The position numbers were made by a program, and so were the translations under genes. DNA of 64,000 nt, taken from Macrostomum lignano (lineage: Eukaryota). The stretch spans positions 1,054,001 through 1,118,000 of the forward strand of contig NIVC01000037.1 of assembly GCA_002269645.1 (NCBI GenBank), given 5' to 3'. Positions 1 through 64,000 of the stretch are shown here, piece after piece. Under the pieces are notes generated by a model. The model searched no databases, had not been told where the DNA came from, and worked only from the letters and a program-made list of their open reading frames with translations. Numbering within the stretch: position 1 is the first letter of the stretch; every line of letters begins with the position of its first letter.

Positions 1-294
1 GAAATCAACAGGTAGGTATTAGCATGAGTTGCTGGGGCAATTATCAATAAATTTCCATAAATTCAATTCTAATTTCATTTCAATATGATTTCTGTAGTGC
101 TGCTATAAGTAGCTCATTGCGCACATCTTCAACCACTATGAATGCAAAGTAAAGAAAATGTGGAACTCTGATTTACAAATAGTTGATCAGTCTGTACAAT
201 GGCAGAAAATATTTCTGGCAGTTTTGTGTTTTGTACATTGAAAGCGGGCTTTGACACGGAAGCGCCAGCAAAAGCAACAGTTGCAGAAGAAACA

Positions 295-638
295 AGCAAA
301 AGACAAAAACAAGCAAAATACAAAAACAAGCAAAAGACAAAAACAAGCAAAAGACAAAAACAAGCAAAAGACAAAAACAAGCAAAAGGCAAAAACAGGCA
401 GAAGACAAAAACAAGCAAAAGACAAAAACAAGCAAAAGGCAAAAACAGGCAGAAGACAAAAACAAGCAAAAGACAAAAACAAGCAAAAGGCAAAAACAGG
501 CAAAAGGCAAAAACAGGCAGAAGACAAAAACAAGCAAAAGACAAAAACAAGCAAAAGACAAAAACAAGCAAAAGACAAAAACAATCAAAAGACAAAAACA
601 GGCAGAAGACAAAAACAAGCAAAAGACAAAAACAAGCA
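295..638. repeat. 17-bp minisatellite (CAAGCAAAAGACAAAAA)n
   Basis: Direct tandem units; the 17-residue periodicity of the overlapping ORFs matches. Confidence 0.95.
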
Positions 639-640
639 AC

Positions 641-1381
641 TCATGCTCGAGCTCGCCTGCACACCAGGTTGTGCTTCCTGGCGCTGCCGGCCCGAATGAA
701 GACCCTGCCACAGCTGCCGCAGCCGAAGGAGCGCCTGACACCGGCTAAGAGCAGCTGCTGGTTCACGTGACTGATCACGTGACGCTGCCGTTCTGACAGC
801 TTCGGCGTCGGCCGAATCGGCCGCAGCGGCGGCAGCAGCACGGAGCAGTCGGCGCAGAGCTCGCAGTTCCCGTCGACGTCAACGTGGCGAGCGATGTGGC
901 GCTGCAGCCGCGCCACGCTGGCCGCCACCGTCCCGGAGCAGCGAGGTAGGCAGCAGGTCAGGGAGCCGCGCTTTGAACCGCAGCTTCGCGGCGTCGGCGA
1001 TGGCACCGGGAACGGCATCGGCGTTGACGCTGGCGGAGGCAGCTGGGATGTCGGAGGCATCGGCATTGTCGGAGGCATCGGCATTGTCGGAGACATCGGC
1101 ATTGTCGGAGACATCGGCATTGTCGGAGGCATCGGCATTTTCGGAGGCATCGGCATTGTCGGAGGCATCAGCATTGTCGGAGGCATTGACATTGTCGGAG
1201 ACATCGGCGTGGGGAAGAATCCGGACATCAACGAGGCCATCAGTGGTGATGAGCTCGATGGCTTCAAGAGGCATCGTGACGTCAGCGAGCAGTTCATTGA
1301 GCGCGTCGGCGAGGACGACAGCGAGGACATCTGCGGGGACCTCAGCGAGGCCAGCAGCGGTGATGAGCTTGGCGGCTGCAT
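641..1381 (-). CDS. Intronless zinc-finger protein, copy 1 (246 aa): Ser/Pro-rich N-terminus, (PMPPTM)n repeat, three C2H2/C2HC-like fingers
   Basis: C-terminal FGCGSCGRVFIRAGSARKHNLVC fits C-x2-C-x12-H-x3-C. Upstream are C-x4-C-x13-H-x3-H and an atypical C-x2-C-x21-H-x3-H. Strong GC3 bias in this frame. Start placed at ATG 1381, downstream of a TATA box, rather than the track start 1558. Confidence 0.75.
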   Translation of the reverse strand: MQPPSSSPLLASLRSPQMSSLSSSPTRSMNCSLTSRCLLKPSSSSPLMASLMSGFFPTPMSPTMSMPPTMLMPPTMPMPPKMPMPPTMPMSPTMPMSPTMPMPPTMPMPPTSQLPPPASTPMPFPVPSPTPRSCGSKRGSLTCCLPRCSGTVAASVARLQRHIARHVDVDGNCELCADCSVLLPPLRPIRPTPKLSERQRHVISHVNQQLLLAGVRRSFGCGSCGRVFIRAGSARKHNLVCRRARA

Positions 1382-1466
1382 GACCGATTGTGCAGAGTTA
1401 TTGACGAGCAGCAGTTGGATGGCAAGCGAATGCTTTGAGAGATTCGAGGCCAGCAGCGCAGGCTGG

Positions 1467-1566
1467 TTATATAGTCTTTGTCTCACTGAGCCCCGCCTCA
1501 TCTCCCGCCAATGGGAAGCTGAGCTCGGATAAGCTGGGCTATGATGCCCTCCTGTCATTGGCTGAG
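1467..1566 (-). promoter_or_regulatory. Pol II promoter of zinc-finger copy 1 (CCAAT, GC box, TATA)
   Basis: On the minus strand: CCAAT at 1561-1557, GAGGCGGGG, and TATATAA at 1473-1467; conserved in the inverted copy. Confidence 0.55.
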
Positions 1567-1734
1567 GCGGTCAATCACTCAGATATGTTGAGTTCATGCC
1601 ATGTTGTCAAGAATCAAGATGCAGAGCTGACACTCGAATTTAAAGCCCTGCTTCGATTGCATCAAAATCAGTCAGTCAGTCTGAACCCTCTCTACCCTCC
1701 TCTGAACAATCTCAACATCTGCTAAGTCCTCTCC

Positions 1735-3272
1735 CTGCACTCCTGAGCCCTCTCCCTACTCTCCTGAGCCCTCTCCCTACTCTCCTGAGCCTTTTCCCTG
1801 CTCTCCTGAGCCCTCTCCCTGCTCTCCTGAGCCCTCTCCCTGCTCTCCTGAGCCCTCTCCCTGCTCTCCTGAGCCTTTTCCCTGCTCTCCTGAGCCTTTT
1901 CCCTGCTCTCCTGATCCCTCTCCCTGCTCTCCTGAGCCTTTTCCCTGCTCTCCTGAGCCCTCTCCCTACTCTCCCGAGCCCTCTCCCTGCTTTCCTGAGC
2001 CCTCTCCCTACTCTCCTGAGCCCTCTCCCTACTCTCCTGAGCCTTTTCCCTGCTCTCCTGAGCCCTCTCCCTACTCTCCTGAGCCCTCTCCCTGCTCTCC
2101 TGAGCCCTCTCCCTGCTCTCCTGATCCCTCTCCCTGCTCTCCTGAGCCTTTTCCCTGCTCTCCTGATCCCTCTCCCTGCTCTCCTGAGCCTTTTCCCTGC
2201 TCTCCTGATCCCTCTCCCTGCTCTCCTGAGCCTTTTCCCTGCTCTCCTGATCCCTCTCCCTGCTCTCCTGAGCCTTTTCCCTGCTCTCCTGATCCCTCTC
2301 CCTGCTCTCCTGAGCCTTTTCCCTGCTCTCCTGATCCCTCTCCCTGCTCTCCTGAGCCTTTTCCCTGCTCTCCTGATCCCTCTCCCTGCTCTCCTGATCC
2401 CTCTCCCTGCTCTCCTGAGCCTTTTCCCTGCTCTCCTGATCCCTCTCCCTGCTCTCCTGATCCCTCTCCCTGCTCTCCTGATCCCTCTCCCTGCTCTCCT
2501 GAGCCCTCTCCCTGCTCTCCTGAGCCTTTTCCCTGCTCTCCTGATCCCTCTCCCTGCTCTCCTGATCCCTCTCCCTGCTCTCCTGAGCCTTTTCCCTGCT
2601 CTCCTGATCCCTCTCCCTGCTCTCCTGAGCCTTTTCCCTGCTCTCCTGATCCCTCTCCCTGCTCTCCTGAGCCTTTTCCCTGCTCTCCTGATCCCTCTCC
2701 CTGCTCTCCTGATCCCTCTCCCTGCTCTCCTGAGCCTTTTCCCTGCTCTCCTGATCCCTCTCCCTGCTCTCCTGAGCCTTTTCCCTGCTCTCCTGATCCC
2801 TCTCCCTGCTCTCCTGATCCCTCTCCCTGCTCTCCTGAGCCCTCTCCCTGCTCTCCTGAGCCTTTTCCCTGCTCTCCTGATCCCTCTCCCTGCTCTCCTG
2901 ATCCCTCTCCCTGCTCTCCTGAGCCTTTTCCCTGCTCTCCTGATCCCTCTCCCTGCTCTCCTGATCCCTCTCCCTGCTCTCCTGATCCCTCTCCCTGCTC
3001 TCCTGAGCCCTCTCCCTGCTCTCCTGATCCCTCTCCCTGCTCTCCTGAGCCTTTTCCCTGCTCTCCTGATCCCTCTCCCTGCTCTCCTGATCCCTCTCCC
3101 TGCTCTCCTGAGCCTTTTCCCTGCTCTCCTGATCCCTCTCCCTGCTCTCCTGAGCCTTTTCCCTGCTCTCCTGATCCCTCTCCCTGCTCTCCTGAGCCTT
3201 TTCCCTGCTCTCCTGAGCCTTTTCCCTGCTCTCCTGAGCCTTTTCCCTGCTCTCCTGAGCCTTTTCCCTGCT
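1735..3272. repeat. 21-bp minisatellite (CCCTGCTCTCCTGAGCCCTCT)n, about 70 units
   Basis: Direct tandem units with gagcc/gatcc and ctct/tttt variants; source of the GEQGEGS ORF. Confidence 0.97.
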
Positions 3273-3527
3273 CCAACCGGTTGTACCGGTAAATAATGTA
3301 AACAGTAGAGGTTTTGGAGATAAAGAGACTGAACGCAGCAGTCAGTGAGAAGTCAGCACGCACGGGCAGAGGTCTTGAAGGCGAAAGTGCCAGTGTGCAG
3401 AAGTGCCATGAGATAAGCAGAGGGAAGGCCATGGTAAGGCAGGCAGGCTTGTAGCAGACCAGCTTGTTTACAAACCAATTTTCTGCGCGAGAATAAAACT
3501 CGGATTTAAAATTTCAGCCACCAGGCA

Positions 3528-3600
3528 GCCCCAGTGGCGCAATGGATAGCGCGTCGGACTTCTAATCCGGAGGTTGAGGGTTCGAGTCCCTCCTGGGGTG
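3528..3600 (+). tRNA. trnR-TCT: tRNA-Arg(TCT), intronless
   Basis: Full cloverleaf: acceptor GCCCCAG/CTGGGGT, D stem GCGC/GCGC, anticodon stem TCGGA/TCCGG with loop CTTCTAA (TCT at 3561-3563), T arm GAGGG-TTCGAGT-CCCTC. A20 Arg identity element present; discriminator G. Confidence 0.97.
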
Positions 3601-3611
3601 TGTTATGTTAA

Positions 3612-3616
3612 TTTTT
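3612..3616 (+). terminator. Pol III terminator T5
   Basis: TTTTT 11 nt after the tRNA 3' end. Confidence 0.7.
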
Positions 3617-3701
3617 GCACCAGATATATTATTACTAGCAATTATTTCCTCTTAATATTTTCAGTAAATTTTGTTAAGTGAGTAAGTCGGTGCATTCACG
3701 A

Positions 3702-4682
3702 GTGAGTTCATGAGTGAGTTCATGAGTGAGTTCATGAGTGAGTTCATGAGTGAGTTCATGAGTGAGTTCATGAGTGAGTTCATGAGTGAGTTCATGAGTG
3801 AGTTCATGAGTGAGTTCATGAGTGAGTTCATGAGTGAGTTCATGAGTGAGTTCATGAGTGAGTTCATGAGTGAGTTCATGAGTGAGTTCATGAGTGAGTT
3901 CATGAGTGAGTTCATGAGTGAGTTCATGAGTGAGTTCATGAGTGAGTTCATGAGTGAGTTCATGAGTGAGTTCATGAGTGAGTTCATGAGTGAGTTCATG
4001 AGTGAGTTCATGAGTGAGTTCATGAGTGAGTTCATGAGTGAGTTCATGAGTGAGTTCATGAGTGAGTTCATGAGTGAGTTCATGAGTGAGTTCATGAGTG
4101 AGTTCATGAGTGAGTTCATGAGTGAGTTCATGAGTGAGTTCATGAGTGAGTTCATGAGTGAGTTCATGAGTGAGTTCATGAGTGAGTTCATGAGTGAGTT
4201 CATGAGTGAGTTCATGAGTGAGTTCATGAGTGAGTTCATGAGTGAGTTCATGAGTGAGTTCATGAGTGAGTTCATGAGTGAGTTCATGAGTGAGTTCATG
4301 AGTGAGTTCATGAGTGAGTTCATGAGTGAGTTCATGAGTGAGTTCATGAGTGAGTTCATGAGTCAGTTCATGAGTCAGTTCATGAGTGAGTTCATGAGTG
4401 AGTTCATGAGTGAGTTCATGAGTGAGTTCATGAGTGAGTTCATGAGTGAGTTCATGAGTGAGTTCATGAGTGAGTTCATGAGTGAGTTCATGAGTGAGTT
4501 CATGAGTGAGTTCATGAGTGAGCTCATGAGTGAGTTCATGAGGAGTTCATGAGTGAGTTCATGAGTGAGTTCATGAGTGAGTTCATGAGTGAGTTCATGA
4601 GTGAGTTCATGAGTGAGTTCATGAGTGAGTTCATGAGTGAGTTCATGGTGAGTTCTTGAGTGAGTTCATGAGTGAGTTCGTG
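3702..4682. repeat. 12-bp minisatellite (GAGTGAGTTCAT)n, about 80 near-identical units
   Basis: Direct tandem units; source of the MNSL and MSEF ORFs. Confidence 0.98.
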
Positions 4683-4715
4683 AGTCACTAAGCGAGTAAG
4701 CGATTTCCGCTCTTC

Positions 4716-4878
4716 CCTCTACCCTCTCCACCTTAGACTCTACTCTCTGCTATCCACTTTACCCTCTACCCTCTACCCTCTCCACCTTAGACTCTACTCT
4801 CTGCTATCCACTTTACCCTCTACCCTCTCCACCTTAGACTCTACTCTCTGCTATCCACTTTACCCTCTACCCTCTACC
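4716..4878. repeat. Short array, about 3 units of 45-55 bp (CCCTCTCCACCTTAGACTCTACTCTCTGCTATCCACTTTA core)
   Basis: Core repeated three times. Confidence 0.8.
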
Positions 4879-4984
4879 TCGATCATAACTCCACCATCCA
4901 CCATCTGACCTCCGAAATCCGCCCCTTTGCCCATCCGCTCATTCCTTGAAGATTCCGCTGAACTCCTCCTCGCCCCCAGAGCCT

Positions 4985-5135
4985 CAGCTCAGCCCCCTCA
5001 CTCAACTCGAATCCCAAACGTACTCGGGCCCGGCATGGCAACCCGGATCGCTCGAGTCGCTCCAGCAGCCGCAGCCACCTGGGCTGGCCGAGCTCGAAAA
5101 CCGCTCCGAAACCGCTTGGCAACGGACAGCTTGCC
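4985..5135. repeat. GC-rich block duplicated at about 10135-10300
   Basis: CTCGGGCCCGGCATGGCAACCCGGATCGCTCGAGTCGCTCCAGCAGCCGCAGCCACCTGGGCTGGCCGA is identical in both copies, same orientation. Confidence 0.9.
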
Positions 5136-5175
5136 AAGTGGAGAGAGGAGGGAACTCAGTGGAGAGTGTAGAGGG

Positions 5176-5575
5176 TCACTCACTCACTCACTCACTCACT
5201 CACTCACTCACACACTCACTCACTCACACACTCACTCACTCACTCACTCACTCACTCACTCACTCACTCACTCACTCACTCACTCACTCACTCACACTCA
5301 CTCGCTCACTCACTCACTCACTCACTCACTCACTCACTCACTCACTCACTCACTCACTCACTCACTCCCTCACTCACTCACTCACTCACTCACTCACTCA
5401 CTCACTCACTCACTCACTCACTCACTCACTCACACTCACTCGATCACTCACTCAATCACTCACTCACTCACTCACTCACTCACTCACTCACTCACTCACT
5501 CACTCACTCACTCACTCACTCACTCACACTCACTCACTCATTCACTCACTCACTTTCTCACTTACTCACTTACTG
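5176..5575. repeat. (CTCA)n microsatellite
   Basis: Direct inspection. Confidence 0.97.
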
Positions 5576-5804
5576 AGCTGAGAGCTGAGCTGAGAAATCG
5601 GTCAGCAGCCGAGTTGGTCTCATACTCAATGAGTACCCGATGGGCCACAGCTCAAAGCTCAGCTGAGCACAGACAGATCACTATCAAACCAACACCCTGC
5701 TCAACTTAAAGTCAGATTGGAAGCATAAAGAAGCTGTTAAACAACACTGAGGAGCCCTACTGTGAAGCGCAGTCTGACTGACTGTGACGCAATCTATCTC
5801 TCTA

Positions 5805-6795
5805 GCCCTGTCACTCTCCCAGCCTGTCACTCTCCCAGCCTGTCACTCTCCCAGCCTGTCACTCTCCCAGCCTGTCACTCTCCCAGCCTGTCACTCTCCC
5901 AGCCTGTCACTCTCCCAGCCTGTCACTCTCCCAGCCTGTCACTCTCCCAGCCTGTCACTCTCCCAGCCTGTCACTCTCCCAGCCTGTCACTCTCCCAGCC
6001 TGTCACTCTCCCAGCCTGTCACTCTCCCACCCTGTCACTCTCCCACCCTGTCACTCTCCCAGCCTGTCACTCTCCCACCCAGTCACTCTCCCAGCCTGTC
6101 ACTCTCCCAGCCTGTCACTCTCCCAGCCTGTCACTCTCCCAGCCTGTCACTCTCCCAGCCTGTCACTCTCCCACCCTGTCACTCTCCCACCCTGTCACTC
6201 TCCCACCCTGTCACTCTCCCACCCTGTCATTCTCTCCCACCCTGTCACTCTCCCACCCTGTCACTCTCCCACCCTGTCACTCTCCCACCCTGTCACTCTC
6301 CCACCCTGTCACTCTCCCAGCCTGTCACTCTCCCACCCAGTCACTCTCCCAGCCTGTCACTCTCCCAGCCTGTCACTCTCCCAGCCTGTCACTCTCCCAG
6401 CCTGTCACTCTCCCAGCCTGTCACTCTCCCACCCTGTCACTCTCCCAGCCTGTCACTCTCCCAGCCTGTCACTCTCCCACCCTGTCACTCTCCCACCCTG
6501 TCACTCTCCCACCCTGTCACTCTCCCAGCCTGTCACTCTCCCACCCAGTCACTCTCCCCCCTGTCACTCTCCCACCCTGTCACTCTCCCAGCCTGTCACT
6601 CTCCCACCCTGTCACTCTCCCACCCTGTCACTCTCCCACCCTGTCACTCTCCCACCCTATCACTCTCCCACCCTGTCACTCTCCCACCCTGTCACTCTCC
6701 CACCCTGTCATTCTCCCACCCTGTCACTCTCCCACCCTGTCACTCTCCCAGCCTGTCACTCTCCCACCCTGTCACTCTCCCACCCTGTCACTCTC
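5805..6795. repeat. 16-bp minisatellite (CTGTCACTCTCCCAGC)n
   Basis: Direct tandem units with agc/acc variants. Confidence 0.97.
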
Positions 6796-7119
6796 TCCAA
6801 ACCTGGCACTCTCTTCCACCTGAGACAAGAGAGAGGAAACTTGGGAGAGGAGAGACATGGAGATAAAAGCTAAAAAGTATTGAAGGAAATCCGGAAGGAA
6901 TTTGGATGGGATGGGATGAATTCAAACGCAAGAAGCAAACTCCCTTTAATTCAAGATTTCATTCGCCTCGCAATTTCGACAATTTTCAACAATGATAATT
7001 AATAAATGAAATACTCGAATCAGCTCAATCAGCCGTATGCTTTCATCCCAACAACAAACAGCGGATGCAGTCGAGATGACAGCATGGCATGAACTCAACA
7101 TATCTGAGTGATTGACCGC

Positions 7120-7220
7120 CTCAGCCAATGACAGGAGGGCATCATAGCCCAGCTAATCCGAGTTCAGCTTCCCATTGGCGGGAGATGAGGCGGGGCTCAG
7201 TGAGACAAAGACTATATAAC
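7120..7220 (+). promoter_or_regulatory. Pol II promoter of zinc-finger copy 2
   Basis: CCAAT 7125-7129, ATTGG 7174-7178, GAGGCGGGG about 7187-7195, TATATAA 7213-7219, 85 nt before ATG 7305. Confidence 0.55.
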
Positions 7221-7304
7221 CAGCCTGCGCTGCTGGCCTCAAATCTCTCAAAGCATTCGCTTGCCATCCAACTGCTGCTCGTCAATAACTCTGCACAATC
7301 GGTC

Positions 7305-8183
7305 ATGCAGCCGCCAAGCTCATCACCGCTGCTGGCCTCGCTGAGGTCCCCGCAGATGTCCTCGCTGTCGTCCTCGCCGATGGCCTCGCTGAGGTCCCCG
7401 CAGATGTCCTCGCTGACGTACTCGCCGACGGGCTCAATGAACTGCTCGCTGACGTCCCAATGCCTCTTGAAGCCATCGAGCTCATCACCGCAAATGGCCT
7501 GGTTGACGTCCCGATTCTTCCCCACGCCGATGCCTCCGACAATGCCGATGCCTCCGACAATGCCGATGCCTTCGACAATGCCGATGCCTCCGACAATGCC
7601 GATGCCTCCGACAATGCCGATGCCTCCGACAATGCCGATGCCTTCGACAATGCCGATGCCTCCGACAATGCCGATGCCTCCGACAATGCCAATGCCTCCG
7701 ACAATGCCGATGCCTCCGACAATGCCGATGCCTCCGACAATGCCGATGCCTCCGACAATGCCGATGCCTCCGACATCCCAGCTGCCTCCGCCAGCGTCAA
7801 CGCCGATGCCGTTCCCGGTGCCATCGCCGACGCCGCGAAGCTGCGGTTCAAAGCGCGGCTCCCTGACCTGCTGCCTACCTCGCTGCTCCGGGACGGTGGC
7901 GGCCAGCGTGGCGCGGCTGCAGCGCCACATCGCTCGCCACGTTGACGTCGACGGGAACTGCGAGCTCTGCGCCGACTGCTCCGTGCTGCTGCCGCCGCTG
8001 CGGCCGATTCGGCCGACGCCGAAGCTGTCAGAACGGCAGCGTCACGTGATCAGTCACGTGAACCAGCAGCTGCTCTTAGCCGGTGTCAGGCGCTCCTTCG
8101 GCTGCGGCAGCTGCGGCAGGGTCTTCATTCGGGCCGGCAGCGCCAGGAAGCACAACCTGGTGTGCAGGCGAGCTCGAGCATGA
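7305..8183 (+). CDS. Intronless zinc-finger protein, copy 2 (292 aa), with a longer (PMPPTM)n tract
   Basis: Finger region protein-identical to copy 1; ORF intact despite in-frame repeat-length differences. Confidence 0.75.
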   Translation: MQPPSSSPLLASLRSPQMSSLSSSPMASLRSPQMSSLTYSPTGSMNCSLTSQCLLKPSSSSPQMAWLTSRFFPTPMPPTMPMPPTMPMPSTMPMPPTMPMPPTMPMPPTMPMPSTMPMPPTMPMPPTMPMPPTMPMPPTMPMPPTMPMPPTMPMPPTSQLPPPASTPMPFPVPSPTPRSCGSKRGSLTCCLPRCSGTVAASVARLQRHIARHVDVDGNCELCADCSVLLPPLRPIRPTPKLSERQRHVISHVNQQLLLAGVRRSFGCGSCGRVFIRAGSARKHNLVCRRARA

Positions 8184-8185
8184 GT

Positions 8186-8995
8186 TGCTTGTTTTTGTCT
8201 TTTGCTTGTTTTTGTCTTTTGCTTGTTTTTGTCTTTTGCTTGTTTTTGTCTTCTGCCTGTTTTTGTCTTTTGATTGTTTTTGTCTTTTGCTTGTTTTTGT
8301 CTTTTGCCTGTTTTTGTCTTTTGATTGTTTTTGTCTTTTGATTGTTTTTGTCTTTTGCTTGTTTTTGTCTTCTGCCTGTTTTTGTCTTTTGATTGTTTTT
8401 GTCTTTTGCTTGTTTTTGTCTTCTGCCTGTTTTTGTCTTTTGATTGTTTTTGTCTTTTGCTTGTTTTTGTCTTCTGCCTGTTTTTGTCTTTTGATTGTTT
8501 TTGTCTTTTGCTTGTTTTTGTATTTTGCTTGTTTTTGTATTTTGCCTGTTTTTGTCTTTTGATTGTTTTTGTCTTTTGATTGTTTTTGTCTTTTGATTGT
8601 TTTTGTCTTCTGCCTGTTTTTGTCTTTTGATTGTTTTTGTCTTTTGATTGTTTTTGTCTTTTGATTGTTTTTGTCTTTTGATTGTTTTTGTCTTTTGATT
8701 GTTTTTGTCTTCTGCCTGTTTTTGTCTTTGATTGTTTTTGTCTTTTGATTGTTTTTGTCTTTTGATTGTTTTTGTCTTTTGATTGTTTTTGTCTTTTGAT
8801 TGTTTTTGTCTTTTGATTGTTTTTGTCTTTTGATTGTTTTTGTCTTTTGCTTGTTTTTGTCTTTTGCTTGTTTTTGTCTTTTGCTTGTTTTTGTCTTCTG
8901 CTTATTTTTGTCCTTTGTTTGTTTTTGTCTTTTGCTTGTTTTTGTCTTTTGCTTGTTTTTTGTCTCTTTCTTACGGGTCTTTTGCTTGTTTCTTT
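8186..8995. repeat. 17-bp minisatellite (TTTTTGTCTTTTGCTTG)n, inverted and expanded partner of 295-638
   Basis: Reverse complement of the 295-638 unit. Confidence 0.95.
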
Positions 8996-9344
8996 TGCAA
9001 CTGTTGCTTTTGCTGGCGCTACCGTGTCAAAGCCCGTTTTTCAATGTACAAAATACAAAACTTACAAAAATATTTTCTGCCATTGTACAGACCGATAAAA
9101 CTATTCGTAAATCAGAGTTTCAGACTTTCTGTACTTTTCTTTGGTATTATCTAAAGATGTGCGCAATTGGCTACTCATAGCAGCACTGCAGAAATCATAT
9201 TGAAATAAAAGTAGAATTTCTCGAGGAGTTTTGTGTTGGATGCAAGCTGTGAGACCCGGCTTTGGGGTGGCGATGATGCGACAGTATACTATTATTCACG
9301 CAACAAGTTATGGTTTCATTTATAAGTAAAAAAGTAGCACTTAA

Positions 9345-9417
9345 TACCCCAGGAGGGACTCGAACCCTCAACCTCCGGATTAGAAGTCCGACGCGCTATC
9401 CATTGCGCCACTGGGGC
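9345..9417 (-). tRNA. trnR-TCT: tRNA-Arg(TCT), intronless
   Basis: First 72 nt identical to 3528-3599; discriminator A; T6 terminator at 9333-9328. Confidence 0.97.
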
Positions 9418-9644
9418 TGTTGTTAATCCGTTCCTATTGCAGTATTTGAGATTTAACGGTGAATTTCTGTGCGCTCACACAGCAGGTGTTTAAAGTGGAA
9501 TGAAGTTGTCATGGCAGATTGAGAGCCTTAGGATAATTATCTATCTTGTTTCTGCGTTCGTTAATTGAACAACAGAACAATAATACCTTTTTATCTCATT
9601 TATTCTCTCTCCCTCCCCTCTTTTCCCCTTTGCTTTTTCTTCCT

Positions 9645-10090
9645 TTCTGTGTCTCATGTCTACCCCTCCTCTCTGCTCTGTGCTGTCTCATGTCTACCCC
9701 TCCTCTCTGCTCTGTGCTGTCTCATGTCTACCCCTCCTCTCTGCTCTGTGCTGTCTCATGTCTACCCTCTCCTCTCTGCTCTGTGCTGTCTCATGTCTAC
9801 CCTCTCCTCTCTGCCCTGTGCTGTCTCATGTCTACCCTCTCCTCTCTGCCCTGTGCTGTCTCATGTCTACCCTCTCCTCTCTGCCCTGTGCTGTCTCATG
9901 TCTACCCTCTCCTCTCTGCTCTGTGCTGTCTCATGTCTACCTCTCCTCTCTGCTCTGTGCTGTCTCATGTCTACCCTCTCCTCTCTGCCCTGTGCTGTCT
10001 CATGTCTACCCTCTCCTCTCTGCCCTGTGCTGTCTCATGTCTACCCCTCCTCTCTGCTCTGTGCTGTCTCATGTCTACCCTCTACTCTCC
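9645..10090. repeat. 34-35-bp minisatellite (TGTCTCATGTCTACCCTCTCCTCTCTGCTCTGTGC)n
   Basis: About 12 direct units. Confidence 0.95.
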
Positions 10091-10694
10091 CTCTGTTTGC
10101 AAAACAAAACCCGAAGATCTTTCACTTATCTTTCTCAGCCCCCTCACCCAATTCGAATCCCAAACCTCCTCGGGCCCGGCATGGCAACCCGGATCGCTCG
10201 AGTCGCTCCAGCAGCCGCAGCCACCTGGGCTGGCCGAAAGGCGACCGCGAATTCCCGCTCGGAAACCGCTCGGAAACCGCTTGGCAACGGACAGCTGTCT
10301 CCGGCTGCAGCCATCGGCCTCTCCAGCCCGCCGCTCTTAGCCTTTGAGTCCGCCTGCAAGTCGAGCTTTCGAATCGGTTCGAAAATCCCAGAGCTGCCTT
10401 AGCAACCGCCGCAGGCGCACCAGATTATCTTGAACTGTTGGATGGACTGATTCTAAAAATAGCACAGACTTCGGCCGACAAGCTGGGCAGCGCAGGCCAC
10501 CCTGAGCCCCATGCAGAGAAAGCACAAAGCAGAAGATTTGTTTTATTATATTTTACTACCATTTATTGAATGAAACTAATTACTTGCAAATTAATGTTTA
10601 ATATGATTTTAATATTAATGTAACTGAGCAAGAAAGTTTTTTGAAGTGTGAAAAATCAATTAAAAGTTACAGATAGACTATTTTAGGGCTCAAA

Positions 10695-11092
10695 GGGAGT
10701 CAGCGAGGACAAGGGCAGTCAGTGGGGTCAAGGGGAGTCAGTGGGGTCAAGGGGAGTCAGTGGGGTCAAGGGGAGTCAGTGGGGTCAAGGGGAGTCAGTG
10801 GGGTCAAGGGGAGTCAGTGGGGTCAAGGGGAGTCAGTGGGGTCAAGGGGAGTCAGTGGGGTCAAGGGCAGTCAGTGGGGTCAGGGGGACTCAGTGGGGTC
10901 AAGGGGAGTCAGTGGTGTCAAGGGGAGTCAGTGGGGTCAAGGGGAGTCAGTGGGGTCAAGGGGAGTCAGTGGGGTCAAGGGGAGTCAGTGGGGTCAAGGG
11001 GACTCAGTGGGGTCAAGGGGAGTCAGTAGGGTCAAGGGGACTCAGTGGGGTCAAGGGGAGTCAGTAGGGTCAAGGGGACTCAGTGGGGTCAA
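10695..11092. repeat. 19-bp minisatellite (GTCAGTGGGGTCAAGGGGA)n
   Basis: About 20 direct units. Confidence 0.95.
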
Positions 11093-11351
11093 AGAGGAAT
11101 TGTAGCGAAACTTGAGGCTGAGAGCGATGCGACGCAGGATTTGTGAGTTTATTTATTTGTACACCATTCGTATTGCTCTACTACTAATAATAAGGTAAGT
11201 AAATCTATTTAGAGAAAGTAAATATCTCGTAGTAATCCGCCCCTCTGACACTCCTCAATCCACCCCAATTTTCTAAATTCGATTCCAGGAAACAATGGCG
11301 GTGATTCACAGCGGCTCGCCCCAGCCCCGCCAGGCTTTGAGCGTTCAGGGA

Positions 11352-12812
11352 GGTTCAGATTCAGGTTCCGCTTCAGGTCATTCAGATTCAGGTTCCGCTT
11401 CAGGTCATTCAGATTCAGGTTCCGCTTCAGGTCATTCAGATTCAGGTTCCGCTTCAGGTCATTCAGATTCAGGTTCCGCTTCAGGTCATTCAGATTCAGG
11501 TTCCGCTTCAGGTCATTCAGATTCAGGTTCCGCTTCAGGTCATTCAGATTCAGGTTCCGCTTCAGGTCATTCAGATTCAGGTTCCGCTTCAGGTCATTCA
11601 GATTCAGGTTCCACTTCAGGTCATTCAGATTCAGGTTCCGCTTCAGGTCATTCAGATTCAGGTTCCGCTTCAGGTCATTCTAATTCAGGTTCCGCTTTAG
11701 GTCATTCAGACTCAGGTTCGGGTCATTCAGATTAAGGTTCGGGTCATTCAGATTCAGGTTCCGCTTCAGGTCATTCAGATTCAGGTTCCGCTTCAGGTCA
11801 TTCAGATTCAGGTTCCGCTTCAGGTCATTCTAATTCAGGTTCCGCTTTAGGTCATTCAGACTCAGGTTCGGGTCATTCAGATTAAGGTTCGGGTCATTCA
11901 GATTCAGGTTCCGCTTCAGGTCATTCAGATTCAGGTTCCACTTCAGGTCATTCAGATTCAGGTTCCGCTTCAGGTCATTCAGATTCAGGTTCCACTTCAG
12001 GTCATTCAGATTCAGGTTCCGCTTCAGGTCATTCAGATTCAGGTTCCGCTTCAGGTCATTCATATTCAGGTTCCGCTTCAGGTCATTCATATTCAGGTTC
12101 CGCTTCAGGTCATTCAGATTCAGGTTCCGCTTCAGGTCATTCAGATTCAGGTTCAGGTCATTCAGATTCAGGTTCCGCTTCAGGTCATTCAGATTCAGGT
12201 TCAGGTCATTCAGATTCAGATTCAGGTCATTCAGATTCAGGTTCAGGTAATTCAGATTCAGGTTCAGGTCATTCAGATTCAGCTTCAGCTTTAGGTCATT
12301 CAGATTCAGGTTCCGCTTCAGGTCATTCAGATTCAGGTTCAAGTTCAAGTCATTTAGATTCAGGTTCGGGTCATTAAGATTCAGGTTCAGGTTCAGGTCA
12401 TTCAGATTCAGGTTCCGCTTCAGGTCATTCAGATTCAGGTTCCGCTTCAGGTCATTCAGATTCAGGTTCGGGTCATTCAGATTCAGGTTCGGGTCATTCA
12501 GATTAATGTTCGGGTCATTCAGATTAAGGTTCGGGTCATTCAGATTAATGTTCGGGTCATTCAGATTAAGGTTCGGGTCATTCAGATTAAGGTTCGGGTC
12601 ATTCAGATTAAGGTTCGGGTCATTCAGATTCAGGTTCCGCTTCAGGTCATTCAGATTCAGGTTCCGCTTCAGGTCATTCAGATTCAGGTTCAGGTCATTC
12701 AGATTCAGGTTCAGGTAATTCAGATTCAGGTTCAGGTCATTCAGATTCAGGTTTAGGTAATTCAGATTCAGGTTCAGGTCATTCAGATTCAGCTTCAGCT
12801 TCAGCTTCAGCC
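11352..12812. repeat. 27/21-bp minisatellite built from TTCAGG/TTCAGA hexamers
   Basis: (TCAGATTCAGGTTCCGCTTCAGGTCAT)n with 21-bp variants; an internal block is duplicated (about 11670-11760 and 11830-11910). Confidence 0.95.
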
Positions 12813-13055
12813 CAATCAGCTACTCATAGCAGCTCTAACAGAACCATATGGAAGTGAAAGTAGAATTGAATTTACTGGGAATTTAACAGATGAAAATCTC
12901 TCATGTTTGATAAAATGCGCTCCCTAATTTCTCGATGATTTTTGTGTCAGATGCAAGCTGTGAGACACGGCTGTGGGATGGCGATGGCATACCAATCTAC
13001 GGTGCAAAAAACAAATAATTACGGCTTAATTCACAAGTAAAAAAGTAGCACTCAA

Positions 13056-13128
13056 TACCCCAGGAGGGACTCGAACCCTCAACCTCCGGATTAGAAGTCC
13101 GACGCGCTATCCATTGCGCCACTGGGGC
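13056..13128 (-). tRNA. trnR-TCT: tRNA-Arg(TCT), intronless
   Basis: Identical to 9345-9417; T6 terminator at 13044-13039; 3' flank 12830-13055 homologous to 9170-9344. Confidence 0.97.
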
Positions 13129-14935
13129 TTCGATAGTTGAACAAGCGAGTTTTGAACTTTAATTCTGAATTGCTTTGCCTGCTGAAAGCGGAGACTTCAA
13201 TAGTGAGTAGCAGAAATTCTTGATTGGTGCTCAGCATGCAGAGCAGCTGTTTCACTATTAGACTTAGGAATTGAGTAAGTTGGAGTCAACTTTAACGCGT
13301 GCTCAATAATTGGCTCACAAGTCGAATGAGTTTGGTTGGGGAACACCTCTGGCTCTGAGCAACTGTTGGCACGAGATTGACAGAAATTTTAGCCGTTAAT
13401 TTGTACCTGTGTGTGAGTATGCAGTTCATTTTTTGCTGCACTGCAGAAGCATGAGCAGGATAGCAAAAATAGGAAATATATTTATGTATACTACTTAGGA
13501 ATTTCGAAATTAAATAATAAGCTGATTGACTCTCTATAAGTACTTCTTGATTTTAGCGCAGAATTTTGCTGGTATTTGCGTACAGATCCGAGTCAAGGAC
13601 TACTAGACTTGAAGGACGCAACACTTGCAAATCGTGCAAAAATAGTTGAAGGCCGGTTATTAAAATGTCTGTATCTCCGAATCGGTTGCATGTAGAAGGT
13701 TAATTTTTTCGACAGATTTTTCAGACTTTTGTCCCCTACCAAGTAAGTCAGTTAGTTTAGTTTCCAGCTAGATGTAGATTCAGGAAATCCTGTACAATGG
13801 AGACACCCCATTTTTAAGCGTTTGATAGCTGTTCAAATCTTCAAATTTAGGAAGCAAAAATTCGTAGTAAAGTAGCTGAAAATCTTAAGCGCATTTTTTG
13901 TGAATACGCTGTGAATAACGAAGTGTTCCTAGTGGTCCTTGATCCGAGTGCGCACCAACCTCAGCAGTTGCCTAATGATAAGGCATCATTAGTCTTATTG
14001 ATTTTCTATTGATGGGCAAGATATATGGACAAGATGGACAAGTGCTCCTGCTCAGGTAGATATCGAATTCAGATTTAAAAGTTGCTCAAGCTTTTTTCAT
14101 AAATGCTACCGGAGACCGGCAAGCAATAGAAGCGTAGGCAAAATTTCTGTTCTTATCTCACTGTTGGGGTTGTTCTAGTCGGATTTTTCTCCACCGATTT
14201 TATGGTGAAAACCCATATGGAGCGCTATATAGAGAAAGCATTTTTGTCAAATCAGTTTTCAAAATGCAAAAGTATTTTGAGCGTTTCTCCTCGCCGATAT
14301 AATTTTTCTAACTTTTTCTTGACTATATGATGAATGATGAATCGATTTGTATTGTTTTGAGACCAATACCATAATCATTTTTATTGTTGAGAGCTTGGAG
14401 TCAACTTGGAGTCGCTATCTCAAAATATCGTCTTTTCAGGAAACAATATGTCCCTCTCTTGTTGTGCAGCTAAAAACAAGGAAGAAACTTAAATGATAAG
14501 GTTTAGATTTTGACAAATGTTTTTGTTTTATTAACTCGTGCGTCGTCTCAAATCTTTAAATTTTACACTGAACTGAATAAATTAATATGTGCACGTCGGA
14601 CGGAGGCGATACGCGATTAAAGTAGTTAGAGGAAGTAATTGAGTGATGTTAGGTCAGCATAGTGTCTATAGACTACATGTCATAATTGTGTAAGCTACAG
14701 CTAGAACTGTAAAAAAAGTGTAATCGTTTTATTACCTTCCCGCCCTGTCTACTAATTCTAATTTTAAGCAGTACAGCATATATATTATACCGCAGTTTGC
14801 TCTCTGTCACTGTATTTATTAACCAACTTACCAACTATCTATCTAGTAGTTTCGTTAGAATTTTATTTATTTTTTTGTTGTTACATTGTAATATGTCAGA
14901 TTTCTGTAGACAGAAAGACAGGTAGTTAGACATTT

Positions 14936-15376
14936 GGCAAAGTCCTACTTTGCTGCGTTAAATTATTTTGACGATAAAAAGTTAAAATCACGCTAATTAG
15001 AGTTACAGTTACACTGGAGTAGAGTTAGGAGAGTAGTTAGAAGGACGTAGGGCAGGCCCATGTCAGCAATTAATAGTAGTGAGCAACCCAGTACATGAAG
15101 TTGCCGAACGTCTTCTCCGGGAAGAGGCGGCGCCAGAGGAACTCATTCAGGTGAGTCTCGAACAGTGCATCACTCGTGCCATGCATCCTTCGGAATTTGT
15201 CCTTGACATGTGCCCACGATCCCTCAATGGTGTTGGTGTGCACGGTCCTTTGGTGGTGGGCCTACGTCCTTCTAACTACTCTCCTAACTCTACTCCAGTG
15301 TAACTGTAACTCTAATTAGCGTGATTTTAACTTTTTATCGTCAAAATAATTTAACGCAGCAAAGTAGGACTTTGCC
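14936..15376 (-). mobile_element. Merlin (IS1595-like) non-autonomous deletion derivative, 441 bp
   Basis: Perfect 116-bp TIRs starting GGCAAAGTCC (14936-15051 / 15261-15376); 8-bp TSD AGACATTT (14928-14935 / 15377-15384). Minus strand 15252-15070 encodes QRTVHTNTIEGSWAHVKDKFRRMHGTSDALFETHLNEFLWRR..., matching the C-terminal catalytic segment of IS1595/Merlin transposases. Confidence 0.9.
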
Positions 15377-15802
15377 AGACATTTATTTATACCAGGGCTA
15401 TTTTTCTTTTTGATGACATGAAAAGTAAGAAATCCTAGGCCTAACTAAAGAGATTAAACTATATAGGCTTTAGTCAGTAGAATTTAGTCACTACTAAACC
15501 TAGGCTATAGTAGGCCTATATGTCCTTTAAAACATTGATTATTAAAGGAATCTTTTCTATTGAAAGACATTTTAAGCTTGTCTATCTATTGATTAAGTTA
15601 TTATTGATTGTTTAGCATTGCTATCTCAGACTTAGGTCAAGTAGAGGTCAGAAAAGATCTCATTAATCTCAGGATCAATATTCAAGATTTTGACTTTTTT
15701 TATCAAATCTGGATTAGGCCTAAATCTTAATTTTTTAAAAGCTTTTTGTTTTTAAGGGTCTAATTTTATATTTGATTTATTATATTTCAGGTATCCTATC
15801 AA

Positions 15803-18800
15803 ATGTCCTTACCAATCAAGGTCATCCACTTCATTATTCTGCTGAGTGTAAGTCTCTGGGTTTTTTTTTTCGCCAGAGATAAGGTGCGAAATCGCACCTT
15901 GTGCCAAATTTCAAGGTGCGATTTTAAGGCTCAGAGTGCAATTTCTCTTGAGTCTTGTTTAGAATGTGAGGGTTTCACGAGAGATATTCAGCCAGACATT
16001 CAAAACGATCGTCTGTAACTTTAAACAAAATTGACCCGCTTCAACCATCTTTTTGGCAAATACTTACGCAAGTGTTGGGCGTCGAATAAGCTTTAATTTA
16101 TTAACTGATGTAAAAATCCTTCTGACATACATTGATTTAAAAATTGCTTAGCAACACTCTGATTAGAAATCGCTTTACTGTTGACTAAAATTGTTTTGAT
16201 CGTAGCAGCCTAAAAGCAGATACTGGATTTAAAAATGCTTCGATTTACTCTATACGCATGTCTCAGCTTTAAAATGACACCTCAGGCGTTGCAAAAGACA
16301 GCTTTGATGCTGAGATATTCGACATTAAACAATTGCTTTGCGCAAACTCACATTCAGAAATTTCACTGATTTTTATCGATATTTGTGCAGTTGCCGTGTC
16401 CTTGTTTTTCATCAGAAACTTGTCAAATTCTAGTCATGTCCAGTTTAAACCTGGACTTCTCTTAAACTGTCTTAAGTATTTGATTTTTAATGATTCCTGC
16501 CTTTATATTGCATAGATTGTACCTGAGTCAGTGAGTCTATGAGTGTACATTTGTACATATGGCGACCAATCATGACTTTTTCACCACTTTGCGGTTCAAA
16601 TAAATATACGAGTGTACGAGAAACATGTTCCAACTGTTATTGAGAGAAATTGACGTCGCGTTTATTAACAGTCAGTGGCAATTAATATGAAGCAAATAGT
16701 TTATTGTTATGTTTTTACATTTTTTGCGTGGCAATTCTGCTATCCAAATTGGAATGAGGTAAGCGGTGGGATCTAATGTACTGCTAAGCTTTCCAATCCC
16801 TACAGACTACTGTAGCAGTTCTTAACTTTTTTCTGTCTTGACTTCTAGACTCGGAATTCGGAACAACCTAAGGAGCCGCATGAAAATATTTAATTGGATA
16901 AAGATATTTTCTAAAAACAGCTCAAGTTGTGACACATCTTCTTCTCGCCTCAGTCCATCAACTGCTGCTCCTTCTGAGACCGAAGCGATCGTGAAAGTAA
17001 AACAGATCAGTTTAGATCCCATGGCCATGAATACAACCATTTCAATTGTGAACCTGCTTCGCTTACGAGTACGAGCACTAGCCTTCCATTTGATGCCATT
17101 AGCTCACTTAACTCTGAAATAGTTCAAGGACGGTTCCAAATGTTGAGATCTGACGTAGAAGCAGTCCAATTTGCGGAAATTTATCAACTGGACTCCATGA
17201 ATCACTCCAATGAAAGGCGGCGAATAGCTGCAGAATGCGTAAACAAGTTTAAGTGAGTCACAAAAACCCCATTTACAGTAACTACATACACTTGTACGTT
17301 AGCAAGGCTCCATGCGATGGTTAATAAATGGAGAAGTAGACAAGCATCTGAACAAATATTGAATAAAAATCAGTGAAGTTTCCGAATGTGAGTTTGAGCA
17401 AAGCAATGTTTAGTTTCGAATATCTCAGCATCAAAGCTGTCTTTTGCAACGCCTGAGATGTCATTTTAAAGCTGAGACATGCGTATAGACATGACTAGAA
17501 TTTGACGAGATTCTGATGAAAAACAAGGACACGGCAACTGCACAAATATCAACAAAAAATCAGTGAAATTTCTGAATGTGAGTTTGCGCAAAGCAATGCA
17601 TGTTTAGTGTCAAATATCTCAGCATCAAAGCTGTCTTTTGCGACGCCTGAGGTGTCATTTTAAAGCTGAGACATGCGTATAGACATGACTAGAATTTGAC
17701 GAGATTCTGATGAAAAACAAGGACACGGCAACTGCACAAATATCAACAAAAAATCAGTGAAATTTCTGAATGTGAGTTTGCGCAAAGCAATGCATGTTTA
17801 GTGTCAAATATCTCAGCATCAAAGCTGTCTTTTGCAACGCCTGAGGTGTCATTTTAAAGCTGAGACATGCGTATAGAGTAAATCGAAGCATTTTTAAATC
17901 CAGTATCTGCTTTTAGGCTGCTACGATCAAAACAATTTTAGTCAACAGTAAAGCGATTTCTAATCAGAGCTAGTGTTGCTAAGCAATTTTTAAATCAATG
18001 TATGTCAGAAGGATTTTTACATCAGTTAATAAATTAAAGCTTATTCGACGCCCAACACTTGCGTAAGTATTTGCCAAAAAGATGGTTGAAGCGGGTCAAT
18101 TTTGTTTAAAGTTACAGACAATCATTTTGAATGTCTGTCTTCGGAATGGGTCTCCCTAAAACACGCCCCGCACCGCCCTGCAGCGCTACACATTAAAACA
18201 AATTGGACTATAACTAAAGACACTTCAGAATGCGTTTTCTGTTAAGCTTCAAGTTTTTATTAAATTTAGTTTTTTTACTTTGAAATATAAAATTCGGTGA
18301 ACAATAAGTGATATTAATAATAATATTAATAAAATAATAATATCATAATTTAATAATGAAAACGAGAATATAAAAAAAAATAATATTTAAAAAAATAAAT
18401 AAAGATATTTATTCCATTACTATTTTAACTTTTCCTTGCAATCAAATAGGCCCCCCTACTGCATTGACAAAAAATGTTATAATGTGTAGCGGTTCGGGGC
18501 CCGGTGCGGGGCGTGTTTTAGGGAGCCCCTGTCTGAATATCTCTCGTGAAACCCTCACATTGCTCACATTTCAGACAACTGGGAATGTATATTTTAATAT
18601 CTTACATAAGGCTATAGCTATAGGCTATATCGCCTATATGACTTATAGGATTTAAAGAGTTATTTTGTTTCATATTTTAAGGCAGTGCATAAAAAATAGC
18701 TTAAGCATGGTTAAGCCTTTAAAGAAAAATGGTTATAAGACCGCACCTAAACCGCACCTACTTTTTTAATTTCAGGGTGCGATTTTAAAATTTAGGGTGC

Positions 18801-21800
18801 ATACGCACACTCTACGCACAAAAAAAAACCCTGGTAAGTCTGCTTCATATCTACATAGCTCCTTACAACAAAGTAGAAGAGAGCTTCAACTTGCAGGCAA
18901 CTCATGACATTCTGTACCATGGCTATAACCTATCCGCTGTAAGTTCTTGCTTTCACATAGTATTATGGTTGTAATGTACATTCATATACATGCTCATTAG
19001 GGATTGAAATCCTGGGATCCCAGGATCCCAAAATCCTAGGATTGGGTCCAAATCCTGGGATTTCCAGTCCTGGGATTTGGGGTCCCAAATCCTGGGACTA
19101 ATTCTTGTTATTATTTTTTACAAAAAGTGTTATAATATGAACATAATTAGGCCCACAATTATAGTTTGTTATACTGTACTAATGTCCATTATTGCCTCAC
19201 ATCATGTGGTGCCTTTTTAAACCCTGCATCATAGATTTAAATGTGAAATTTATTCTAATGTAAATTTTGATATATGATTGACTTCTTTACTACTAATTAG
19301 TACTTTTATACTACTTACTTAAATATGTCACAATATGTTTTTCATCTACAAAAATATTATTATCTCTATAACAATAAAAATGGAAGCAAAAATATGTTTA
19401 GCGCATATTTTGCCTTAAAATTTCAACCCAGAAGCTTAAAAATCTGTATTTTTTCTGAGATTGGCCAAAGTCTGGGATTAAATCCCAGGATCCAATTATT
19501 GCAAAAAAACTGGGATTTTGCAATCCCTAACGCTCACACAGGATGTACAGCGGCCCTGAATTTCTCAGTGTCAGGCATGTGCACTCTGCATGCGCAACTG
19601 ATCTATAATAAAAACAAGACTCTTCAAAACTCCGACCTCCCTCCCCAACCATCGCCAGTACGATCACAAGGAGTTCCCCGGCCCGGTGCCGCGCACCTTC
19701 CTCGGTCCACTGGCCCTGGCCGCTGCCGCTGCCCCGACGCGGCTGCTGCTGCCAGCCGCCCTGGGACTCTCCGGCGCCGTCGATCAGCCCGAGGCGGCCG
19801 CTGTAGGGCACAGTCGCCTGCCGATGCTGTTCATTGTTCGAGCGCTGCTGGCCGCCGCGGTGGCCTGGTCCCTGGCCGACTTCGCCCAGTCGCTGGGCCC
19901 GGCAGCAGCCAGTTGGTTCGTGGCAATCTCGGCCAGCCAGTTCCACCTGCTGTTCTACGCGTCCAGGACTTTGCCCAATACGTTCGCTATGGCGCTGGCG
20001 CTGCCAGGCTTGCGCGCTCTGCTGCTGGATGGCGACTGGCGCAGCTGCGTGCGCTGGGCCGGACTGGCCGGGCTGCTGTTTCGCAGCGAACTCGGCCTGC
20101 TGTTCGGGCCGCCAGCTGTCTATCTGTTAGCTACTGGGAGGCTGCGACCTACTGATGCCGTGCGGACGGCTGCGCCTGTTGCTGTTGGCTGCGCTGGTGA
20201 GTTCAGTTTATTTAACGTCAGTATAAGCTCTGTCAAACCGAATTCGCAAACAACATGTCATCTCAGGTTGACAGCCAGCTACATAAAATAGATTCTCAGA
20301 CTCTCCAAGGGAGGGGAAATGTCAGATTCCCCAAGCTCCATAATAATCTCAGAATCCTCAAGCTCCATAATAATCTCAGATTCCCCAAGCTCCATCATAA
20401 TCTCAGAATCCCCAAGCTCCATCATCATCTCAGATTCCCCAAGCTCCATCATCATCTCAGATTCCCCAAGCTCACCTCAGATTCCCAAGCTCCATCATCA
20501 TCTCAGATTCCCCAAGCTCCATAATAATCTCAGAATCCCCAAGCTCCATCATCATCTTAGATTCCCTAAGCTCCATCAATCTTAGATTCCCCAAGCTCAT
20601 CTTAGATTCCCCAAGCTCCATCATCTCAGATTCCCCAAACTCCATCATCATCTCAGATTCCGAAAGCTCCACCATCTCAGATTCTCCAAGCTCCATCATC
20701 TCAGATTCCCCAAGCTCCATCATCTCCGATTCCCCAAGCTCCATCATCATCTCAGATTCCCCAAGCTTCATAATAATCTCAGATTTCCCAAGCTTCATAA
20801 TAATCTCAGATTCCCCAAGCTCCATCATCTTAGATTCCCTAAGCTCCATTATCATCTCCGATTCCCCAAGCTCTATAATCTGCGAGTTCACCATTCACAA
20901 ACCTGCATCAGCACTGAACTTCCCCGCAGCGCTCACTGTTGCCGTGGACTCGGTGTTCTGGGGCCGTCTAGTCTGGCCTGAGCTCTCCGTGCTGCTCTTC
21001 AACACCTGGCAGAACAAGAGCTCGCTATGGGGCACTCAGCCTTTCCTCTGGTACTTCTACTCGGCTCTGCCTCGGTGTTTGCTATTCTCGGCGCCGTTGG
21101 CACTTGCTAGCGCTAAATTGGCGCCGCGCGCCAGGCCACTACTGGCTTCGGCAGTAGTCTTTGTGCTGGCCTATTCCTGCCTACCGCACAAAGAGCTCCG
21201 CTTCGTGCTCTACTCTGTGCCGCTGTTCAACGCCTCCGCGGCCTGCGCTTGTGATGCTATTTTTAGCAACCGACGGGATTCCCCTCGAGAGAGGTCTCCC
21301 CCAGAAAAATCTGTGGATAAAGCAGGCGGTGAATCGATAGTAACATCAACCGAATCGCGTCGACGAATTACCGGAAATCGGGCTTCGGCCGAGTCTAGCC
21401 CGGACTGTCCGGGTAGGGAATCTCCCAAGGCTCAGGGGGAATCCTGGGAATCCCCGCTGCTCATGACAGTCGGCCGGGTCTTCTGCCTTGGCCACCTGCT
21501 GGGTAACGCCGGGGCCGCCGGCCTTCTGGCCCTGGCGGCCGCCTGGAATTATCCCGGCGGCGAGGCCGTCAGCCTGCTGCACACCTACCTGCACTCCAGC
21601 GCGTCGGTGCACGTGCACCTGTGCAACTTGGCCGCCCAGACTGGCGCCTCGAGATTCTTGCAGTTGCACGACGCTTGGATCTATAATAAAACTGAGGGCC
21701 TCAATCTGCTCACCGACTATCGGCCATTTAGTCACGTGATCGCCGAGCCAGAGTTCGCGGACGCCGTCGGCCTGACGCGGACCTGCCGAACCATCGGGGC

Positions 21801-21927
21801 CGTCTCTGCGTTTGACGGGTTCAACGGGTTCAAAGACCTGTTGGCCGAGGGTTTCTCCGGCCTGTGCTGGCACCGGCTGCTGAGGCTGCGTACGGCCCTG
21901 CTGATGCTGGAAAAGCCGCATGTTTGA
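15803..21927 (+). CDS. ALG12: Dol-P-Man alpha-1,6-mannosyltransferase ALG12; coding segments 15803-15847, 18834-18938, 19659-20196, 20930-21927 (561 aa if the insertion in exon 1 is removed)
   Basis: Family motifs [93 protein letters not shown] introns 18939-19658 (phase 0) and 20197-20929 (phase 1) keep the frame. Functionality of this copy is uncertain because exon 1 is interrupted. Confidence 0.93.
15962..18561. mobile_element. Long-TIR foldback element nested in the hAT element
   Basis: Arm about 15962-16440 is the reverse complement of about 17365-18135 plus 18533-18561; a roughly 190-bp subunit is triplicated in the right arm (17367-17878). Confidence 0.7.
18136..18529. mobile_element. 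MITE-like insert in the right foldback arm
   Basis: Imperfect TIRs CTCCCTAAAACACGCCCCGCACC...GGTGCGGGGCGTGTTTTAGGGAG around an AT-rich core; possible CTGTC duplication. Confidence 0.6.
18998..19529. mobile_element. hAT-type MITE in an ALG12 intron
   Basis: TIR TAGGGATTG...CAATCCCTA; diverged 8-bp TSD ATGCTCAT / ACGCTCAC; subterminal ATCC(T/C)GGGAT repeats. Confidence 0.7.
20315..20880. repeat. 27-bp minisatellite (CTCAGATTCCCCAAGCTCCATCATCAT)n in an ALG12 intron
   Basis: Direct tandem units. Confidence 0.93.
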
Positions 21928-21944
21928 TTGACTTTTTCTGGAGT

Positions 21945-22835
21945 TAAGAGGGGAAGCGGTCTCCTGAAGAGTCTGGGGGGTAGAAGCGGTCTCCTGAAGA
22001 GTCTGGGGGGTAGAAGCGGTCTCCTGAAGAGTCTGGGGGGTAGAAGCGGTCTCCTGAAGAGTCTGGGGGGTAGAAGCGGTCTCCTGAAGAGTCTGTGGGG
22101 GGGGTGGGGTAGAAGCGGTCTCCTGAAGAGTCTGGGGGGTAGAAGCGGTCTCCTGTAAAAGTCTGGGGGGTAGAAGCGGTCTCCTGAAGAGTCTGTGGGG
22201 GGGGTGGGGTAGAAGCGGTCTCCTGAAGAGTCTGGGGGGTAGAAGCGGTCTCCTGTAAAAGTCTGGGGGGTAGAAGCGGTCTCCTGAAGAGTCTGTGGGG
22301 GGGGGGTAGAAGCGGTCTCCTGAAAAGTCGGGGGAGAGGGTAGAAGCGGTCTCCTGAAGAGTCTGGGGGGTAGAAGCTGTCTCATGAAGAGTCTGGGGGG
22401 GGTAGAAGCGGTCTCCTGAAGAGTCTGGGGGGTAGAAGCGGTCTCCTGTAAAAGTCTGGGGGGTAGAAGCGGTCTCCTGAAGAGTCTGTGGGGGGGGGTG
22501 GGGTAGAAGCGGTCTCCTGAAGAGTCTGGGGGTAGAAGCGGTCTCCTGTAAAAGTCTGGGGGGTAGAAGCGGTCTCCTGAAGAGTCTGTGGGGGGTAGAA
22601 GCGGTCTCCTGAAGAGTCTGGGGGGTAGAAGCTGTCTCATGAAGAGTCTGGGGGGTAGAAGCGGTCTCCTGAAGAGTCTGGGGGTAGAAGCTGTCTCATG
22701 AAGAGTCTGGGGGGGTAGAAGCGGTCTCCTGAAGAGTCTGGGGGGGGGGTAGAAGCTGTCTCATGAAGAGTCGGGGGTTAGAAGTGATCTTCTGAAGAGT
22801 TAGGGCTAGAAGCGGTAGAAGCGGTCTCCTGAAGA
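21945..22835. repeat. About 30-bp G-tract minisatellite (GAAGCGGTCTCCTGAAGAGTCTGGGGGGTA)n
   Basis: Direct tandem units with variable G runs, starting right after the ALG12 stop. Confidence 0.95.
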
Positions 22836-23249
22836 ATGATTGCTAAAATTTACCTGAAAGTTGTATCTTAAATTATGTGCCAAAAGGGATTTAACTCCTT
22901 TTAACAGCAATTTGTAATGTTGATCTTATCATTTGAAAGCACATTATTCAGAGTGTGGCACTTTTTTCGTTGTTTTTTATCGTTATGCATTCATTACATG
23001 CTACTTTTGTGCAACTAAGTTAGTAGAGCGTTTGTGTCATGCACCATATTTCATTGATTTATATTCTATAAACTTGTTAGCTTGGTATGGTAAAATCATC
23101 GATTTAATCCATAGCTATTTGGCGTAACTCGGTGACAGAAAATTTTCAAGAGTTAAAATTTCAGTTTTCTGACTTTATTTACTGTAGGGCTAATTCAGAT
23201 TAGAAATTCACATCAAAGCACAAAGTTCTTCAGGTTGGTCGATGTTCTA

Positions 23250-26200
23250 GTTTGTGAAATGTCTAGTTTGTGAATTGTCCAGTTTGTGAAATGTCTAGTT
23301 TGTGAAATGTCTAGTTTGTGAAGTGTCTAGTTTGTGAATTGTCCAGTTTGTGAAGTGTCTAGTTTGTGAATTGTCTAGTTTGTGCAATATCTAGTTTGTG
23401 AAATGTCTAGTTTGTGAAATATCTAGTTTGTGAAATGTCTAGTCTGTGAAATGTCTAGTTTGTGAAATGTCTAGTTTGTGAAATGTCTAGTTTGTGAAGT
23501 GTCTAGTTTGTGAATTGTCCAGTTTGTGAAGTGTCTAGTTTGTGAATTGTCTAGTTTGTGAAGTGTCTAGTTTGTGAAGTGTCTAGTTTGGGAAGTGTCT
23601 AGTTTGTGAAATGTCTAGTTTGTGAATTGTCCAGTTTGTGAAATGTCTAGTTTGTGAAGTGTCTAGTTTGTAAAATGTCTAGTTTGTGAAATGTCTAGTT
23701 TGTGAAGTGTCTAGTTTGTGAAATGTCTAGTTTGTGAAGTGTCTAGTTTGTGAAGTGTCTAGTTTGTGAAGTGTCTAGTTTGTGAAATGTCTAGTTTGTG
23801 AAATGTCTAGTTTGTGAAGTGTCTAGTTTGTGAAGTGTCTAGTTTGTGAAATGTCTAGTTTGTGAAGTGTCTAGTTTGTGAAATGTCTAGTTTGTGAAGT
23901 GTCTAGTTTGTGAAGTGTCTAGTTTGTGAAGTGTCTAGTTTGTGAAATGTCTAGTTTGTGAAGTGTCTAGTTTGTGAAATGTCTAGTTTGTGAAGTGTCT
24001 AGTTTGTGAATTGTCCAGTTTGTGAAGTGTCTAGTTTGTGAATTGTCTAGTTTGTAAAATGTCTAGTTTGTGAAATGTCTAGTTTGTGAAGTGTCTAGTT
24101 TGTGAAATGTCTAGTTTGTGAAGTGTCTAGTTTGTGAAGTGTCTAGTTTGTGAAGTGTCTAGTTTGTGAAATGTCTAGTTTGTGAAATGTCTAGTTTGTG
24201 AAATGTCTAGTTTGTGAAATGTCTAGTTTGTAAAATGTCTAGTTTGTGAAATGTCTAGTTTGTGAAATGTCTAGTTTGTGAAATGTCTAGTTTGTGAAGT
24301 GTCTAGTTTGTGAAATGTCTAGTTTGTGAAATGTCTAGTTTGTGAAATGTCTAGTTTGTGAAATGTCTAGTTTGTGAAATGTCTAGTTTGTGAAATGTCT
24401 AGTTTGTGAAATGTCTAGTTTGTGAAGTGTCTAGTTTGTGAAATGTCTAGTTTGTGAAATGTCTAGTTTGTGAAATGTCTAGTTTGTGAAATGTCTAGTT
24501 TGTAAAATGTCTAGTTTGTGAAATGTCTAGTTTGTGAAATGTCTAGTTTGTGAAATGTCTAGTTTGTGAAATGTCTAGTTTGTGAAGTGTCTAGTTTGTG
24601 AAGTGTCTAGTTTGTGAAATGTCTAGTTTGTGAAGTGTCTAGTTTGTGAAGTGTCTAGTTTGTGAAGTGTCTAGTTTGTGAAGTGTCTAGTTTGTGAAAT
24701 GTCTAGTTTGTGAAGTGTCTAGTTTGTGAAGTGTCTAGTTTGTGAAATGTCTAGTTTGTGAAATATCCAGTTTGTGAAGTGTCTAGTTTGTGAAATGTCT
24801 AGTTTGTGAAGTGTCTAGTTTGTGAAATGTCTAGTTTGTGAAATATCTAGTTTGTGAAGTGTCTAGTTTTTGAAATGTCTAGTTTGTGAAGTGTCTAGTT
24901 TGTGAAATGTCTAGTTTGTGAAATGTCTAGTTTGTGAAATGTCTAGTTTGTGAAATGTCTAGTTTGTGAAGTGTCTAGTTTGTGAAATGTCTAGTTTGTG
25001 AAATGTCTAGTTTGTGAAATGTCTAGTTTGTGAAGTGTCTAGTTTGTGAAATGTCTAGTTTGTGAAATGTCTAGTTTGTGAAATGTCTAGTTTGTGAAAT
25101 GTCTAGTTTGTGAAATGTCTAGTTTGTAAAATGTCTAGTTTGTGAAATGTCTAGTTTGTGAAATGTCTAGTTTGTGAAATGTCTAGTTTGTGAAATGTCT
25201 AGTTTGTGAAGTGTCTAGTTTGTGAAGTGTCTAGTTTGTGAAATGTCTAGTTTGTGAAGTGTCTAGTTTGTGAAGTGTCTAGTTTGTGAAGTGTCTAGTT
25301 TGTGAAGTGTCTAGTTTGTGAAATGTCTAGTTTGTGAAGTGTCTAGTTTGTGAAGTGTCTAGTTTGTGAAATGTCTAGTTTGTGAAATATCCAGTTTGTG
25401 AAGTGTCTAGTTTGTGAAATGTCTAGTTTGTGAAGTGTCTAGTTTGTGAAATGTCTAGTTTGTGAAATATCTAGTTTGTGAAGTGTCTAGTTTTTGAAAT
25501 GTCTAGTTTGTGAAGTGTCTAGTTTGTGAAATGTCTAGTTTGTGAAGTGTCTAGTTTGTGAAGTGTCTAGTTTGTGAAATGTCTAGTTTGTGAAATGTCT
25601 AGTTTGTGAAATATCTAGTTTGTGAAGTGTCTAGTTTTTGAAATGTCTAGTTTGTGAAGTGTCTAGTTTGTGAAATGTCTAGTTTGTGAAGTGTCTAGTT
25701 TGTGAAATGTCTAGTTTGTGAAATATCTAGTTTGTGAAGTGTCTAGTTTTTGAAATGTCTAGTTTGTGAAGTGTCTAGTTTTTGAAATGTCTAGTTTGTG
25801 AAGTGTCTAGTTTGTGAAGTGTCTAGTTTGTGAAATGTCTAGTTTGTGAAATGTCTAGTTTGTGAAATATCTAGTTTGTGAAGTGTCTAGTTTTTGAAAT
25901 GTCTAGTTTGTGAAGTGTCTAGTTTGTGAAATGTCTAGTTTGTGAAGTGTCTAGTTTGTGAAATGTCTAGTTTGTGAAATATCTAGTTTGTGAAGTGTCT
26001 AGTTTGTGAAATGTCTAGTTTGTGAAGTGTCTAGTTTGTGAAATGTCTAGTTTGTGAAGTGTCTAGTTTGTGAAGTGTCTAGTTTGTGAAGTGTCTAGTT
26101 TGTGAAGTGTCTAGTTTGTGAAATGTCTAGTTTGTGAAATGTCTAGTTTGTGAAATGTCTAGTTTGTGAAATGTCTAGTTTGTGAAATGTCTAGTTTGTG

Positions 26201-27800
26201 AAATGTCTAGTTTGTGAAGTGTCTAGTTTGTGAATTGTCCAGTTTGTGAAGTGTCTAGTTTGTGAAATGTCTAGTTTGTGAAATGTCCAGTTTGTGAAAT
26301 GTCTAGTTTGTGAAGTGCCTAGTTTGTGAAGTGTCTAGTTTGTGAAGTGTCTAGTTTGTGAAGTGTCTAGTTTGTGAAATGTCTAGTTTGTGAAATGTCT
26401 AGTTTGTGAAATGTCTAGTTTGTGAAGTGTCTAGTTTGTGAAGTGTCTAGTTTGTGAAATGTCTAGTTTGTGAAATGTCTAGTTTGTGGAGTGTCTAGTT
26501 TGTGAAATGTCTAGTTTGTGAAGTGCCTAGTTTGTGAAGTGTCTAGTTTGTGAAGTGTCTAGTTTGTGAAGTGTCTAGTTTGTGAAGTGCCTAGTTTGTG
26601 AAATGTCTAGTTTGTGAAGTGTCTAGTCTGTGAAGTGTCTAGTTTGTGAAATATCTAGTTTGTGAAATGTCTAGTTTGTGAAATGTCTAGTTTGTGGAGT
26701 GTCTAGTTTGTGAAATGTCTAGTTTGTGAATTGTCCAGTTTGTGAAGTGTCTAGTTTGTGAAATGTCTAGTTTGTGAAGTGTCTAGTTTGTGAAATATCT
26801 AGTTTGTGAAATGTCTAGTTTGTGAAATGTCTAGTTTGTGGAGTGTCTAGTTGTGAAATGTCTAGTTTGTGAATTGTCCAGTTTGTGAAGTGTCTAGTTT
26901 GTGAAATGTCTAGTTTGTGAAGTGTCTAGTTTGTGAAATGTCTAGTTTGTGAAATGTCTAGTTTGTGAAATGCCTAGTTTGTGAAGTGTCTAGTTTGTGA
27001 AATATCTAGTTTGTGAAATGTCTAGTTTGTGAATTGTCCAGTTTGTGAAGTGTCTAGTTTGTGAAATGTCTAGTTTGTGAAGTGTCTAGTTTGTGAAATG
27101 TCTAGTTTGTGAAATGTCTAGTTTGTGAAATGCCTAGTTTGTGAAGTGTCTAGTTTGTGAAATGTCTAGTTTGTGAAATATCTAGTTTGTGAAATGTCTA
27201 GTTTGTGAATTGTCCAGTTTGTGAAGTGTCTAGTTTGTGAAATGTCTAGTTTGTGAAGTGTCTAGTTTGTGAAATATCTAGTTTGTGAAATGTCTAGTTT
27301 GTGAAATGTCTAGTTTGTGGAGTGTCTAGTTTGTGAAATGTCTAGTTTGTGAATTGTCCAGTTTGTGAAGTGTCTAGTTTGTGAAATGTCTAGTTTGTGA
27401 AGTGTCTAGTTTGTGAAATGTCTAGTTTGTGAAGTGTCTAGTTTGTGAAATGCCTAGTTTGTGGAGTGTCTAGTTTGTGAAATGTCTAGTTTGTGAATTG
27501 TCCAGTTTGTGAAGTGTCTAGTTTGTGAAATGTCTGGTTTGTGGAGTGTCTAGTTTGTGAAATGTCTAGTTTGTGGAGTGTCTAGTTTGTGGAGTGTCTA
27601 GTTTGTGGAGTGTCTAGTTTGTGAAGTGTCTAGTTTGTGGAGTGTCTAGTTTGTGAAGTGTCTAGTTTGTGAAATGTCTAGTTTGTGAAGTGTCTAGTTT
27701 GTGAAATGTCTAGTTTGTGAAATGCCTAGTCTGTGAAATGTCTAGTCTGTGAAATGTCTAGTTTGTGAAATGCCTAGTCTGTGAAATGTCTAGTTTGTGT
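23250..27800. repeat. 16-bp satellite (GTCTAGTTTGTGAAAT)n, about 4.5 kb
   Basis: Roughly 280 direct units with aaat/aagt/aatt variants. Confidence 0.98.
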
Positions 27801-27999
27801 AATATCGCGAGAAGGGATTTTCAGAAATTCCTTAAATTGCATGTACCTGGACGGTCTTGAATGATGTTAATTTCCAACTCTTGTTTTGGTCGAGCCTGAA
27901 GAAGGCATTTTTGCTAGGTCGAGACTGGAAGAGGTCCAGGGCCGACCGTGTGAAATTGAGAGCCTTTTATTTGGCTCTTCTTTTCTTTAACTACAGTAA

Positions 28000-30900
28000 A
28001 TGTGGCTGCAACTGCAGAAGGTATCCATTTACAGTGCCGGCGGCACATTTCTCACAGGTGAGTGAGTTGAGTAATTAGTTAATTTTTTAGCCATAAAATG
28101 TGATCTAATTGCGCGTACATTTGTAAGCCTATTATATTATCGACTTTTCCGAATTGGAATCGAGAAATCTGATATTTATTAGTGTACAAACAATGATGCG
28201 ATAATTAAGGCCTAGGCGAACAACTGAGATAACTAGCAGCAGTGTACAATTGTACATGGGCCCCGGAATGTACATTTGGGAGGCTCTGTATAGGTGAGTT
28301 CTCAGTCTATTATTAGTCCTCGCATTTTCTTCACTTCCTTTCCTTTATATGTTCGCTCGTATTAATATTATTCTCTCGCTTGTTGGGGCTACGCGAAGGA
28401 GTCGTTCCCGCGCCACGCAGTTTGCGGTCGGCACGTGAGCGCATGAAAATCTCTTTCCAAGCCAAAAGCCAGACGGCCACACCCAATAGCAGTTGGCGGA
28501 TTTGGAACTGCGTGCGAGCTGAGTCAGCTTTCTCTCTCTCTGTCAGGGAGGGCGGTTTGGCTGAGTAAATCGACACATGCGGTAACGTAATATATAAAGC
28601 TCGAATGTATTGAATTTTATGCTTTAACTCAGCCTTAGCGGAAACTCGAAGATTGTCCACTGGATTCGGCCCGTTTTTATTCATTAATTAGGAATTCTAT
28701 TGCGTCAATCGACCGGACCGGACCGGAAGTATAAGGTAAAATGCTGCACTATTGACTATTGAGTATTGTAGTTTCTTTGCGCATAACGATTAGGCTTTTT
28801 TACTCGAGGTAACTGATGAGAATAAAAGATGCCTATTAACGATAGACAGGCTAGACTAGCAATCCATTTTCAATGCCTATTAACCCATAGACAGGCTAGA
28901 CTAGCAATCCATTTTCAATGCCTATTAACCCATAGACAGGCTAGACTAGCAATCCATTTTCAATGCCTATTAACCCATAGACAGGCTAGACTAGCAATCC
29001 ATTTTCAATGCCTATTAACCCATAGACAGGCTAGACTAGCAATCCATGCGTAGATAGGAGACACAGGGTCCCGAACCTCGAGTAAATTTAATTTTTTTCA
29101 GTAAACTCCTAGCTATTAAATTTCTAGATATAGTGTATTGTGTACATGCTTCCATTGTTAGCACGTGTAGCGACCTAGGTGATCCCCAGACTGAACTGAC
29201 CGACCCCTTAGGGCCCTAGTCTGGTTTTGAACCTCCTAGACTGATGTGACCCCCAGACTGATGTGACCCCCAGACTGATGTGACCCCAGACTGATGTGAC
29301 CCCAGACTGATGTGACCCCCAGACTGATGTGACCCCCAGACTGATGTGACCCCCAGACTGATGTGACCCCCAGACTGATGTGACCCCCAGACTGATGTGA
29401 CCCCCAGACTGATGTGACCCCCAGACTGATGTGACCCCCAGACTGATGTGACCCCCAGACTGATGTGACCCCCAGACTGATGTGACCCCCAGACTGGTTT
29501 GACCAGCCAGAATGAGGCGTTGGCATTCGAGCCTTGCAATACAATATTATCAATAAAGCATTAAAAATGGCCTGAGCTCATGGCCTCTGACATCAGAGCA
29601 TGAATTATTAAAAAATTAGTTCGCTGCACAAAAAGCCCAGGTCTACCCCAGGGTCGAAGTCTCCATTAGCTCCACTTACAGCAGGAGCTATTAATTTGCA
29701 TATTTTTCATTCTCTATAGCATTCGCTTCTTCGCATAAGTGAACGAGTCTATAGTTGTCCTGGAAGTGCGGCTTGCTGATCCCAGGAGCCTGTCTGGGGC
29801 TATCGCTGTAGACAGACAAAATTTATTTTGCTAATTTGTATTGCTTCATTTTCAATATCTCTGCGTATAAGCAAGCAATTGAGCTGACAGAAAAATCTGC
29901 TTGGTCTGTTGCTGCATGGCGTGGAGTAGCTGGTAGCTAGCGGCGCTATTGGGTTGTTTTGGGTGTGTTTGCTGCGTTGCCTTGGCTGTGCTGCTAGTCA
30001 TGTAGCTTGTCTTTTGCTTGTTGGTGATGCTGTCTGTTCTGCTTGTTGTGTTGTTTTGGTGTTTTTTGTTTTGTTTGTGATTTTGTATCGTTGGATACGC
30101 TGTTTGTTTTGTTGTTTCTCCTGATGTGTTGTTAGTTGTGCTGTTTGTTTTGTTGTTTATACTGATGTGTTGTTAGTTGTGCTTTTGTTTTGTTGGTTAT
30201 GATGATGTGTTGTTAGTTGTGCTGTTTGTTTTGTTGGTTATGATGATGTGTTGTTAGTTGTGCTGTTTGTTTTGTTGGTTATGATGATGTATGGTTAGTT
30301 GTGCTGTTTGTTTTGTTGTTTATACTGATGTGTTGTTACTCGTAGTTGTGCTGTTTGTTTTGTTGTTTATACTGATGTGTTGTTAGTTTTGTTGTTTATA
30401 CTGGTATGTTGTTAGTTGTGATGTTTTTTTGGTTGTGCTGTAGCGTTGTCATGAGTTGTTTTTGATTTTTAAGTTTGATATAAAATACAAAAACTTTGCT
30501 AAGATTCAAACTCGCGACCTCTAGCCGTTCTGTCTGTCAAAACGCAACTATTTCAGACTCCAGCCTCTCCAAGTCAATGCGCCACAGCTCGATTCGTCAT
30601 CAGTCACAGACGTCGCCAGCCGCGGTAGCCGACGCCGCTGATAACTCTTGCGGCGACTCCGGCATCTCCGGAGCCTCCGGCTGCGCCTCGCCAACCCAGG
30701 GTCTTCGCTGCTCCCAGCAGCAGCAACAGCCGCTGCTCTCGGACGGCTGGCAGTTCCACGCCATGGCGATGTCAGCCATCAGCGAGCTGCCCTCGCCGCT
30801 GCCGACTTCAACGACGCCAAACTCCCCAACAACGGCGGCGTCGGCGGCGGCTACCGCTGCATCCTCGCGACTCACTCAGAGCGTCAGCTACGGGCGCGGC

Positions 30901-31124
30901 GCGTCGGCGCAGGCCCGGCGGCAGGCGCTGGCGCACAGCCTGGCTATGCTGAGCCACGAGACCCGCACCAAGCAGAAGGAGCTGGACAGGCGGGAGCTCG
31001 AGGTCCAGGAAGCCACGGCCAAGGCTACCGAGCAGGTGGGCTCGTGAACCGCTGCTCACATCCCATCTGTCTGACTGATCGCTCCCTCCGATCCCCTCTC
31101 TCCGACCCGCTCCCTCTGATCCCC

Positions 31125-31219
<95 letters not shown>

Positions 31220-33857
31220 ATATCAATATGTATCAAATGTATGTAATTATTATAACAAAGTTTGGAATATATTATTAGTATGTAACTACGAACAAACAGT
31301 TCACAAAATGTCACTTAACATCTTCCGAGCCATTGATGTATCTACGAGCTATCTAATTGCTGAAAAATTATCTTTTTGGTATCTTCGAGCCCAGCGCTTC
31401 GAAAACATATCCAGAGAGCGCGCGCATTTAATGTCGTGATGGAGTTGCTATGTAAAGAATATACTTAAGGTGAGAAGGTATTTAGCCAGAATTTAGCAAC
31501 AAAAAATTGAGACCTCATTTTATGTAGGCAATCTGCATTTTCAGCAACATTTTGGTCCAAATCCTTTCGCGCGAGTCTTTGACGCATGTCTCTTACAATA
31601 GCAATTGGAGAACCAAGTTTGGAAATGGCGAATAACTGCAGAGGGAAAAGCACACAATAAATTGGCTATTTGCGAAGACGTGCCAAGCAAGATAAAGTCG
31701 AAGCTTTATCGCCTGTTGCAGAAAGCCGGAGCATTAAGTCAGCAGCACGAGTACTCAATATAAACAGCTAATCTACGGATGAATGATTTATAGAGCGGCT
31801 TAGGTTTGAGACAAGCATTGTGCAAAGAGGATTTTTGTGACTTCCGTTGGCCTTGATTGGCTCTTGTATTTTACTGTGATGTTTCCGGCCTTTTCATTAT
31901 TCCCTTCTCAGTGCTTGCCTCCCCTTTCTTTCTTCCTGTCTGTCCCTCACTCTGTCGGCTTCTCTCTCTCTCTCCCCACCTACTCTCCCTGTCTCTAACA
32001 CCCTTTCTCTCTCCATCTGTCTCCCTCTCCCCCATTCTCTCTCCATCTGTCTCCCTCTCCCCCATTCTCTCTCCATCTGTCTCCCCCTCCCTCTCTCTCT
32101 CTCCAACTACCCTCTCACTGTCTCTAGCTCTCATTCTCTCTCTATCTGTCTCCCTCTCTCCGACATGATCACTGCTCCCTACGATTATATCCCCCATTCC
32201 CATCTTGAGCAGTACATTTCTCCAAGTCAAGCATACCTGTCCATTTTGAGCAACAATTGTAGAAACCAACATTGATTCAAACTCACTGATGAGCACCAAA
32301 GCGTGATCTACAATAATAACCTCCCTAACTGCCGTCGCAGATCGAGTATGTGCTCAAGATGTCGGACAAAGCGCACAAACTCGAGGACGAGAATGCTCAG
32401 CTACGCAGCCAGCTCGAACTGTGCAAATCAGAGATCAGCAATCTGCTAGACGAACTGCAGCAGCGGGAGGCCGAACTACAGGAGCGAGACGACTACTGCC
32501 AAGAGCTGCGGCAGCAGCTGGGCAGGTCGCAGCAGGACATCGCCCAGATACGGAGCTGCGCTGATCAGCTCAAGGTGCGCCTTAGGCAGCTGGCTCACAT
32601 ATAACTAACAATCTGTCTGATTCTCTGTGCTGCTCTGCCTGCAAGCTCACTGCTTTCCCCTACTGACTTCTCCTGACCCCTATTGCCTTCATTCCTGACC
32701 CCGACTGCTTTATCCTGACCCCTATAAATTTCTCCTGACCCCTATCAATCTATCCTGACCCAAATGGATTTTTCCTGACCCCTATCAATCTATCCTGACC
32801 CCTATCGATTTCTGCTGACCCCTATCGATTTCTCCTGATCCCTATCGATTTCTTCTGACCCCTATCGATTTGTCTTACCCATTTACGTTAATTTAAATGT
32901 AGACCTTTGCAAAACCCTGTAGAATCCTGAAACCCTATCAAACTCTCTGACCTTGAATTCATTAACACCTGACTCACACTGAGCCCATTCCTATTCCTCA
33001 CTAACCTTCTCTATTTTCCAAAGACATGCTATCGCCACTGACCACTTCTGACCTTGAAATGACCTGCCACTCACCCGCAATCGAATCAGGTGGAAAATTC
33101 AGTTTTAAACGACACCTGCCGAGCGGTTGAAGGCCTGCCGCGGTCGGACTCCGAGGAGGCCGAACTGGAGCAGCTCCGGCTGACCAATCAGAGGCTGCAG
33201 CGGCAGCTGGCGCAGGCGGATACTGAGACCTCCGGGCTGCTGGCTCAGATGCAGCAGCTCCAGCAGCAGCTTCAACAGCAGCAGCAGCAGCAACAGCAAG
33301 AGCGGCAGGCTTCTGCCGACCAAACAGGCGGCGACTCTCGCAGCAAGCGCGAATTGCTGCAGACAATCCGGCGCCTGGTTGAAGAGAAGATGGCCTGGGA
33401 GGCCTACTGCGCCAGGCTGCTGCGCCGGGCTGTGGAATGCGCGCCTCAGCTGCTGCTGGCCCGCCCAGATGGCCGCGACGACGAGCGCCGGATGGAATTG
33501 ACGGCGGAGAGCCGCTGGGAGGCCGCCTTCAGCGCGCTGTTCCGGACCGTCATGCAGAAGGACCCCCGCCTGGCCGACGGCCTCTCGCTGCCTTCGCCGT
33601 CTTCGCATCCGGTTTCTCCGCCCCCGCGCTGCTCGCTGCGGCCGCCTCGAGCGTCCACTTCCTCGTCAGCGTCGGCCGGCTCGTCTTCGTCAACTGCGGC
33701 GGCGACGACGACGACTCAGTCGGCATCGTCGTCGACTCGACGACTCCAGCCCAGGCCGATTTTGCCGCGGACGATGCGCTCCGCCAGGCAGCCCGCGCCC
33801 GCGCCAATGACGGCGCCGGGTCAATTGAAGCTGCAACCGGCCGGAAGCGTGATCTGA
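28000..33857 (+). CDS. Coiled-coil protein with C-terminal Rab11-FIP RBD-like motifs; exons 28000-28057 (tentative), 30557-31035, 32341-32574, 33090-33857 (512 aa)
   Basis: GT-AG junctions with matching phases (1,0,0); long heptad/Q-rich coiled coils. [38 protein letters not shown] resembles the FIP-RBD pattern (E-x-Y-x3-LL-x-R-x2-E-x2-P-x2-L). Gene existence is solid; family assignment is moderate; an alternative start is ATG 30577. Confidence 0.6.
28830..29047. repeat. 45-bp tandem repeat, about 4.7 units
   Basis: (ATGCCTATTAACCCATAGACAGGCTAGACTAGCAATCCATTTTCA)n. Confidence 0.95.
29237..29497. repeat. 16-17-bp minisatellite (CAGACTGATGTGACCCC)n
   Basis: Direct tandem units. Confidence 0.95.
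30090..30420. repeat. About 41-bp GT-rich minisatellite
   Basis: (GTTGTTTATACTGATGTGTTGTTAGTTGTGCTGTTTGTTTT)n. Confidence 0.85.
31125..31220. repeat. (CT)n microsatellite
   Basis: Direct inspection. Confidence 0.97.
32670..32875. repeat. 20-bp minisatellite (TCCTGACCCCTATCGATTTC)n, intronic
   Basis: Degenerate direct units. Confidence 0.8.
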
Positions 33858-34100
33858 CATCCGCGCGTCGACTTTCCTGACATTCCTGTTGTTGTCTGAC
33901 ATCCGCGCGTCGACTTTCCTGACATTCCTGTTGTTGTCTGACATCCGCGCGTCGACTTTCCTGACATTCCTGTTGTTGTCTGACATCCGCGCGTCGACTT
34001 TCCTGACATTCCTGTTGTTGTCTGACATCCGCGTGCAGACTTTCCTGACATTCCTGTTATTTTTCTGACATCCGCGCGTCGACTTTCCTGACATACTTGA
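33853..34100. repeat. 42-bp minisatellite starting at the stop codon of the coiled-coil gene
   Basis: (TCTGACATCCGCGCGTCGACTTTCCTGACATTCCTGTTGTTG)n, decaying into TCTGACA-rich sequence. Confidence 0.9.
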
Positions 34101-36299
34101 CTTGATGTTGTCTGACATACTTTGTGATACTGTCTGACACCATTTAGGATACATTCGGAATCCAGTTATTTCTGTCTAACATCTTACTGATGGTGTCTGA
34201 CATCGAAAATGTATTCTGACATGCTTTATGTTGTCTGACATCGTGAGATATATCGCATGCCTGACATTCTCCTACTGCCTTGTCTGTAATTGGCATCCAG
34301 TATGCCGTGCAGACTTACTGGCCAGATAATGTCTAGAACTTCTGACATATCACCCATCTCTGGCACGCCTTGACAAACGTTCGAAGGAACAATCCGCTTC
34401 CCAGTAGAAGTCGTGAGAACTATAGCGCTCTCTGCATTTTGATCGGGTTCTCCAGCTGAACTCACAAGTTTCTATATATATAATTTGCAATAGTCAGCTG
34501 TCTTATTGATTTTTTTCTATGGAAATTTGCCATATTCAACAATAATCCGAGAGTTCATTTAGTAAGGTTATATTAATGCTCAATAATTCTTGTATTGTAT
34601 TTTAATATACACAGCCTCCATTATTTTAATTCGTAACAGTTAATTTGTTATGATATGAAATTAAGTTTGTTATACAAGTAATTATATAGCAAAAACGCTT
34701 AGCGTATAAAATTATCATATAAAATATATGGAAAATATGCTGCCTGTTGAGAAGAAAAATGCGTACTTGAACTTTGTCGTTTACTGGATGCTGAATGATA
34801 GGCTGCAGAGGACTGAAACAGGCGTTTTCTCTGCGGCCCTTCCATTATTACTGTAGCAGTAGTAAGCCCAGCAACCCCAAGAGAGGATTTACCATAGACA
34901 GTCTCTCGGCGGGCGTCAACTGATTACCAGTAGAACTAAATCATCTGGTGCCATCTGCTGAAGGTGCCGGCAATTTCGGGGTTGATGTCGGAATGCTTGA
35001 GAGACTAGCTGAGAATGTCCAGCAGTTGAGGTTTGGTTCATCGTTTAAGCTTGATCAGTGAAGCTAGATAAATCCGCAATAAAGTGCCCATAGTGACCTA
35101 GTGCCACCTGTTGAAGGTCCAGAAGGTCTCCGCTCCGACTCGGGCCCTCGGTGAAGGCCAGTGACCAACGAAGTCAGAGCTGATGCAGACATGATTGACG
35201 TGCAGATGAAATTTGGAGGCTTGGCAAGGCTGCACTGAGGGGCAGTGCTGATTGGCGTACAGGGGCTGTATTGAATACACTGGCGCTTATGGGAAAAAAC
35301 TGACTTTCTAATAGAATCGTTGAATTATCTCGACTGCACAAAGGGCTGGCGACTTGATTCTTGTTTGAGAAGGTGTGCTTGAATTTCGTGTGCCTGCCTG
35401 CGTTGCTTCATTCCGGCGCAGCAAAAAATCTCTCCCCCCCCCTAGGTAGCTCGATGGTTAACTTTTTAACCCCTCCAGATTAAAGAAACAAAGGTTTCAG
35501 ATCATTACATACAAAAGCAATAATTCCCAATAGTTGAGTGTATATAAAATTGACAAGAATAAAAGTGACACTTCATAGTGCAGAGATAACATATATTTTA
35601 TGGATGGTATTATTGCATAGCATACAATGCGCACAAGGCTTGCTTGCACATAAATTTAACAAAATTAACACAGGAAATAAACAACTGAGTAAGCATTTAA
35701 AAGCAAGAGAAATCAAACTGAAAAAGGCGTTACAAAATACGCACGCTAGCAGCAAATACTACTAAATAGCAATACGAGTAGTTAGTAGTAAGAATTGAAG
35801 AAAAAACTGCGTGGCTGATAATGCAAAAAATTGGGAAGAAAACAAGCGATACAAAGGCTATTAGAGTGTTTATAACAACAAGAAAACCAGGTTAAACAAG
35901 AGCTCAGAGCCATCAAGTCTCAAGCCAGCCAAATGTCATCGGCACGGGAGAACCCATCACAGCTGAATGCAGTTATAGACTGGGCTCCGGCAGCTGTGCA
36001 TTTCGGTGAAAGCACCAAAGTGGCTAGTTTCAATGCAATATACAATTGATATAAACTAACATAAAAAAGCGATTGCTATAATAAACATCAGGATTGACTC
36101 AATCGCCACACACACAGCATGCGTTAAGAGTAAAATATAGTGCTTTTGTGTAAAAAGGAAGAACAAAAATAGCTTGACGTCATGCCGAAATTGTAAAACA
36201 TGCTGACAGAGCTTTGCGTGAATGATTGCCTGAGGCACCAGTGCTTATTCACGTATGGGATCACGATTCACACAGTAACAGAGTGACCACGGCAAGATT

Positions 36300-36800
36300 A
36301 TGATTCACACAGAGTGCCAGAAAGGATCAGTGATTCACACAGAGTGACAGCAAGGATCAGTGATTCACACAGAGTGACAGCAAGGATCAGTGATTCACAC
36401 AGAGTGACAGCAAGGATCAGTGATTCACACAGAGTGACAGCAAGGATCAGTGATTGACAGAGTAACAACAAGGATCAGTGATTCACACAGAGTGACAGCA
36501 AGGATCAGTGATTCACACACAGTGACAGAAAGGATCAGTGATTCACACAGAGTGACTGCAAGGATCAGTGATTCACACAGTGACAGCAAGGATCAGTGAT
36601 TCACACAGAGTGACAGAAAGGATCAGTGATTCACACAGTGACAGCAAGGATCAGTGATTCACACAGAGTGACAGAAAGGATCAGTGATTCACACAGAGTG
36701 ACAGCAAGGATCAGTGATTCACACAGAGTGACAGCAAGGATCAGTGATTGACACAGAGTGACAGCAAGGATCAGTGATTCACACAGTGACAGCAAGGATC
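36300..36800. repeat. 30-bp minisatellite (CACACAGAGTGACAGCAAGGATCAGTGATT)n
   Basis: Direct tandem units just downstream of the otopetrin stop. Confidence 0.95.
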
Positions 36801-36832
36801 ATAACCAATAGTGAATACAAGTTTACAATCGG

Positions 36833-39800
36833 TCACATATGACTCATCTCCCTGGCAACGGCCAGGCTGTTTGCGCTGCCCGGATACCGGCCGGCAGCTT
36901 TGACTCCGCTGGCCCGCGGACTGTCGCAGTCGCCGATCTGCTGCTGCTGCTCCCCGGAGCTCCGGCGTCCCTTGTAGGCGTGTCGCCAGATGTCAACGAA
37001 GCAGCAGGCGGAGTGGAAGCGGAAGAAGATGATCAATGGCGAGCACACGTACGAGAAGATCTGCGAGGCAATCAGCACGTAGGCATCGTTGTAATTAGGC
37101 AGATTGTTGATCTCGCGAACCTCCAGGGTGTACACCACCCACAGGGCCAGGTTGCCTAGCAACAGAGCGGCGATCATCTCGCGGCCGGGCTTGCGCTCGA
37201 TTGCCTCGCTGGTGCTGGAGCGCCGCTTCTCGCCGTCCAACACGAGGAACACCTGGGAATGGGGGGGAGAGATGATTCTATGCTCACATGCAGATTGTCC
37301 CCAGATGACTCCATGCCTCACATATGGAATCCCCCCTCTAGTTAAGCCCCAAATCTTGCGATTACATGTAAAATGTCCCTAAATGACCTTCATTGTAACT
37401 TTGCCCTTAGTTGACCCTTTATCTCAGCTATTTATGTAAAATGCACCTAGATAATCCTCCAATCTGCACCTTTAAAATCTCAATTCCCTAGGCGACCCCC
37501 AATATTTACCTGTAAAATGTCCCTAGATGACCCCTAATATGCACCTGTAAGATGTGCCCGGATGATCCCCAATGTGTGCAGGTAAAATGTCCCTAGATGA
37601 CCTTCCCCCAAATGTGTATATGTAAAATGTCCCTAGATGACCCCCAAATGTGCACATGTAAAATGTCCCTAGAGGACCCCCAAATGTGCACATGTAAAAT
37701 GTCCCTAGATGACCCTCAAATGTGCACATGTAAAATGTCCCTAGATGATCCCTAATGCGCTACTGTAAGATGTCCCTAGATGACCCCCAATGTGCACATG
37801 TAAGATGTCCCTAGATGACCCCCAATGTGCACATGTAAAATGTCCCTAGATGACCCCCAATGTGCACATGTAAAATGTCCCTAGGGCCTAGATGACCTCA
37901 AATGTGCTCCTGTGAGATGTCCCTAGATGAACCCCAATGTGCACACATAAAATGTCCCTAGATGACCCCCAAATGTGCACATAAAATGTCCCTAGATGAC
38001 CCCCAATGTGCACATGTAAAATGTCTTTAGGGCCTAGATGACCCCCAATGTGCACATGTAAGATGTCCCTAGATGACCCCTCCACCGCAGACTAGCTCCC
38101 ACAGACTATCACAATCGCGCAGCACTCTCACCTGCAGCAGACTCTGCATAATGCATATAATTCCCTGAGTTAGCCGCAGCGCAAAAAACAGGCCCTTCTC
38201 GGAGAAGGCGCCAAACAGCTGAAACAGTTCGAACGCTAGCACGCCGATGAGCGTGATGCCTAGCAGCCAGGCATCCGGTCCGGTGCTCATCCGCTGCACC
38301 AGCGTCAGAGCCTGCATCTGCTTGTAGGCCACTATGCACAGCAGCAGATTGAGCGTCAGCAAAGCCAGATCAGTGCTCAAGTAGATGTACTTGCCAACAA
38401 TGAGATCTTCGGGCTGATCATTAATATAGATAGTGAAGTAGATGCCGGACACGATGCCAACAATCATCTGCAGAGCGCCCAGAAAGAATCCTTTATCGCT
38501 TTTATAACAACTAGCCGAGAAGCTGGTCTGCGCTTTCTTCCGATTTCTCAAACACTTTTTGCCAACATTGAAGCCCTTAGTCTGGATGACGTCGAGAAAC
38601 TTGCCGACATTGCAGTACAGAACGTAGCACGAGAACGCCGCCATGAGCGAGTACTCGATAGTGAACGGGAACAGGTAGGGCGCCATTCGCCAGAACACCT
38701 CCTTGGAGCAGTTCGCTGCGGCGGCAACGCTGTGGTCAAGCGAAGCGGCTTTAGTGGCCGTGACGACCGCCGCCAACCCGGAGGTGTTGGTGCCGTTGGC
38801 GTCGCCATAGTTACCGACTAGTTGGTGTTCAAGCAACGAACCAGCCGGTGTTGGCGAGGAATACGAGTGCAGAACTTTGGCCGCGTTCTTGTGCGCATTG
38901 TGGCCGGTCTCGAGCAGGATGGCTTGGAACCAGACGCACATGTTGGTGGCCATCAGGTGCATGAAGCCCAGGACTGACACCTAATGGGGGGCATTTAGAA
39001 TGCAGACAGATGCAACAATTATCTAATAATATGCTCGAGAGTTGAGGGGCGATTCTCGGAGGCAGTTGAGGGGCGATTCTCGGAGGGAGTTGAGGGGCGA
39101 TTCTCAAAGGGAGTTGAGGGGCGATTCTCAAAGGGAGTTGAGGGGCGATTCTCAAAGGGAGTTGAGGGCGATTCTCGGAGGAAGTTGAGGGGCGATTCTC
39201 GGAGGCAGTTGAGGGGCGATTCTCAGAGGAAGTTGAGGGGCGATTCTCGGAGGGAGTTGAGGGCCGATTCTCGGAGGAAGTTGAGGGGCGATTCTCGGAG
39301 GCAGTTGAGGGGCGATTCTCGGAGGCAGTTGAGGGGCGATTCTCAGAGGAAGTTGAGGGGCGATTCTCGGAGGGAGTTGAGGGCCGATTCTCGGAGGAAG
39401 TTGAGGGGCGATTCTCGGAGGCAGTTGAGGGGCGATTCTCGGAGGAAGTTGAGGGGCGATTCTCGGAGGGAGCTGAGGGGCGATCCACGAGGGAGCTGAG
39501 GGGCGATCCACGGAGGGAGCTGAGGGGCGATCTACGGAGGGAGCTGAGGGGCGATCCACGGAGGGAGCGGAGGGGCGATTCTCGGAGGGAGTTGAGGGGC
39601 GATTCTCAGGAGTTGAGGGGCGATTCTAAGGAGTTGAGGGGCGATTCTCGAAAGGAGTTTTCATGGGTAAATTTTCGTCTTAAATTGACGAAAATGAGTG
39701 AATAATGAAAGAAATGACAACAGTCTCCTAGAAAGGAGAAATTGAAACTGCTCACCTTATGATAGATATTAACAGACACCTTGCTATACTTGAAAATAAA

Positions 39801-42108
39801 GAATGTCTGCAACACGGTGAATGCGATGCTCAGCGCATATTGAATTAATTGCACTGCCGCTTTCCCGCCGCCAACGCAATGATTGCTGAGCTCAGTCAGC
39901 GTGTCGACAATTCTTAGAAAGTCGTGCGTCACCTTCAAAGCGCCGAAGATGAAACAGGCAACCCGAAGGAAGAACGAAGGCGAATGAGACTCCTGCAGGG
40001 ACAGCACTGAGTAGGCCTGAATCTCGTGCACTCCGAGCTCTTTAGCATTTTGAATCAGAGTTGAGTTGATTCTCTTCATGTAGGCCTTCTGGCGCCCGAT
40101 CGTGTCCAGGTTGGAGCCGTGGGTGACGCTGTTCTGCACGTCGAAGGTGACACCGACCTGACTGCTGTGGCCAGCCGACATGCCGGACGCTGTTGTCCGC
40201 TGATGCTCGGCGATCTCCGGCTCCTGCAGCTCAATCTGAGTGTGCCCGGTGGCGCCGTTGCATTTTAAACTGTGCTGATGATTCTGCTGCTGCTGATTGC
40301 ACTGTCTGCTTCCGTCCTGAGAATTGTTTTAGCAAAATCTTTGTTAATTTGCCTTTAAAGGCGCTTTTTCAGAGCGCTCTTAGATGAGCTTTGTTGCTGG
40401 GGTGTTTGGGGGTATCATTTAGTAATTGAGGTTATGCTTGCATGCGATTCCCAATCGAGGGAATTCGAAGGGGTATTTTTCTACAATGGGCTTGGAGGCG
40501 ATTCCCAATTGAGGGAATTTAAAGGGGTATTATTCTACGATGGACTTGGAGGCGATTCCCAATTGAGGGAATTTAAAGGGGTATTTTTCTACGATGGGCT
40601 TGTGGCCGATTTCGAATCGGGAGAATGTTTTTGGGAACATATTAATTAATAAACCGATTATGAGTTATTGGCATTGTTGAATTGCATGTACACACAGGTT
40701 AGTTTAGCACTTAGCAATACATTTTTACACAAATTACTATGCTATAACTCAGGCAATTGTTGCATCAATAAAAAAGCACGCCAACACAAAATAAGCAGGT
40801 CAAAAATAATCACGGGTGCAAAGCGTGCGTCTTTAGCGTTAATAAAATTTATAGGCAAATCAAGAATCTGACAATTTTCTTCGATTAACCACACCACGCC
40901 ACAAAGTGAACGGTGCAATACGAATCCAGTTTTAGAGAAATCGTTTATCACATTTACACGATTACAAACCTCAACACCAAGCAGTGCTTGACCCTGAAAA
41001 GGTGTATTAGCATAGTAAACAAGAGATATAGACTATGAGGAATGATAGAAAATTTCAAATGCGTTAAATAACTTTAGTACAGAAGGGAGTTCACAAGCTC
41101 AAAGCTTCACACAGTCTCAAACCATTCACTCCATAATTTCAAAGCTTCACACAGTCTCAAACCATTCACTCCACAATTTCAAAGCTTCACACAGTCTCAA
41201 ACCATTCACTCCACAATTTCAAAGCTTCACACAGTCTCAAACCATTCACTCCACAATTTCAAAGCTTCACAGTCTCAAACCATTCACTCCACAATTTCAA
41301 AGCTTCACACAGTCTCAAACCATTCACTCCACAATTTCAAAGCTTCACACAGTCTCAAACCATTCACTCCACAATCTCAAAGCTTCACAGTCTAAAACAA
41401 TGAACTTCACTATTTCAGAGCTTCACCCACCTCTTTGCCGTGAAAATTGTGATTACTCTCTGACACTGAGAATCGGCCAATTCGAAACTCAACCCGACCG
41501 CCGCCGCTATTCCCAGCCGCCGCAGCCGCAGCCGCAGCATTACCTGGCCGCTCGGACTCCTGCAGTCGGACCAGTTCACCCGAACAGCCCGGATTCTCGA
41601 CAAACAATTTATGAGACGGCCTGCTCATCACCCAGATCATGAAGAATAGCAGGAATGCGATAGCGGACGAGTGCAATATGATGTAGAAGGCGCACAGGTA
41701 CCACTCGGAGTAGGGCTTCGCTCGCACGTAGCTACTCAGAGGAAAGATCAGGCCGAATAGGGTTAGGAAGATGGCGTACAGCATGGCCATCTGGTTGAAT
41801 CTGGCAGAGTTATCGCCGCCGCCGCCGCCGCTTTCATCGCCAGACCGGCGCGGACGGCCTCCGTGAGCGTCGTCCTCCATGCGCCTCGGGCCCAGGTCGG
41901 CGAAATCGCCAACAGATTCTGAGCGGCTGCCGACTCTGTTGCCGCCGAGGTCTGCGCCGCTGCCGCCGCTGTTCTCGTCAGTGCGGCTCAGCTGTCCAGT
42001 TTTGAGCAGATGCGGCAGATGAGCCAAAACGTGAAAGGCGCCGCCTGTGCCAGTTGTACTGTGGTAGGAATGGCGAGTCTCCGAGTTGCGACTGGCCGAG
42101 GGAAACAT
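36833..42108 (-). CDS. OTOP: Otopetrin-family proton channel; exons 42108-41632 (3' end uncertain), 40316-39756, 38980-38132, 37252-36833
   Basis: Motifs GSxFLRVACFIFG, FFIFKYSK, LGFMHLMATNMCVW, PYLFPFTIEYSL, GFFLG, RKPGREMIAALLLGNLALW, PLIIFFRFHSACC are characteristic of otopetrins. The last two introns are clean phase-0 GT-AG; the first donor is ambiguous. Confidence 0.9.
37430..38080. repeat. 35-36-bp minisatellite filling an otopetrin intron
   Basis: (GTAAAATGTCCCTAGATGACCCCCAAATGTGCACAT)n. Confidence 0.93.
39040..39655. repeat. 24-bp minisatellite (GAGTTGAGGGGCGATTCTCGGAGG)n in an otopetrin intron
   Basis: Direct tandem units. Confidence 0.95.
41097..41393. repeat. 40-bp minisatellite, about 7 units, in otopetrin intron 1
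   Basis: (TCAAAGCTTCACACAGTCTCAAACCATTCACTCCACAATT)n. Confidence 0.95.
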
Positions 42109-42310
42109 CTCTCTGTAGCCAGCCACCGGACGCTGAACTTTTACGCTTCGGTGTTCGACTTTCCGAGCTGAAATTGAAATTTTCTGTTGTTTTCTAGGAA
42201 ATATCGAAGAAATCGTTTGGCAATAGCTAGTGGTGGACAATTAAGGCCTTTTAAAACTTTTGAATGATAAATATCTAATGGGCTTGGCTAGAATACAGGA
42301 TCAGGTAGAT

Positions 42311-42465
42311 CATTCTGCTGACCCCTGAGCAACATGCAAGCGGGCCAATACTGTACGAAGGCACAGCACTCAAACACACGCTCACACAGGGTGTACAGCA
42401 GCCCTGACCTTCTTATCGTCAGGCATGTACACTCTCTGTGCCTTGGGGGTTGGCCCATCATGGCT
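42311..42465 (+). repeat. Dispersed repeat with a conserved hairpin (other copies 19531-19590 +, 51829-51978 +, 52105-52255 -)
   Basis: Shared core CGCTCACACAGGGTGTACAGCxGxCCTGAC-loop-GTCAGGCATGTACACTCTCTGTGCCxTGGGGGTTGGCC. Confidence 0.85.
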
Positions 42466-43002
42466 GTGAATCGTAAGACACCTGTTAGGCCAATTTTCGT
42501 GCACACAACACAAGCCACAAATGAATGACATTGCACGGAATGGAACCAGGGGGGTTCTTGACCTTATTCTGGCAGGCAGTTTGCTGGAGCCAAAATTCCA
42601 AAGGAAGGAATGCAAATAATGATTATGAGTAAGTTGTAATTCATTCGCGTTTCGCATGCCCCAGTAAGGGCAATTCGCGAAAGGAAGTAAACAGAAGAGC
42701 TTGCATTGCAATGAGACTATTTTCTACGCATTAGGCCATCTGCAAGCTGCGCAGCTGTGCCAAAGAAAAGAGCAAAACGAACCTATTTAGTAGTGGAAAG
42801 GAAATATTAAAGTCTCTAAACAGATAAGGCTGGAATGCGCCGGCTCCGTCTCGCACAAGCCAGTCAGCACAGGGAAGAGGCATTTTACCGCAGTGCGTAA
42901 TTAATTACTAGTAATATATTCTATAAATAACTCTGACTAAGTGATTCACTGTCAATACTTTTAGAAAACTTTGTTCAGAATATATTGAGATATATTCAGA
43001 TA

Positions 43003-44220
43003 TGGCAGAGTCTGTATCTCAAAACTGGTAGAGCCTGTATCTCAAAACTGGCAGAGCCTGTATCTCAAAACTGGCAGAGCCTGTATCTCAAAACTTCCAT
43101 AGCCTGTAGCTCAAAACTGGCAGAGCCTGTATCTCAAAACTGGCAGAGCCTGTATCTCAAAACTGGTAGAGCCTGTAGCTCAAAACTTGCATAGCCTGTA
43201 TCTCAAAACTGGCAGAGCCTGTATCTCAAAACTGGCAGAGCCTGTATCTCAAAACTGGTAGAGCCTGTAGCTCAAAACTTGCATAGCCTGTAGCTCAAAA
43301 CTTGCATAGCCTGTATCTCAAAACTGGCAGAGCCTGTATCTCAAAACTGGCAGAGCCTGTATCTCAAAACTTCCATAGCCTGTAGCTCAAAACTGGCAGA
43401 GCCTGTATCTCAAAACTGGCAGAGCCTGTATCTCAAAACTGGTAGAGCCTGTATCTCAAAACTGGCAGAGCCTGTATCTCAAAACTTCCATAGCCTGTAG
43501 CTCAAAACTGGCAGAGCCTGTATCTCAAAACTGGCAGAGCCTGTATCTCAAAACTGGTAGAGCCTGTAGCTCAAAACTTGCATAGCCTGTATCTCAAAAC
43601 TGGCAGAGCCTGTATCTCAAAACTGGCAGAGCCTGTATCTCAAAACTGGCAGAGCCTGTATCTCAAAACTGGTAGAGCCTGTAGCTCAAAACTTGCATAG
43701 CCTGTAGCTCAAAACTTGCATAGCCTGTATCTCAAAACTGGCAGAGCCTGTATCTCAAAACTGGCAGAGCCTGTATCTCAAAACTTCCATAGCCTGTAGC
43801 TCAAAACTGGCAGAGCCTGTATCTCAAAACTGGCAGAGCCTGTATCTCAAAACTGGCAGAGCCTGTATCTCAAAACTGGTAGAGCCTGTAGCTCAAAACT
43901 TGCATAGCCTGTATCTCAAAACTGGCAGAGCCTGTATCTCAAAACTGGCAGAGCCTGTATCTCAAAACTGGCAGAGCCTGTATCTCAAAACTGGCAGAGC
44001 CTGTATCTCAAAACTTCCATAGCCTGTAGCTCAAAACTGGCAGAGCCTGTATCTCAAAACTGGCAGAGCCTGTATCTCAAAACTGGCAGAGCCTGTATCT
44101 CAAAACTGGTAGAGCCTGTAGCTCAAAACTTGCATAGCCTGTATCTCAAAACTGGCAGAGCCTGTATCTCAAAACTGGCAGAGCCTGTATCTCAAAACTG
44201 GCAGAGCCTGTATCTCAAAA
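43003..44220. repeat. 23-bp minisatellite (AGCCTGTATCTCAAAACTGGCAG)n with higher-order variant blocks
   Basis: Direct tandem units with recurring ttgcat/ttccat variants. Confidence 0.97.
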
Positions 44221-44707
44221 GTAACTTGAAAGGATCCATCTAAAGTAACTTTCTCACACTTATCAACCATAAATAGCAGTCTTATTACGAGTAATTGCAG
44301 CACTTACCAAATACGTAAAATTCCCTTAGTTAAATATAAATTTAGTAGACACTACTAGTATAGATGGCTTGGTATTCGTAGTGAGACAATGCAAAGCAAA
44401 TGAGATGAAAAAAACTGTATCATTCTCTTATCGTGCGTTGGGCGAGAGAACTTGTTGCTATTTCACAAACAAAACAAGGCCACGGCCAAATATGAATACA
44501 TAAGGCCGAGGGACGCATCTTATTTACCAGTAGGAGCTTTGCTATTGGCTGAGCGTTTAATCAACGAACTCTGCCACAAGAGCACCGCATGCTGTGACAG
44601 AAAAATGGTTCGAGTAACTATGCATTCCTGACTGTGCCGTTTAGATACTAGCTATTGCAAGTACGTCTTGCTCCTGCTTTTTACACAGGACAACTGCATT
44701 TTAGTTC

Positions 44708-46005
<1,298 letters not shown>

Positions 46006-46639
46006 GATTTCTCAATTTATCAGTAAACCGATCAGTTTTATAGTAACATAAAATGGATAATAATTATCACTAATCCCAAAAAACACACCTACTTCTAGTA
46101 GTAAAAATTGGAAAAGGACTAAGAAGTCAAAAAACAGTTCCCTTGACAAATGCTAGCAATTTATTTACTCTAAAGTGCCTTTCATACTAACACTGTAGGC
46201 ACCATTGTGTTTCTTTGCAATCTTTCGCATTGAAAAGCATGCAGGCAGCGGAAATGCATGAAAATAAGCATAGTACGCTACGTTCAAGATGAAGACGATT
46301 ATTTAAATTGATGAGCAAATAAACATCAGATAGACTCGAACAGACATGCAGACAGAAGAAAACACAGACTGCAAATTGAAATGCGCACACAATTTTAATG
46401 AGAATTTTCGCAGTAGATACAGCGGTTCAGGGCAGTAACATTTACTAAGCTAGGATAAAATTCGCCTCCTTTGAATTTTGGGCACATCAATATTTATTTC
46501 GTAGTAAACAAAAACTACGAAAAGGCAGGTTTTACTCGCTTGCTAATTAGTTAACTTTTTCATTTAACAAGCGGTTTATACAAGAACGGATTGCACAGTG
46601 CTGGCGATATAAACTACTAGCTATATAAGTAGCCTAAGA

Positions 46640-48540
46640 GAAGGGAATCAGTGACAGAATTCCACAGCATCTCATGAGGGAATCAGTGACAGAATTCCAC
46701 AGCATCTCATGAGGGAATCTGTGACAGAATTCCACAGCATCTCATGAGGGAATCAGGGACAGAATTCCACAGCATCTCATGAGGGAATCAGGGACAGAAT
46801 TCCACAGCATCTCATGAAAGAATCAGTGACAGAATTCCACAGCAGCTCATGAGGGAATCAGTGACAGAATTCCACAGCATCTCATGAGGGAATCAGTGAC
46901 AGAATTCCACAGCAGCTCATGAAGGAATCAGGGACAGAATCCCCTACAACTCCTGAAGGAATCAGGGACAGAATCCCCTACAGCTCATGAAGGAATCAGG
47001 GACAGAATCCCCTACAGCCCATGAAGGAATCAGGGACAGAATCCCCTACAACTCCTGAAGGAATCAGGGACAGAATCCCCTACAGCTCATGAAGGAATCA
47101 GGGACAGAATCCCCTACAGCCCATGAAGGAATCAGGGACAGAATCCCCTACAACTCCTGAAGGAATCAGGGACAGAATCCCCTACAGCTCATGAAGGAAT
47201 CGAAGACAGAATCCACAGCATCTAATGAAGGAATCAGGGACAGAATCCCTACAGCTCATGAAGGAATCAGGGACAGAATCCCTACAGCTCATGAAGGAAT
47301 CGAAGACAGAATCCACAGCATCTAATGAAGGAATCAGGGACAGAATCCCTACAGCTCATGAAGGAATCGGGGACAGAATCCACAGCATCTAATGAAGGAA
47401 TCAGGGACAGAATCCCTACAACTCCTGAAGGAATCAGGGACAGAATCCACAGCATCTAATGAAGGAATCAGGGACAGAATCCCTACAACTCCTGAAGGAA
47501 TCAGGGACAGAATCCCCTACAGCTCATGAAGGAATCGGGGACAGAATCCACAGCATCTAATGAAGGAATCAGGGACAGAATCCCTACAGCTCATGAAGGA
47601 ATCAGGGACAGAATCCCTACAGCTCATGAAGGAATCGAAGACAGAATCCACAGCATCTAATGAAGGAATCAGGGACAGAATCCCTACAGCTCATGAAGGA
47701 ATCGGGGACAGAATCCACAGCATCTAATGAAGGAATCAGGGACAGAATCCCTACAACTCCTGAAGGAATCAGGGACAGAATCCACAGCATCTAATGAAGG
47801 AATCAGGGACAGAATCCCTACAACTCCTGAAGGAATCAGGGACAGAATCCCCTACAGCTCATGAAGGAATCGGGGACAGAATCCACAGCATCTAATGAAG
47901 GAATCAGGGACAGAATCCCCTACAGCTCATGAAGGAATCGGGGACAGAATCCCCTACAGCTCATGAAGGAATCGAAGACAGAATCCACAGCATCTAATGA
48001 AGGAATCAGGGACAGAATCCCTACAGCTCATGAAGGAATCGGGGACAGAATCCACAGCATCTAATGAAGGAATCAGGGACAGAATCCCTACAACTCCTGA
48101 AGGAATCAGGGACAGAATCCACAGCATCTAATGAAGGAATCAGGGACAGAATCCCTACAACTCCTGAAGGAATCAGGGACAGAATCCCCTACAGCTCATG
48201 AAGGAATCGGGGACAGAATCCACAGCATCTAATGAAGGAATCAGGGACAGAATCCCCTACAGCTCATGAAGGAATCGGGGACAGAATCCACAGCATCTAA
48301 TGAAGGAATCGGGGACAGAATCCCCTACAACTCCTGAAGGAATCAGGGACAGAATCCCCTACAACTCCTGAAGGAATCAGGGACAGAATCCCCTACAGCT
48401 CATGAAGGAATCGGGGACAGAATCCACAGCATCTAATGAAGGAATCAGGGACAGAATCCCTACAGCTCATGAAGGAATCGGGGACAGAATCCCCTACAAC
48501 TCCTGAAGGAATCAGGGACAGAATCCCTAGAAGCTCCTGA
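46640..48540. repeat. 33-34-bp minisatellite (GAAGGAATCAGGGACAGAATCCCCTACAGCTCAT)n
   Basis: About 55 units of several variant classes, ending just downstream of the PIGF stop. Confidence 0.96.
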
Positions 48541-48591
48541 GTGATTGATGCAGCTATGTTTATTACACAAGAAAACAATAGTCTAGTAAGT

Positions 48592-50980
48592 TCAATCTAA
48601 TCGTCTTCGATTTTTCTTGCTCGCTCCGCCAGTCAGCCGGACAGCGGCGGTTCCGCCGGCCCACACGGCGAGGCCGAGGCCGGCGCCGGCGAGGCAGCCT
48701 GCGCAGCCAGGAATCGGCCAGCGCTGCCACCAGCGGTCCCAGTCTAGCGGCACGGCAACGGCCGAACAGTAGGAGCCCAAGATGGCCAAATCTGCCATGT
48801 AGGAGGCGGCGCCGCTAGGGAAGGCTAAGAAGTTGGCGAATGATAGGGCGTTCAAATCGTCGAACGGAGTGATGTATAGGAAAGGCAGAACAGTCAGGCT
48901 GGCTAGGAGCAGGCTGAATGCGAATGTGCCACCAATTTCGCTGAAGTAGGTTGGGTGCGCGTAAACAATTAAAGCTGCTTTAGGAGAATTTTGGTGGTCA
49001 GAAGAGGGTCAGTGGCAGTGGTCAGGAGAGGGTCAGTGGTGATGGTCAGGAGAGGGTCAGTGGCGGTGGTCAGAAGGGGGTCAGTGGCAGTGGTCAGGAG
49101 AGGGTCAGGGTCAGGAGAGGATCAGTGGCAGTGGTCAGGAGAGGCTCAGTGGCAGTGGTCAGCAGAGGGTCAGGGTCAGGAAAGGGTAGGAGAGGCTCAG
49201 TGGCAGTGGTCAGGAGAGGGTCAGGGTCAGGAGAGGGTCAGGAGAGGCTCAGTGGCAGTGGTCAGGAAAGGGTCAGGGTCAGGAGAGGGTCAGGAGAGGC
49301 TCAGTGGCAGTGGTCAGGAGAGGGTCAGGGTCAGGAGAGGATCAGTGGCAGTGGTCAGGAGAGGCTCAGTGGCAGTGGTCAGGAGAGGGTCAGGGTCAGG
49401 AAAGGGTCAGGAGAGGCTCAGTGGCAGTGGTCAGCAGAGGGTCAGGGTCAGGAAAGGGTAGGAGAGGCTCAGTGGCAGTGGTCAGGAGAGGGTCAGGGTC
49501 AGGAGAGGGTCAGGAGAGGCTCAGTGGCAGTGGTCAGGAAAGGGTCAGGGTCAGGAGAGGGTCAGGAGAGGCTCAGTGGCAGTGGTCAGGAGAGGGTCAG
49601 GGTCAGGAAAGGGTCAGGAGAGGCTCAGTGGCAGTGATCAGGAGAGGGTCAGGGTCAGGAGAGGGTCAGGAGAGGCTCAGTGGCAGTGGTCAGGAGAGGA
49701 TCAGTGGCAGTGGTCAGAAGAGGGTCATTGGCAGTGGTCAGAAGAGGGTCAGTGGCAGTGGTCAGGAGAGGCTCAGTGGCAGTGGTCAGGAGAGGGTCAG
49801 GGTCACGAGAGGGTCAAGAATTTCCGAATAAAACAAGCGAGTTCTCACCTGAAAAATGGAGCGCCAAACATGACGGCTAAAAAGTGGTAGTAGAAAACCG
49901 AAGCAATGAACCAATAGACTCGGTAAGATAGTTTGCCCATGATTGCCAGCATGCAAAGGACCAAAAACAATTGTAACGCTTGATAAATATATTCGAGTAT
50001 GAAATGAGCAATGCTTCTGAGTGGGGGAAATCCTTTTATGTTGTTTAGGGGGCGATTCTGCCATCCAAACTGTCTATGTGGCGATTCTTCCATCCAAACT
50101 GTCTAAGGGGCGATTCTTCCATCCAAAACTGTCTAAGGGGCGATTCTTCCATCCAAAACTGTCTAAGGGGCGATTCTTCCATCCAAAACTGTCTAAGGGG
50201 CGATTCTGCCATCCAAACTGTCTAAGGGCGATTCTTCCATCCAAAACTGTCTAAGGGGCGATTCTTCCATCCAAAACTGTCTAAGGGGCGATTCTTCCAT
50301 CCAAACTGTTTAAGGGGCGATTCTTCCATCCAAAACTGTCTAAGGGCGATTCTTCCATCCAAAACTGTCTAAGGGGCGATTCTTCCATCCAAAACTGTCT
50401 AAGGGGCGTTTCTTCCATCCAAACTGACCAAGGGGCGATTCTTCCATCCAAAACTGTCTAAGGGGCGATTCTTCCATCCAAAACTGTCTAAGGGGCGATT
50501 CTTCCATCCAAACTGTCTAAGGGGCGATTCTTCCATCCAAAACTGTCTAAGGGGCGATTCTTTCATCCAAAACTGTCTAAGGGGCGATTCTTCCATTCAA
50601 ACTGTCTAAGGGGCGATTCTTCCATTCAAACTGTCTAAGGGGCGATTCTTCCGTTCAAACTGTCTAAGGGGCGATTCTTCCATTCAAACTGTCTAAGGGG
50701 CGATTCTTCCGTTCAAACTGTCTAAGGGGCGATTCTTCCGTTCAAACTGTCTAAGGGGCGATTCTTCCGTTCAAACTGTCTAAGGGGCGATTCTTCCGTT
50801 CAAACTGTCTAAGGGGCGATTCTTCCATCCAAACTGTCTAAGGAGCGATTCTTGCGTGCTGTCTGTCTAGGGGTCAAGTTTCCTACGTATTCGAGAAGCA
50901 GTACTTATATCATTTAGTAGAAAAACAAAAATAGGTAAAAAGTGATTTTTTCTTACGAACGTACTATTAGTAGACATCAT
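48592..50980 (-). CDS. PIGF: GPI biosynthesis protein PIG-F (Gpi11); exons 50980-50887 (tentative), 50032-49849, 48940-48592 (208 aa)
   Basis: HFLAVMFGAPFF-S-EIGGTFAFSLLLASLT and AVAVPLDWDRWWQRWPIP match PIG-F motifs (LYGAP, PLDWERPWQVWP). The phase-2 intron 49848-48941 is clean GT-AG; the first exon is inferred from phase compatibility only. Confidence 0.88.
49000..49815. repeat. Composite GTCAGG/TCAGTGGCAGTG minisatellite filling a PIGF intron
   Basis: 24-bp and 12-bp subunits in recurring order. Confidence 0.93.
50045..50845. repeat. 29-30-bp minisatellite (AAACTGTCTAAGGGGCGATTCTTCCATCC)n
   Basis: About 27 direct units between PIGF exons. Confidence 0.95.
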
Positions 50981-51253
50981 GGTAAAATGAACCGGTTTTT
51001 ATTCATATATTTTTAAAAGTTACCCAACTAATTGAAACATTAAAGCTTACGCCTTACTGTTACCATTGCTACATTGAATTATTACAAAAAACGGATTAAT
51101 TTATCGCAATAAAAACAACTTCTTAGATGAATTAAAACCCGATTTGAGTGAACTCTTGCTCACCAAGCAAACAGTTGAGAAAAAAACTTTATGTCATCAG
51201 TATCATATACTTATACTAAATACGGTTCTTGAGGATCCTGCGCTTCAGCCAAA

Positions 51254-51676
51254 TCAGGTGCCCTCAACAATGAGATCTTGCACCTTCCAGTTCTCGTAGC
51301 TGCCGTCGGGCAAATAGCGTCGAATAATAAACGGAATCTTTCTAGCCTTGAGCTCCTTCTCCGCAATCTTCAGCGGATCCGTTTCGCCTTCTAACTCAAC
51401 CATAACCGGCGCGCACAGCGAGATTTGCTGCGCCCTGGCGCCCAATACTCGAGCGCGCTCGTATTTAGTCATGTAGATTGACGTAACTCGCTCGTGAGGC
51501 GCCACTGGACCGCCGGCGCCAGCCGCGCCGCCAGACGTTAAAATTTCGACACCGCCGGTTCCGTCGCCGGCGCCACCAATATCGTCGTCGGCCAGGTGGT
51601 CGCCGCCGCCGACGCTGCCGCCATCGTTGTCCCGATGCGGCTCGTCCAGAGCGTCATTGTCTTCGTCGTCGCTCAT
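51254..51676 (-). CDS. POLR2F: RNA polymerase I/II/III common subunit RPB6 (RPABC2), 140 aa, single coding exon
   Basis: Acidic N-terminus plus the diagnostic [18 protein letters not shown]...[42 protein letters not shown]. Confidence 0.98.
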
Positions 51677-52493
51677 GATTGACGCTGCTGCATGAATGTT
51701 TGTTAAGCCTGTGTTTTAATAAGTGTTAAAAACAATAATAACAATAATAATTTGTCAGGTGTCTAATGGAGGGCTGCAGGCACCATTAGCAACATCGTAT
51801 CAAAACCAGCGCTGATGGCGATTCCGCCCATTCTACTGACTCCTGAGCACATGCAAGGGCGCGAATACTGTGTACAGATATGCAGTCACACACACGCTCA
51901 CACAGGGTGTACAGCGGTCCTGACTTTCTAATCCTGTCAGGCATGCACACTCTCTGTGCCATGGGGGTTGGCCAAGGGGGGCCGTAGCCCAGCAGTCTAG
52001 TGCAGGCTCTGGTGTGCCAGCGACCCAGGGTCGATTCCAAGTGCAGTCACATTAATTTGGGGCTGAATTGGAATCTCGGCTTGGCTCTGCTCGTGCAATT
52101 AATGGCCTTGAGAGCCAACCCCCCAAGGCGCAGTGAAGTGTACATGCCTAACGATAAAATAAAGTTAGGGCCGCTGTACACTCCTGTGTGAGTGTGTGCC
52201 TGCGTACGTATCCGTGCGCTTGTATGCCTACTCAGGGGAGTCAGCGGAATGGGCAGTAATGCCTCTCGCCAGTTGTGTGCCTATGTTGCTTAAAGTGCGC
52301 CAGGGTGCACACAACCCCCTGCCTCTAATTAAAAAATGGGGGTTGGCCCTCAATGGGTGTGAATTGCAGAACAAAACTCTGGCCAATTTCTATGAACAAG
52401 TCTCAAAATAAATGTGGCCATGCATAGAATCAAAACTAGGAGTTGCAATGTAAAAGTCAGATGCATTTAATGCTAAGCTACTCTATTGCTAGC

Positions 52494-52665
52494 CAGTGGC
52501 GCAGCCAGGAATTTATTTGGGGGGGGGGGCATTTGGCATCCAGAGGAAGGGATATAGGGGGGAAGGGTTTTTTCTCTACAATTTCAGGGGGAGTGGTAAT
52601 TTTTTGTCCAGAATTTCAGGAGGAAGAGGGCTTCCTAGCCTCTATCCCTAGCTGCACTACTACTG
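52494..52665. mobile_element. Possible degenerate hAT MITE
   Basis: Left end CAGTGGCGCAGCCAGG followed by a poly-G run; right end CTAGCTGCACTACTACTG only loosely complementary; no clean TSD. Confidence 0.35.
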
Positions 52666-54800
52666 CTGGCAGCTTTATAATATTAAAGTCTTTCCATAAC
52701 CAAAATTTTCCCATAGCCTATTCAAAAGGCAAATTAATTTCTTTCAACTTTCTCACACTTTAGTGATAATAAATCTAATGTGAATAGTTCCTCTATCATT
52801 CACTGTAATATAGTGTGGAAGTAAAGAATGATAGCTCAATAGTTTAACCTACCATTTATTAACAGTGTCTTATCTATGCATTGTTCAATAAGAATGAATA
52901 AGACTAGATTTATCTTGACTTTAGCCCATACTAGCCCTATCATACAAATTGTATATATAGGCCTATGCTAGAAATGCTTAAAATGAAACAAAGGCTTTAT
53001 ATAGCTAGTTTTATATTTTAATTATTAAAAAACTAGAATAAATTTAGATGAAGTTGAATAGTTCCAACTTATTATAAAATTCAATACTCTTGAGTAAGAC
53101 TATAACAAAAAGGGACAAAAATTATCTTTTCAATCTAAAAATTAATAGGCTATTTAATGATTTTTTTCAATATGAAATTTTACTAGATTAAACCTAAATT
53201 GATTTGATTAGGCTAAATGGCTTACCATGACTGATTTTATTCCAAATTTATTAGTTAAATAATTGGTAGACTTACTAATTTATTTTCCTTTTTTTATTAC
53301 TAAATTTATCTTTTAAAAGACATACCCTATATTGACTAAAAGACAAACAAAATCACTTTTTATTTTTTATACTTAACATATTAAACTAAAGTAATAGTAA
53401 TGATATGATACAAATAATACAAAATGACAGTGAATAAAATCTCTACCTATAAAAATCAAAACTCTGTCTGTCTGTCTGTGTGTGGACAATTTTGATCGCT
53501 ATGGACTCCCAAACCGCTCAACCAAATTACACCAAACTTTACACCCACCCTAAACTTACTACGGAGAATGTCTTAGGCTACCTTTTAATTTCCTAAATTT
53601 GAGTCTTCCTACCTAAAAGTACAAAAAACTGCTCAAAATGCGCGATTTTTTCACTTAATCCTCCATAGCGCCGCTCCACTTCTACCGATTCTCTTCAAAT
53701 TTGACACAGATAATCTTTAACTATTTTGGCACAATTGTGTAAAATTTCGAGTCTCAAAGTCAATCCTGAGCGGTGCTGTGCACTTTTAAAGTTAGGCTGT
53801 TTTTTTCAGCGTAGCAACCACCCCAACCTCCGCCCGCCTGCCTCTCTTTCCCGATCCCGATCTGGGCCCAGATGTGTAAAAGGGTTTCAAAATTGACTAA
53901 CTTTCAGCTGCTATAAGTTTGCTCCACGTAAAGCGATTGACTCCCAACTTGACACAATTCTTCATTGACTCATTCTCTATCTAAATGTAAAGTTTCAACT
54001 CTGTAACTCAACCGAAAAAGAAACTGTAAGCATGTGAAGTTTGTCTGCTTTTTCTGTTGTTTGTGCCACTCACTCACTCATTCCCCCAGACATACATGCG
54101 CAACTGCTGGCCAACCTGGCCGATCCGGCCACCGTAAATCGTGGCTGACCAGGGGTAAGTCGCAAAATTGAGTCAACCAAAAACAGAAAAACACAAGAAC
54201 CAAGAAAGGCAAGAGGAAAGCGAAAAAAAGAGCAGTTCAGGGAAAATGGTGAAGCAAAAGAAAAACAATTCGCAAAAGAAGCAAACTAAGTTGTAAAAAT
54301 AATCAGGTAAGTCGCAAAAAGGATCAGGTAAGTCGCAAAAGAAGCAAACTAAGTTGCAAAATGGATCAGGTAAGTCGCAAAAGGGTTAGGTAAGTCGCAA
54401 AAAGGATTAGGTAAGTCGCAAAAAGGATTAGGTAAGTCGCAAAAGGATTAGGTAAGTCGCAAAAGGATTAGGTAAGTCACAAAAGGGTTAGGTAAGTCGC
54501 AAAAAGGATTAGGTAAGTCGCAAAAAGGATTAGGTAAGTCGCAAAAAGAAGCAACTAAGTCGCAATAAGAGGGAAGTAAGTCACAATCAGAGGCAATCAG
54601 GGGTAGTAGGTGCAAGTGTGGCAGGAGAGCAAAAACAGAATAGAAGCCTTCAACAACAGACAAGATCTTTGAAATCAGAAGCCCGCGTCAACAGTTTCCC
54701 ATTGATTTCTTAAACTCTGGAGCAGGGGTTGGCAAACTCCGGCTCGCGAAGCCCCTCTATCTGGCCCTCGCCCCTTGGGTTCTTTGAAACTTCCTAACTA

Positions 54801-55639
54801 CGAGGGGCGTCCGGAAAGTAGTGTTACTTTTGCTTGGTGTGGACGTATGGACAGTCACACTTGCATGTGCTTGGTGTCATTTGAAAGCGGCAAGTCTCTT
54901 CTTTAAAATGACACCAATTGCAAGAGATTTGAATCTGTGCTTCAAGAGATATGGACGATTAAGTAGAGAAAGGTCAGTCATAGACTTACAGAACCTCAAA
55001 AATGTCAACAGAAAACTTTTACGATTTTATCGATTTTTTCGTAATCATGGGCTGTCTATGACCAAATGTGATGCAGTGAACGAGAGGGGCTGTCTCATAA
55101 AACTACGAGACTTGTAAAACTGCTTCTGCTGCGCCTGCAAAGTTTATTGACATTCAATTTTCAATTGTGAACTGCAAATGGATGTGCATTCAAAGACTGG
55201 GCAGCGACATGCCATCTTTACACTTTGGAGCTCCGGAACCAAATCGGCTGACATCCACAGGCAACTTTGCACAGCTCATGGCGACCATGCTGTCAGCAAG
55301 ATGACAAGTCTGCCAACCGATGAATGATTTTAATGTTGTTCGCTTGTGTGATAATTTGCTTGTTATCTGTTTCACCTGCTTCTGTACTGTACTGTTGTGT
55401 TTTTTGTTTTTTCTGGAGTAATTACGCTCGTGATAAAAGTTTTCTGTTGACATTTTTAAGGTTCTGTAAGTCTATGACTGACCTTTCTCTACTTAATCGT
55501 CCATATCTCTTGAAGCACAGATTCAAATCTCTTGCAATTGGTGTCATTTTAAAGAAGAGACTTGCCGCTTTCAAATGACACCAAGCACATGCGGGTGTGA
55601 CTGTCCGTGCGTCCACACCAAGCAAAAGTAACTACTTTC
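54801..55639 (+). mobile_element. Mariner deletion derivative with long TIRs and a transposase N-terminal remnant
   Basis: TA|CGAGGGGCG left end; arms of about 205 bp (54815-55020 / 55435-55639), right end truncated. 55178-55327 encodes MDVHSKTGQRHAIFTLWSSGTKSADIHRQLCTAHGDHAVSKMT..., resembling the first HTH of mariner transposases. Confidence 0.75.
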
Positions 55640-55659
55640 TTAAGGTTGGTAACATTACT

Positions 55660-56345
55660 TAGGTTGGTGTCTCTTCAACTCTCATCTCTCTCTTCTTCTC
55701 TACCTTGCCTCCCCTCTTCTCTCTCTCCCCCTTTTCCCTCTTCTCTCTCCTCTCATTTTTACTCTCCTCTCTTCTCCCCCTTTCTCTCTACCCTTTCTCC
55801 TCAATGCCCTCTTCTCTCCTCTTATCTTCAGCAAAAATATGTGCATATTTTCTTGCTTCAAAGTAGAGGGAATAGAAGATTAGAGATAAGCAAACAGAGG
55901 AGAGGCGAGCGATGCGATGGGAGAAAAGATAGAAGAGGAGAGAAAAGCTGAGGGAGGAAAAAGAGATGAGAGAGAAGAGGAGATGAGAGGAAAGAGGAAA
56001 GAAAAGATGATGGATGAGATCAGAAGAGAGGAAAGAGGAAAGAGAAGAAAGTAGATGAGAGAAGAGAGGATAAAGAGGAGATGAGAGGAGAGTGAAGAGA
56101 GGAGAGATGAGAGAGTAGAAAAGAGAGGAGAGATAAGATGAGAGAGTAGAGTGGAGAGAGACGAGAGGGAAGATAAGATGAGAGAGTAGAGTGGAATGGA
56201 GAGAGACGAGAGGAGAGATAAGAAAGTAGAGAGGAGACAGAAGAGATAGGAAAGGAGAGGAAAGAGAGGAGAGAGGAGAGGAAAGAGAGAAGGGATAAGG
56301 GATGAGAGAGAAAAGAAAAAGAGGATGAGAAGATTGAGGAATGGA
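55660..56345. repeat. CT-rich then GA-rich low-complexity tracts
   Basis: Direct inspection. Confidence 0.85.
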
Positions 56346-57439
56346 GAGAATTTGCAAAGGCCTCAAATCTTAGTTTAACATGCATTACTCCCATCTTTGC
56401 CTTTTTCCTAACTGTTAACAAGTTTTTGTTTGAGCATGACTTCAAATTTAGAATCTATGCAAAAATAGTTCCGGGAATTAGAATTCAGTGGTTTAAAAAT
56501 CTGTGGGTTTTCACAGCTTGTATCTCTACTGGATTCGTATTCTGCATCTGATGAGCCATCTGAATCAGGGCTCTCATCTTCCATGCCAAATCGTCCAGCA
56601 AATCGTTCTTGAGCTATAGGTCACACTGTATTCACTTCACTTACTTCTGGACATTCATGAATCATGACTTTTGTAGTATGCTCACTACACTGTACTGACA
56701 ATTTACTAATTGCTTCATGCCGCCACTAGATGACATACTGATTAGCTGTTATAAAAACGCGGAATCTGCACGCAGCACTAATTAGCTGGCGAGGCATTTA
56801 GCTTTAAAAATATGGTCATAGTTACTCCTGCCGTTTACCTAAAGTTTTTGCTTGGCTCTTTCATAGGTAAGTCGCATTTTTTATCGAAAACTAAGTCGCA
56901 CGGCCAGCGTAATTTCAGAAGTTGCGCATGTATGCCCCCAGAGCCAGACGAAGGGTCAGGCGATAGGACTGAATGTACATAGCAAATGTACAGTGTTTTG
57001 GAATAACTTTTTTTATAGCCTTCTCGCACCCCAAGAGTGGAGAGGCTACGTTTAGCCATAACAGTTTAGTGAGAAATTCTAACCACTGCCCTCCTCTCTG
57101 TATTGGCAAACTCTGCAGCAGTTTAACAGTGGATGGCAATTGGCAAATCGAGGGAATCCAGCATGGTTTGTAAAAGCGAAAGATTTATGAAAAGGCGATG
57201 CGATGCAATGAAATACAACCCTAATAAATTAGGCACACCATGGACATTTTAAGTTTCTCTTAAAAGTACTTTAAAATTTAAATGGCCTCCTAAGAAATGC
57301 GTATTTCCTTGGTTGTTAGACTGATGCAAACTGCAGTAGAGCTGAAGATACACAAATTCCTTTCAGGGCTGCGAATTGGCAAGAAATATGACGTGATCAA
57401 AGCATGAGAACAACCATGTCAGTGGCCAGATAAAGAATC

Positions 57440-58224
57440 CAGCTTATGGCTGAGGGGCAGATGAGAGTGGAAAGAAGGAATAGACGATTCGAAGAGAGGA
57501 GAAGCGAAAGAGGGGATAAAAGAAAATATAAAAGATAATAGGAGAGATGAGGGGGTGAGGACGATGAGAGAGAGGGGGAGAAGAGGGGAGAGAGGAAAAG
57601 CGAGAGGAGAGAGTAGAGATGAGAGCAGAGAGCTGCAGATGAGAGGAGACAGCAGAGAGGAGAGCAGAGAGTTGACACAAAAGATTGACACAAAAAAGCT
57701 TGCGGCGCGAAAAAAAATCGTAGGCGCGAAAAAAATGGGCACTCCTCACTCCCACCACTGGGGAAGAGAGAAGAGATAAAGATACATCTCTACATCTCCA
57801 AGGTTGTAGAGATGAGAGAGGTGGAAGGAGAGATGAGAAATGAGAGATGAGAGATAAAGGAGAGAGGAGACTCGAGAGAGAGAAGAAAGGGAGAGAGAGT
57901 ATAGAAAAGGGAAGAGAAGAGAAAAAAGTAAGGAGAAAGGAAAGTGAGGAGTCAAAAGAGGGGAAAGAAAAGAGTACAGAGGAGAGAGGTGAGAGAACAT
58001 ATAAGACTGAGATGCCAGATTAAAGAGGGGGATGAGAGAGCAGAGACGAGAGTGAACAGATGAAAGATGGGAGAGTAGAGAGAACAGAGAAGAGATAAGA
58101 GATTACGGAGACGAGAGGAGAGAAGAGAGACAAATGTAGAGAAGTGAGTGAGGAGAGAGGAGAGGAAAGAGGAGAATGGAGAGGGGAGAGAGTAGAGAGA
58201 GGAGGAGAGATAAGAGAGAAAGAC

Positions 58225-58282
<58 letters not shown>

Positions 58283-58925
58283 CAGAGAGAAATGAGAAGA
58301 GATAAGAGAGAAAAGATAAAAGAAAAGAAAGGAAAGATGAAAGACCAAAGGCGAGAGAGAAAAAAGAGGTGAGGGAAGAGACGAGAGAAGAGGGGAGAGA
58401 GGAGAGAGGAAAGAAGAGATGAGAGGAGAGAGAGAGAGGAACGAGTAGAGAGGAGAGATGAGAGAGTAGAGGAGACAGTTAAGAGAAGAGAGAAAAGAAT
58501 AGAGAGGAGAAGGAAGAGACAAGAGAAGAGGGGGGAGAGGAGAGAGGAGAGGAGAGAGAAAAGAAGAGGGAAGAGATGAGATAAGAGAAATGAAAGAAAA
58601 GAGAGATGAGGGAAGATACGAGAAAAGATGGGAGAGGAGAGAGGAGAGGAGAGAGAAAACGAAAGAGTAGAGAGGAGAGAGGAGAGGAGAGAGAAAACGA
58701 AAAAGTAGAGAGGAGAGAGGAGAGGAGAGAGAAAAGAAGAGACATGAGATGAGATAAGAGAGATGAAAGAGAAGAGAGATGAAAGAGAAGAGAGATGAGG
58801 AAAGATACGAGAGAAGAGGGGAGAGATGAGAGAGGAGAGACGAGGGACGAGAGAGAAGAGAGGAAACAGAAGAGACGATAGAAATTTTAAAGGATCCAAG
58901 GGATGTAGGGAGAGGCAGGGAGAGG
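57440..58925. repeat. GA-rich low-complexity tract including (GA)n at 58230-58278
   Basis: Direct inspection; source of the S/L-rich minus-strand ORFs. Confidence 0.9.
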
Positions 58926-61900
58926 CCAGAGTTTGCCCATACATGTTTTAGAGTCAGACAGACATTGCCTGACATTCTGCGCAGTACCCCAGACAACAAT
59001 ATCAATGTTTGCCTCAAATCCTAATTTTACACGAATGTGCTCCATTTTATGTCTACCTCTATCCTACTAACTATTAACAAGTTTTTGTTTGTGTATGGCC
59101 TTAGATTTCAGAATACATGCAAAAGTAGTTCCGGGGATTGGAATTCCCCGGGTTCAAAATCCGCGGGTTTCAACAGCTTGTAAGTAATATAAATAGAAAA
59201 TTTATGCCAAAAGAAAAAAATTGTGTTACTATGATTGGACCTAAACTTTTTATATCTTTATTTTCAAGGATAAAAAATATTCCAACACATGTTTTGTTTT
59301 GCATGATTTCTATTTTACATTTTCAAAAAAGTTCTAATATTAAAAACTAAAAAGTTCTCTATTATTTATCTATCCCCAACTCCTAGGCCTATTTGATTAT
59401 TAAATTTTAGAGCAAATCAAACTCTAAGTTTTAACAGTGTTATTTTTCAAGTGTTAGAATTCAATTACACTTTAATTTAAAAGTGGACCTATATACTATA
59501 ATATATTATAGAACAAATAATAAATACAATAGATTAGGCCTGAGCAATAAAGGATATTCTCATGTTTAACCTAAAAAAGGAACACAACAAATCTGATGCA
59601 AATTTTCAGTCAGTTATATTATATTGGGCCCTGGGGAAAATATTGGTGGATTTGCAGCTAGAGGTGCTAGCCTACTGCCTACTGTGGCATGTGGCTCCCA
59701 GCAGGAGCGATTTTTGATGCTTCCTATTTTGAAAACAAAATAAAGCGAAATTACATGTAGTCGAATATCGATATTTCATACGAATTTTGAAATCATGCAT
59801 TTTAATAGAAGACAATAAGACATCAGAAATCGCTCCTGCTCAGACAAGGGTGAGACACAGTCAGCCACAGACCACAGTGCAGACTGCAGTGATAGATAGT
59901 GGCATGTTGGTATCAAGCTGAAACTCCACCAACATTTGTTTCTCAGTTGTAAGTCGGTGTCACCGTCTGTGTGTGCGTGTGTGTGTGTGTGTGTAAGTTT
60001 GAAGTCAATATTTTTATTTGCCTTTTTTGATAAAACTTTGCGCTTACGACTGATTGTGAGGTGGGGGTGGAGAAGTTTTGACAAACTTTGAAATACTTTA
60101 CTTTGTCGGCCGGTAATTCTTCGAAAACCGGTAGCGTTGCGTTCGCACGAATAAAACCGGAAAATCGCGCAGACGAATCACAACGAATTTCTTCTCCTTT
60201 TACTCCGACAGCCGGGGTCCTCAAATTCCGGGGGGAGGGTAGTCGTAATCGTAGCGGAGCGGTCGTTAGAGCGGCACGGTCGTTCAGATGGTAGACACCG
60301 GAGGTTGACGCCGTAAAATACTGTGTCGATATGCAGAGCTGTTTACTGTCAGTAGGGTAGTTGCTGCCACCACCGTAATTTACGTATTACGGAACGTTTA
60401 GTGATCTCAGAGCTTTCTTTGAGATGAGAGTTCGGTTATTTTACGCCCCACGGGCAAAGGATTCAAGATAGGCTATGGCTTAAGTCAACGGAATAAATAA
60501 TAAGCGTTAATTGGTGGTTACTTATTAGAGTAATTTGGTTATTAATTTTAAAGCAGGTTATTTATGACGATGATGAAAAACACGAGCGCCGGTGCGCTAA
60601 AAAACTAATAAACTGAAAGGAAGGGAGGCAGGAGGAAAGAATGAAAAAAAAAATTGGCAACTGAGCATGAGCAGTTTATATAAGCGAAAGTAGGGCAACG
60701 TCCAAAGCATGGGGAAAAGATTAGCCAACAAGGGGGCCATACAATGGTTAAAGGAGAAAAATACACAAAAAATATATTGAACCGCTTAATTCCAACTAAT
60801 GAAAAGGCTGATAGACAACGATGGGAAACTGATTAGCAACGGTGGGTCCACACACGGGGCCAACAGAAGGAGGGGGGGGTGATGTCATAACAATGGTTGG
60901 ACGCACGGGTTGGTATACACGAAGAAAAAAAATACGGGCGCGCATTTAAAATGAAAAAATATTAAACAAAATTATTAAATGGTGGCAACCCCACTGCCAC
61001 AATTGTTCTAAATAAAAATGGTAAGTTTCTTCGACACATGGGTTTTTAAAACTGCAATGCTTTTTTGTTCCGAAAAGTCAAATATTTTAAGTAGTTATAC
61101 TATAAAATTAATTTCTTTAAGCATATATATACAACGTTAAGCTTCTGTGAATATTTTAGCTTGTTTCGTTTTAACTGCTTTATTTAATTTAAATTATTAC
61201 ATCGTGGGTCGTTAAAGTTCATTCGACTTACTACTACTACTACTACTACTACTTTTCATGTTGGTTTGGTCTTTGGATGTACATCTATGTGCTAGTCAAT
61301 TTACATTTACTAAGTGTAACTTTTGAAACAAGAAGTAGGCCTAGTCATGTTAGTTGCTTAATATTTAGGTGATGTTTTGATGATTCATAATTTTATGATT
61401 GCAAAAATAATCAATTGCTTATTTAAAGACATGCAAAGTGCAAACTTGTTTTATGATTGGTCCCCTAAATTTTACAATTGACTAAGTCTAAGCTAAGTAT
61501 TATGCACTAAGCCTAAATCATGTTCATGTCCATGTGTTATATTGTGTATTTAGGCTTCAATGTAGTTGTTTTATGCATAGTTTGGTTTTTTATGTAAATG
61601 TAAATATGTAAACCATGTAAATATTGCTAGTGTTATTTACACAGAACCTAAGATAAATCTCTCCAGATCCTTATAAATAGTTATCTTAGACTCAATATTT
61701 GTCCTAATATCTTAAATTACTTTCATAATGAATTTAAACTATCTTAAGCCACTAAATGGAGTTTAGATATAATTTATATATTTATAGCTTAGGCCTAGTG
61801 TTTTTTATTAGCTCATAGGCCTACTATTAGCATTAATAATGCAAAGGCTATTTCAAAAGAAATGAACATTGAACAAGAATGCAACTCATTTGGTGTGCCA

Positions 61901-64000
61901 CTCATTTGCCTTTAAAAGGATAGATCTATGGTCAAATATAATTAGACCATTGTCATACCTTTGCTATGTCTCTGTCTTACCTGCACTGTCTCTGCCATAC
62001 TTATGGCATATGCTATATGTATGTCACTGTCACACGTGTGCCATGTCTCTGCCTTCCATTTACTGTCTTTGCCTCACCTGTACTGTCTAGCTATATTATA
62101 CTATATTGTATATAAAACTAGTATTTATTTTAGTTAATAGTTATTGTATAAATAATGACAATATTATTAACATGGTACTATATAATGTTTCACTGTAGCC
62201 ATAGCTATGGCTATGGGATCCTATGGCAAATATGGTAAAATAGATACCTATGGCAGCTACAGATATGCCTATAGTAGCTAGCTGCTCTTATAGCTACAAT
62301 TAGGCCTATGGAAATATGGTAATTGCTATCATATTCCATAGATTCCTATAGCCGTAGTTATTAATTTAAAGATTGAAAAAATACTAGTAACTAGAAACAG
62401 GTAGAGTAAAACAAAGATACTTTAGTAAACTGTATTATCAACTTAGAAACTTATAGAGTATATCTAATAAAGTACAATAAAACATTAGCAAACTCTAATT
62501 TTTATTCATGTGAAAAAGTTCTGCATCAGTACTTTCAGTAGCAATTAAGTATCATTGCTCTGTAAAAAGACAAAATATAATCTTACAAAGGCAGTTAAGT
62601 GTTTCTTTTATTTTCTAATTTAATTTGCAGTTTTTTAAGCACTAGGTTATCTTGATTCAAAATATTTTGTTTTTTAGACTTTTTGTTAAAACTAGGCCTA
62701 TAGCTACAGCTAAGGGAACTACAGGAATATGGTAATATTGGGGTCCCTATAGCTACAGAATATGGAAAATTAGAATAAGCCATAGTTTTGCTGATGGCTA
62801 CAGCTATGATACATGGACCTTCCTTATAGCAGAACCATGCTTAAGTGCAACCTAGGGATTCACTTGGCCATTTCTATTGGCAACATGCACATATAAGTTG
62901 CTATTGGACAGAATAGTAGTCAGGTGACTGCTCTTAGCCAATAGTGACTTACATGTGTATGTGTTGCCAATAGAAATGGCCAGGTGATTCCCAAGGTTGT
63001 GCATGTATAAGCAGAACACTAGTATTGTGCAAATAATAAGTGCCAAGCTTCAAAGTATAATTGCTTTAAGTATATTAAAAATGATGCTATATTATAAAGG
63101 TTGAAAACAATATCCATGCAGATGCATGTATATTATTATACTATTTTACAATAAATACTCAACAATATTAAAAACTTCATTATCTTTAAAAGTATACAGT
63201 ATGAGTAAATTATAGGCCTAGCTCAGTATTGACTTTTAAATGATTCAAAATCATGCAACTTATGCTACCTGACAGAGTTGGATTGACTGACAAGGGATTA
63301 AAAAGAGTAAAAAGCAAAAATTAGATAGATTGAAGCTTCTTTCCAACTTTCATTGTTTTTTTTCAAGCATTTTTAATATCAAAATAGTTGGCCAGGTGAT
63401 AGATGCTGGTCAAAAGACTGCTTACTAGGGCAAAGGGTGGCAACTTTTCAATGTTACTGAGTTGAGTATGCTTCTTAAATATAAATTGTTCTTTATCTTA
63501 GACTTGAGTTTATATTAGGCCCTAGCTTAGCATTAAGCTATTTTGAATACATATAGATACCATGCAGTCTATGGTTGAGTTAATATGTAATATATAGTAC
63601 TTAGCTTTTAGATAGTAATTTTTATACTCACAATAGTAGTATATGAATTATCAGTATCAGTAGCATTATCAAAAATGACTAACAATAGATTATAGATATA
63701 CTTATAATTTATGAAAATCAGAACTAAGAAAAAGGTATTGTTATAACATTGAATAAATTGCTGTTTTACTTGTTTCTATATTATGCCCTTAGTGGCAATA
63801 TTGATATCTCTTCTATACCCTTAATTATCAACTGTTAAGCTTATAATCTTATAAATTTACAATTTATGTTTCTTGTCTCAACTGTTATATCTTAATTAAA
63901 TAACATTAAAAATGTGCAATGTGGAAATCAAAGCCAAAATTCACAACTTTGATGATTTTCTAGCCAAAGCTATTGCTATATCTGATAAAAATCCACCACC

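Follow-up and report, generated by a model that had tools for sequence, protein, structure and literature searches.

The DNA analysed here, which we call the window, is a stretch of 64,000 nucleotides (64 kb) whose sequence is identical to scaffold NIVC01000037.1 of the Macrostomum lignano assembly Mlig_3_7 (GCA_002269645.1). It contains a copy of the glycosylation gene ALG12 whose first exon, as read from the sequence, is split 15 codons past the ATG by an element of 2,978 bp at 15856-18833. The parts of the gene are listed below, where a slash marks a splice boundary.

15791-15802, plus strand: 5' end of the annotated gene model, comprising the 12 nt ahead of the ATG, right after TTTCAG (tttcag/GTATCC)
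15803-15847, plus strand: exon 1a, the ATG at 15803 and 14 further codons (15 in all), first half of transmembrane segment 1
18842-18938, plus strand: exon 1b, residues 19-50, ending at the natural donor gct/GTAAGT
19659-20196, plus strand: exon 2, 69% G+C
20930-21927, plus strand: exon 3, stop codon included

When these exons are joined, a protein of 561 amino acids is obtained that matches Pfam Glyco_transf_22 with E = 3e-50 (172 bits, with Pfam's cut-off at 23.8). Outside Macrostomum, the relatives that carry descriptive names are called ALG12 or, generically, 'Mannosyltransferase' (34-50% identity), the others being unnamed or 'hypothetical', and the PDB entry 9s6t, 'Mannosyltransferase', matches with E = 4e-70. 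On its sequence the gene is thus assigned to ALG12, the GT22 Dol-P-Man:Man7GlcNAc2-PP-Dol alpha-1,6-mannosyltransferase, since its nearest named relatives are ALG12 and not ALG9, PIGB or other GT22 enzymes. Both natural introns (n=2) are GT-AG. The GenBank protein PAA92942.1 opens with VSYQM, encoded by 15791-15805, and the TTTCAG ahead of it is possibly a spliced-leader trans-splice acceptor, judging from the annotation pipeline used for this genome (PMC5730564).

Exon 1b carries the invariant motif P-x-x-K-V-E-E-S-F-N-x-Q-A-x-H-D, and residues including H20, P25, K28-N34, Q36, A37, H39 and D40 are invariant among 13 ALG12 proteins. The element separates this motif from the start codon. Its own features, together with those of the target site, are the following.

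15848-15855, plus strand: left copy of the 8-bp target-site duplication (TSD) GTAAGTCT, encoding Val-Ser-Le(u) of the intact exon; agt/GTAAGT matches the donor consensus
15856-15869, unstranded: left terminal inverted repeat (TIR) CTGGGTTTTTTTTT, with position 2 (T) the sole mismatch with the other end
15881-15920, unstranded: left subterminal GGTGCG/CGCACC cluster, three copies
15955-16440, unstranded: left arm of a long internal inverted repeat, 94-100% complementary pairs
17344-17877, unstranded: 194-bp unit in 2.8 tandem copies, inside the right arm
17488-18578, unstranded: right arm of the long internal inverted repeat, lengthened by tandem duplication and a nested insertion
18140-18528, unstranded: nested MITE-like insertion in the right arm, with inverted ends, GGGTCTCCCTAAAACACGCCCCGCACCG at the left
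18742-18801, unstranded: right subterminal GGTGCG/CGCACC cluster
18820-18833, unstranded: right TIR AAAAAAAAACCCTG, reading CAGGGTTTTTTTTT from outside
18834-18841, plus strand: right TSD copy GTAAGTCT, in the context ctg/GTAAGT, which makes it the stronger of the two donor-like sites

The two 8-bp copies of GTAAGTCT are perfectly alike and directly bound the element, whose 14-bp TIRs differ by one mismatch (CTGGGTTTTTTTTT versus CAGGGTTTTTTTTT); the uninterrupted exon junction would read ...CTGAGTGTAAGTCTGCTT.... The size, TSD and position of the element had been given in a first-pass annotation made from the letters of the window, and re-reading the TSD, TIRs and coordinates in the sequence bore them out. 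The same holds for its statement that the rest of the gene is intact, as exons 1b, 2 and 3 contribute to the 561-residue protein with its Pfam match.

That annotation had also proposed to look for an uninterrupted allele or paralog, and such copies exist in the same genome. Three near-identical ALG12 loci (about 98-99.8% identical) were found, and the insertion is private to one of them. The other two (L003 and L002) are without insert, and each has an empty site with a single GTAAGTCT, at 10052-10059 in L003 and at 8881-8888 in L002, preceded by left flanks that are 99.6-99.8% identical to the interrupted copy. Because these two loci are colinear with the interrupted copy on both sides of a single GTAAGTCT, the insert in exon 1 is a true insertion and not a chance arrangement. 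From the same comparison, the insertion is younger than the divergence of the three copies. L003 codes for a complete ALG12 with all 561 residues, and L002 carries a 1-nt deletion in exon 2; if that deletion is real, only one fully intact copy is left in this ALG12 family and the argument from free redundancy becomes slightly weaker. A second ALG12 paralog family, 58% identical, is present at two further loci (L004 and L005). The three near-identical loci probably correspond to the published subgenomes S, L1 and L2. Three-copy blocks attributed to these subgenomes make up 69.6% of Mlig_3_7, and they show about 2% SNP divergence together with large differences in indels (bioRxiv 10.1101/2023.04.19.537444).

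Exons 1b-3 of the interrupted copy have no further defect, and one residue differs from L003. This undamaged state fits a very recent insertion, though it would be compatible with continued use as well. Codon 77 (19737-19739) is ACG (Thr) in the interrupted copy and Ala in both empty-site copies, so that Thr77 is usable as a marker for the interrupted copy.

Two further insertions with perfect TSDs, one of them with 116-bp perfect TIRs, lie at most 2.3 kb upstream and are polymorphic between the copies. Three copy-specific insertions thus lie within 5.3 kb, a sign that DNA transposons have been active recently or still are.

As for the element itself, it has 36% G+C and a longest ORF of 94 amino acids; no transposase was detected in it, its ORFs being without Pfam match or protein homolog. 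Six of the 16 GGTGCG sites of the window fall within about 90 bp of its two ends. The nested MITE-like insertion is flanked by CTGTC (18135-18139 and 18529-18533), and the left arm is unbroken at the matching place when the arms are compared by eye. Within the element there are seven sense-strand AATAAA signals, and no further copy of it was found in about 155 kb of the M. lignano genome (the window and L002-L005).

The terminal pentamer of hAT transposons follows the rule YARNG. The right end of the element, CAGGG, fits this rule and is that of Ac/Ds, and the left end, CTGGG, deviates at position 2, as read in a single copy and not in a family consensus. Against the hAT target consensus nTnnnnAn, GTAAGTCT has T at position 2 and C at position 7, a half fit at one site. 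With non-autonomous members of the hAT superfamily (hAT MITEs and deletion derivatives of the Ds type) the element shares an 8-bp TSD, short TIRs, subterminal motif clusters, the lack of a transposase and an AT-rich target. It differs from them in the CTGGG terminus, in the half-fitting TSD, in a composite interior of long inverted repeat, tandem duplication and nested MITE, and in having neither an autonomous partner nor a second copy in the 155 kb. Judging by its ends, it is most likely a non-autonomous composite DNA transposon of the hAT superfamily.

Since the left TSD copy resembles a splice donor, splicing across the element has to be considered. Splice sites were scored with a rough generic matrix, on which the left GTAAGT (15848) scores equal to the gene's own intron-1 donor. 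The first-pass annotation had read the left TSD as a donor, and the match to the donor consensus stands; the element did not make it, as in the intact copies GTAAGT is ordinary coding sequence, AGT GTA AGT (Ser-Val-Ser). The resemblance to a donor is a coincidence of coding sequence. Some splicing from this site is likely on the strength of its score.

Nine pairs of cuts restore exon 1, namely GT..TG, TA..GG, AA..GT, AG..TA, GT..AA, TC..AG, CT..GT, TC..TC and CT..CT. None of the nine is GT/GC-AG or AT-AC, which agrees with the earlier remark that exact removal needs a non-canonical acceptor. The same source had listed three in-frame GT-AG rescues as the only ones; these exist, yet the full list comprises 47 in-frame, stop-free GT-AG pairs. 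From the strong donor 15848, a join to 18858, the closest acceptor of decent quality, shifts the frame and runs into a stop, and the acceptors in frame are AG 18881, AG 18896 and the natural intron-1 acceptor 19658 (pyrimidine fraction 0.80), all three of which remove invariant residues. Every GT-AG route from this donor shifts the frame or deletes the invariant ALG12 motif, the in-frame joins losing the residues from H20 to D40 named above. In-frame routes that spare the motif need donors scoring about -7 on the generic matrix or acceptors in a purine-rich context.

The in-frame joins from donor 15848 to 19658, AG 18881 or AG 18896 raise the possibility of a hypomorph, in which a protein without 16-35 N-terminal residues would retain some function or take on a regulatory or dominant role. 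The joins are stop-free, and donor 15848 (GTAAGT) and acceptor 19658 both look normal. However, residues shared without exception by 13 ALG12 proteins fall in the deleted stretch, the K-V-E-E-S-F-N core included. Activity is unlikely because the deletion takes these residues as well as half of the first transmembrane segment, and we regard a hypomorph as an unlikely outcome.

A parallel is provided by maize, where Ds and dSpm insertions in exons, as in the wx, adh1, bz and sh2-m1 alleles, are removed in part by splicing, as shown by cDNA. Like the ALG12 element, these are cut-and-paste transposons in coding exons with splice-like sites at or near their ends and TSD. In maize the splicing was seen in cDNA, whereas the ALG12 insertion is described from sequence and has no canonical pair that restores the frame exactly. 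By analogy, a mixture of aberrant transcripts arising through cryptic sites would be expected.

A more far-reaching reading, also raised by the first-pass annotation, is that of a nascent transposon-derived intron from an Introner-like family, in which the element and one TSD copy are removed exactly, through non-canonical boundaries and perhaps with help from pairing of the element's inverted repeats, or nearly so, through cryptic sites, so that a working enzyme is made. In addition to the donor-like left TSD, agt/GTAAGT, the undamaged downstream exons speak for it, as does the intact coding sequence annotated in GenBank across the element; TSD-assisted intron creation by DNA transposons is moreover established in other eukaryotes (PMC9860276; PMC11282704). 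Introners in Micromonas, Aureococcus, Symbiodinium and others are likewise DNA transposons with TIRs and a TSD in coding exons (PMC9860276, PMC12130899), and some families recruit their 5' splice site from a TSD that begins with GT, as here (PMC9860276, PMC12130899). Introners, however, form families of many similar whole introns whose similarity reaches the exon-intron boundaries (PMC12130899). They come in many copies with working GY-AG (or verified) boundaries, whereas the ALG12 element is one copy in about 155 kb, ends in TG at its 3' end and has no polypyrimidine tract. Working boundaries that restore the frame or alter few codons were not found for the element and its TSD.

The annotation had further pointed out that CTGGG reads CCCAG in the opposite orientation, which is true as sequence logic. 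This AG hangs on the single mismatched TIR base, since the other end is CAGGG with the 3' form CCCTG, and it would follow A10, with a pyrimidine fraction of 0.35 that is not a pyrimidine tract. The MITE-derived non-canonical introns of Fritillaria borealis and the non-conventional introns of euglenids resemble the hypothetical exact 'intron' here in their non-canonical ends, inverted repeats and TSD-like junction repeats. In those lineages the splicing system is altered and such introns number in the thousands (PMC11282704), whereas the introns of the three M. lignano ALG12 copies are of the ordinary GT-AG kind; we found no literature report of non-canonical splicing in Macrostomum or of a Fritillaria-type splicing system in flatworms. 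Together with the absence of any canonical exon-restoring pair, the poor sites needed to spare the motif and the seven AATAAA signals, these points leave the Introner idea unsupported for this element, and a nascent intron appears quite improbable. That the Thr77 copy is still expressed, with the 2,986-nt insert spliced out exactly or near-exactly, possibly via inverted-repeat pairing, is very improbable. If it were true, a transposon-born intron would have been caught at birth in an animal, a rare view of metazoan intron birth with empty-site sister alleles as built-in controls; nothing found favours such splicing.

What remains is the GenBank model. PAA92942.1 (BOX15_Mlig033286g1) is the exact exon join given above, its coding sequence skipping 2,986 nt across the element. 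In the annotation pipeline, de novo transcripts were aligned to the genome with BLAT, and all loci that came within 1% of the top match were retained (globalNearBest = 0.01; PMC5730564). Because transcripts were in this way placed on every near-identical locus, the join is an artefact of projection from the sister loci and no evidence of splicing. ML2, an independent assembly, contains a model for the Thr77 variant (A0A1I8IGM8), which begins exactly at exon 2, without exon 1. This also bears on an assembly artefact, in which case the animal itself would lack the insert and a long read would have been chimeric or wrongly joined. Mlig_3_7 was built on PacBio data and is rich in repeats, and scaffolds reported as chimeras of different subgenomes account for 36% of its length (bioRxiv 10.1101/2023.04.19.537444). 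However, matched TIRs that directly adjoin a perfect 8-bp TSD, at a precise empty site, are the signature of transposition and not of misassembly, and the ML2 model lacks exon 1 as well, so that we consider an artefact exceedingly improbable.

Altogether, we favour, with a probability of roughly 85%, the ordinary case of a recent gene disruption, in which a non-autonomous hAT-like element has inactivated one redundant ALG12 copy by its insertion. In the neopolyploid flatworm M. lignano (line DV1), a non-autonomous cut-and-paste transposon recently entered one ALG12 copy of the three, in a first exon that is AT-rich; the target GTAAGTCT was duplicated, and the invariant N-terminal motif was cut off from the ATG and half of transmembrane segment 1. 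The interrupted copy is most likely a null or nascent pseudogene, because read-through from the ATG into the element stops after 71 codons and plausible GT-AG splices shift the frame or remove invariant residues. Its disruption would be tolerated because at least one intact sister (L003) and the second paralog family remain. The first-pass annotation had offered a null allele or paralog as its other branch, and it is this branch that the private insertion, the complete L003 and the second paralog family favour. As in duplicate-gene loss after polyploidy through transposons, one of three homeologs is struck by a lineage-specific insertion, a sister is intact and neighbouring copy-specific insertions show ongoing transposon activity; nothing essential differs, and this is the category that fits.

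In conclusion, the finding matters mainly for curation, as PAA92942.1 shows an intact ALG12 where a 3-kb transposon splits exon 1, and transcript projection onto near-identical homeologs can mask disrupted copies in the M. lignano genome. For the biology of the animal, the locus offers a clean, datable case of transposon-driven divergence among the three subgenome copies of a neopolyploid.

The ALG12 gene model built from the window has 561 amino acids, a Pfam Glyco_transf_22 match (E = 3e-50) and 100% identity to Macrostomum lignano proteins, in a cluster that includes three GenBank proteins of assembly Mlig_3_7. The first-pass annotation had placed a 2,978-bp element with a target-site duplication (TSD) 15 codons past the ATG and had described the rest of the gene as intact, and all of this was found in the sequence. 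The features of the locus and of its upstream region are the following.

13594-13940: third polymorphic insertion, ~338 bp, with 9-bp TSD GATCCGAGT and ends CAAGGAC...GTCCTT
14936-15376: second copy-specific transposon, a 433-bp element with 8-bp TSD AGACATTT and 116-bp perfect terminal inverted repeats
15803, plus strand: ALG12 start codon ATG; 15 codons up to 15847, then the insertion
15848-15855 and 18834-18841: TSD GTAAGTCT of the exon 1 element, 8 bp, perfect, with 2,978 bp in between
Element ends: CTGGGTTTTTTTTT and, at the other end read from outside, CAGGGTTTTTTTTT; 14 bp with one mismatch
18842-18938, 19659-20196 and 20930-21927, plus strand: remaining ALG12 exons, open, with GT-AG introns

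When the flanks are joined without the element, giving CTGAGTGTAAGTCTGCTT across the junction, the conserved ALG12 N-terminus is obtained (40 residues translated). We consider it highly probable (about 0.85) that, of the three homeologous ALG12 copies of this neopolyploid, one has recently been inactivated by a non-autonomous hAT-like insertion, that the loss is tolerated via redundancy, and that it is masked in GenBank by transcript projection.

An uninterrupted copy or paralog, which the first-pass annotation had proposed looking for, was detected as an empty site at two other Mlig_3_7 loci, L002 (NIVC01001344.1) and L003 (NIVC01002073.1). Both are colinear with window 15377-15855 and again from 18834 on, and the alignments left and right of the element share exactly eight bases, namely one GTAAGTCT; therefore, the element is a true insertion. 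Over 72 bases, the window flanks, once joined, match L002 completely and L003 at all but one base, a synonymous change, and the flanks of the three loci are 98.3-99.8% identical. L003 encodes a full ALG12 protein whose sole difference from the window copy is residue 77, Ala versus Thr. L002 likewise has Ala at this codon (ACG in the window, 19737-19739), which lies ~180 nt of mRNA past the insertion point. In the case of L002, one C is missing from a CCC run in exon 2 (~9908-9911, corresponding to window 19896-19900), which causes a frameshift and explains why the GenBank model PAA69139.1 starts at Met161. Either a homopolymer error of the long reads or a second disabled copy may lie behind this 1-base deletion.

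In Mlig_3_7, 69.6% of the assembly lies in three-copy blocks, the subgenomes S, L1 and L2, with SNP divergence of ~2% and very large indel differences (10.1101/2023.04.19.537444), and the genome paper (PMC5730564) put the duplicated non-repetitive sequence at 180 Mb. The three ALG12 loci fit this pattern. Other scaffolds carry several copies of a second ALG12 paralog family (L004 10001-13197, L005 10001-13206), which shares 58% identity with the window gene and includes PAA84453.1 (494 aa). A non-autonomous hAT-like element would recently have entered and inactivated one homeologous copy, and redundancy would allow the loss to be tolerated.

The 8-bp TSD, the short terminal repeats with CAGGG and the subterminal GGTGCG clusters suggest that the element belongs to the hAT superfamily. 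GGTGCG is clustered in both subterminal regions, with 6 of the 16 window sites within ~90 bp of the ends. The hAT terminal rule is YARNG; one end of the element has CAGGG as its outer pentamer and the other CTGGG, and the target fits only half of the nTnnnnAn consensus. Because its longest ORF has 94 aa, a Pfam scan of its five longest reading frames gave nothing meaningful, and a single search of a large whole protein database with nine of its ORFs concatenated found no homolog, the element is non-autonomous. Neither an autonomous partner nor a further copy was found in the window and L002-L005 (~155 kb) by blastn and by terminal and subterminal motif scans. A literature search for hAT or MITE descriptions in Macrostomum returned nothing relevant.

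The element's interior is composite. A long inverted repeat (arms 15955-16440 and 17488-18578, 94-100% complementary) is accompanied by 2.8 tandem copies of a 194-bp unit (17344-17877), and a MITE-like insertion at 18140-18528, with CTGTC on both sides, breaks the right arm only. The whole inverted repeat (15955-18578) was also considered as a nested insertion and dropped, as it has no flanking TSD.

Further insertions lie upstream. The 14936-15376 element, ~430 bp upstream of the ATG, is absent from L002 and L003, and its minus strand retains a C-terminal piece of an IS1595/Merlin-like transposase (DDE_Tnp_IS1595 in Pfam at E = 8e-4, which misses the cut-off). Being private to the window copy, this element could act on the promoter of the interrupted gene. 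The 13594-13940 insertion is shared by the window and L003 (100% identical) and is missing from L002. Copy-specific insertions with perfect TSDs indicate DNA transposon activity after the divergence of the three copies; the exon 1 insertion is one among several such events.

A Pfam search for transposase in ten long window ORFs found none, only otopetrin: two minus-strand ORFs at 38072-40181 (E = 2e-40 and 9e-7), which are probably exons of an otopetrin gene. With the larger ORF, a protein database search gave no match down to the E <= 1e-20 threshold, an odd outcome given that the genome is annotated. The window also carries ~285 copies of a 16-bp satellite, TCTAGTTTGTGAAATG, found at 23246-27803 and at many sites elsewhere. 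Together with more than 25 further strong tandem arrays (periods of 4-253 bp), it accounts for the extreme swings of both GC content and GC skew.

Could splicing rescue the copy? As the first-pass annotation anticipated, exact removal needs a non-canonical acceptor: the nine exon-restoring cuts (GT..TG, TA..GG, AA..GT, AG..TA, GT..AA, TC..AG, CT..GT, TC..TC, CT..CT) include no canonical one. The left TSD does supply a good GTAAGT donor by consensus, whose intronic bases are the same as those of the gene's own intron-1 donor; it was neither brought nor created by the transposon, since the coding AGT GTA AGT is already present in the empty alleles. From this donor, splicing to the nearest reasonable acceptor (18858) shifts the frame and reaches a stop after five codons. 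In frame with the donor are AG 18881, AG 18896 and the gene's own acceptor at 19658, through which an in-frame hypomorph by cryptic splicing is an unlikely outcome; the three in-frame GT-AG rescues described earlier as the only ones do exist, and these further three show that they are not the only ones. Products of the latter would lose 16, 21 or 35 residues, and 13 aligned ALG12 proteins are invariant at H20, P25, K28, V29, E30, E31, S32, F33, N34, Q36, A37, H39 and D40, which argues that such products are unlikely to be functional. Routes that keep this motif need a purine-rich acceptor or donor 15846 or 15852 (scores of about -7 with a generic matrix which, with a simple pyrimidine fraction, gives a rough ranking only). 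Additionally, the element has seven AATAAA signals on the sense strand, and read-through translation across the left junction ends after 71 codons; this 71-aa ORF has no exact-protein record.

Introners are families of many similar whole introns with working boundaries, and several families take one splice site from the TSD (PMC9860276; PMC12130899; PMC11282704). That the element is a nascent intron of this kind is very improbable. Unlike Introners, it offers no canonical cut that restores the exon. The sequence logic by which the left CTGGG reads CCCAG in the opposite orientation is right, but it hangs on one base, the only mismatch between the terminal repeats, and the would-be acceptor follows A10 (pyrimidine fraction 0.35). 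The other end, the usual CAGGG, gives CCCTG at the 3' end in either orientation. In the ~155 kb of M. lignano genome examined there was no second copy, and a literature search for introners in Macrostomum gave nothing relevant.

Several other properties of the gene were recorded. G+C is uneven, with 40-42% in exon 1, like its AT-rich surroundings, 69% in exon 2 and 61% in exon 3; the element landed in the sole AT-rich exon. Exon 3 contains an in-frame Ser/Arg/Pro/Glu-rich stretch of ~65 residues (21271-21471, residues ~344-410) with no equivalent, compared by eye, in the 58%-identical paralog P0126; either a lineage-specific insertion or a small intron that went unrecognised could account for it. 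Intron 2 is mostly a 27-bp minisatellite (~22 copies, 20322-20877), and its heavily gapped alignments suggest that the three copies differ in length. The sole matching solved structure, PDB 9s6t chain A ('Mannosyltransferase'), aligns to residues 11-343 and has Gln at the position of Glu30 (KVQESF versus KVEESF), which is Glu in 13 of 13 aligned proteins. This Gln may be an engineered catalytic-site mutant; if so, it underlines the weight of the motif severed by the transposon.

GenBank nevertheless annotates an intact protein. L001 (NIVC01000037.1:1059791-1085927, the locus of PAA92942.1) is window 5791-31927, identical at all 26,137 bases, which places the window on scaffold NIVC01000037.1 of M. 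lignano line DV1. Joining 15791-15855, 18842-18938, 19659-20196 and 20930-21927 gives PAA92942.1 at every residue; the GenBank CDS (BOX15_Mlig033286g1, 15791-21927) therefore skips 2,986 bases, the element and one TSD, as an intron with non-canonical boundaries. In the published pipeline, a de novo transcriptome was placed on the genome by BLAT (globalNearBest = 0.01, minCover = 0.95), all placements within 1% of the best were retained, and these were merged into gene models. A transcript of L003 or L002 would consequently project onto the window locus with a gap spanning the element, and such projection would hide the disruption. Given these methods, the annotated CDS was rejected as splicing evidence. 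In the older ML2 annotation, the Thr77 model A0A1I8IGM8 begins exactly at exon 2, as expected if exon 1 is broken in that assembly too; that the insertion is an assembly artefact is hardly credible.

Altogether, the ALG12 insertion belongs to a well-known type of event, of which it is a new example. PAA92942.1 is an annotation artefact that merits flagging to curators, and the insertion is useful for annotation curation and for marking recent transposon activity.
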